From positions 1-41,021 of the forward strand of contig CASFLC010000085.1 in assembly GCA_949295475.1 (NCBI GenBank): a stretch of 41,021 nucleotides of DNA. Reading direction: 5' to 3'. The stretch is from an uncultured Pseudomonadota bacterium (GTDB lineage: Bacteria; Pseudomonadota; Alphaproteobacteria; RF32; CAG-239). The notes under the pieces are model-generated. The model made no database searches and was not told the DNA's origin. It was given only the letters and a program-made list of their open reading frames with translations. The position numbers were made by a program, and so were the translations under genes. This document shows positions 1-41,021 of the stretch, in pieces. How positions within the stretch are numbered: position 1 is the stretch's first letter; each line of letters opens with the position of its first letter.

Positions 1-1
1 G

Positions 2-850
2 GAATGGATTCAAAAGAATCCCAAGGCACGGCAGGCAAAGTCCAAGGCCCGAATCAACGCCTATGACGAATTATTGGCTCAGGCGACAAAAGATAAGATT
101 ACCACGGCGCATATTAATATTCCGATGACGGAACGTCTGGGTGATCTGGTGATTGAGGCGACTAATCTGACCAAGGGTTTTGGCGACAGAGTTTTGATTG
201 ACAATCTGTCTTTTAAGATTCCCAAAGGGGCAATCGTGGGGATTATCGGTCCTAACGGCGCCGGCAAGACAACTTTGTTCCGCATGATTACGGGGCAGGA
301 AGAGCCGGATTCCGGAACAATCCGTCTCGGAGATACGGTTGATTTGGGATATGTCGATCAGTCCCGTGACGAACTGAATCCGGATAAAACGGTTTGGGAG
401 GAAATTTCTGACGGTTTGGATATGATACAGCTCGGCAAAAAGGAAATACCGTCCCGCGCCTATGTCGGACAGTTTAATTTTAAAGGAAGCGACCAGCAGA
501 AAAAAGTCGGACAGCTTTCCGGCGGCGAGCGCAACAGAGTTCATTTGGCCAAGATGCTCAAAAAGGGTGCCAATGTTATTCTGCTGGACGAACCAACCAA
601 TGATCTGGACGTTGATACGCTGCGTTCTCTGGAAGAAGGAATTATGAATTATCCCGGCTGTGTTTTGGTGACATCACACGACCGGTGGTTTCTTGATCGT
701 CTGGCGACGCATATTCTGGCTTATGAAGACGAAGGGCACGTTGAGTGGTTTGAAGGCAATTTTGAGGAATACGAGAAAGATAAACGTCGCCGCCTCGGTG
801 ACGATGCCGTTAATCCGCACCGTATCCGCTATAAAAAACTGGAGCGCTAG
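2..850 (+). CDS. ettA: Energy-dependent translational throttle ABC-F protein EttA/ChvD, 5'-truncated by the window edge
   Basis: Open frame from base 2 (EWIQKNPKARQAKSKARINAYDELL). Walker A GPNGAGKTT, signature LSGGERNR, LLDEPTNDLD, C-terminal PHRIRYKKL typical of EttA. Confidence 0.95.
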   Translation, partial: EWIQKNPKARQAKSKARINAYDELLAQATKDKITTAHINIPMTERLGDLVIEATNLTKGFGDRVLIDNLSFKIPKGAIVGIIGPNGAGKTTLFRMITGQEEPDSGTIRLGDTVDLGYVDQSRDELNPDKTVWEEISDGLDMIQLGKKEIPSRAYVGQFNFKGSDQQKKVGQLSGGERNRVHLAKMLKKGANVILLDEPTNDLDVDTLRSLEEGIMNYPGCVLVTSHDRWFLDRLATHILAYEDEGHVEWFEGNFEEYEKDKRRRLGDDAVNPHRIRYKKLER

Positions 851-866
851 CCGCGGTTTCGCTGTG

Positions 867-902
867 AAAAAGTCCCTTCTTTGCGTAAAGAAGGGACTTT
901 TT
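867..902. terminator. Bidirectional intrinsic terminator
   Basis: Perfect inverted repeat AAAAAGTCCCTTCTTT-gcgt-AAAGAAGGGACTTTTT between convergent genes. Confidence 0.9.
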
Positions 903-913
903 GTGATTCCGTT

Positions 914-1504
914 TTAGGATTTGGCATAATTGTCGTCAACGATTTTTTGAACTTGCTTTTCGGCTCCGCCGCCTTCCCAGCACCAAAAATTTTCCTGCTG
1001 ATAGATGCGTCCGCTGAGCGCTTTTAATAAACGGCGGCAAATTTTCCGGGTACCGCAATAAAAGTGCCGTTTGTCATCGTCGCTGCTGATGATAATATGC
1101 CGCGGAATAAAATTTTGGCGCAGAATGTTCAGAGCCGTCTGATGTTGGTTTTCCTGCGGAATGTAAAAGCTCAGGAAACAAACTCTGGAGTTTTCCCGCC
1201 TGAGCAGACGGAGAACAGTGCGCGGCGTTGCGTTTCCTTCCCACAGCCAGCTTCCGCGGCGGTACAAAACTTTTCCTTCGGGACAGGCCTTTAGGAGTTT
1301 TTGACAATCTTTCCATGAGCCGATGTAGGTCAGACGGTTTTGGCTGCCGCCATGGAACATAATTTTGACCGAGGCCAGTGTGGCAAGTTTTTGCAATTCT
1401 TGACGGCTAAAATAATTTTTTTTTGTTTTTTTGCGTGAGAAATTTTCCCACTCCGTGCAGGCTTTTTGAATTGCCATGCACATTTCTTGAAATCTTGAAG
1501 ACAT
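914..1504 (-). CDS. Hypothetical basic protein with two internal ~50-aa repeats
   Basis: 196-aa ORF ending at the shared terminator; YIGSWKDCQKLLKA..G..WLWEG and YCGTRKICRRLLKA..G..WCWEG are duplicated. Confidence 0.7.
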   Translation of the reverse strand: MSSRFQEMCMAIQKACTEWENFSRKKTKKNYFSRQELQKLATLASVKIMFHGGSQNRLTYIGSWKDCQKLLKACPEGKVLYRRGSWLWEGNATPRTVLRLLRRENSRVCFLSFYIPQENQHQTALNILRQNFIPRHIIISSDDDKRHFYCGTRKICRRLLKALSGRIYQQENFWCWEGGGAEKQVQKIVDDNYAKS

Positions 1505-1539
1505 AATTGTTAAAATTAAAAATTTTAGTTTATGTCTTC

Positions 1540-1568
1540 ATATAGAATAAATTGGCGGATTTTGTCAA
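1540..1568 (-). promoter_or_regulatory. Putative sigma70 promoter for the 914..1504 gene
   Basis: Minus strand TTGACA-N17-CTATAT, similar to the alphaproteobacterial housekeeping consensus. Confidence 0.45.
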
Positions 1569-1656
1569 ACTAAAATTTTTTGCCTCTTTAAATCTGCCGG
1601 CGGCAGTTTATATGAATTTTGTGAGGTTATCATGATGTTGAAAGAAAGGGTGCAAG

Positions 1657-2076
1657 ATGCGTTTGTGGTCGGTTCATCCGAAATATTTGGATAAATACGG
1701 TTTGATAGCCCTTTGGAGGGAAGGCCTGCTGGCTCAAAAAGCGCTGAGCGGCGGTGCCCGGGGATATCAGAATAATCCGCAATTGCAGCGTTTTAAAAGT
1801 CAGGACAATCCGCTTAAGGCAATTGGTTCGTATCTTTGTTTTGTGGCATCCGAAGCTTTGAGACAGGGATACCGGTTTAATCATGAAAAAATTTTGTACC
1901 CTAATTTTGAAACGGCTTTTATGAAAGTCGACAGCAGACAGCTGCTTTGGGAAACAGAACATCTCAAGGCAAAGCTCAAACAACGTGATAAGCTGAAGTT
2001 TCTGGAACTCAGCCTTTCGCCCCGGGCGGACGTCCACCCGGTTTTTTATGTCAATCTAACAAAAGGAATTCAATAA
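1657..2076 (+). CDS. Pyrimidine-dimer DNA glycosylase / T4 endonuclease V-like protein
   Basis: N-terminus MRLWSVHPKYLDKYGLIALWREGLLAQKAL, GYQNNPQLQRF and RQGYRFN match the bacterial DenV-like family. Confidence 0.85.
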   Translation: MRLWSVHPKYLDKYGLIALWREGLLAQKALSGGARGYQNNPQLQRFKSQDNPLKAIGSYLCFVASEALRQGYRFNHEKILYPNFETAFMKVDSRQLLWETEHLKAKLKQRDKLKFLELSLSPRADVHPVFYVNLTKGIQ

Positions 2077-2282
2077 TGTCAAAAGGTACGGTAAAGTGGT
2101 TTAATACTAAAAAAGGTTACGGTTTTATCAGACCGGAAACGGGCAGCAAAGACGTTTTTGTACATATCAGCCAGCTTGAAAGATCCGGGATATCCAGCCT
2201 TCCTGACGGACAAGCAGTCAGTTTTGAGTTGTATCAGGATCGCGACGGGCGTCCGGCCGCCGGTTCGCTCAGGCTTCTTTGA
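2076..2282 (+). CDS. Cold-shock domain protein (CspA family)
   Basis: GTVKWFNTKKGYGFI (RNP1) and DVFVHIS (RNP2); TAATG overlap with the upstream gene. Confidence 0.95.
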   Translation: MSKGTVKWFNTKKGYGFIRPETGSKDVFVHISQLERSGISSLPDGQAVSFELYQDRDGRPAAGSLRLL

Positions 2283-2295
2283 GTTTGGACGGAGA

Positions 2296-2856
2296 TTATT
2301 TGAAGGAGATGTTTTCCAATGTGCAGGAAAAACTGCTTTCCTGCGGGGAACAGGCATAAGCGCCGGCTTTCAATCCGTTGTCTGAATTCAGGTAGAACAA
2401 TCTGAGCCTTTGGTATTGTCTGCCGTCGAGAGAATAAGACAGGACACAGTCTCCGTTTTGACAGCATAATCGGTACCAGATGTCTGCAGGGCAGATTTTG
2501 AGAGGGTTTACGGCCCAATCAGACTGCCCCGCAACGGTTACGACGCTGCCTATTTGCGGCTGGTCTTTTGATGCACACAGAATTCCGGCCTTGGCCCAAT
2601 TGAATTCATTTTGCCGGATCATTATGCCGCACTGGGCAAAGTTTTCCGGATTTTCAGCGTGCCATTTTATATCCAGAGAAAAAACAGGCGGGCAGTTTTG
2701 ATAAAAAAAATGGCCGTCGTCTTTTTGAAAATTGTGGCGGCGGTTTTGCCAGAAATCCGTGTGCGGCAGGGTTTCGACAATCATCCCTTCCTCACTGAAA
2801 CGGACGTTGAAAGGTTCGTTGTGCCAGGAAAAGTCTTTGAGCGCATCAAGCAGCAT
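2296..2856 (-). CDS. DUF1349 family protein (concanavalin-like fold)
   Basis: WHNEP, TDFWQ, DDGHF, QCGIMIR, WAKAG, SVVT, SDW, YSLDG and GAYACSPQ motifs. Confidence 0.85.
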   Translation of the reverse strand: MLLDALKDFSWHNEPFNVRFSEEGMIVETLPHTDFWQNRRHNFQKDDGHFFYQNCPPVFSLDIKWHAENPENFAQCGIMIRQNEFNWAKAGILCASKDQPQIGSVVTVAGQSDWAVNPLKICPADIWYRLCCQNGDCVLSYSLDGRQYQRLRLFYLNSDNGLKAGAYACSPQESSFSCTLENISFK

Positions 2857-3794
2857 TAAAAGTTCCTTACGGTTTCGTCGGGCATGGCCCTCAGTGTTTT
2901 TTCAAGTTCCGGGTTGGCGGTTTTAGGCGCAATAATTTTTAATGTAATGATTTCGTCTCCTGCCGTACTTTTAGTTTTGATGCCTTTCCCTTTAAGACGC
3001 AGTTTTTCGCCGCTGGAAGCATAAGGCGGAATATTGACGATAACTTTGCCGCTGATGGTGGGGACGGTAACCTTTGCGCCCAAGACGGCTTCTTTGACGG
3101 TAATCGGCAGTTCCATCAGAATATTGCTGCCTTCAGCGCTGAAGTATGGGTGTTTGTCCACATTTAAGGTAATCAGCACATCGCCGGCAGGGCCGCCGTT
3201 GAAACTCGGCTGTCCCAGTCCTTTTAACCGCAGAGTTTGTCCGTCTGAGGTTCCGGCAGGGATTTTGACATTAATGTTTTTGCCGTTGATGCTGACGGTT
3301 TTTTCATCGCCGCGGGCGGCCGTCAGAAAGTCAATCCGCATGGTGTAGGCAATATCTTCGCCTTTGCGCGGCCGATGCGACGACGCTCCGCTGAAACCCT
3401 GAAAACCGCTGTTCCGGCCTCCTGCAAATTGTGAAAAAATATCATCTCCGAAAATGGAGGAAAAATCAAATCCGCCGGAGCCGCCGCCGAAAGGATTATC
3501 GCCTGTGTAAGTATATGTGCGGTATCCGTCGCTTCCGGCACCTCCGAATCCGGCGCCAAACCCGGTAGGTTTTCCATCGGCGTCAATTTCGTTGTTGTCG
3601 TATTTTTTGCGCTTTTCCTTATCGCCGAGAATGTCGTAAGCGCATGAAATTTCTTTGAATTTTTCAGCTGCGTCCGGATTGTCTTTGTTGAGGTCGGGGT
3701 GGTATTTGCGCGCCAGTTTACGGTATGCCGATTTGATTTCCGCATCGCCGGCATCTTTGCTTACGCCCAAGACATGATAAAGGTTTTTGTTCAT
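2856..3794 (-). CDS. Class B DnaJ co-chaperone (CbpA-like, no zinc finger)
   Basis: J domain with HPD (KYHPDLNK), G/F-rich linker, DnaJ_C domain. ATG at 3794 preferred over the upstream TTG at 3824. Confidence 0.92.
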
Positions 3795-3873
3795 CTTTTT
3801 TTTGCTCTTCGTAAAAATTTCCAATCTTATATGCTATATAGGAAGAACAAGTCTTTATTGCAAGCAGATCGGC

Positions 3874-4185
3874 TTATTTTGCGTCAATGTTCCGGCAGAC
3901 AAAAGTTGCCCGGCGGGCATTGTCCCGCTGCAGCGTGATTTTGTAAAGGGCGGCCTGTTTGTTGCCGCGGTCCTGACAATATTGCGCGGCTACGGGAGCC
4001 AGTTCGTCAACCCTGATATTGCGGTATTCGTAAGTGACGTAGAGCGGAGATTGACTGATAACCCGTGCATTGGCGGCCAGATAATTGTAATCCGGATCAA
4101 AAATTACTTCGGTTTCCTGATATCCGGTCAGAGAGCAGGCTGATGCCGCGGCGATTATACCCAGCAGGGCAAGTGTTTTTTTCAT
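3874..4185 (-). CDS. Hypothetical lipoprotein
   Basis: MKK, hydrophobic stretch, lipobox-like ASAC; two later Cys (QYC, FVC); GGAG RBS; ATGA overlap with the upstream ORF. Confidence 0.8.
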   Translation of the reverse strand: MKKTLALLGIIAAASACSLTGYQETEVIFDPDYNYLAANARVISQSPLYVTYEYRNIRVDELAPVAAQYCQDRGNKQAALYKITLQRDNARRATFVCRNIDAK

Positions 4186-4373
4186 GCGTTGAGACTCCTT
4201 CCACCAGATTTTTTGACACGGGATTTTGTTTTGACTTTTTCTTCGGGCGGAAGTTCGGACAATCCTTCAACCGGTTGATAAACGCCGTCGCGGATTTTGG
4301 CCGCAATAATCAACCGGCGTTTTTCCTGAAAACGTTTGAGGGCCTGCGTGTAATCGTAAGTAAAATTTTTCAT
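4182..4373 (-). CDS. Small basic hypothetical protein (63 aa)
   Basis: AAAGG RBS; coupled to the lipoprotein by an ATGA overlap; fills the gap exactly. Confidence 0.6.
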   Translation of the reverse strand: MKNFTYDYTQALKRFQEKRRLIIAAKIRDGVYQPVEGLSELPPEEKVKTKSRVKKSGGRSLNA

Positions 4374-4416
4374 GTCCGGTACCTTTGTCTTTTCAATCCC
4401 AGCATAGCACTTTCAG

Positions 4417-4432
4417 GTTAATCAAAGCTTAA
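4417..4432 (-). promoter_or_regulatory. Putative CtrA box
   Basis: Minus strand TTAA-GCTTTGA-TTAAC is an exact TTAA-N7-TTAAC consensus, followed by -10-like GCTATGCT. Confidence 0.45.
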
Positions 4433-4731
4433 TTGAGTTCGTTGTATATATCTTTGCCGGCGCGGAGCAGAATGTTGTAAATTCTGTTGTTGGTCGAGTT
4501 CTTGGTGCGGGTGTTCTGCAGTTTTTCCATCATGCGAGCCAACTTGCGGTTGAAGGCTTGATTTTGGCGCAGTTTTTCGATGTCGCGGAGATTTTCTTCA
4601 TCGTCGATTTTATAGTTAACCACAGCTTTGAGAGTTGCCATATACTGCGCTTCCTGCTGGGCGGCAAATTGAGCACGGGCAGGAAGAATCCAAAAGGTTG
4701 AAATTAAAAACGCGACGGCGGCGGCCCTCAT
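4429..4731 (-). CDS. Secreted hypothetical protein
   Basis: GGGAGG RBS before ATG 4731; signal peptide MRAAAVAFLISTFWILPARA; predicted helical mature part. Confidence 0.75.
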   Translation of the reverse strand: MRAAAVAFLISTFWILPARAQFAAQQEAQYMATLKAVVNYKIDDEENLRDIEKLRQNQAFNRKLARMMEKLQNTRTKNSTNNRIYNILLRAGKDIYNELN

Positions 4732-4832
4732 TTTATGCCTCCCTTTCAAATAAGGTATTGTTTTCATTTTGATAAATTATATACTACAAACATTCGAATC
4801 GTTTGACTACGGATTTTTGAAAGTTATCACAC

Positions 4833-5810
4833 ATGAAAAAAACTTTATGGGCTCTTTTTGACGACAGAGCGGGCAGCGTCGGTCAGGCTAAAGGGATTTT
4901 GCCGCTTTTGACCGACGATTTTGATGTTGAGATTAAAACGATAGTTTACAATCGTCTGGCAGCGTTGCCGAATTGTCTGTTGGGCGCCAGCCTGCGCGGC
5001 GTTGACCGTCGGAACAGTTCTTTGACGGAGCCGCCGTATCCTGATTTGATTCTTTCGGTCAGCCGCCGGACGGCGCCGATTGCCCGCTATATCAGAAAAA
5101 AGTCCGGCGGGCGCAGCAAAATCGTGCAGCTGATGTATCCGGGAAAATGCGGCTTGCGGGATATGGCGCTGGTCGTCGTTCCCGAGCATGACCGGCAGAA
5201 ATGTCCGAAAACCGAAAACATTTTCTTTGTGACCGGCTGTGCCCACAGAGTGACGCCTCAGGCAATGGCCGAAGCCGTCGCCCGCTGGGAAAGTGTTTTT
5301 GCGCCTCTGCCCAAACCGTGGACGACGGTAATCGTAGGCGGCGCAATTAAAGGAAAACCTTTCAGTGCCGATAATGCCGCTGCTTTGGGAAGCTTTTTGC
5401 AAAAGACGGTTAAGCAAACCGGTGGTTCGCTGCTGATTACGACATCCCGGAGGACGGGACAGGAGGCTGAAAATATTATAAAAAAAGCTGTTGAGGGTAT
5501 CCCCGCTTATACTTATTGGTGGGGAGAGCAAAAAGATAATCCGATAATGGGTTTTTATGCTCTTGCGGACAGAATCGTGGTGACCGGAGACACGGTGTCC
5601 ATGTGCAGCGAGGCCTGCGGCAGCGGCCGTCCCGTTCTTATCTTTTGCGGCAAAAACTGGCTGCAGCCCAAGCATGAGCGCTTTGTCCGCTCGTTGTGCG
5701 ACGGCGGTTATGCTGTTTTGGCAGAGGCTTCACAGGCTTTGTCTTTTGTTCCGACGCGGCGGCTTGATCCGGCGGCGGAAATCGCCGCAAAGATAAAATC
5801 TTTGTTTTAG
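4833..5810 (+). CDS. Mitochondrial-fission ELM1 family protein (DUF1022)
   Basis: D-RAGSVGQ, PPYPDL, VVPEHD, ITTSRRT, NPIMGFYALADRIVVTGDTVSMCSEA motifs. Confidence 0.9.
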   Translation: MKKTLWALFDDRAGSVGQAKGILPLLTDDFDVEIKTIVYNRLAALPNCLLGASLRGVDRRNSSLTEPPYPDLILSVSRRTAPIARYIRKKSGGRSKIVQLMYPGKCGLRDMALVVVPEHDRQKCPKTENIFFVTGCAHRVTPQAMAEAVARWESVFAPLPKPWTTVIVGGAIKGKPFSADNAAALGSFLQKTVKQTGGSLLITTSRRTGQEAENIIKKAVEGIPAYTYWWGEQKDNPIMGFYALADRIVVTGDTVSMCSEACGSGRPVLIFCGKNWLQPKHERFVRSLCDGGYAVLAEASQALSFVPTRRLDPAAEIAAKIKSLF

Positions 5811-6574
5811 TCTTCGAAAAAGAAATTGTCTTTATGCGGTTGGGAATCCTGAATTCCTTCCAGAGGTCCGGTCTTTTTGGTGGCGGCGACTTTTTGGTAA
5901 ATGCCGCCGAAGTATGTGCTTTTGCGCCAGATATAGTCGAATTTGTTTTTTGCGAAAGTTTCTATGCCGCGATCCCATAATTTTTCGACAAAGGGGTTGT
6001 AGAGGCGGTTGAACATCCGGATAAAATAGCGCAGCGGATTCCACCAATAGGGACTGTGATGGTCAATAAAAATGACGTTTCCGCCGTCTTTGACCAAATT
6101 CAAAGCGTTGTTGATGACTTTGCTTTTGGTAACGGGGGGAAGTTCCTGCAACAGCATAAAACAAATGACGCAGTCATATTTTTCTTCACTTTTATAAGTT
6201 GCGGCGTCTGCGCAGATAAAACGCAGCCCGGGGTAAATGTCGCCGTATTTTTCGCGGTTGCGGGATACCTGCAGGGAATTGATGTCAATGACGTCGATTT
6301 GTCCGTAGGCGCCGACGCGCATGGCAATTTCGTCTGTTTCTTTGCCGAAGACGGCTCCCATTTGGAGAATTCTCTGATTTTGCCGCAGTTCATGCAACAG
6401 CGCCGTGACCAGCCGGTTGTATTGAAACATACTGCGAAGCAGGCACGAAAAACGGCTGTCATATCTCAGGCTGCGGTTAAGATCTCCGTATATGCTTCCG
6501 TAAAAAAAGCTACTGTATGCGGGGACGGGCAGCGGCGTAATTTGGTCTTGTTCTATTGGTTTTGGCGTCATCAT
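5807..6574 (-). CDS. rquA: RquA-like rhodoquinone biosynthesis protein (class I SAM-dependent fold), divergent
   Basis: ILQMGAVFG (RquA QVACVYG-type, not GxGxG), DVIDI..LQ, FMLLQELP, IDHHSPYWWNPLRY, YNPFVEKLW and terminal YFGGIYQKV are colinear with recalled RquA. Start 6574 overlaps the Hpt stop (ATGA). Confidence 0.8.
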   Translation of the reverse strand: MMTPKPIEQDQITPLPVPAYSSFFYGSIYGDLNRSLRYDSRFSCLLRSMFQYNRLVTALLHELRQNQRILQMGAVFGKETDEIAMRVGAYGQIDVIDINSLQVSRNREKYGDIYPGLRFICADAATYKSEEKYDCVICFMLLQELPPVTKSKVINNALNLVKDGGNVIFIDHHSPYWWNPLRYFIRMFNRLYNPFVEKLWDRGIETFAKNKFDYIWRKSTYFGGIYQKVAATKKTGPLEGIQDSQPHKDNFFFED

Positions 6575-6915
6575 TGTTTTATTTTCCCTGAATTCAGATA
6601 TTCGGTTACTTTGTCGGTGCTTTCCAGGAAACTTCCGCGGATTTTTTGAATTTGCCGCGGAAGTTTGTGCAGCCGCCGGGCTAGGATGTTTTCTTCGGCC
6701 TCGGCACATAAGGCGGAAAATTCTTCCAGCCCGAAAACCAGACTGCCGGATTTCCAGTTGTGAAAGCAGTTTTTTTGTTCATCCGGCGTTTTCTGCTCAA
6801 AATTGTCCCAGTTGCGGGCGGAAACAGTCAAAAATTCATCCCATAACCGGCGGATTTTGGCGTTTCCGAAAACGGCGGCGTATTCTTGCAGGCGTTGTGT
6901 ATTAAACTTATTCAT
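6571..6915 (-). CDS. Stand-alone Hpt (histidine phosphotransfer) domain protein
   Basis: 114 aa, helical; FHNWKSGSLVFGLEEFSALCAEAE matches H-x-x-K-G/S-x-S-x3-G-x3-L-x3-C-x2-LE. Confidence 0.85.
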   Translation of the reverse strand: MNKFNTQRLQEYAAVFGNAKIRRLWDEFLTVSARNWDNFEQKTPDEQKNCFHNWKSGSLVFGLEEFSALCAEAEENILARRLHKLPRQIQKIRGSFLESTDKVTEYLNSGKIKQ

Positions 6916-7582
6916 TGGGCTTGATTAATCCGAGATGAGTGGCTTCCACGACCGCACCGGTGCGGTTGTAGACATTCAGCAGTTTCAAAATGGCGGTTAC
7001 GTGCAATTTGACGGTTCCTTCGGTAAGGCCGAGTTCGTAAGCAATTTGTTTGTTGGATTTTCCTTGAGAAATCAGGCGGATAACATCAATCTGCCGCGGG
7101 GACAGAATTTTGACTTTTTCTTTGACATCCTGCGTTTCGGGAATTTGTTCCACCTGTTTAAGGAGGTCAAATTTGTTTTGATTGGTGTTTTGCAGAAGTT
7201 CCGGCGGAATGTAGACGCCTCCGGACAGCACCAGATTAACGGCGCTGATGATAACGGCATTGGACGAGGCTTTGGAAATATATCCGGCGGCTCCGATTTC
7301 AATGCTTTTTTGCACGATTTCCTTATCGAAAACGGCAGAGAGGATAATTATCGGCGTTTCGGGAAGAGTGAGGTGAATCTTTTGGATGGCATCCAGCCAT
7401 TGGGAACCGGGCATGGCCAAATCGGTCAATACCAAGTTGAAATCTTTTTGTTTGTCGATGATTTTGAATATTTCAGAGTAGTCTTTGGCAAATACCAGCT
7501 GCGCATCCGGGTAATTGTCGCTTAAAATAAGCTCCAGTCCTTTGAGAAACAGTTCATGGTCATCCGCAACTAAAATTTTCAA
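6908..7582 (-). CDS. NarL/LuxR-family DNA-binding response regulator
   Basis: ILVADDH, LTDLAMPG (phospho-Asp), YISK, LuxR HTH LSPRQ..GKSNKQIAYELGLTEGTVKLHV. Confidence 0.95.
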   Translation of the reverse strand: MKILVADDHELFLKGLELILSDNYPDAQLVFAKDYSEIFKIIDKQKDFNLVLTDLAMPGSQWLDAIQKIHLTLPETPIIILSAVFDKEIVQKSIEIGAAGYISKASSNAVIISAVNLVLSGGVYIPPELLQNTNQNKFDLLKQVEQIPETQDVKEKVKILSPRQIDVIRLISQGKSNKQIAYELGLTEGTVKLHVTAILKLLNVYNRTGAVVEATHLGLIKPNE

Positions 7583-7597
7583 TGGCGTTCTCCTTTG

Positions 7598-8335
7598 TTA
7601 TTTCCAGTCTCCGACAGTCGCCTGCCAGAGCGTCAGTGCTGCGGCGACGGCAGTTTCCGCCCGCAGAATCCTCGGCCCGAGAGAAATTCCTCTGACAAAC
7701 GGCTGCCGACGCAGCAGATGCAGTTCTTCTTCCGAAAAACCGCCTTCCGGTCCGACCAGAATTGCGGCCGGCTTGCCTGCTGCGGTCCGGAATGTTTCCA
7801 GAGCCGGCTGCCCGCCGCCGCTTTCGTCCATCAGAAAGATTATTCTGTTTATATCCCAATTTTTTAAAATATTGGTTAAAGTCTGTACCGGTATAATTTC
7901 CGGCACATCCAGACGCCGGCATTGTTCCGCGGCTTCTATGGCCTGAGCCCGGTAACGTTCGGTGCGGACGGTGTCTGCGTTGGTGTAGGCCGTGTAAACC
8001 GGGCAGATTTTTGAAATGCCCAATTCGGTCGCTTTTTCAATAATGTAATCTGTACGTTCTTTTTTGACCGGGGCAAACAGCAGCCAAACATCAGGTACGG
8101 CTGCGAACGGCCGGAGCCGGCGTTTTGTTTGCAGAACGGTTTGCTTTTTGTGCGGCAGGATTACGGTGCAAAAATATTCGCCGTCTGTGCCGTTAAAGCA
8201 GACGATGTTTTCGCTTTGTTTTAGGCGCATGACGTTGCAGACGTAGTGGGACATGTCCGGCGAAAGGGTAAGTTCCCGGTTTTCGGAGAGCGGAACATCT
8301 ATGTACAAACGGGGCGGGTTTTTTGTTTTGCTCAT
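7598..8335 (-). CDS. rsmE: 16S rRNA m3U1498 methyltransferase RsmE
   Basis: HYVCNVMRL, EKATELG, EAAEQC, VGPEGGF, LGPRILRAETA. Confidence 0.96.
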   Translation of the reverse strand: MSKTKNPPRLYIDVPLSENRELTLSPDMSHYVCNVMRLKQSENIVCFNGTDGEYFCTVILPHKKQTVLQTKRRLRPFAAVPDVWLLFAPVKKERTDYIIEKATELGISKICPVYTAYTNADTVRTERYRAQAIEAAEQCRRLDVPEIIPVQTLTNILKNWDINRIIFLMDESGGGQPALETFRTAAGKPAAILVGPEGGFSEEELHLLRRQPFVRGISLGPRILRAETAVAAALTLWQATVGDWK

Positions 8336-8856
8336 GGCGTTACCCTGATGCGAAGGATGCGGCTTTGCAAACAGCGGCGGTCATCGGTTTGGTTGTCCAG
8401 ATATAGTTTTGTGGTTCCCGGGGTCACCGACAGGAATTCGATAATACGAACGTCATTTTGCTTTTGAGTACTGATCGGTTTGATGATGTTTTCGTTGGTG
8501 TCAATGTGCCAGGAGGTGTCGTTTGCTTCAGGCAGTTCCAGCTTCAAAATATAGTTTAAGGGGATTTTGACATTGCGCAAGTCAGCGGTCTGCAAGCTGA
8601 GCGTCAATACCGGCGCCGGCCGTTCGGGGAGAATCTTTTCGGCAATGGCTTCAAAATCCACGCTTTGTCCGCTGGGAACAGGGATAAAAACCGCGTCGGA
8701 GGCCGTTTGGTCTTTGTCTTTTTGAGGAACGGCGGCAGAGGCGCGCGCTACGTTTTGAAAAGAAAAGGCTTTCTGCGGACTTTGAGCGACAAAAGCCTGC
8801 GCCGGGCCGGCGAGGGCCGCCAAAACGGCAAGTAATGCAACAGGTGTTTTTTTCAT
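8332..8856 (-). CDS. Secreted protein with a C-terminal chagasin/I42-like Ig domain
   Basis: Signal peptide MKKTPVALLAVLAALAGPAQA; C-terminal LKLELPE..W..FLSVTPGTTKL..RIRV pattern of I42 inhibitors; ATGA overlap with rsmE. Confidence 0.6.
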   Translation of the reverse strand: MKKTPVALLAVLAALAGPAQAFVAQSPQKAFSFQNVARASAAVPQKDKDQTASDAVFIPVPSGQSVDFEAIAEKILPERPAPVLTLSLQTADLRNVKIPLNYILKLELPEANDTSWHIDTNENIIKPISTQKQNDVRIIEFLSVTPGTTKLYLDNQTDDRRCLQSRILRIRVTP

Positions 8857-8979
8857 TTTCTTTCTCCCCAAAACATTTCGTGGCATAAATCCGAAATTAT
8901 GGTGTACACCTTTAGTTTATCGGTTATTTTAACAAATAGAAAGTAAAATTTTGGTTACATTTGAGTTGCGGAATAAAGA

Positions 8980-9651
8980 ATGATTATTACGATAGACGGT
9001 CCGGCCGCCGCCGGAAAAGGAACTCTGGCAGGGAGCTTGTCCCGAAAATATAATCTGGCGTATTTTGATACCGGCATGGTTTACCGGGCTGTCGGATTGG
9101 AGATGGTCTTGACCCATCAGGATGTGAATGACGAAGGTTCGGCCGAGCGGGTGGCCAGGGAGCTGACCTTTCAAAAAATGCATCTGTTGGCCGAGAATCG
9201 GGATTTTCGTTCCGACGTGGGCGGAAAAGCGGCGTCCGTTGTGTCTGCGCATCCCAAAGTACGGGCGGCTCTGCTCAAAATGCAGCAGGATTTTTCTCTT
9301 AATCCGACATTTGCGGACGGGACACCCGCTGCGGGTGCTATTTATGACGGCAGGGATACCGGAACTGTGGTTTGTCCGCAGGCAGACGTTAAGTTTTTTG
9401 TGACGGCTTCGCCGGAAGTTCGGGCCATGCGCCGGTTTAAGGAATTTCAGCAAAAAGGAATCGAGACGACTTATGAAAAGGTGCTGGCGGATATGAAAGC
9501 GCGAGACGAGAGGGATTCCCAAAGGGCCGCCGCACCCCTGAAACCGGCTTCTGACGCGGTTATTCTCGATACTTCTGCTCTTTCAATCGAAGATGTTATC
9601 AAAAAAGCGGAAAAAATTATCTCTCAAAAGCAAAAATCGCTTGAAAAATAA
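8980..9651 (+). CDS. cmk: Cytidylate kinase
   Basis: ITIDGPAAAGKGT, DTGMVYRA, DGRDTGTVVCPQA, RDERDSQR; lies upstream of rpsA. Confidence 0.96.
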   Translation: MIITIDGPAAAGKGTLAGSLSRKYNLAYFDTGMVYRAVGLEMVLTHQDVNDEGSAERVARELTFQKMHLLAENRDFRSDVGGKAASVVSAHPKVRAALLKMQQDFSLNPTFADGTPAAGAIYDGRDTGTVVCPQADVKFFVTASPEVRAMRRFKEFQQKGIETTYEKVLADMKARDERDSQRAAAPLKPASDAVILDTSALSIEDVIKKAEKIISQKQKSLEK

Positions 9652-9769
9652 TATTTTGGATGTATAAAGGTAACGCTTTGGGCAGCGGGGTGCGCCGCTG
9701 CCGGCGTTTTTTGTTTTAAAGTTCGCACAAGTCCGCCCGAGGGGCCGGCAATTTAATTGAAATTTATTA
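9641..9769 (+). promoter_or_regulatory. rpsA promoter and structured, SD-less leader
   Basis: TTGAAA-N16-TATAAA (extended TG); hairpin GGCAGCGG-ggtgcg-CCGCTGCC (9681-9702) then a T tract; A/U-rich region without SD before the ATG. Confidence 0.5.
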
Positions 9770-11452
9770 ATGACCAATACAGAAATTAAAATTCCCGAAA
9801 TGACCGAAAATTTTGAGGCCCTGCTGAACGAGCAGTTTGGCGACAAGGGATTGGTCGGTTCGGTTGTCAAGGGAACCATCATCAAAGTAACTCCGGATTA
9901 TGCCACGGTTGACGTCGGTCTGAAATCCGAAGGCCGTATTCCGCTGCGCGAATTTGGCCAAAACGCCGAACTGAAAGTCGGCGATCAGGTGGAAGTTTAT
10001 GTTGACCGTTATGAAGACAAAGACGGCAACATTGTTTTGTCCCGTGAAAAAGCCCGCCGCGAAGAAGCCTGGCATGATCTTGAAAAATGCCTCAATTCCG
10101 GCGAAAGAGTTAACGGCGTTATCTTCGGACGCGTCAAGGGCGGCTTTACCGTTGATCTTAACGGTGCCATTGCCTTCCTGCCGGGTTCGCAGATTGATAT
10201 CCGTCCTATTCGCGACATTACCCCGCTGATGGGTATCGTTCAGCCGTTCCAGATTTTGAAGATGGACAAAGTCAGAGGCAATATCGTGGTTTCCCGCCGC
10301 GTTGTTTTGGAAGAAACCCGCGCCGAAGCCCGCGCCGAGCTGATTGACACTCTTAAGGAAGGTTCAATTTTGGAAGGTGTCGTCAAAAATATTACCGATT
10401 ACGGCGCATTTATTGATCTTGGCGGTGTCGACGGTTTGCTGCATGTTACCGATATTTCCTGGAAACGGATCAATCATCCGGCGGAAGTTTTGTCTGTCGG
10501 GCAGACCGTTAAAGTTCAGGTTATCAAGTTTAACGAAGACAATCAGCGCATCAGCCTGGGTATGAAACAGTTGGAAGCCGATCCGTGGCAAAATGTTGCC
10601 GAGAAATACAAAGTCGGTGAAGTTTACAAAGGCAAAGTTACCAATATTACCGATTACGGCGCATTTGTCGAACTTGAAGACGGTATTGAAGGTTTGGTTC
10701 ATGTTTCTGAAATGAGCTGGACCCGCAAGAACGTTCATCCGGGCAAAATTGTTTCTACTTCTCAGGAAGTTGATGTCAAAGTTTTGGAAGTTGACGCCGA
10801 CAAACGCCGCATCAGCCTCGGCATTAAGCAGTGCACGCCGAATCCGTGGGCCGCTTATGTTGAAGAACATCCGGTCGGTTCCGTCATCGAGGGCAAAATC
10901 AAAAATATTACCGAATTTGGTTTGTTTGTCGGTTTGTCCGATGAAATCGACGGCATGATTCACTTGTCCGACATTTCTTGGGACAAGAGCGGTGAGGAAG
11001 CCGTTAAGGATTATGTCAAGGGTCAGGATATTCAGGCCAAGATTATTGATGTCGATGTTGAAAAAGAACGTATCAGCCTGGGCATCAAACAGTTGACCGA
11101 AAATACGCTGGCAACGGCTCTTGACGGTTTCAAAAAAGGTGACGTTGTCAAAGCGACCGTTACCGGTATTGAGGAAAAAGCCGTTACCGTTGAAGTCAAC
11201 GGCGTTGCCGCTTCCATCAAAAAATCCGACTTGTCAAAAGACAAGGCCGGACAGAATCCCGAAAACTTCAAAGAGGGGGATGTCGTGGAAGCCAAAGTTA
11301 CTTCTGTTGACAAGAAGAACAGTAAGCTCGGTCTGTCAATCAAGGCATTGGAAATTGAAGAAGAGAAGAAGGCTCTGGAAGAATATTCTTCCAACTCCGG
11401 AAACTCTGCTCTCGGCGATGCTTTGGGCGAAGCTCTGAAGAAAAACGCCTGA
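9770..11452 (+). CDS. rpsA: 30S ribosomal protein S1
   Basis: Six S1 domains (VDVGLKSEG, AFLPGSQ, ITDYGAF repeats); highly expressed codon bias. Confidence 0.98.
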   Translation: MTNTEIKIPEMTENFEALLNEQFGDKGLVGSVVKGTIIKVTPDYATVDVGLKSEGRIPLREFGQNAELKVGDQVEVYVDRYEDKDGNIVLSREKARREEAWHDLEKCLNSGERVNGVIFGRVKGGFTVDLNGAIAFLPGSQIDIRPIRDITPLMGIVQPFQILKMDKVRGNIVVSRRVVLEETRAEARAELIDTLKEGSILEGVVKNITDYGAFIDLGGVDGLLHVTDISWKRINHPAEVLSVGQTVKVQVIKFNEDNQRISLGMKQLEADPWQNVAEKYKVGEVYKGKVTNITDYGAFVELEDGIEGLVHVSEMSWTRKNVHPGKIVSTSQEVDVKVLEVDADKRRISLGIKQCTPNPWAAYVEEHPVGSVIEGKIKNITEFGLFVGLSDEIDGMIHLSDISWDKSGEEAVKDYVKGQDIQAKIIDVDVEKERISLGIKQLTENTLATALDGFKKGDVVKATVTGIEEKAVTVEVNGVAASIKKSDLSKDKAGQNPENFKEGDVVEAKVTSVDKKNSKLGLSIKALEIEEEKKALEEYSSNSGNSALGDALGEALKKNA

Positions 11453-11468
11453 TTTCTGGTGTTAACAC

Positions 11469-11507
11469 AAAAAATCTCCTGCCCGCAAGGACAGGAGATT
11501 TTTTTTT
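11469..11507. terminator. Bidirectional intrinsic terminator
   Basis: AAAAAATCTCCTG-cccgcaagga-CAGGAGATTTTTTTTT. Confidence 0.9.
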
Positions 11508-11518
11508 GCTTTAAAATT

Positions 11519-11956
11519 TTACAGATCTTTTACCATTTTGGCGAAGGTAATGCCTTTTTCTTCAAAGATTTCGCCCTCCTGTCGATAGCCGTTTTTTTCG
11601 TAAAAATGAATGACCGTTAACATCGCGTGCATGATGATTTTGTGATATCCGGCTTGCTTGGCGCGGTGTTCGGCATATTTAACCAAATCGCGGCCGATGC
11701 CTTCGCCCTGATATTTTGTGTCGACGGCAACCTGCATCATGCGGATGGTGTCATTGTCGACCGGAACCAGCATTAATCCGCCGATAAGTTTGTCATCCAG
11801 GCTTTCAATGCAGCCGATGTGCAGATAATTGGCTTCCTGTTGGCGGTGCGAATCCAAAAATTTAAGCCCCAGGGGTTCCAACAGAATTTTGTAACGAAGT
11901 TCTACCAGTTCATCATAACGGCTGGAGCCGAAGTCAATGTCGATAATTTTTCTCAT
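11519..11956 (-). CDS. GNAT family N-acetyltransferase (YjcF/ElaA-like)
   Basis: VAVDTKYQGEGIGRDL acetyl-CoA motif, FYEKNGY, F-E-GI; GGAGG RBS before ATG 11956. Confidence 0.9.
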   Translation of the reverse strand: MRKIIDIDFGSSRYDELVELRYKILLEPLGLKFLDSHRQQEANYLHIGCIESLDDKLIGGLMLVPVDNDTIRMMQVAVDTKYQGEGIGRDLVKYAEHRAKQAGYHKIIMHAMLTVIHFYEKNGYRQEGEIFEEKGITFAKMVKDL

Positions 11957-12115
11957 GACGCACCTCCGCAAATTTAGATACTTTGATTATAGTCCCAATT
12001 ATATAATCTAGTCAATCGGAATAGAAAAGAGGGGGATGAAATTTATTGGTTGCAGATTTAAAAAAATCCTTTATTTTCTTAGTCAAGAAGTCAGAAAGAA
12101 GGATTGGTGAAACAG

Positions 12116-13924
12116 ATGAGTACCCATGATTTGAGTTTAATCCGCAACTTTGCGATTATCGCCCATATCGACCACGGCAAGTCAACGCTGGCCGACCGGC
12201 TGATTGAGGCCTGCGGCGGTCTTGAAAAACGCGAAATGACCGAGCAGGTGTTGGACAGCATGGATATTGAACGCGAACGGGGAATTACCATAAAGGCTCA
12301 GACGGTGCGTTTGAATTATAATGCAAAAGACGGCAAGACCTATCAGCTGAATTTGATGGATACGCCCGGGCATGTCGACTTCTCTTATGAAGTCTCCCGG
12401 TCGCTGGCTTCCTGCGAGGGGTCGGTTCTGGTGGTGGATGCGACTCAGGGAGTGGAGGCCCAGACGCTGGCCAATGTTTATCTGGCTATTGAGAATAATC
12501 ACGAAATTATTCCGGTGTTGAATAAAGTGGATTTGCCCTCGGCTGATCCGGAACGTGTGAAAGCTCAGATTGAAGACGTTATCGGATTGGATGCTTCCGA
12601 CGCCATTGAAACTTCCGGAAAAACCGGTTTGGGCGTGGATAATCTGCTGGAGGCTATTGTGACCAGGCTGCCCGCGCCTTCCGGTGACGAGAACGCTCCC
12701 TTAAAAGCGTTGTTGATTGACAGTTGGTATGACAGTTATCTGGGGGTGATAATTCTGGTGCGGGTGCATGACGGTGTGTTGCGCAGAAAAACACAAATCC
12801 GCATGATGTCAAATAATGCGACTTATTTGGTGGACAAGGTCGGTGTGTTTTCTCCAAAAATGACTGATACGGATGCCTTGTATCCCGGTGAAGTCGGTTT
12901 TATCACCGCCAGCATCAAAAGCGTCAGCGATTGTAATATCGGTGATACTCTGACGGATAACAAACGTCCCTGTGATAAGCCTCTGCATGGTTTCAAGCCG
13001 TCCGTTCCGGTGGTCTTCTGCTCTGTTTTTCCGGTGGATTCCAGTCAGTATGAGGCTCTGAAAGATGCTTTGGCCAAGCTGAAGCTCAACGATGCCAGCA
13101 TTGATTTTCAAAACGAGAATTCGGCGGCTCTCGGATTAGGTTTTCGCTGCGGTTTTCTCGGTCTGCTGCACATGGAAATTATTCAGGAACGTCTTGGACG
13201 GGAGTTTGATTTGGACTTGATTACGACAGCGCCGTCGGTGGCCTATAAAATTCACCTGACCAACGGCAGCGGCATGACGCTGCATAATCCCGCCGATATG
13301 CCGGAGCCGACGACAATCCGTTCCATTGAAGAACCGATGGTCAGGGCGACTATTCTGGTGCCTGATACCTACCTTGGTTCGGTGCTTAAACTTTGTACGG
13401 AACGGCGCGGCGAGCAGGTGGAACTGACCTATGTCGGCAGCCGGGCAATGGTTGTTTATAACATTCCTCTTAACGAAATTGTCTTTGATTTTTATGATCG
13501 TTTGAAATCCATTACCAGCGGGTATGCCAGTTTTGATTACGAATTAACGGGATATCAGGAGGCCGATTTGGTCAAGGTGCAAATTTTGATTAATGAGGAA
13601 CCGGTGGATGCTTTGGCCTTTTTGTGCCACCGTTCGGAAGCGGAATCCCGCGGCAGGCAAATTTGTGAGCGTCTTAAAGATTTGATTCCCCGGCATTTGT
13701 TCAAAATTCCGATTCAGGCGACCATCGGCGGACGGGTCGTTGCCCGTGAAACCATTTCGGCTCTGCGTAAAGATGTTACGGCTAAGTGTTACGGCGGAGA
13801 CGTGACCCGTAAGCGCAAACTTTTGGACAAGCAGAAAAAAGGCAAGCAGCGGATGCGCCAGTTCGGCAAGGTAGAGGTTCCTCAATCGGCGTTTATTGAG
13901 GCGTTGAGAATTGGAGATAACTAA
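12116..13924 (+). CDS. lepA: Elongation factor 4 (LepA)
   Basis: [55 protein letters not shown]. Confidence 0.98.
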
Positions 13925-14128
13925 AAAAGGCCGTCTGGCTGGTGGCTAATACAGATTTAGCGGGACGGCGAAATGCTCATTTACGCTTAATGTAAACTCC
14001 GCTTTCGCCGCCCTAAAATCTTATTATCCACACACGCCATCCGGCCTTTTTTGTGCCCTATGTCGGAGAGGAGTATGTTTTTCGTCTGGCTGGTGGCTAA
14101 AGCAGTTTTATGCGGGACGGAGAAAAGG
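13923..14128. repeat. Three-copy imperfect repeat (direct, inverted, direct) forming a ~130-nt hairpin; probably also the lepA terminator
   Basis: CGTCTGGCTGGTGGCTAA is exact at 13932-13949 and 14083-14100; 13991-14052 is a degenerate reverse complement; closing stem AAAAAAGGCCG/CGGCCTTTTTT. Confidence 0.8.
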
Positions 14129-14203
14129 TTGTATAATGGCGAAACAGGGCGTTTAACTGCGGTCTTGTACTCGGTCATATATAAAAAATCTGCGCTGAAT
14201 TAG

Positions 14204-14231
14204 TTGACGGTTAACTTTTGCCGGTTACAAT
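14204..14231 (+). promoter_or_regulatory. Putative sigma70 promoter of deoB-pgeF
   Basis: TTGACG-N16-TACAAT about 30 nt before the deoB ATG. Confidence 0.5.
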
Positions 14232-14260
14232 TCCTTTTGCTAACAAGAGGAGAATCGGGG

Positions 14261-15463
14261 ATGGGCAGAGTTGTCATCATTATGATGGATTCATTCGGTA
14301 TCGGCGGGGCGCCGGACGGCGTTGCGTTTAACAATGACGGAGCCAATACGCTGGGGCATATTGCCGCCGCTTATCCGGGACTAAAGCTTCCTAATTTATA
14401 TCGGCTCGGTTTGGCCGAGGCGGTCAGAGGCGCCTGTGGGGAATATCCGGCCGGTTGGTCGACGGCGGGCGCTTCCGTGGCTTTGCCGTCCAAATTTGGT
14501 TATGCCCGTGAAATCAGCAAGGATAAGGACACGGTTTCCGGACATTGGGAGATGGCTGGTCTGCCTAATTTAGAGGGGTGGGGACATTTTAAGCCGGATT
14601 ATCCCTCTTTTCCGTCCGAGTTGATGGAAAAAATCGTAAAAGAAAGCGGAATTCCCGGTGTCTTGGGAAACAGGGCGGCTTCCGGGACAGTTATTATTCA
14701 GGAACTCGGAGAGGAGCATCTGCACAGCGGCAAGCCGATATTTTATACTTCGGCGGACAGCAATATGCAGATTGCCGCCCATGAAGAAAAGTTTGGATTG
14801 GAGCGCTTGTATCGTTTGTGCGAAGTTGCCTATAAACATGTTCAACCTTATCATATCGGGAGGATTATCGCCAGACCTTTTGTCGGCGAAAAAAACGGGG
14901 AGTTCGTCCGCACGACCAATCGCCGCGATTATACGGCTCAGCCTTTTGGAGAAACGCTGCTTGACCGCCTGAAAGCTTCGGGACATGAGGTTATCGGCAT
15001 CGGGGCTATTAATGATATTTATGCCCATCGGGGTATCAGCCGGGAGGTTCATGCCGCCAAACTGGAAAATCTGTGGAACGCAACACTGCAGGAAGTTGAG
15101 AAAGCCGGAGAGGGTAGTCTGGTTTTTGTTAATCTTGAAGATTTTGACATGTATTACGGGCATCGCCGCGATGTGGCGGGTTATGCCCGGGCGTTGGAAT
15201 ATTTTGACGGACGTCTGCCGGAAATTGTTCCGCTTCTGAAACAGGATGATCTTGTTTTTATTACGGCAGATCACGGCAACGATCCGACGTGGGACGGAAC
15301 GGACCATACCCGGGAACAAGTGCCGGTGCTGATGTTCGGACATCGGGTCGCGTCGGAAAACATCGGTCAGCGGGAAACCTATGCTGATATTGCGGCAACG
15401 GTGTCGGATTATTTCGGTCTGCCGTCGCCGGCTTACGGCAAAAGTTTTTTGAAAGGAAGATAA
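14261..15463 (+). CDS. deoB: Phosphopentomutase
   Basis: IIMMDSFGIG, KDTVSGHWE, YTSADS, RIIARPF, DMYYGHRRD, TADHGNDPT, TDHTRE; GAGGAG RBS. Confidence 0.96.
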   Translation: MGRVVIIMMDSFGIGGAPDGVAFNNDGANTLGHIAAAYPGLKLPNLYRLGLAEAVRGACGEYPAGWSTAGASVALPSKFGYAREISKDKDTVSGHWEMAGLPNLEGWGHFKPDYPSFPSELMEKIVKESGIPGVLGNRAASGTVIIQELGEEHLHSGKPIFYTSADSNMQIAAHEEKFGLERLYRLCEVAYKHVQPYHIGRIIARPFVGEKNGEFVRTTNRRDYTAQPFGETLLDRLKASGHEVIGIGAINDIYAHRGISREVHAAKLENLWNATLQEVEKAGEGSLVFVNLEDFDMYYGHRRDVAGYARALEYFDGRLPEIVPLLKQDDLVFITADHGNDPTWDGTDHTREQVPVLMFGHRVASENIGQRETYADIAATVSDYFGLPSPAYGKSFLKGR

Positions 15464-16225
15464 ATGGGTTGGTTTGCACCAAATCTGCCTCGCGACAGGC
15501 ATTGTTTTTTCGGTTCGGAGGGCGGTGTGTCGGAAGGTTTTTATAAGAGCCTTAATCTGAATTTGAAAAGCAAAGACAAGCCGGAGAACATTTATCGAAA
15601 CATGGAAATTGTCGCCGGGTATTATCATCTGCCCCAAACGGCGCTGCATCTGCTTAATCAGGGAGTGAGCGCCGAGGTGATGTTTGTCGAAAAAGCCTCT
15701 CAGATGGCGCATCAGGTTGACGGAGCCGTGACTGACAAGCCGGGGATTATCCTTTCCGTCCGGACGGCTGACTGTGCGCCGGTGCTGCTCGGAGATTTTG
15801 AAAACGGAGTCATCGGTGCGGCGCATGCCGGGTGGCGCGGTGCATTTAAGGGCGTTATAGAAAATACGTTGGATTTGATGTTGTCCAAAGGTGCCCGGCG
15901 GGAAAACATCCGGGCTGCGGTGGGACCGTGCATCGCGCAGCGGTCTTATGAGGTTGACGAAGGGTTTTACCGGCAGTTTACGGAAAAAGATCCTCTGTTT
16001 GCCGTTTTTTTCGGCAATGGGGTTCGTTCAGGTTTTTATCAGTTTGATTTGGAAGCTTTTTGTGTCAGCCGCCTCAAACATTACGGCGTTGAAAACATTT
16101 GCGCTTCGGGGCTGGATACCTATGCGTTGGAAAACCGTTTTTTCAGTTTCCGGCGGTTTACGCATCGGGGGCAGGTGCGCGAAAAATCTGATTTTCCGGT
16201 TGAGATATCCACTATAACCTTATGA
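15464..16225 (+). CDS. pgeF: PgeF/YfiH (LACC1/FAMIN-like) family protein
   Basis: GGVSEGFYKSLNL, TADCAPVLL, AAHAGWRG, VGPCI..YEV, FFSFRR; starts immediately after the deoB stop. Confidence 0.92.
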   Translation: MGWFAPNLPRDRHCFFGSEGGVSEGFYKSLNLNLKSKDKPENIYRNMEIVAGYYHLPQTALHLLNQGVSAEVMFVEKASQMAHQVDGAVTDKPGIILSVRTADCAPVLLGDFENGVIGAAHAGWRGAFKGVIENTLDLMLSKGARRENIRAAVGPCIAQRSYEVDEGFYRQFTEKDPLFAVFFGNGVRSGFYQFDLEAFCVSRLKHYGVENICASGLDTYALENRFFSFRRFTHRGQVREKSDFPVEISTITL

Positions 16226-16290
16226 TTGCTTTTAATTTTTGAAAAATCTGGTATGCTGAGCAATATGGCTTAACAAGACTGAACGTTTGA

Positions 16291-17457
16291 ATGTCTCCGC
16301 TTGGAAAATTTACATTATCGTTTCTTGGACTGCGTTTTTTTGGCGCGGAAGGTTTTTTTGTCGGTATGTTTTTAGGCCATATGCTGATTGACCGCACGGT
16401 AGCAATTCGTCGTCTGGAAGAAGCCCTGAGCCGGGTTGACGATAATATCCGGCTGTTGCTTCCGTATAAAATTTTTCGATATTATAATCGCTTGGACGGA
16501 AATTTTTGGGGCAAGGCCTGGGGCGGCCTTTTAGGGGCTGCATTGTGGGGCGTTAACGGTTTTATTCTTTTGTTTATTGCCGGACATTTTTTGTTTGATA
16601 CGCCCAACAGCCGTCATGCCCGCCGGTATCGCCGCAAGTTTGATTTTTTCTGGGATAACAATTGGGGAAAAATCGGCGGCGCGGTTTTGGGATTTGTCTG
16701 CCAAAGCCGGGTTTTGTTGTTTGCCGGCATTATCATCGGGTTTTTTGTGGATTATTACCGGGTCGAAAAAGCCGATTTATTTCCTTTTGTGAAGCTGCGG
16801 CAGTTTTGGTACAGAGTAAATCCTCTTAAACTGTGGCGGCATTCCAAAGAGGCCCGGCATGTTTCATATCTTCAGGCAATGGCCGGACTGGCGGCCAAAG
16901 TTGCCAAGGCGGACGGCGCTGTCAGCGAAAACGAAATCAGAGTTTTTAAAAAAGTATTTGCCGTTAAAGAAGAGGATACTTCGCGCGTGGCAAAAGTTTT
17001 TAATATGGAAAAAGCCTCTTTGTCTGGTTTTGAGGGCTATGCCGGACAGCTTAAAATTTTGACCGAGGGCAAGCTTCCGCTCAAGGAAAGCGTTATTGAC
17101 AATTTGTTTAAGATTGCCGCCGCAGACGGAAAGGTTACGGAGGCAGCTTTGGAAATTTTGTGTAAGATTGCGAAGATTATTGAGTGTCCTCAGGGTAATT
17201 TTGAAGTTATCCGCGATATTTATCTGCCCCGGGCCGCGGATGAGCCTCTGCAAAGTTTTTATGATGTGCTGGGGGTGTTGTGCAATGCCAGCGAGGCGGA
17301 AATAAAAAAACGCTGGAAAATGCTGATTGTGCAGTATCATCCCGACCGTTTGCAGGCCAAAGGGGCTTCCTCGGAAGAAATTGAGGAGGCAACCCAGAAA
17401 ATGGCGGAAATCAATAATGCTTATGAAATGATTCTCAAGTCGAGGAGAAAAGTCTGA
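16291..17457 (+). CDS. DjlA-like membrane co-chaperone (TerB-like domain and C-terminal J domain) with an extended N-terminus
   Basis: AKVAKADGAVSENEI, IAAADG, C-terminal QYHPDRLQAKG..KMAEINNAYE. Confidence 0.9.
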   Translation: MSPLGKFTLSFLGLRFFGAEGFFVGMFLGHMLIDRTVAIRRLEEALSRVDDNIRLLLPYKIFRYYNRLDGNFWGKAWGGLLGAALWGVNGFILLFIAGHFLFDTPNSRHARRYRRKFDFFWDNNWGKIGGAVLGFVCQSRVLLFAGIIIGFFVDYYRVEKADLFPFVKLRQFWYRVNPLKLWRHSKEARHVSYLQAMAGLAAKVAKADGAVSENEIRVFKKVFAVKEEDTSRVAKVFNMEKASLSGFEGYAGQLKILTEGKLPLKESVIDNLFKIAAADGKVTEAALEILCKIAKIIECPQGNFEVIRDIYLPRAADEPLQSFYDVLGVLCNASEAEIKKRWKMLIVQYHPDRLQAKGASSEEIEEATQKMAEINNAYEMILKSRRKV

Positions 17458-18173
17458 TGGCCGAAAATCTTCTCCCTTATTTTGACGCGCGTCGTACGCC
17501 GGTTGATATGCTGATTTTGCATTGCAGTGCTTTTCCGGCGGCACAGTTGACGGAGATTTTGAGGCGTTACCGCTGCAGTTGCCATTATATTGTTGATTTG
17601 GATGGTTCGCTGCTTCGGGGTGTTGAGGAAGATAAAAGCGCATGGCATGCCGGAGTCGGTTACTGGCGGGGAAACGCCGAAAATTTAAATTCCCGTTCAA
17701 TCGGCGTTGAAGTCTGCAATATGTCTTTGGGGCAATCTGAGTATGACGAACGGCAGGTTGCCACGGTTATTTCTCTTTGCCGGGAAATTATCGAGCGTTA
17801 CGGGATTGACGCCGTTAATGTTGTTGGTCATTCGGATATAGCGCCGCAGCGAAAAGCAGATCCGGGCAGAGCTTTTCCGTGGGAGAGACTGGCCCGGGAG
17901 GGAATAGGCCGATGGTTTCGGTTGAGCGATGCCGATAAAATGGCGGAAAACGATGCCGCCGTTCTGTTGCAGACAATTGGGTATGATACCCGGAATGAAG
18001 CGGCCTTTAAAGCGTCGGCTTATGCTTTTTGCAGGCGTTTTTTGCCGAAGTATGCGTCGGCAAATAAAGAAATTTCAAAGTTGGTTGAAAATGTTTTGCC
18101 GGATAGTTTTGATTTTATACAAGAAGATGATTTTCTCAATACTTTGAAAGCTGCGGCCTTTGCCTATAGATAG
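17457..18173 (+). CDS. N-acetylmuramoyl-L-alanine amidase (Amidase_2, AmiD/AmpD-like)
   Basis: LILHC, SCHYIV, AWHAGV, SIGVE, GHSDIAPQRKADPG; TGATG overlap with the djlA-like gene. Confidence 0.92.
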   Translation: MAENLLPYFDARRTPVDMLILHCSAFPAAQLTEILRRYRCSCHYIVDLDGSLLRGVEEDKSAWHAGVGYWRGNAENLNSRSIGVEVCNMSLGQSEYDERQVATVISLCREIIERYGIDAVNVVGHSDIAPQRKADPGRAFPWERLAREGIGRWFRLSDADKMAENDAAVLLQTIGYDTRNEAAFKASAYAFCRRFLPKYASANKEISKLVENVLPDSFDFIQEDDFLNTLKAAAFAYR

Positions 18174-18625
18174 CGCATGGCATCCAAGGCTCCCTGCAAG
18201 ATGTACGCCGCGGAGGAACTGTCCAGAATGTTTTTGCGTTTGGCGCGAGACATGTCGATTTCTTTAATCAAAAAATTTTCCATGGCTTTGGAGGACAGGC
18301 GTTCGTCCCAAAAGGCATAAGGAAGAGTGATGTTTTCGGCAACTTTTTCCGCAAAGCGGCGGACGGCGGCGGCGGTTTTTCCTTCTTCGCCGTTCATTTG
18401 CAACGGCAGTCCGTAAATGATGCCGCCGGCTTCTTTGGCATTAACCAGAGCAAGAATGGCTTCCATGTCTTTTTCCCAAGAAGAGCGTAAAATTGTTTTT
18501 TGCGCCGTGGCAACCATCAGCATCGGATCCGAGGCGGCGACACCAAGGCGTTTGAGACCGTAGTCAAAACCGATAACCGCGTGAAAGGGTGGAAGGTTAT
18601 TTTTAAATTCCCGTAAATCCATCAT
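18164..18625 (-). CDS. yqgF: YqgF/RuvX pre-16S rRNA nuclease
   Basis: GFDYGLKRLGVA, YGLPLQMNG, WDERLSS, DSSSAAYILQGAL. Confidence 0.94.
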   Translation of the reverse strand: MMDLREFKNNLPPFHAVIGFDYGLKRLGVAASDPMLMVATAQKTILRSSWEKDMEAILALVNAKEAGGIIYGLPLQMNGEEGKTAAAVRRFAEKVAENITLPYAFWDERLSSKAMENFLIKEIDMSRAKRKNILDSSSAAYILQGALDAMRYL

Positions 18626-18778
18626 GTATTCCTTTAGCGGCAATTTTAGCCGAGGTTAAAATATTTTTCAACCATATAACCGAAAAGTTATGTCAAAAAA
18701 GATATCTGCTAATTGATTTTTAATAATCTGTATTTAGTATAACATTTTAAGAGTAATCTTTGATTTAAGGGAAATTTG

Positions 18779-20095
18779 ATGAAATTGAAATATATTCTGA
18801 CTCTGCTGTTGGGACTTGTGACGGCAGCTCCTGCCCGGGCCGAATTGAGAATCGATGTCAGCGGCGCAATGCGCGAACCGATGCCGATTGCTTTTCCGGA
18901 GATGATACATGACGGTTTTTTTGTCGGACAGACGGCTTCTAAAATTCGTGAAGTGGTTATGGCCGATTTGGAACGTTCGGGGTTGTTCAGAATTATTGAC
19001 GAGAACAGTTATATTCAGGAATTTTCCTCAATGGAAGAGGAACCTAAGTTTGTCGATTGGAAGGCGATTAATGCCCAAGCGTTGATTCAAAGCGCGCTGG
19101 TTGAGGCTGACAAGGAAAATCTGCGGGTGGAGTTTCGGTTATGGGACGTGTTTGCGGAAACGCAGATGAAAGGTCAGTCCTTTACGACGACCAAAGACAA
19201 TTGGCGGCGGGTGGCGCATGTTATGGCAGACGCCATTTATGAACGGCTGACCGGCGAGCAGGGATATTTTGACACGCGGATTGTTTACGTTTCCGAAACC
19301 GGGCCGGCGACGCGTCGGGTAAAACGGCTGGCTATTATGGACCAGGACGGAGAAAATCACAAGTTTTTGACTTCGGGCGCCGCCATGGCGTTGACGCCGC
19401 GTTTTTCTCCCAATCTGCAAAAAATTACTTATATGTCTTATGCCGGCAATACACCCCGGGTTTATGTGTTGGATATAGAAACCGGCGAACAGACGCTGTT
19501 GGGTAATTTTCCGGGAATGACGTTTGCACCGCGGTTTTCTCCGGACAGTTCCAAGGTTCTGTTGAGCTATGCTTCCGGCGGAAAGACCAATATTTATGAG
19601 ATGGATTTAGCTACCCGGAAAAGCAAGCAGCTGACCAGAAGCTATTCCATTGACACATCGCCGTGCTATTCTCCCGACGGCAGCAAGATTGTGTTTAACT
19701 CCGACCGTTCGGGAAATCAGCAGTTGTATGTGATGGATGCCGACGGTAGCAACGTTCAGCGTATCAGTTATGGGGCGGGACGTTATGCAACGCCGGTGTG
19801 GTCGCCGCGCGGCGATTATATCGCTTTTACAAAAATGGCCGGCGGCCAGTTTTATATCGGCGTGATGTATCCCGACGGTACCGGCGAGCGGTTATTGGCC
19901 AGCGGTTATCTGGTCGAGGGCCCGACCTGGTCGCCGAACGGACGGGTTCTGATGTATTTCCGCCAGGAAAAGGGAAGTCGCGGAAGTCAGGCGCCTGTTA
20001 AGCTGTATTCGATTGATTTGACGGGGTATAATGAGCGGCAGATTATTACGCCGGCGGATGGTTCCGATCCGGCATGGTCACCATTGCTTCCGTAG
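18779..20095 (+). CDS. tolB: Tol-Pal periplasmic beta-propeller protein TolB
   Basis: Signal peptide, [26 protein letters not shown]40 repeats ([28 protein letters not shown]). Confidence 0.96.
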
Positions 20096-20105
20096 ACGTT
20101 GTTCT

Positions 20106-20136
20106 AAAAAAAACGCCCTTTGGGGCGTTTTTTTTT
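20106..20136. terminator. Bidirectional intrinsic terminator
   Basis: AAAAAAAACGCCC-tttg-GGGCGTTTTTTTTT between convergent tolB and deoA. Confidence 0.88.
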
Positions 20137-20138
20137 AC

Positions 20139-21449
20139 TCAGGCAACGGTTTCGAAAATACAATCGCGATGAAGCGGGTGGGTGTCGGTAATGCTGATGT
20201 TTTTTCGCAGCGAGGCAGCAGCTCTTTCAAAGTCGTCTTCGGTTTGAGCATGGACGACTGCCAGCGGGCGGGCATCGTCGACAAAATCTCCGATTTGGCA
20301 AAAGCGCGTATAGCCGGTGGCGTAATCCAGCTTTTGTTCCGGCGTAATTCGTCCGCCTTTCAGTTCGATGATGCTGAGGCCGATGTTGCGGGTTTGCATG
20401 GCGCTGACATATCCTTCTTTTTTTGCGAAAACCGGTTTTATGACGGCTGCCTTGGGCAGGTAATGTTGCGGGCGTTCGCAGAAATCGGCCGGGCCGCCCA
20501 GCGTATGTACCATTTTGGCAAAAATTTCCAAAGCTTGTCCGGAATCCAAAGCTTTTTGCAGTTTCTTTTCAGCTTCTTGGGTGTTTGGCGCCAGGTCGGA
20601 CAAGACCAAAAGTTCTCCGCAGAGCTGCATGGTTATGCGGTGCAGGCGGGAATCGGTTTTTTCGCCTTTCAGAAAATCAACGGCCTCCAACACTTCCACC
20701 GCATTGCCGACATTACGGCCGAGAACCTGATTCATATCGGTCAGCACGGCCTTGGTTTTGGTGCCGGCGGCATTCGCGACGCCGACGATGGATTTTGCCA
20801 GCTCGCGTCCGTTTTCAATGCTGTCCATGAAAGCCCCGTTGCCGCATTTTAAATCCATAATCAGGCAATCAAGGCCGGCGGCCAGTTTTTTGGAGAGAAT
20901 TGATGCCGTTATGAGCGGCACCGATTCAACCGTAGCGCAGACGTCGCGGATGGCGTAGATTTTTTTGTCGGCGGGAGCCAGATTTCCGGTTTGGCCGATA
21001 ATGGCACAACCGACTTCTTTGACGGTTCTTACAAACAAGTCGTTGGAAGGCGTCGTCCGGTATCCGGGAATGGAATCGAATTTGTCCAGCGTGCCGCCGG
21101 TATGTCCGAGGCCGCGGCCGGAAATCATCGGTACATATCCGCCGCAAGCCGCAATCATCGGCGCCAGCATCAGGCTGATTTTGTCTCCGACGCCGCCGGA
21201 AGAATGTTTGTCAACAACAGGGCCGTTTAGCCCGCTCCAATGCAGGACGTCTCCCGAATCTCTCATATTAAGCGTCAATGCGGTGGTTTCTTCCAGGTTA
21301 AACCCGTTGAGAAAAGCGGCCATGGTAAAAGCGGCCGTTTGTGCATCGACAATGCTGCCGTCAGTTACTCCTTTAACGAAAAAGGCAATTTCTTCGGCAG
21401 TCAGTTTTTTCTTATCGCGTTTTTTGCGGATAATTTCCTGTGGAAGCAT
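20139..21449 (-). CDS. deoA: Thymidine / pyrimidine-nucleoside phosphorylase
   Basis: MLPQEIIRKKRD, DKHSSGGVGDK, SGRGLGHTGGTLDK, SILSKKLAAG. Confidence 0.96.
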   Translation of the reverse strand: MLPQEIIRKKRDKKKLTAEEIAFFVKGVTDGSIVDAQTAAFTMAAFLNGFNLEETTALTLNMRDSGDVLHWSGLNGPVVDKHSSGGVGDKISLMLAPMIAACGGYVPMISGRGLGHTGGTLDKFDSIPGYRTTPSNDLFVRTVKEVGCAIIGQTGNLAPADKKIYAIRDVCATVESVPLITASILSKKLAAGLDCLIMDLKCGNGAFMDSIENGRELAKSIVGVANAAGTKTKAVLTDMNQVLGRNVGNAVEVLEAVDFLKGEKTDSRLHRITMQLCGELLVLSDLAPNTQEAEKKLQKALDSGQALEIFAKMVHTLGGPADFCERPQHYLPKAAVIKPVFAKKEGYVSAMQTRNIGLSIIELKGGRITPEQKLDYATGYTRFCQIGDFVDDARPLAVVHAQTEDDFERAAASLRKNISITDTHPLHRDCIFETVA

Positions 21450-21450
21450 G

Positions 21451-22182
21451 TTAATATCCTTGTTTGATGGTTTCCAGAAGATTGTTGAGGACGGAACTGG
21501 CTCCGATGCGAAAATGCGCCCGGTTTATCCAGCCGGGGCCCATGACGGACTGGGCCAGCGTCAGGTATTTTTTTGCCTGCTCGGTGGTTTTGATGCCGCC
21601 GCTGGCTTTGAAGCCGACGTCAGCTTTGCTGTCGCGGATTGTTTCGAGAATGGCATTGGCGGCTTCAGGCGTGGCGGAGATTTTGGTTTTGCCGGTTGAC
21701 GTTTTGATGAAGTCGGCTTTGGCCTCGATACACATTTCGGAAACTTCACGGATACGGGTGGTGCTGCCGAGTTCGCCACTTTCTATAATGACTTTGAGCG
21801 TGTTGTCGCCGGTTTCGTCCCGGAGCATGTTCAAAAACTCCCGGCAAAAAGTGGTTTTTCCGGCCAGCCAGGCGCGGTAGGGAAAGACGGCGTCTATTTC
21901 GTCGGCGCCGCTTTTCAGGGCCCGTTTGATTTCTTTGGCCGTTGCCGTCATGTCCTCGCCGCCGGCGGGAAAGTTTACGACAGTGGCAATGCGGATATTG
22001 TCGGGCAGGTTTTGCAGAACCAGCGGAATAAATTTGGGATAAATACAGACGGCCGCGGTTTTTCCATAAGGCGTTACGGCACGAAAACACAAATCCTTGA
22101 CGGTGTCCGGCGTGTCGTTTTCGTTTAGGGAGGTTAAATCCAGCGAGTTGATTAAAATTCCGGCGGCAGTTACGTCATCCAT
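21451..22182 (-). CDS. deoC: Deoxyribose-phosphate aldolase
   Basis: LDLTSL, ATVVNFP, LKVIIESG, FIKTSTGK, GFKASGGI, FRIGASS. Confidence 0.96.
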   Translation of the reverse strand: MDDVTAAGILINSLDLTSLNENDTPDTVKDLCFRAVTPYGKTAAVCIYPKFIPLVLQNLPDNIRIATVVNFPAGGEDMTATAKEIKRALKSGADEIDAVFPYRAWLAGKTTFCREFLNMLRDETGDNTLKVIIESGELGSTTRIREVSEMCIEAKADFIKTSTGKTKISATPEAANAILETIRDSKADVGFKASGGIKTTEQAKKYLTLAQSVMGPGWINRAHFRIGASSVLNNLLETIKQGY

Positions 22183-22184
22183 GG

Positions 22185-23000
22185 TTAAATTTCTCCGATA
22201 AAATCGTTAATCAAAAGTTTGAGGCTGTTTGCCGCGGCATCGGCTTGGGACAACGTTTCCGCATGGCTTTGGGTTTGCGGGCGCATGCCGGTTCCGTAAT
22301 TGGTGATGACGGAAATTCCGAGGACCCGCATGCCGCACCAAACGGCGGCTAAGACTTCGGGAACTGTGGACATGCCGACGGCGTCGGCTCCGAGTGTTCG
22401 AAAAGCTCTGATTTCGGCGGCCGTTTCAAAGTTTGGTCCCGCAACCATCAGGTATGTTCCGTCCTGTAAGGGTATTCCCCGGCGGGAGGCGATATTTTTC
22501 AACCGGTCACGGAATTCTTTGTCATAGGCATTACTTACATCCGGAAATCTGGGGCCGAAGGCATCGTCGTTGGGGCCAATGAGCGGATTATATCCGCTGA
22601 AATTGATGTGGTCGGCAATCAGCATTAAGCTGCCGGGAGCCATTTCTTCGCGGAGGGAGCCGGCGGCGTTGGTGACAATCAGATTGCAAATTCCAAGCAG
22701 TTTAAAAGTTTTGATTACTTCGGCAATGATTTGCGGCCGGTGTCCTTCATACAGATGAAAGCGTCCCTGCATGCAGAGGACTTCGCTGCCGAGCAGGCGT
22801 CCGGAAATCAGGCATCCGGCGTGGCCGCTGACGGTGCTGTGAGGAAATCCGTCAATGTCGGCGTAGGGAATTATGATTTTGTCTTCAACATTCTCGGCGA
22901 GTGTTCCGAGCCCGCTGCCGAGGATAATCAGCGTTTGAGGCCGGCGGTTTTCCATTTTTGCACGGATTTGTTCGGCAAAGGATTTGCATAAATCAGTCAT
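22185..23000 (-). CDS. punA: Purine nucleoside phosphorylase, trimeric PunA/XapA type
   Basis: ILGSGLG, GRFHLYEG, TNAAGS, DHIN, GPNFETAAE, VGMSTVPE, SVITN. Confidence 0.93.
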   Translation of the reverse strand: MTDLCKSFAEQIRAKMENRRPQTLIILGSGLGTLAENVEDKIIIPYADIDGFPHSTVSGHAGCLISGRLLGSEVLCMQGRFHLYEGHRPQIIAEVIKTFKLLGICNLIVTNAAGSLREEMAPGSLMLIADHINFSGYNPLIGPNDDAFGPRFPDVSNAYDKEFRDRLKNIASRRGIPLQDGTYLMVAGPNFETAAEIRAFRTLGADAVGMSTVPEVLAAVWCGMRVLGISVITNYGTGMRPQTQSHAETLSQADAAANSLKLLINDFIGEI

Positions 23001-23397
23001 GGGTTAAACTTCCTTCCGTAAAACTCAGGGGGAGAAGTTCTTCAATCGTCAGGGTTTTAACGATTTTTTGCGGGGTGGCAAGGTGTATCAGCGTTTGCGG
23101 TGAGGCGAATTCTTTTATCCGCTGGCGGCAAGCGCCGCAAGGCGTAATCAGGTTTTGGCCGTCTGCCAAAATCAGAATTTCGGCAATGCGACGGTCTCCG
23201 GCGGCAGTCATGGCGGCAATGGCTCCGGCTTCGGCACAAGTGCCGACCGGATAAGAGATGTTTTCGGTGTTGCAGCCGCTGAAAAAGTGTCCTTCTTTGC
23301 TCAGCAGCGCGGCGCCGACGGGAAATTCCGAGTAGGGACAGTAAGCGTTTTGAAAAGCCCGGAGCGCCAAATTATGGAGTTTTTCCTGATTATTCAT
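22993..23397 (-). CDS. cdd: Cytidine deaminase (tetrameric type)
   Basis: AYCPYSEFPVGAA, GCNTEN, CAE, PCGACRQ, ELLP. Confidence 0.95.
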   Translation of the reverse strand: MNNQEKLHNLALRAFQNAYCPYSEFPVGAALLSKEGHFFSGCNTENISYPVGTCAEAGAIAAMTAAGDRRIAEILILADGQNLITPCGACRQRIKEFASPQTLIHLATPQKIVKTLTIEELLPLSFTEGSLTHD

Positions 23398-23510
23398 GGC
23401 TTGTCTTTCCTGATTAAAAGTTTTATTAATTATTATGCGTTATCATAAAATCAGTTTGGTAATTTTGCAAAGATTATTTATCGTTCTTGCAACCGCAAAG
23501 GAGAGGCAAA

Positions 23511-26500
23511 TTGAAAAAAGTTCTGCTGATTTTGGTGGGGTTAACAGTTCTGGCGGCAGCCGGCGCGGCAATTTATATTGCGTCGATAGACTGGAATCAG
23601 CATAAGGACAAAATTGCCGCTCAGTTTGCGCAGGCAACCGGTAAACAGATTGTTTTTGACGGGCCGATTTCTTTTAAAATTCTGCCGTCGCCGTATTTGA
23701 ACGCTTCCAATGTTAAAATTTTTAATGCTGGTCCGCGCGGCGAGCCGTTGATGGAAATCCGCAATCTGGTGGCGCGGTTGTCTTTGATGCCGTTGTTGGA
23801 GGGAAATTTTGACGTTAAACGAATGGTACTGGAAAGTCCGGTTATCAATGTTGAAGTTGACGATGACGGTCATTTGAACTGGGAACAAGGTTCGGAGAAG
23901 GAGGCAGAAGACGTTGCTGAAGCCGATATCCGTTTGAACAGCGTGGGGGTTGAAAAAGCGACTTTGAATTTTGTTTATCCCCGTTACGGTCTTGTCAGAA
24001 AAATCGATAATCTGAACGGCGAAGTCAATGCCCAGAGTCTGAAGGGGCCGTTCCGGATTGAGGGAAACTATGTGAAAGACAATGATCCTGAGGGGTTTGC
24101 CATTTCAATGGGGCGTTTGTCGGAAAGCTTTTCAACAACGCTTAATCTGGTTTTTACGCATCCCGTTTCAAAAAGTTATGTCCGGTTTGACGGCAATTTC
24201 CAACTCAGCAACAAGGTTTTGAACGGTAATGTGATTGTCGAATCCGAAAAGTTAAAGGCCTTTGTCGAAAATAATTTTAAACAGGTTGATTTTAAATCGG
24301 AATATGACTATCCGCTGGCCTTGACAACGGATATTGCCGTTAATCCCGAGCAGCTGACGCTTTCAAACATGGTGGTTAAATACGGCGAAACACAGGGCGC
24401 CGGCAGTATGATGCTGCCTTTTAACGACGGTTGGGATCGTGAAGAAGGCGCTATTAAGCCGCGGATGGACATGGCGTTTAATTTTACGGATTTTAATTTG
24501 GATCCGGTGGTTTATACGGTTCGAGAATTTATCAAAAAATACAACGATGAAAATGAAATTTATGAGCCGAATCTGCCGTTGGATATGCTGATTGATCTTA
24601 AATCGGTTCGCACGGTTTACAATGGTCAGCCGGTCAAGGATTTTGAAGCGAGTTTTGACGTGATTGACAATATTGTCAGCGTCAACAAGCTGACGGCCGT
24701 TCTTCCCGGCGATACCAACATGACGTTGCGGGGTGATGTCAGCAGTGTGGACAGCATGCCGTTTTATAATCTTGAGGCTTCATTTAATTCCAGCGATTTC
24801 CTTAAGACGCTGAACTGGATGAACATCAATCCGACGGTGGCGGCGGCTTCAACTTACCGCAAGGCTGTCGGCAACGCGAAACTTTCGGGAACATTTAATA
24901 AATTGTCCGTTTCTCCGTTTACGCTGACGATGGATAAAAGCAGCCTTTCCGGCGAGGCCGGCATTAAATTCGGGGAGCGGGTCGATGCAATGCTGGTCGC
25001 AAAGGCGGATATGATTAATTTTGACAATTACATTAATCCGCTTCCGGCCGAAGAAAAAGAGAAAAACTGGTCTCAGCGAATGTTGTATCGTTTTGCGCAG
25101 ACGGGTTTTTTGAATGATGTCGATTTGCTGGCCAATTTGCATTTCGATCTGGCTATTTACGAAAATATGCCTTTTGAAAAAGTCGATGTGCAGGCGAATC
25201 TGCTGAACGGCGTTATGGAAATTGAAAAATTGTCGGTCGGTTCGGCTGCCAACGCCCTGTTTGAAGCTTCGGGAAAATTGTCCGGTTTCGGCAAAACGCC
25301 GATTTATGAAAATATTAAATATAATTTGGCAACGGACGATGTTTCGGCGCTTGTCAACAAGTTTGAATTTCAGGTTCCCAATTTAAATTACAAACAGCTT
25401 AAAAAATTTCAGTCTAAAGGCATTATGACCGGAAATATTGACAAGACGGCCATTAAAGCGGTCTCCAAGCTTGAGAATCTGGATTTTACCTTTGGCGGGC
25501 AAATCGACCGGCGTAACGGCGAAAATTATTATAACGGGGATTTGGAAATCAGGCATCCCGATTTTGTTAAGATGGTCAATGATTTTAATCTGGCGTATAA
25601 TCCGAAGACTTATTCTTTGGGGCTGTTCAACCTGAAGACAAAGTTTATCGGAACGGCTCGTCAATTTCGAGCGAGCCCGTTGGATTTTAACATCGGATAC
25701 AGCAGTTTTTCGGGAGACGCCACTTATGATGCCGGGCAGGAACGGCCGAGTATTCTGACTAATCTTAAAATCAATAAGTTTGAAGCCGAACGGTTTATGA
25801 CCGAAGCCGCGTCCTCAGTTTCTCAGGTTCCGGCGATGAAGGCGGAAGCCGGCGGCGAGGTCGATTTCCTGAAACGTCCCGACTGGTCGTCGGCACGGTT
25901 GAATTATGATTTTTACAGACGGTTTGATCTGAGCGGCAATTTTCAGGTAGGGGATTTGTCTTATAAAGGCAAGTCTTTGAAAAATGCAGCGTTTGATCTG
26001 GCGTTGGTTAACGGAAACGCTGAATTTAAGGGGATTAAAGGAGATTATAAAGGCGGAACCCTGACGGCAGACGCGACCCTGAATATGCAGGAGAATCCGG
26101 CATTGTCGCTGACGGCTGATTTGCAAAATATTGACACCTCCGGTTTGGGGCTGAGCGGAAAGGTTTACGGCCTCAGCGGCGGGACCGGCGATTATCGTGC
26201 GGTTTTTAACGCCGATATGTCAAGTTTAGACAATGTGTTTAAAACACTTAAAGGGAATCTTGAAATTAAACTGAAAGGATTTGACGTAAAGGGTTGGAAT
26301 CTTGCCGATATCTATGCGGATATAACGACGCGTGAGACGACGGACGGGTTGGTGGCTTTGGTGAAGGATAATCTGCAAAAGGGGCGTTCGCCGTTTAAAG
26401 AGTTCAGCGGCAAACTTGATTTTCAGGACGGAAACTTTACTTTTAGCAACGCTGCGTTGAGCAACAACGGTTTGAAAATAGATGTTTACGGCGGGGGCAG

Positions 26501-27653
26501 CTTGTCTGCGTGGACAATGGATGTGCTGTTCAATGTCAAATATGACGAACCGCGCTATCTTCCGGGGTATTCTTTCTCTATGAAAGGAGACATAAACGCT
26601 CCGTTGACGGATGTGGATGTCAGCGCCCTGTTTAATTTGTATAAGAGCCGACAGGATAAAATTGCCGCTCAGGAGAAGGCTGTCGTCGAGGCGGAACAAA
26701 ACCGTCTGAAAAATCTGGCCGGGGAGCAGAAAAAAATTTCCGACGCTTTGTTAAAAGATGTTCAGGAACGATTGATGCCGGATTTGCAACAAAAATTCGA
26801 GGCTGCTTTCAGTGATAAGGCGCGCAGTTCTTACCAGTCTTTGAAACTTCGTCTGGAAGACGAGAGTTCTGCTGCGGCAAAAATTTCAAATCGGGCTTCA
26901 GCTTCGGATTTAACCGATGAAATTATTGCCGGGCTTACCGAAGACAACAGACAAGCGGCCGGTGCGATAGAAAAAATGAGAACGGAGCTGGCATCGGTTT
27001 ATCTGGAAGATATGAAAGAAAAAGCGAAACAATTGTATCAACAGCTGGTTGAAAACTACAACAGATCAAAGACGCTGATGTTTGACTATAACACGGCGCG
27101 GGACGGTTTCGGCGAGAGGCTTTCTCTGATTGTGACCGATTTTGAAATGGACGTGGATGAGAAAATTGCCGGCTGGCGGAAGTTTATTGAAGATAAAAAT
27201 GCTGCTCTGGAGGCGCAAAATAAGGCTATTCTGGATGAATACGCCGTTGTTAAGGAGCAGAATGACGCCGGGGTTCTCAGTACATATAACGACAAACTGG
27301 AAAAAACGGCAGGCAGCGTGGAGGCCGACGTCAAAGCCATGGATGACCAAATTGCCGCATTTAAATCCTATACGGAGGATCGGGTGAAGGAAGAAGAAAA
27401 CAAATATGCACAGATGCTTCGCCGGGAGGAAATCGAACGTAAAGTCGAAGAAAACACAGGTGTTATCAGTATCAAAAAAACCGGAAAAAGCGTAACGGTG
27501 ACACGGGATATAGAAGATATTGAAAAATCCGAGGAGCTGGCTTCTCAGGATAAGGTCAGGGTATTGGATTTTTCGAAGGACAAAGCTGAGCCCGAGCGTC
27601 CGTCCGAACCGGAAACCGGCGTTGTAAAAAGGGGTAGAGTAATCAGGAAATAA
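23511..27653 (+). CDS. Large AsmA-family envelope protein with a C-terminal helical extension
   Basis: TTG start after AAGGAGAGG; N-terminal TM then IDWNQHKDKI..ATGKQIVFDG..LPSP; GPFRIEG; repeated beta-rich segments; charged coiled-coil tail. Confidence 0.88.
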   Translation: MKKVLLILVGLTVLAAAGAAIYIASIDWNQHKDKIAAQFAQATGKQIVFDGPISFKILPSPYLNASNVKIFNAGPRGEPLMEIRNLVARLSLMPLLEGNFDVKRMVLESPVINVEVDDDGHLNWEQGSEKEAEDVAEADIRLNSVGVEKATLNFVYPRYGLVRKIDNLNGEVNAQSLKGPFRIEGNYVKDNDPEGFAISMGRLSESFSTTLNLVFTHPVSKSYVRFDGNFQLSNKVLNGNVIVESEKLKAFVENNFKQVDFKSEYDYPLALTTDIAVNPEQLTLSNMVVKYGETQGAGSMMLPFNDGWDREEGAIKPRMDMAFNFTDFNLDPVVYTVREFIKKYNDENEIYEPNLPLDMLIDLKSVRTVYNGQPVKDFEASFDVIDNIVSVNKLTAVLPGDTNMTLRGDVSSVDSMPFYNLEASFNSSDFLKTLNWMNINPTVAAASTYRKAVGNAKLSGTFNKLSVSPFTLTMDKSSLSGEAGIKFGERVDAMLVAKADMINFDNYINPLPAEEKEKNWSQRMLYRFAQTGFLNDVDLLANLHFDLAIYENMPFEKVDVQANLLNGVMEIEKLSVGSAANALFEASGKLSGFGKTPIYENIKYNLATDDVSALVNKFEFQVPNLNYKQLKKFQSKGIMTGNIDKTAIKAVSKLENLDFTFGGQIDRRNGENYYNGDLEIRHPDFVKMVNDFNLAYNPKTYSLGLFNLKTKFIGTARQFRASPLDFNIGYSSFSGDATYDAGQERPSILTNLKINKFEAERFMTEAASSVSQVPAMKAEAGGEVDFLKRPDWSSARLNYDFYRRFDLSGNFQVGDLSYKGKSLKNAAFDLALVNGNAEFKGIKGDYKGGTLTADATLNMQENPALSLTADLQNIDTSGLGLSGKVYGLSGGTGDYRAVFNADMSSLDNVFKTLKGNLEIKLKGFDVKGWNLADIYADITTRETTDGLVALVKDNLQKGRSPFKEFSGKLDFQDGNFTFSNAALSNNGLKIDVYGGGSLSAWTMDVLFNVKYDEPRYLPGYSFSMKGDINAPLTDVDVSALFNLYKSRQDKIAAQEKAVVEAEQNRLKNLAGEQKKISDALLKDVQERLMPDLQQKFEAAFSDKARSSYQSLKLRLEDESSAAAKISNRASASDLTDEIIAGLTEDNRQAAGAIEKMRTELASVYLEDMKEKAKQLYQQLVENYNRSKTLMFDYNTARDGFGERLSLIVTDFEMDVDEKIAGWRKFIEDKNAALEAQNKAILDEYAVVKEQNDAGVLSTYNDKLEKTAGSVEADVKAMDDQIAAFKSYTEDRVKEEENKYAQMLRREEIERKVEENTGVISIKKTGKSVTVTRDIEDIEKSEELASQDKVRVLDFSKDKAEPERPSEPETGVVKRGRVIRK

Positions 27654-27730
27654 ACTTGTCGAATTCTTTTTTTATGTTATATTCGCCTTATAAATAAAAA
27701 AACATTTTTTATTATTTGGAGTTTTATAAC

Positions 27731-28621
27731 ATGAATAAAAAACCTGAAGTCTGCATTCTTCCCGTTGCAGGATTGTCAACACGCAATCTCCCTTCCACCA
27801 AAGCCCTGCATAAGGGTTTTTTGACGCTGCACAGCAAGCCCGTTATTCAATATGCGGTTGACGCCTGTGCCGAAATCGGCATTAAGGAAGTTGTATTTAT
27901 TTACAGCGACCAATCCTGCAAACATTTGTTTGAAAAGCATTTTTCGCCGTATCCATGGCTGGAAAACCATTTGAAGGAAAAGGGCAAGTTTGATTTGCTG
28001 AAAGTTGTTCAGGACATTATTCCAGAAGGAATGAAGTTTTCTTTTGCCGAACAGTCGGAGCCTAAAGGAAACGGCCATGCGATTTTGATGGCAAAAGACA
28101 TTGTCGGCGACAGAGATTTTGTGGTGATGTGGCCGGACGATGTTTATGTTAATCTGCACGGCAAGGGGGTTTTGGCTCAGTTGCTTGATGTTTACAACGA
28201 ATACGGCGGTATGGTTGAAAATATTATGGAGTTTCCCCGGGAACAGATGGTTCGTTACGGTGCGCTTATCGGCGCGGTGCGCGACGGACGGATTGTTCAT
28301 GCCAAGGGAAAAATCGAAAAGCCGGCGCTGGAAGATGTTCCTTCTAATTACGCCAGCATGGGACCTTATATTCTTCCCAATGAAATTATGGATATTCTTC
28401 CGGAAGTTAAGAAAGGCAATAACGGTGAAATTAATCTGGCGGACGCCATGGGGTTGGCTGCGGAGAGAGGTATGAAACTGACCGGGGTGTTGTGTGACGC
28501 TATTCGTTTTGATTGCGGTACCAATAAGGATTTGGAGAGAGCCAATCTTAAACTCAGTTTGATGGAAGATCCGGATTTGCGGGTCTATTGTACCGAGTTG
28601 CTGAATACCATGTTGGTTTGA
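27731..28621 (+). CDS. GalU-like sugar-phosphate nucleotidyltransferase, divergent
   Basis: LPVAGLSTR.LPSTK, KPVIQYAV, Q.EPKG.GHAI, PDD, EKP, RFDCG. Confidence 0.85.
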   Translation: MNKKPEVCILPVAGLSTRNLPSTKALHKGFLTLHSKPVIQYAVDACAEIGIKEVVFIYSDQSCKHLFEKHFSPYPWLENHLKEKGKFDLLKVVQDIIPEGMKFSFAEQSEPKGNGHAILMAKDIVGDRDFVVMWPDDVYVNLHGKGVLAQLLDVYNEYGGMVENIMEFPREQMVRYGALIGAVRDGRIVHAKGKIEKPALEDVPSNYASMGPYILPNEIMDILPEVKKGNNGEINLADAMGLAAERGMKLTGVLCDAIRFDCGTNKDLERANLKLSLMEDPDLRVYCTELLNTMLV

Positions 28622-28632
28622 AACCTGTTATG

Positions 28633-28671
28633 AAAAATCCTCTCTCCGATGTCAGGAGAGAGGATTTTTTT
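28633..28671. terminator. Bidirectional intrinsic terminator
   Basis: AAAAATCCTCTCTCC-gatgtca-GGAGAGAGGATTTTTTT. Confidence 0.9.
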
Positions 28672-28679
28672 GTATCCGG

Positions 28680-28901
28680 TTAATCTTTGTGGCGGAAGGT
28701 AATGCGGCCTTTGGTAAGGTCATAGGGCGTCATTTCAATGTCGACTTTGTCTCCGACCATGACGCGGATACGAAATTTGCGCATTTTTCCGGCGGTGTGA
28801 GCCAGAATTTCGACGCCGTTTTCCAGTCGTACCCGGAACATGGCATTAGGAAGCTTTTCAATGACTTCTCCGCTTAGTTCCAGAAGCTCTTCTTTACTCA
28901 T
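28680..28901 (-). CDS. infA: Translation initiation factor IF-1
   Basis: [42 protein letters not shown]. Confidence 0.98.
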
Positions 28902-28942
28902 AAAATATTCCTTTTTTATTTATGTTGTCAGTATTATTAAAC

Positions 28943-30631
28943 CTATAATTTCTTTTTGGCAAGATTTTTTATCGGCGGAAATGACAGCGTAAAGCAACTT
29001 CCAGTGCCGACTTTACTTTTGACGCGGATATGTCCGCCGAATTTTTCTACGATGGATTTAGATATTGACAAGCCCAAGCCGTTGCCTTTTTGCGTACTGT
29101 CATGTCCGTCGGAAAAGAACGGATCAAAAATACGATTCAGGTTTTCCGGCGGAATTCCCACGCCGGTATCTGCAAAAGATATTTTGACGCCGCGGGCGTT
29201 TTTTTTGATTTCTATATTTATTTCGCCTTTGTCTTCAATGGCTTTGAGGGCGTTGAGGATAATATTAATTGCCACCATTTTAAAATCGGCCTCGTTTCCG
29301 AAAATACAGGCGGGTTCTTTGGGCGGTACGAAGGAAATGTTGATGCCTTTGCTTTTGGCCTCAAAGTCAAGCAGGGCAATGACGTCTTCGACGGCGGCCG
29401 CACAGTTTATTTTTTGTTCGCCGTCGCTGTTGCTGCGGGTCAATTTTAAAAGACGTTCGGGAACATCAATGCAGTTGAGCAACTCGTTGTAAATCAGGGT
29501 AAGATGTTTCTTTTCTTCATCGTCGTCGGGGCGTTTGGCATAAAATTTGTCAATCAGGCGTTCGGTAATAATGCGCAACGCGCCAAGGTGATTTTTAATC
29601 TCATGGGCAATTGAAGTAGAAAGGAAACCCAGAGAAGACAATTTTTGCTGATGAGAGAAATTGATGTCATCGCTCAAGTCACGGATTGATTCAACGATAT
29701 ATTTTTCTTTGCCGGTGTGGTGCAGCGGGGCAGCGTTGATTGACAAGTGTCGGGAAGGATGCCCGCAGAATTGCTGAATAACTTTGATGTTATCCTGCTT
29801 GTTTTTGAGAATGGCCTGAACGGGGCAGTACTGTTTTTCCCGGGAGCAGGGAATGTTCAGATTTTGAGACGCCTGGTGGCATTTGGTATATTTGGCCTGA
29901 CTGCCGCCGACTTGTTTGCGGTAGGCCTTGTTTGAGATGATAATGTTGTAGTTTTTATCAATAACGCGGATGCCGTCGGGGATGCTGTCAATCAGTGCTT
30001 GCAAAAATGCTTCCTGTTCTTTGGCCTCGGAAATAAATTTGCGCAGATTGTCAAGCATGTTGTTAAACGTTATAGTCAGAAAATACAGTTCGTCGGTGAA
30101 TTTTGGGCGCTTTTGGTTTTCTATTCGAACGGAAAGGTCTCCCTGTGAGACTTTTTGAGAAACGTCGGTGATTTTGTTGATCGGGTAAAGAATCCACCAG
30201 TTAATCAGGTATCCCAGAAAGAAAATGGCCAGAATAATCAGAATCGAACTGATGCCCAAGATTTTCATACTTTCGCTGATGGCTCTGTACCGTTCGTCAA
30301 AACTACGGGTGTTTTCCCGGATTTGCTTTTGTTCCAACGACAGAAGCTTGATTTGTTTTTCGTCGTTGGCGTCGGTTGAGATACTTGTCAGAATGCCCGG
30401 GGTGACGCTTATCTCAGGGTGATTGGCTATAATTCTTCGGAATTCTTTAGTGATATTGATATTGCGGTACAAAAGATCGATATATTGCTGGTTTCGCTGA
30501 ATGGAGTAGTTTTGTTCTTCCTGAATTTTGTTGCCGTATACGATGTAAAAGGTATATACAAAGATTATTGAGGTTATCAAAAACAGCGAAAAAATACTGT
30601 AGATAATCTTTTTATTCAGACTGACAAACAT
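28943..30631 (-). CDS. Membrane sensor histidine kinase (TM-periplasmic-TM-HAMP-PAS-HisKA-HATPase)
   Basis: HAMP (PINKI..GDLS..DEL..TFNNM), PAS (DSIPDGIRVID), H box AHEIKNHL, N box NIILNA, DTGVGI, FDPFFS, GNGLGL. Confidence 0.94.
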   Translation of the reverse strand: MFVSLNKKIIYSIFSLFLITSIIFVYTFYIVYGNKIQEEQNYSIQRNQQYIDLLYRNINITKEFRRIIANHPEISVTPGILTSISTDANDEKQIKLLSLEQKQIRENTRSFDERYRAISESMKILGISSILIILAIFFLGYLINWWILYPINKITDVSQKVSQGDLSVRIENQKRPKFTDELYFLTITFNNMLDNLRKFISEAKEQEAFLQALIDSIPDGIRVIDKNYNIIISNKAYRKQVGGSQAKYTKCHQASQNLNIPCSREKQYCPVQAILKNKQDNIKVIQQFCGHPSRHLSINAAPLHHTGKEKYIVESIRDLSDDINFSHQQKLSSLGFLSTSIAHEIKNHLGALRIITERLIDKFYAKRPDDDEEKKHLTLIYNELLNCIDVPERLLKLTRSNSDGEQKINCAAAVEDVIALLDFEAKSKGINISFVPPKEPACIFGNEADFKMVAINIILNALKAIEDKGEINIEIKKNARGVKISFADTGVGIPPENLNRIFDPFFSDGHDSTQKGNGLGLSISKSIVEKFGGHIRVKSKVGTGSCFTLSFPPIKNLAKKKL

Positions 30632-30724
30632 GGGGCCTCTTTCTGTTTTTAACGGGCTTTTGTTAGCTAATATTTAAGAATTATAGCAGTAAAGTGTTTC
30701 TAAATTATAAACAGAGTGAGAAAG

Positions 30725-30949
30725 ATGCCAAACAGAATAAATTGGGATGAGCTGTCGCCGGATTTACGCGAAGAAATGAGCGAATGGAACGATGATAATT
30801 TTGCTTTTATCAAGCACGCCATGTATGAAGGACGCTATATGTGGTTGATTTATGCCGCGGACGGAGAACGGATTGCCGCAACAGACGACAGGGATTTTGC
30901 TTTTATTATGGCCCGGCAGAATGACTTGACGCCTTTGAGCGTTCATTGA
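30725..30949 (+). CDS. DUF1150 family small protein
   Basis: IYAADGERIAATDDRDFAFIMARQNDLTPLSVH C-terminus characteristic of DUF1150. Confidence 0.85.
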   Translation: MPNRINWDELSPDLREEMSEWNDDNFAFIKHAMYEGRYMWLIYAADGERIAATDDRDFAFIMARQNDLTPLSVH

Positions 30950-30966
30950 TTCCGGTTCGAATCTGC

Positions 30967-31000
30967 AAAAAAAACAAGCCCCGCTGCCGGGGCTTATTTT
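30967..31000. terminator. Intrinsic terminator between convergent DUF1150 and ptsN
   Basis: A8-c-AAGCCCCG-ctgc-CGGGGCTT-atttt. Confidence 0.8.
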
Positions 31001-31448
31001 ATTCGTGATTGTTAATCAACGCGTATATTTCCAACGGATTGGACATTTGGCGCAGTCGATCACATAAAGATTCGTCTTTGAGAATTCTGGAAAGCTGAGC
31101 CAAAGCCGTCAGATGATCGGCACCGCTGTTTTCCGGGGAAAGTAGCGCAAATACCAAATCAACAGGTTTGTCGTCAATTGCATCGAAATCCAACGGGGAC
31201 GCCAGTCGCACAAAAATCGCATGGACTTTGTCCAGATTGGCAAAGCGTCCGTGCGGCAACGCCGTCCCGCCTCCGAAACCGGTCGAACCCAGATTTTCGC
31301 GCTCCAAAAAGGCATCGAAAATCGTCCGTTCATCCAAACCGGTAATCTTAGCGGCATGTTCGGCCAGAGTTTGCAGCAATTCACGCTTTGTATTTGCTTT
31401 AATGCCGATAAAAACGTTTTTTTCGGTCATTATTTCAGATATATTCAT
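30999..31448 (-). CDS. ptsN: PTS IIA(Ntr) nitrogen regulatory protein
   Basis: RENLGSTGFGGGTALPHG, DFDAIDDKPVDL, GADHLTALA. Confidence 0.94.
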   Translation of the reverse strand: MNISEIMTEKNVFIGIKANTKRELLQTLAEHAAKITGLDERTIFDAFLERENLGSTGFGGGTALPHGRFANLDKVHAIFVRLASPLDFDAIDDKPVDLVFALLSPENSGADHLTALAQLSRILKDESLCDRLRQMSNPLEIYALINNHE

Positions 31449-31475
31449 AAGCTTGACGCCTCTTGTCTATTAAAA

Positions 31476-32039
31476 CTAATTTTCGCTTTTCGGTTCAACC
31501 CAGCCGATATTGCCGTCTTTGCGGCGATATACCATGTTGAAGTTGCCGTTGGCGCTGTTTTTGAACATCAGGGCGTTTTCGTTGTTAAGGTCCATATACA
31601 TAACGGCTTCGGAAACTGTGCAAACCGGAATATTGGCTTCCAGCTCGGCAATCGTCAGCGGTGCATCGTCAATGTCAATTTCTTCGGCGTCTTCGTTCAG
31701 AGAGAAGACGGCTTCATTGGCAATCTCGGCCAGGCCGGTTTTGCCTTTATGGTCATTTAATTTGGTTTTGTGGCGGCGCAGACGGGTTGCGATGTGCTGA
31801 TTGGCATCGTCAAAAGCCGAATAAGGATCGCCTGCCGAACCGGTCCCTTTCAGGATAATGTTTTTCGCAGGATGAACCGTTACTTCCGCAGTGAAAGTGT
31901 CGGCTGATTTGGTGAAATAGACATTGCAGCTGACCGGCGCGGGGAAGTATTTGTTGACTACGTTCAGGACGTTTTCTTCAACGTGGTTGCGGAGTCTGTC
32001 TCCGATATCAACTTGATTTCCAGATAATGTAATTTTCAT
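31476..32039 (-). CDS. hpf: Ribosome hibernation promoting factor (long form)
   Basis: ITLSGNQVDIGD, RLRRHK, C-terminal TVSEAVM.MDL..F.N..NMVYRRKDGNIGWV. Confidence 0.94.
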   Translation of the reverse strand: MKITLSGNQVDIGDRLRNHVEENVLNVVNKYFPAPVSCNVYFTKSADTFTAEVTVHPAKNIILKGTGSAGDPYSAFDDANQHIATRLRRHKTKLNDHKGKTGLAEIANEAVFSLNEDAEEIDIDDAPLTIAELEANIPVCTVSEAVMYMDLNNENALMFKNSANGNFNMVYRRKDGNIGWVEPKSEN

Positions 32040-32181
32040 GATTCTTCCTTGCATTAAATTATTACGGTTTTGATTACAAAAGACATGTTACTATCTTTTG
32101 ATTTACTTTTCAATCTGAAATCTGAGATAATACCAAAACGCTCCAAAAGTCAACATAAAACTCTTCCGATGTCTGGGAACG

Positions 32182-33672
32182 TTATTTTTTTAGACGTTTT
32201 TGGCGTTTGCGTTCGGCGGAAGTCGGCAGTTTCATGGCTTCGCGGTACTTGGCAACGGTGCGGCGGGCGATTTTTATGCCTTCCCCGGCCAAAAGTTCCA
32301 CCAATTTGTCGTCAGACAAAATGTTTTGAGGCTCTTCTTCGGTTATCAGTTGTTTGATTTTGTGTTTGATGGTTGTGGTCGAGGTTTCTTCGTCGCCGGT
32401 ATAAGTTCCGGCGGCTTGGGAGAAAAAGTATTTGAGTTCAAACAGTCCGCGCGGCGTTTGCATATATTTGCGGGCCGTGACGCGGCTGACGGTGCTTTCG
32501 TGCATTTCCAGATTGTAGGCAATATCTTTGAGAGACATGGGTTTCAGGTGTTCAATGCCATATTCAAAAAAATCCCGCTGAAGACGGACGATTTCTTCGC
32601 TGACCCGCAGAATGGCTGTGGCGCGCTGATGCATGGACCGAATGAGAAAGCCGGCATGGCCAAGATTGTCTTTAAGATAACGCCGGGCATTTTTGTCATT
32701 GCCGCTGCGATTCAGAATTTCGCTGTAGTAACGGCGGTTTATCAAAAGTCTGGGCAGAGAGAGGGTGTTCAGCTCCACCTGATAGCCACCGAACCGGTCG
32801 CGCCGGACAAAAACATCGGGGATGACGTAGGCGGTTATGTCGTTTTGGCAGGCGGCAGCTGGTTTGGGTTGAAGCGATTTAATGTCGGCAATCATGGAGG
32901 CCAAATCTTCAGCGTCGGCATTGCATAGTTTCTGCAATTCTTTGAATTTGCGTGCGGCCAGCAAATCCAGGTGGTCCAGCAGGCAGGCCATTGCCGGGTC
33001 AAAGCGGTTGATGTCTTTGAGTTGGATGCTCAGGCACTCGGCCAGGTTTTCCGCGAAAAGGCCGGATGGTTCAAAATTTTTCATTTGTTCCAGAATTTGG
33101 TGCACTTCCCGGGGAGGCGCTTTGAGAGTTCGGGCTATGTCATCGGTCTGTCCGCGAAAATAACCGGCATCGTCAAGATACTGGCTCAGGTGCCGGGCGA
33201 TGATTTTTTGCCGGGGAGAGGAAAAAGTTTGTTCTATTTGCTCGTCAATCAGCCGGTAAAGCGAGGGAGAATCCGCCAGCTTTTGCTCATAGAAGTCAAA
33301 ATTTTCATCGGCAGCGGCGGATTTGCGTTTAGCGTAATCTTCCCATGCATAATCATTACCGTTATCGTAGCCTTCCCGATCGCTGGCATAGTCGTCAAAC
33401 TGATTGTCGCAATCTATGTCCGGCGTATAATCGTCTTCCGGTTCCGGCAAACGGTTGTCATCATAGTCGTCTATGGTTGGCGGTGTTTCTCCGGAGGCAT
33501 CATCTTCCCGAGAGTCTTCTTTTTCGAGCAGGGGATTGTTGTTTAGCTCCTGTTCAATTAATTCGTTCAGCTCCAGATTTGATAACTGGAGCAGGTTAAT
33601 GGCCTGACGCAGCCGGGGCGTCATCAATAAAGATTGCGACTGCCGTATTTCCAGTTTGGGAGTCAGAGCCAT
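32182..33672 (-). CDS. rpoN: RNA polymerase sigma-54 factor
   Basis: MTPRLRQAINLLQLSNLEL, HESTVSRV, RpoN box ARRTVAKYRE. Confidence 0.97.
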   Translation of the reverse strand: MALTPKLEIRQSQSLLMTPRLRQAINLLQLSNLELNELIEQELNNNPLLEKEDSREDDASGETPPTIDDYDDNRLPEPEDDYTPDIDCDNQFDDYASDREGYDNGNDYAWEDYAKRKSAAADENFDFYEQKLADSPSLYRLIDEQIEQTFSSPRQKIIARHLSQYLDDAGYFRGQTDDIARTLKAPPREVHQILEQMKNFEPSGLFAENLAECLSIQLKDINRFDPAMACLLDHLDLLAARKFKELQKLCNADAEDLASMIADIKSLQPKPAAACQNDITAYVIPDVFVRRDRFGGYQVELNTLSLPRLLINRRYYSEILNRSGNDKNARRYLKDNLGHAGFLIRSMHQRATAILRVSEEIVRLQRDFFEYGIEHLKPMSLKDIAYNLEMHESTVSRVTARKYMQTPRGLFELKYFFSQAAGTYTGDEETSTTTIKHKIKQLITEEEPQNILSDDKLVELLAGEGIKIARRTVAKYREAMKLPTSAERKRQKRLKK

Positions 33673-33714
33673 GTTTGTTAATCCCGGTTAAACTTGAACT
33701 GATATTCAGTTTTG

Positions 33715-34458
33715 TCAAAGGGAGAAATTGTCGCCAAGATAAACCGTACGTACTTCTTTGCTTGAAACAATCTCATCGGGCGAGCCTTCCATCAAAACCG
33801 TTCCGCCGTGTAAGATATATGCCCGGTCCGTAATATCAAGGGTTTCGCGCACGTTATGGTCGGTAATCAATACGCCGAGCCCCCGGTGCTTTAACTGGGA
33901 AACCAGGTTACGGATTTCTCCGACGGCAATCGGATCAATTCCCGCCAGAGGTTCGTCAAGCAGAATATAATGCGGCTGGCTGGCTAATGCCCGGGCAATT
34001 TCCAGACGCCGCCGCTCGCCGCCGGACAAGGCGATGGCCGGGCTTTTGCGCAAATGGGCAATTGAAAATTCTGAAAGCAGTTCCTCCAACATGGTTTCCC
34101 GTTTGCTTTCGTTTTCAATCACAATTTCCAAAACAGCCTTGATATTGTCTTCCACGCTCAGGGAGCGGAAAATGGACGCTTCCTGCGGCAGGTAGCCGAT
34201 ACCCATGCGGGCGCGGCGGTACATCGGCAGGTCGGTGATGTCCTGTCCGTCAATGTGCACGTCGCCGTAATCCGGCGTAATCAGCCCGGTAACGCAGTAA
34301 AAGCATGTGGTTTTCCCGGCGCCGTTGGGACCGAGCAGACCAACAGCTTCGCCGCGGCGGACATTCAGAGATACATTGCGCAGTACCGGCCGGTTTTTAT
34401 ATTTTTTGCCGATATTGAAAACTTCAAGTTTTGACTCTGCTGTGTAGGAGGTGCTCAT
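33715..34458 (-). CDS. lptB: LPS export ABC transporter ATPase LptB
   Basis: GPNGAGKTT, YLPQEASIFR, LSGGERRR, DEPLAGIDP, ITDHNVRETL. Confidence 0.97.
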   Translation of the reverse strand: MSTSYTAESKLEVFNIGKKYKNRPVLRNVSLNVRRGEAVGLLGPNGAGKTTCFYCVTGLITPDYGDVHIDGQDITDLPMYRRARMGIGYLPQEASIFRSLSVEDNIKAVLEIVIENESKRETMLEELLSEFSIAHLRKSPAIALSGGERRRLEIARALASQPHYILLDEPLAGIDPIAVGEIRNLVSQLKHRGLGVLITDHNVRETLDITDRAYILHGGTVLMEGSPDEIVSSKEVRTVYLGDNFSL

Positions 34459-35285
34459 TGTTTCTTTTCCGTTTTCTGGGTGTTTGTCTGTTTGTTGCCG
34501 CTCTTTTCTTTGAAGACGCCTTTAACCCGTTGATTCTTGCCGGAGGCAATCAGTTTGCTGATGCCCGTGTTCAAATCTGTTTCGGCCTGATCGCCCCGCA
34601 GAATGTTGGTGTCTTGTTTGATAACAATATTGTCAAACAGTCTGACTTTTCCGGTTTTGGGGAGATAAAGGCCTTTGTCGGCGGTCACAACGGCATCTTT
34701 GGTCACGATTTTGACGTTGCCGTAAATTTCAACTTTTTCAAGCTCCATGTTCTGCGTTTCGGATTTTTTATCCGAGGCGGCGGATTTTTCAAAAAAAGCT
34801 ATCATTTTGTCTGAATAAAGATGGTTTCCTTCTTTGTCAACGGCCTCAACATTTCCGAAAGCAACGGCTTTTTGTTCCTGCGGGTAATAGGTGATGTTGT
34901 CTTTGGCGGTGACGCTTTCCGCTTTGGTTTCGATTTTGGCAGGATCTCCGCGGAGAATGACAACATCTTGAATCAGGTCGTAATCCATCGTGTCGCCGAA
35001 AGCCGAGGCGCGGGGCGACTTCATGATTACTTTGCCGCGGGCCTCGACTTTGGTGATGGCACTTTTGCCTTTGGTTGAGGTGGTGCGGCCGGCGTAATAG
35101 CCGATTAACCGATCGGCGCGGATGCTCATATCTTTTTTGGCGGCGACGGCGTCACCGACAGCCACGATTTTTTGTTCTTTCTGGTGCCATTCAACCTTTT
35201 CTTCGGCGGTGATGTCGATATCTTCGGCGCGCAGTTCAGGCAAAAAGCAAAATGTGCATAAAACGGTCAGGAGAAGCAATTTCAT
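34455..35285 (-). CDS. lptA: LptA/OstA family periplasmic LPS transport protein with tandem OstA domains
   Basis: Signal peptide; two ITA(EE/KD)..(W/Y)..EQK.VA.G(D/N) units; located between lptC and lptB. Confidence 0.85.
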   Translation of the reverse strand: MKLLLLTVLCTFCFLPELRAEDIDITAEEKVEWHQKEQKIVAVGDAVAAKKDMSIRADRLIGYYAGRTTSTKGKSAITKVEARGKVIMKSPRASAFGDTMDYDLIQDVVILRGDPAKIETKAESVTAKDNITYYPQEQKAVAFGNVEAVDKEGNHLYSDKMIAFFEKSAASDKKSETQNMELEKVEIYGNVKIVTKDAVVTADKGLYLPKTGKVRLFDNIVIKQDTNILRGDQAETDLNTGISKLIASGKNQRVKGVFKEKSGNKQTNTQKTEKKQ

Positions 35286-35286
35286 T

Positions 35287-35958
35287 CTATTGGTTCCTCA
35301 GGCTTTCTTCTTTGATGGTTATATCGTTGTGGCCGGTGAAAATCAGAAGATCTTCGTGATTGTAAAATTCGAATCCGTCGGCAATCAAATCTCCGAAATA
35401 TCCCTGAGCCTTCACCTGATTGACACCGATGCCGTGTCCGGTTTTGAAGTCATAGTCGGCATCAAAGGTATAGACGGTCATTCCTTCGCTATAGAAGAGT
35501 TCGACGTTGTCGGTGAGCCGTATGACGTTGCGGTTTTGGTCATAATAACCGGTGGGAGCTTTGATGTTGGCCCAGTTGGCGTCTCCGACCGGGAGCAAAC
35601 CTTCTGGCTTTATCAATTTGATCAGTTTTGAGCCCGGAGAGGTTTCGTCTATCCGCTCGGCAATGAAATTATTGATTTTGTTGTTTTTATCCGTGATATA
35701 AAGAACCGTGTTTTCAACATGCAGCTTTTCCAGCTCGCCCTGTTTGGGGCGGGTGATGTCCAGCTTGAATTCCCGGGCGTCTTTTTTTAGCGACGGGAAA
35801 ATCAGCAGCAGGCCGATTAATACGGCTGCGGCACTTGGCAAAACCAGTTTGGCAATGCGCACAAAACGGGTATGCTTGCTGACTCTAGGCATTGTGGCCG
35901 AAAACATGGCTTCGGCGTCAGCATTGAAATAGCGGTCTATTTTGCTTTTATCAAACAA
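35287..35958 (-). CDS. lptC: LPS export periplasmic protein LptC
   Basis: HTRFVRIAKLVLP then a TM helix, jellyroll-like C-terminus; synteny; TTG start after GGAG. Confidence 0.85.
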   Translation of the reverse strand: MFDKSKIDRYFNADAEAMFSATMPRVSKHTRFVRIAKLVLPSAAAVLIGLLLIFPSLKKDAREFKLDITRPKQGELEKLHVENTVLYITDKNNKINNFIAERIDETSPGSKLIKLIKPEGLLPVGDANWANIKAPTGYYDQNRNVIRLTDNVELFYSEGMTVYTFDADYDFKTGHGIGVNQVKAQGYFGDLIADGFEFYNHEDLLIFTGHNDITIKEESLRNQ

Positions 35959-36927
35959 TCAGGCTACTCCGGCACGCAGACAATCATGCATGTGAATAAT
36001 TCCGACCGGTTTTCCGTCCTGAACGACGAACAGCTGAGTAATGCCTTTGCCGGTGTTGTTCATCACGCCCAGAGCTTCCGCCGCCAAAACGTCGGGGGCA
36101 ATGGTTTGGGGATTGCGGGTCATGACCGACGACGGTTTTTTGGTGAGAATCTGAGGACTCAGATTGCGTCTGAGGTCGCCGTCGGTGATTATGCCTTCCA
36201 AGTTTCCTGCGGGGTCGACGATACCGACACAGCCCAGCATTTTGGAAGTCATGGTGAGCAGGGCTTCCTGCATGGAAGCATTTTCGTCGATTAAAGGAAC
36301 TTCGTCACCGGTGTGCATGAGATCCGAAACCTTTTGCAAAAAGGCGCCAAGCTTTCCGCCCGGGTGGCGTTGTTTGAAATCGGTTTTGGAAAATCCCTTG
36401 CGTTCAAGCATGCAAATGGCCAGAATATCGCCCAGCACCATTGTGGCGGTGGTTGACGAGGTCGGCGCCAGGCCCAGCGGACAGGCTTCTCCGTCATCGG
36501 GGAGTTTCAGCAACACGTCCCCGGCACGGCCAAGGGCGCTGTCCGGGTTTTTGGTGACGGCAATCAACGGAATGCCATATCTTTTGCAATAAATAATGAT
36601 ATCGGAAAGCTCTTTGGTCTCGCCGCTGTTGGAAATGGCAATTACCGAATCGTCAGCAGTGAGCATGCCAAGATCGCCATGGCTGGCTTCTCCCGGATGA
36701 ACAAAAAAGGACGGGGTTCCCGTGGAGGCCAGCGTTGCGGCAATTTTGGTGCCGACGTGTCCGGATTTGCCCATGCCGGTAACGATAATGCGCCCGGCCG
36801 TTTTTTGCATGATGTCCAACGCTTTGACAAGATTGTCGTCAAGCTCGTCTTCCATCATGCGCAACGCTTCAACTTCTTTGTCTATGGTTCTTTTGGCTGA
36901 AGCCAAGTCTTGTTTTTGTTCCGTCAT
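35959..36927 (-). CDS. kdsD: Arabinose-5-phosphate isomerase (KdsD/KpsF/GutQ)
   Basis: GMGKSGH, ASTGTP, EASHGDLG, EACPLGLAPTSST, HPGGKLG, CBS pair. Confidence 0.95.
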   Translation of the reverse strand: MTEQKQDLASAKRTIDKEVEALRMMEDELDDNLVKALDIMQKTAGRIIVTGMGKSGHVGTKIAATLASTGTPSFFVHPGEASHGDLGMLTADDSVIAISNSGETKELSDIIIYCKRYGIPLIAVTKNPDSALGRAGDVLLKLPDDGEACPLGLAPTSSTTATMVLGDILAICMLERKGFSKTDFKQRHPGGKLGAFLQKVSDLMHTGDEVPLIDENASMQEALLTMTSKMLGCVGIVDPAGNLEGIITDGDLRRNLSPQILTKKPSSVMTRNPQTIAPDVLAAEALGVMNNTGKGITQLFVVQDGKPVGIIHMHDCLRAGVA

Positions 36928-37055
36928 AAAAACCTCTGTTTATAAAAATAAAGATATGCAGAGGTTAGACTTTTATTCGGCCGATGGCAAGATTTTTTTA
37001 AGTTGTGCGGATAAGCCGGCAGAATTAAGTTGCATAAAATGTTTTTTATGATAAA

Positions 37056-37469
37056 TTGTCCGAGCAAGATATTTATGAAAAAAAATTAGTATGTATGAAA
37101 GTGTTTATTGTGTTTTGCACGGTTTTGGTTTTGCTGTGCTACGGGACATTTTTTTATGTTCCCGGTGTTAAAGATTATGGACAGGGTGTGTTACAATTCA
37201 GTGAAACCGCCAACAGCTTTTTTATTGAGTGTCGAACAGGCAGAAAAGAAGTTAGAGCTTTGTATTATAATTTCGATGACAAAATGCATGCGGGATTAAA
37301 AGTTTCTTATTTGCAGTTTGACGGCAGTGAAAAAGTTTATGTTACGCCCTCAATGCGTTCAAAAGAGCAGCTGGCGAAGATTTTACATCGAATCAATATG
37401 GTTCCTGTTTGGTTGGGAGTCGTTTTGGTCGGGTGTTTCTTGGGTTTCGGCCGGGGAAGCATGTGGTGA
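37056..37469 (+). CDS. Hypothetical membrane protein with two TM helices; start uncertain (37056, 37091 region or 37095)
   Basis: N- and C-terminal hydrophobic segments; followed by a terminator; AT-rich. Confidence 0.55.
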   Translation: MSEQDIYEKKLVCMKVFIVFCTVLVLLCYGTFFYVPGVKDYGQGVLQFSETANSFFIECRTGRKEVRALYYNFDDKMHAGLKVSYLQFDGSEKVYVTPSMRSKEQLAKILHRINMVPVWLGVVLVGCFLGFGRGSMW

Positions 37470-37482
37470 GGGACATTATTAC

Positions 37483-37509
37483 AAAAAGCGTCTTTTGACG
37501 CTTTTTTTT
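37483..37509 (+). terminator. Intrinsic terminator
   Basis: AAAAAGCGTC-tttt-GACGCTTTTTTTT. Confidence 0.8.
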
Positions 37510-37672
37510 GCGGCCGTTGGACTCAAATTGACTCAAAAAGACGACGGCGGCCGGCGCACTGTTTTTCTTTTGATTTGAATCTGGCCGCGACACAGCGAAT
37601 CGAAAAAAAAGAAAAGTTAATGAAAGGTAAAGCTTTTTTGGACTCAAAAAACGCTTTTTTTGTAAAAAGGGG

Positions 37673-37701
37673 TTGACTTCGGAGATTTATGAATCTAGTA
37701 T
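37673..37701 (+). promoter_or_regulatory. sigma70 promoter of the str operon
   Basis: TTGACT-N17-TAGTAT with an A/T-rich upstream tract. Confidence 0.7.
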
Positions 37702-37708
37702 GCCGAGA

Positions 37709-37765
37709 CTCTTGAAAAGGACAGGAGGCTTCAGGTTTGTCTGCCGCACGGGTCTTTTTCGGGAG
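37709..37765 (+). promoter_or_regulatory. Structured rpsL 5' leader (candidate cis-regulatory RNA)
   Basis: 14-bp stem CUCUUGAAAAGGAC/GUCUUUUUCGGGAG with G-U pairs enclosing a ~29-nt inner element. Confidence 0.5.
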
Positions 37766-37803
37766 ATTTTTGTAACAATAATAATACTTTAAGGAAATTT
37801 GTG

Positions 37804-38175
37804 ATGCCTACAATTAATCAGTTAATTCGTAAATCACGAACACCCAAAGTGAAGAGAAACAAAGTTCCGGCTTTGAAAGCTTGCCCTCAAAAACGCGGTG
37901 TTTGTACAAGGGTTTATACAACGACCCCGAAAAAACCGAACTCCGCTTTGCGTAAAGTGGCTCGCGTTCGTCTGACTAACGGCTTTGAAGTAATCAGTTA
38001 TATCCCTGGTGAAGGTCATAATCTTCAAGAACACTCAGTGGTACTGATTAGAGGCGGCCGTGTAAAAGACTTACCTGGTGTTCGTTATCATATCATTCGT
38101 GGTACCTTGGATACTCAGGGTGTATCTAAACGTCGTCAACGTCGTTCTCTGTACGGCGCCAAGAGACCGAAATAA
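37804..38175 (+). CDS. rpsL: 30S ribosomal protein S12
   Basis: [32 protein letters not shown]. Confidence 0.99.
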
Positions 38176-38184
38176 GGAGTATAG

Positions 38185-38658
<474 letters not shown>

Positions 38659-38682
38659 TCTGCAACGTATAGGGAAAATACA

Positions 38683-40758
38683 ATGGCTCGTACACATAAA
38701 TTGGAATTGTACAGAAATATCGGTATTATGGCTCATATTGATGCCGGTAAAACTACTACCAGTGAGCGTATTCTTTACTATACCGGACAGACACACAAAA
38801 TCGGTGAAGTGCATGAAGGCGCCGCAACCATGGACTGGATGGAACAGGAGCAGGAACGCGGTATTACCATTACTTCTGCCGCAACAACCTGTTTTTGGAA
38901 AGATCATCGAATCAATTTGATTGATACGCCCGGACACGTTGACTTTACTGTCGAGGTTGAACGTTCGCTGCGCGTCTTGGACGGCGCAATTACCGTCTTT
39001 GATTCGGTCGCCGGTGTCGAACCTCAGTCCGAAACGGTTTGGAGACAGGCTGACAAATATGGTGTTCCGCGCATCTGTTTTTGCAATAAAATGGATCGTA
39101 TCGGTGCCAACTTCTTCCGTTGCCTGGACATGATCGTCGACCGTCTGGGGGCCAGACCTTTGGCGATGCAGCTGCCGATTGGTGCCGAAGCCGATTTTCG
39201 TGGCGTTGTCGATTTGCTGAATATGAACGCAATCGTTTATACCGGCGATACGGCCGATTCTCCGATTGAAATTCAGGAAATTCCGGCTGATCTTAAGGAA
39301 AAAGCCGAGGAATATCATCATCAGTTGGTCGAAATGGCTGTCGAAGAAGACGAGCAGGCCATGGAAGATTATCTGGAAGGCAAAGAAGTTTCCGTCGAAA
39401 CGCTGAAGAAATGTATTCGCAAGGGAACTTTGGCTCAGCATTTTGTGCCGGTGTTCTGCGGTACTGCTTTTAAAAACAAAGGTGTTCAGCCTTTGTTGGA
39501 TGCGGTTATTGATTATCTGCCTTCTCCGGTAGATATTCCGTCGATTAAAGGTGTTCAGCCCGGAACGGATAAAGAAGAAGTCAGACATCCCAGCGACGAT
39601 GAACCGTTGGCAGCCTTGGCTTTTAAGATCATGAACGACCCGTTTGTCGGTTCTTTGACTTTTACCCGTATTTATTCCGGTACCATGACTGCCGGTTCTT
39701 ATGTCTATAACTCGGTTAAAGATAAAAAAGAACGCGTCGGCCGCATGCTTTTGATGCATTCAAACAAGCGTGAGGATTTGAAAGAAGCGCATGCCGGAGA
39801 TATCGTCGCACTGGCCGGTTTGAAAGATACAACGACCGGTGATACTCTTTGCGACGCCTCGAAGCCGATTGTTTTGGAGAACATGGTATTTCCGGAACCG
39901 GTTATTGAATTGGCCGTTGAACCGAAAACCAAAGCCGACGTCGAAAAGATGGGCTTGGCTTTGTCTCGTCTGGCAATGGAAGATCCTTCCTTTAAGGTGG
40001 CTTCCGATCCGGACAGCGGGCAGACCATTATTAAAGGCATGGGCGAGTTGCACCTTGAAATTATCGTTGACCGTCTGAAGAGAGAATTCAAAGTAGACGC
40101 CAATGTCGGCGAGCCTCAGGTTGCTTACCGCGAAACCTTTACCAAGCCCTGCGATGTCGAATATACCCATAAAAAACAGTCCGGCGGCGCCGGTCAGTTT
40201 GCCAAGGTTAAAATTCATTTTGAACCGATTGAAGGGTATAACGGCTTTGAGTTCGAAAATACCGTTGTCGGCGGTAATGTTCCGAAGGAATATATCCCCG
40301 GTGTCGAAAAAGGTTTGCGCTCCGCGATGGATGCCGGTGTTATTGCCGGGTATCCGGTCAGCGGCGTGAAATGCACCCTGTATGACGGCGCTTATCATGA
40401 AGTCGACTCCAATGTTATGTGTTTTGAAATTGCCGCCCGCGCCGCCTTCCGCGAAGGCATGCGTCAGGCTAATCCGAAACTGCTGGAGCCGGTTATGAAA
40501 GTTGAAGTGGTAACGCCGGAAGAATATATGGGTGATATCATCGGTGACTTGAATTCCCGCCGCGGTATGGTTAACGGTATGGATCAGCGCGCCAATGCCC
40601 GCGTGATTGATGCCTCCGTTCCGCTGGCCAATATGTTCGGTTATGTTAACACGCTGCGTTCGCTGTCTCAGGGCCGCGCTCAGTTTACCATGGTGTTTGA
40701 CCATTACGCTGAGGTTCCGAAAGATATTGCGGACAAGGTAAAAGCAAAGAATGCCTAA
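38683..40758 (+). CDS. fusA: Elongation factor G
   Basis: [49 protein letters not shown]. Confidence 0.99.
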
Positions 40759-40881
40759 TGTTTGAAGAGATACGGAGTAATTGAGAAGTTTTGTGTTTCT
40801 TGATTGCTCCGATGTCTTTTGCATCAGGCGAAGATGATATTTTTTATTTAACTACTTAATTTTATTTTATTGGAGAATAAA

Positions 40882-41021
40882 ATGGCAAAAGAGAAATTTG
40901 AGCGGACGAAGCCGCATTGCAACATCGGGACGATCGGACACGTAGACCACGGGAAGACGACGTTGACGGCGGCGATCACGAAGGTATTGGCCGAGCAGGG
41001 CGGCGCGAGCTTTACGGCGTA
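40882..41021 (+). CDS. tuf: Elongation factor Tu, 3'-truncated (absent from the ORF track)
   Basis: GGAG RBS, then [46 protein letters not shown]. Confidence 0.98.

Follow-up and report, generated by a model that had tools for sequence, protein, structure and literature searches.

The window analysed in this study is a stretch of 41,021 nucleotides from an uncultured alphaproteobacterium of the CAG-239 lineage (contig CASFLC010000085.1 of assembly GCA_949295475.1). Three closely packed genes on its minus strand encode a response regulator (RR), a stand-alone Hpt protein and an enzyme of the RquA family. These genes, for which the term cassette is used below, and the features flanking them are as follows:

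4833..5810, plus strand, gene of the ELM1 family (PF06258; Pfam Mito_fiss_Elm1, 229.4 bits)
5807..6574, minus strand, gene of a SAM-dependent enzyme of the RquA family (255 aa)
6571..6915, minus strand, gene of a stand-alone Hpt protein (114 aa; predicted phospho-accepting residue His52)
6908..7582, minus strand, gene of a NarL/FixJ-type response regulator (224 aa; TTG start, preceded by AAGGAG)
7598..8335, minus strand, rsmE, 16S rRNA U1498 methyltransferase gene (NF008696, 306 bits, cut-off 234)
8332..8886, minus strand, orf184, whose signal-peptide-like product belongs to no known family
8887..8979, no strand assigned, intergenic region separating the divergent genes orf184 and cmk, a probable promoter region

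The regulator and Hpt genes overlap by 8 nt, the TAA of the former (6908-6910) lying within the start region of the latter (common string ATGAATAA), and the ATG of rquA (6572-6574) overlaps the TGA of the Hpt gene (6571-6573) to form ATGA. Both overlaps, on which the initial annotation had based its claim of translational coupling, were read directly in the sequence. The rquA frame of the ORF list spans 5807..6709, and the internal ATG at 6574 gives the 255-aa product. Because the start of the regulator gene is separated by only 15 nt from the end of rsmE, which lies upstream of it, and because rsmE and orf184 overlap by 4 nt, the cassette was not considered a free-standing three-gene operon: the gene packing indicates that orf184-rsmE-RR-Hpt-rquA is likely one transcription unit, with orf184 probably its first gene and the cassette its tail. 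The orf184 product had no match in Pfam or NCBIfam; by tblastn the gene was detected upstream of rsmE in 22 of 80 loci (22-39% identity). An element of ~19 nt at about 8940-8958 was seen by eye in the upstream regions of 19 of 22 relatives, and a scan for consensus promoters performed no better than with shuffled sequences (4 found, 3.6 expected). At the other end of the cassette rquA and the ELM1 gene are convergent, and their stop codons overlap. As previously stated, no kinase gene adjoins the cassette in the window; the nearest, an orphan kinase gene at 28943-30631, is about 21 kb away.

The assignment of the three products as NarL-type regulator, Hpt protein and RquA-family enzyme was upheld by Pfam, NCBIfam, profile and structural evidence. 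The regulator is made up of a receiver domain (Response_reg, 68.5 bits) and a GerE helix-turn-helix (63.3 bits), and displays what defines the NarL/FixJ group: an acidic pocket, phospho-Asp, Ser/Thr and Lys in the receiver, joined to a GerE/LuxR-type helix-turn-helix. The residues D7, D8, D54, S82 and K104, which had been reported as intact, were invariant in all 23 aligned sequences; the phospho-acceptor site is complete. The top NCBIfam model was ErdR (NF041830), which also scored best with a paralogue encoded on C107. With 128.9 and 141.1 bits, respectively, both proteins are far below the cut-off of 390, and membership of the window regulator in the ErdR/CrbR type was rejected by NCBI's rule.

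The Hpt protein of the window scored below the Pfam PF01627 gathering threshold (18.5 against 24.6 bits); 16 of 19 orthologues matched Pfam Hpt at E ≤ 0.1, the best with an E-value of 6.2e-9. H52 and G62, which belong to the H-x-x-K/R...G motif, were invariant in 46 of 46 sequences. The best sequence-profile match found with the Hpt-family profile was LuxU (1y6d, E 1.9e-5), whose motif His aligned with H52, and the Hpt domains 7c1i and 3myf were also found. The AlphaFold model (pLDDT 92.1) contains five helices. In a Foldseek search with this model the first eleven ranks were all occupied by Hpt proteins (TM 0.69-0.81), with E-values of 0.028-0.17 and none at or below 0.001, the best structural match being HptB (7c1i, TM 0.81). 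The window Hpt thus has the conserved His and, as judged from the predicted structure, the Hpt fold. It is the sole Hpt protein in genome G000, both by Pfam and by the family profile run over 13,053 six-frame ORFs.

LuxU of Vibrio and HptB of Pseudomonas aeruginosa are likewise monomeric four-helix-bundle Hpt proteins of about 115 residues with the His-x-x-Lys/Arg...Gly motif. In Vibrio, the relay runs from LuxN/LuxQ through LuxU to LuxO. Several hybrid kinases feed into the LuxU and HptB relays, whereas each of the five near-complete genomes of the genus encodes a single one (frames of 875-886 aa). In G000 this kinase is CckA-like (571 bits, cut-off 1000, with a full-length match). It has a ChpT-like partner, and CtrA was present in 11 of 13 genomes. 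Since the sole hybrid kinase comes with its own ChpT and CtrA, there appears to be no kinase dedicated to the Hpt protein in the genus, and no dedicated hybrid kinase was found in any of the five near-complete genomes. A further difference from the LuxU and HptB relays is that a NarL-type regulator is encoded immediately upstream of the window Hpt as output.

The methyltransferase-fold protein belongs, as had been proposed, to the RquA family, although it passes the cut-off of the NCBIfam equivalog NF038261 only marginally (181.3 against 175 bits). RquA was intact in all 36 same-genus genomes, in 28 of them above this cut-off and in 8 below it (133.8-171.1 bits). Of 12 pairs, 8 had a computable dS, and their dN/dS values ranged from 0.029 to 0.097, the two unsaturated pairs giving 0.069 and 0.083; these sequence comparisons indicate that rquA is under strong purifying selection and is functional rather than decaying. 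The Rhodospirillum rubrum enzyme (Rru_A3227), described in PMC9814641 as a SAM- and Mn2+-dependent converter of ubiquinone to rhodoquinone, shares with the window protein the equivalog family, the fold of a class I methyltransferase in which the first SAM motif is atypical, and, going by position in the fold, acidic residues at two SAM-site positions (D97 and D123 in the window). The SAM-site aspartates D118 and D143 of R. rubrum RquA, which are needed for activity according to the same report, would correspond by fold position to D97 and D123. Of these, D97 is invariant; D123 is present in the window and is replaced by N in several pattern groups of the gut clade described below.

The hosts of the cassette are fermentative Alphaproteobacteria of the gut that have small genomes (1.2-2 Mb) and belong to one clade. 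The gene order RsmE-RR-Hpt-RquA-ELM1 was found in 17 of 17 same-genus loci, confirming the conservation across related MAGs that the initial annotation had named as a check, and the cassette genes are separated by small gaps or overlap across the genus; the cassette is real and conserved. Public genomes contained 532 rquA loci, of which the best 80 were surveyed. Among these 80 there were 44 RR-Hpt-RquA, 14 RR-RquA, 6 RsmE-RquA and 1 Hpt-RquA arrangements; one locus (L109) had the order hybrid kinase-Hpt-RquA, another (L110) the order RR-[PAS-PAS-HK-REC-Hpt]-RquA, and 13 had no two-component gene within 3.5 kb. Throughout the gut clade rsmE lies directly upstream of the cassette, and in most of its loci the ELM1 gene, which delimits the syntenic frame on the downstream side, is retained 3' of rquA.

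Most of this conservation lies inside one clade with a common RsmE...ELM1 frame, so it could reflect inheritance alone: the regulator and Hpt protein would serve unrelated targets, rquA would be expressed constitutively with rsmE, and the genes would be neighbours only because a compact genome retained an old order. Several observations fit this. The frame RsmE-[RR]-[Hpt]-RquA-ELM1 is common to the whole gut clade, and a housekeeping gene, rsmE, is located just upstream. RsmE-RquA occurs without a regulator in L097 and L099-L103, and within the genus one species has lost the Hpt gene (L065) and one the regulator gene (L119). RquA was kept even where a regulator orthologue was not found: the regulator match in G068, of the RsmE-RquA type, was only 39%, and G075 (L119) gave no match at E ≤ 1e-15. 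Conservation within the block is highest in the regulator, whose same-genus identity (73-84%) is far above that of RquA (50-60%) and RsmE (49-61%), as would be expected of a regulator with many targets. On the other hand, regulator, Hpt gene and rquA remain joined by overlaps or very short gaps across the genus although the Hpt protein diverges by 40-65%, and in L109 and L110 rquA stands beside phosphorelay genes in other architectures and without the RsmE frame. These two loci therefore represent contexts independent of the inherited synteny; they are the only two, and both come from MAGs. The regulator of L110, whose frame looks truncated, is nearer to the window regulator (48% identity) than is the C107 paralogue (35%). 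Taken together, we consider synteny without function unlikely, though a serious alternative.

The host of L110 is a ubiquinone-making Rhodospirillales bacterium with a true UbiA (311.7 bits, cut-off 275.45), in which the regulator gene, a kinase gene and rquA stand in a row; the kinase is unorthodox, with REC and Hpt domains fused to it. The hybrid kinase of L109 has no sensor domain, as only about 10 residues precede its H box, and its input must therefore come from another protein. In a quick RquA tree L110, L109 and L115 were placed between the gut clade (96*) and a clade without two-component neighbours (98*), and the cassette has probably descended from an L110-like locus. Taking into account the 17 of 17 conserved orders, the 44 + 14 regulator-containing arrangements among the best 80 loci and the arrangements of L109 and L110, the link between rquA and His-Asp relays is probably old and functional. 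It is seen in Alphaproteobacteria of animal guts, which form a large group, and outside this group in at least two arrangements unrelated to it.

ArcB of Escherichia coli is an unorthodox kinase that senses the quinone pool and carries a fused Hpt domain; its regulator ArcA is of the OmpR type. ArcB-ArcA is likewise a His-Asp-His-Asp relay associated with quinones, the HK-REC-Hpt layout of ArcB is that of the L110 kinase, and the ArcB Hpt domain (1a0b) superimposed on the model of the window Hpt with a TM of 0.71. In contrast to ArcB, the window cassette has no kinase in or near it, its Hpt is a separate gene, its regulator is of the NarL type, and the link is to the gene of a quinone-modifying enzyme, not to a known quinone-sensing domain. 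In the genomic-context section of PMC5953543 the neighbours of rquA are respiratory and anaerobiosis genes, with no signalling genes among them; the position of the window rquA behind regulator and Hpt genes differs from these known contexts. No description of a link between rquA and phosphorelay genes was found in the searchable literature, full text included, in line with the initial annotation, to which no such operon was known, nor did that literature yield a description of RquA regulation in bacteria. The regulator beside rquA is a concrete candidate for this control.

The known function of RquA is the conversion of ubiquinone to rhodoquinone, which lets complex II run backwards as a fumarate reductase. 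On this basis, the initial annotation had proposed a redox- or O2-responsive relay controlling a ubiquinone-to-rhodoquinone switch for anaerobic fumarate reduction. The listing of ubiquinone, fumarate reductase/succinate dehydrogenase and hybrid kinase genes that it suggested gave negative results. The UbiA family, which was detected in 14 of 14 control genomes, had no match in G000 and matched in only 3 of 41 genus genomes; two of the three matches were scanned, and both were closest to decaprenyl-phosphate phosphoribosyltransferase (DPPRT) models. Thus, no quinone prenyltransferase was identified among the 41 genomes. SdhA/FrdA and full-length FAD_binding_2 proteins were also absent from these 41 genomes, and SdhA/FrdA from 8 other small RquA-bearing genomes; among the genomes without it are four small relatives and G065-G069, which include the genome of L110. 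In contrast, full-length SdhA/FrdA with at least 400 bits was present in five of five large-genome RquA bearers. A single long FAD_binding_2 fragment was rejected as SdhA/FrdA, being closest to the L-aspartate oxidase (NadB) model. CydA, NuoD, COX1, DsbB, NrfD and Ni_hydr_CYTB were each found in none of the five near-complete genus genomes, which accordingly lack cytochrome bd, complex I, haem-copper oxidase and cytochrome b, as far as MAGs and the chosen Pfam families tell; a further quinone-using enzyme may exist. Energy conservation in the genus is via Rnf, which all of 16 genomes encode; in G000, RnfBCDGEA were identified along with ApbE.

The genus has neither its own ubiquinone nor a fumarate reductase, so the textbook role cannot apply: RquA cannot make rhodoquinone here from the cell's own ubiquinone for its own fumarate reductase. 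In this the window protein differs from R. rubrum RquA, its genome being without ubiquinone pathway, fumarate reductase and complex I. The gene content, together with the lack of any sensor linked to the window cassette, contradicts the proposed switch for the genus. Some observations are in its favour: the family assignment holds, R. rubrum rquA is listed in PMC6529003 among genes at least 3-fold higher anaerobically, and L110 is a kinase-linked rquA in a genome with true UbiA. Nevertheless, we regard this explanation as highly improbable. Of the earlier interpretation, the assignments, the coupling and the conserved order stand, whereas the switch for fumarate reduction does not.

Scavenged ubiquinone is the only way in which RquA could have its known substrate in these cells, and the most likely remaining role would be SAM-dependent amination of a scavenged benzoquinone, namely ubiquinone that the host, the diet or bacteria nearby would supply. 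The reading we favour, with a confidence hardly above or below even, is that of an inherited signalling and enzyme cassette in which a relay-controlled regulator acts on rquA and RquA aminates such a scavenged benzoquinone. The rquA of the gut group is strictly conserved though the cell neither makes the substrate nor uses the product in known ways. Either scavenged quinones are combined with an unrecognized enzyme that depends on rhodoquinone, or there is a second function in the RquA family. The RquA of the gut clade was earlier proposed as a potential source of the rquA of eukaryotes (PMC5953543), and its function there therefore bears on the acquisition of rhodoquinone by anaerobic protists.

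A second function could mean that RquA was repurposed in the quinone-less gut clade as part of a signalling cassette and is no longer an enzyme of a respiratory cofactor. It might provide the signal by binding or converting a small molecule, such as a quinone from outside, or modify a different substrate under the regulator's control. That strong purifying selection persists where, among the families searched, neither quinone synthesis nor a quinone-using enzyme was found is in keeping with such a change, as are the sensor-less kinase beside Hpt-rquA in L109 and the Hpt protein without a dedicated kinase in the genus. The residues of RquA were compared at 63 columns for which 13 or all of 14 environmental sequences, from bacteria with SdhA/FrdA, agreed. 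The window protein retains Q71, D97, D134, E144 and D171, and departs from 24 of the 63 columns, including H143Q, H179N and E193N: where it has Q143, N179 and N193, the 13-14 RquAs from respiring bacteria have H, H and E without exception. Within the gut clade H143 is retained in 34, D123 in 50, H173 in 48 and E193 in 2 of 67 sequences. As residues invariant in respiring bacteria vary in this clade, the chemistry of RquA may have changed. However, the presumed SAM-site aspartates are retained, as are most residues invariant in the family, the score is still above the equivalog cut-off, and six gut-clade loci keep RquA without an adjacent signalling gene; that no fused RquA-signalling protein was found is weak evidence in the same direction. 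Repurposing appears improbable on balance. In a more specific form, which we offer as a long shot, RquA would be the chemical arm of the cassette: it would bind or aminate foreign ubiquinone, which could come only from host cells or respiring neighbours, and the Hpt protein and regulator would report a host surface or oxic neighbours. If true, an RquA enzyme would for the first time be given a role in signalling and a His-Asp relay an input of a new kind, and the device would have its ancestral form in the sensor-less hybrid kinase that adjoins Hpt-rquA in L109.

In the favoured reading of a relay acting on rquA, a receiver domain encoded elsewhere would pass phosphate to His52 of the Hpt protein, and His52 would pass it to Asp54 of the regulator. 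The CckA-like hybrid kinase is one candidate donor, and a single-domain receiver supplied by an orphan kinase is another; two or three single-domain receivers are encoded in each near-complete genus genome. The phosphorylated regulator may then act on transcription of its own string of genes including rquA, an autoregulation suggested by the gene packing, and it probably acts on many further genes as well.

The initial annotation described a NarL-type response regulator gene (RR), a histidine phosphotransfer gene (Hpt) and a gene of the rhodoquinone-synthesis family (rquA), joined by an 8-nt and an ATGA overlap. Direct reading of the DNA confirmed this arrangement, on the minus strand: the TAA of RR lies inside the first codons of the Hpt gene (8-nt overlap, ATGAATAA), and the Hpt TGA overlaps the rquA ATG as ATGA. 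The genes of the region are as follows.

Genes of the string
8332..8886, minus strand: orf184, upstream of rsmE
7598..8335, minus strand: rsmE, upstream of RR
6908..7582, minus strand: RR frame, 224 aa, TTG start
6571..6915, minus strand: Hpt frame, 114 aa
frame end 5807, ATG at 6574, minus strand: rquA, 255-aa product

Since rsmE ends 15 nt before the TTG of RR, with AAGGAG in between, and orf184 overlaps rsmE by 4 nt, RR-Hpt-rquA is the tail of a five-gene string and not a free-standing operon. The sole non-coding stretch upstream measures 93 nt and separates orf184 from the divergent cmk; downstream, an ELM1-family gene is convergent with rquA, and the two stop codons overlap. A scan of positions 5500-9200 gave 4 promoter-like and 7 terminator-like sites, compared with 3.6 and 7.4 in shuffled sequences. 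A perfect 10-nt palindrome at 8901-8910 was rejected as an operator, being present once in the window's own genome and in none of the regions upstream in 22 relatives. Between orf184 and cmk, about 19 nt (window ~8940-8958, GTAAC/T-N-AAAA-T/G-TTTACTTT) form a conserved element that was seen by eye in 19 of the 22 upstream regions and could be a promoter or operator either of the orf184-rsmE-RR-Hpt-rquA string or of cmk-rpsA. A search of sequencing runs with window positions 5700-8950 returned 17 rows of DNA or unknown type from 8 studies, one of which rows may represent the source sample, with no RNA run among them.

The regulator carries Response_reg (68.5 bits) and GerE (63.3 bits) Pfam domains, and its residues D7, D8, D54, S82 and K104 were invariant in all 23 aligned sequences; the best NCBIfam model, ErdR, scored 128.9 bits, far under its cut-off of 390. 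The window Hpt taken alone falls under the Pfam threshold (18.5 vs 24.6 bits). Despite this, the family evidence that the middle protein is an Hpt is clear, because Pfam Hpt matched 16 of 19 orthologues, the family profile matched LuxU 1y6d (E 1.9e-5), 7c1i and 3myf, H52 and G62 were invariant in 46/46 sequences, and the AlphaFold model (pLDDT 92.1) had only Hpt proteins at Foldseek ranks 1-11, with E-values of only 0.028-0.17 and a best TM of 0.81 (P. aeruginosa HptB). The methyltransferase-fold protein, annotated initially as RquA, kept that name by a narrow pass of the NCBIfam equivalog cut-off (181.3 vs 175 bits; next best family 37 bits).

One strong match to the RquA model was found in each of 36 same-genus genomes, 28 of them above the cut-off and the remaining 8 at 133.8-171.1 bits. 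The gene order, whose conservation across related metagenome-assembled genomes (MAGs) had been named as a check on the initial annotation, was kept in all 17 same-genus loci fetched, as RsmE-RR-Hpt-RquA followed by convergent ELM1. In these loci RR was the best conserved of the four proteins (73-84% identity to the window protein, compared with 50-60% for RquA, 49-61% for RsmE and 33-44% for Hpt). With start codons picked by script, the RR/Hpt gap ranged from -17 to +26 nt and the Hpt/RquA gap from -38 to +68 nt. Scanning a single genome for each species yielded 532 RquA relatives, the best 80 of which, according to their record titles mostly gut or faecal Alphaproteobacteria MAGs (e.g. 'Proteobacteria bacterium CAG:495'), were classified with home-made profiles and tblastn.

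Architectures among the best 80 loci
RR-Hpt-RquA: 44
RR-RquA: 14
RsmE-RquA, nothing between: 6
RsmE-Hpt-RquA (locus L119): 1
hybrid kinase-Hpt-RquA (locus L109): 1
RR-[PAS-PAS-HisKA-HATPase-REC-Hpt]-RquA (locus L110): 1
no two-component gene within 3.5 kb: 13

The last class consists of large-genome environmental bacteria, one locus of which (L117) breaks off shortly upstream of rquA. RquA is also retained in genomes without the regulator: in a genome of the RsmE-RquA type (G068) the best match was only 39% identical, and in the genome of L119 (G075) no regulator was found at E ≤ 1e-15.

The RsmE...RquA-ELM1 frame is common to the gut clade, so most of the conservation is inheritance, which is what would be expected if RR and Hpt merely stood next to rquA without a functional tie. 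L109 and L110 do not have this frame and rquA is still beside phosphorelay genes, so that they provide independent contexts; pure synteny is thus the less favoured explanation, to which we give about one chance in four. Because the association recurs in three architectures, we take the coupling of rquA to a His-Asp relay to be old and probably functional. In an RquA tree built by the quick method (SH-aLRT support; L109 and L115 are the same loci as L002 and L003, respectively) the 65 framed sequences fell on one side (96*), the 13 without two-component neighbours formed a clade (98*) with L110 as its sister (93), and L109 and L115 branched off near the base on long branches. The regulator of L110 shares 48% identity with the window RR vs 35% with the paralogue in the window's genome. 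L110, the locus of a ubiquinone-making bacterium (its UbiA is genuine, 311.7 vs 275.45 bits) in which RR is followed by an unorthodox kinase carrying a fused Hpt and then by rquA, may represent the ancestral state, from which the gut clade would have lost the kinase from the locus and the respiratory chain from the genome, the Hpt becoming stand-alone. The hybrid kinase of L109, a sheep-colon MAG, lies directly upstream of Hpt-rquA (L109:3557-4843, plus strand) and is without a sensor domain, the H box starting some 10 residues behind the initial Met, ahead of HATPase and REC; RibF and LspA (named by eye) are downstream of rquA.

All known isoprenoid-quinone pathways require a UbiA-superfamily prenyltransferase. 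None was found in the window's genome, and matches occurred in only 3 of 41 genus genomes. Two of the three were scanned and were closest to decaprenyl-phosphate phosphoribosyltransferase, one above the cut-off and one weakly, below it. FAD_binding_2 gave only short N-terminal Rossmann matches and a single long fragment in the 41 genomes, the closest model of the fragment being L-aspartate oxidase (NadB). The scanned matches were therefore rejected as quinone genes, and the listing of ubi and frd/sdh genes ended with no quinone prenyltransferase and no SdhA/FrdA identified in the 41 genomes. SdhA/FrdA was also missing from seven distinct small-genome RquA-bearing relatives (sets of four and five sharing two), including the 'Azospirillum sp. 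51_20' type and the genome of L110, while in a control full-length SdhA/FrdA of at least 400 bits was detected in 5/5 large-genome RquA bearers. CydA, NuoD, COX1, DsbB, NrfD and Ni_hydr_CYTB were each absent from five near-complete genomes. Of membrane redox complexes, the searches made detected Rnf alone in the genus; it was matched in 16/16 genomes and is complete in the window's genome (ApbE, RnfB, C, D, G, E, A; contig C82:11300-17750, locus L136). Its interpretation as the quinone reductase Na+-NQR was rejected, as all six subunits scored above the Rnf and below the Nqr subfamily cut-offs; Rnf agrees with fermentation based on ferredoxin. Of 16 genus genomes at least 95% complete (plus the window's genome), just 1 had a match to dihydroorotate dehydrogenase (PF01180), a rarity suggesting that the genus may lack de novo pyrimidine synthesis.

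Judged from this gene content, endogenous rhodoquinone-dependent fumarate reduction cannot be the role of RquA in this genus. The initial annotation is thus partly supported: a relay-rquA link is probable, and this genus contradicts a ubiquinone-to-rhodoquinone switch for fumarate reduction, a textbook reading that the missing prenyltransferase and SdhA/FrdA make highly improbable. Three relatives (L127, L139 and L140) have UbiA-family genes scoring 259-291 bits vs the decaprenyl-phosphate phosphoribosyltransferase cut-off of 234; such genes are unexpected for Alphaproteobacteria and suggest an arabinan-type envelope glycan pathway.

For rquA, dN/dS was 0.029-0.097 in 8 of 12 close pairs with computable dS; in two unsaturated pairs the values were 0.069 and 0.083 for rquA, 0.033 and 0.052 for RR, and 0.081 and 0.061 for Hpt. 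A set of 63 columns, each conserved in 13 or 14 of 14 environmental RquAs, was compared with 67 gut-clade sequences. Q71, D97, D134, E144, P146, D171, P194, G223 and Q227 (window numbering) were retained throughout the 67 or with few exceptions, and the following positions varied.

Altered RquA positions in the 67 gut-clade sequences
H143: kept in 34, else Q, S, K
D123: kept in 50, else N
H173: kept in 48, else Y, A, G, N
H179: kept in 57, else N
E193: kept in 2, else H, Q, N

The window protein has Q143, N179 and N193. The functional data seen are for residues D118 and D143 of the R. rubrum enzyme (PMC9814641). According to PMC9814641 and PMC11707229, R. rubrum RquA and those of 15 other species have been expressed in E. 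coli, which makes UQ8, and assayed for RQ8 by LC-MS. RquA is maintained in a genus without respiratory context, with altered constraints. That it has been repurposed as part of a signalling device is, in our estimate, quite unlikely. A complex prediction for RquA and Hpt, run without controls, scored 0.00 vs a mark of 0.32 and speaks neither for nor against contact, and homologue searches revealed no longer (fused) forms of RquA at E ≤ 1e-10 or of the Hpt alignment at E ≤ 1e-3, which is weak evidence.

In the reading that we prefer, Hpt would pass phosphate to RR, RR would control the orf184-rsmE-RR-Hpt-rquA string, rquA included, and RquA would act on scavenged benzoquinone; for the three steps jointly we see an even chance. 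RR probably has many targets, its own gene string among them. The passages seen of PMC5953543 report rquA in six human-gut 'MAG Azo/Aceto' alphaproteobacteria, discussed as possible donors of eukaryotic rquA, and state that some eukaryotic rquA bearers are without ubiquinone synthesis and may take ubiquinone from prey; its section on gene context has respiratory and anaerobiosis genes, and no signalling genes, as rquA neighbours. In the parts seen of PMC11707229 and PMC13386864, rhodoquinone is inferred where ubiquinone is made, and rquA in quinone-less genomes is not mentioned. R. rubrum rquA is listed in the portion seen of PMC6529003 among genes at least 3-fold higher anaerobically, with no regulator named there, and PMC4967309 describes gut Rhodospirillales MAGs as equipped with [FeFe]-hydrogenase and PFO and, in the text seen, uses neither 'quinone' nor 'fumarate'. 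In the full-text literature, which most subscription journals lie outside, rhodoquinone was not found together with histidine kinase, and rquA together with response regulator retrieved only works that by title or start of abstract are on other subjects. The phosphorelay cassette and the RquA family are known kinds, and their combination here is a new variant. Its core is a conserved RquA in bacteria without quinone metabolism, tied to a relay without visible input.

The window's genome contains seven histidine kinases among ten HATPase_c matches (the other three resemble GyrB, MutL and HtpG by eye), nine receiver-domain matches and only one Hpt (Pfam, and the family profile over 13,053 six-frame ORFs). 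The genes that bear on the phosphate donor are these.

Signalling genes outside the string
contig C72:1463-4117: the one hybrid kinase, matching the Brucella CckA model full-length (571 bits vs cut-off 1000)
contig C89:125-789, minus strand (L043/L137): ChpT-like gene (PF10090, 28.2 bits vs cut-off 22.9), adjoining a 121-aa single-domain receiver
contig C82:5732-7144: orphan kinase
window 28943-30631, minus strand: orphan membrane kinase
contig C107:267-905, minus strand (L042): second orphan NarL-type regulator

The listing of hybrid kinases, the class in which the initial annotation looked for the donor, thus gave a single CckA-like enzyme with ChpT-like and CtrA partners. CtrA (~400 bits) was found in 11 of 13 genus genomes and missed only in the fragmented genomes of the window and of G015, so its absence from the former is probably an assembly gap; the idea that CtrA is missing and the CckA-like kinase hence free for the Hpt was rejected on the same count and because of the ChpT-like gene. 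Five near-complete genus genomes each had one long-frame receiver (875-886 aa) and 2-3 single-domain receivers. With one CckA-like hybrid per genome having its own partners, the Hpt is, on this inventory, without a dedicated hybrid kinase, which leaves the CckA-like receiver and the single-domain receivers as its only candidate donors. Searching 1.84 billion representatives with the Hpt profile returned 2387 proteins at E ≤ 1e-3, the closest mostly stand-alone (106-122 aa) and some being terminal domains of long proteins; none pointed to a cognate kinase. The kinase cores of L110 and L109 matched the C82 orphan kinase best, with only 27-29% identity, which was too weak to propose it as a partner. 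The window orphan kinase is of the HAMP-PAS-HisKA-HATPase type with a cysteine-rich stretch in the PAS region, and no response regulator gene adjoins it. As an input it may sense redox state or metals, and it is a candidate upstream kinase for one of the orphan regulators. The C107 regulator, 42% identical to the cassette RR and likewise matching ErdR best among NCBIfam models (141.1 bits, below the cut-off), is located at a contig end beside a dCMP-deaminase-like gene and enolase (both named by eye).
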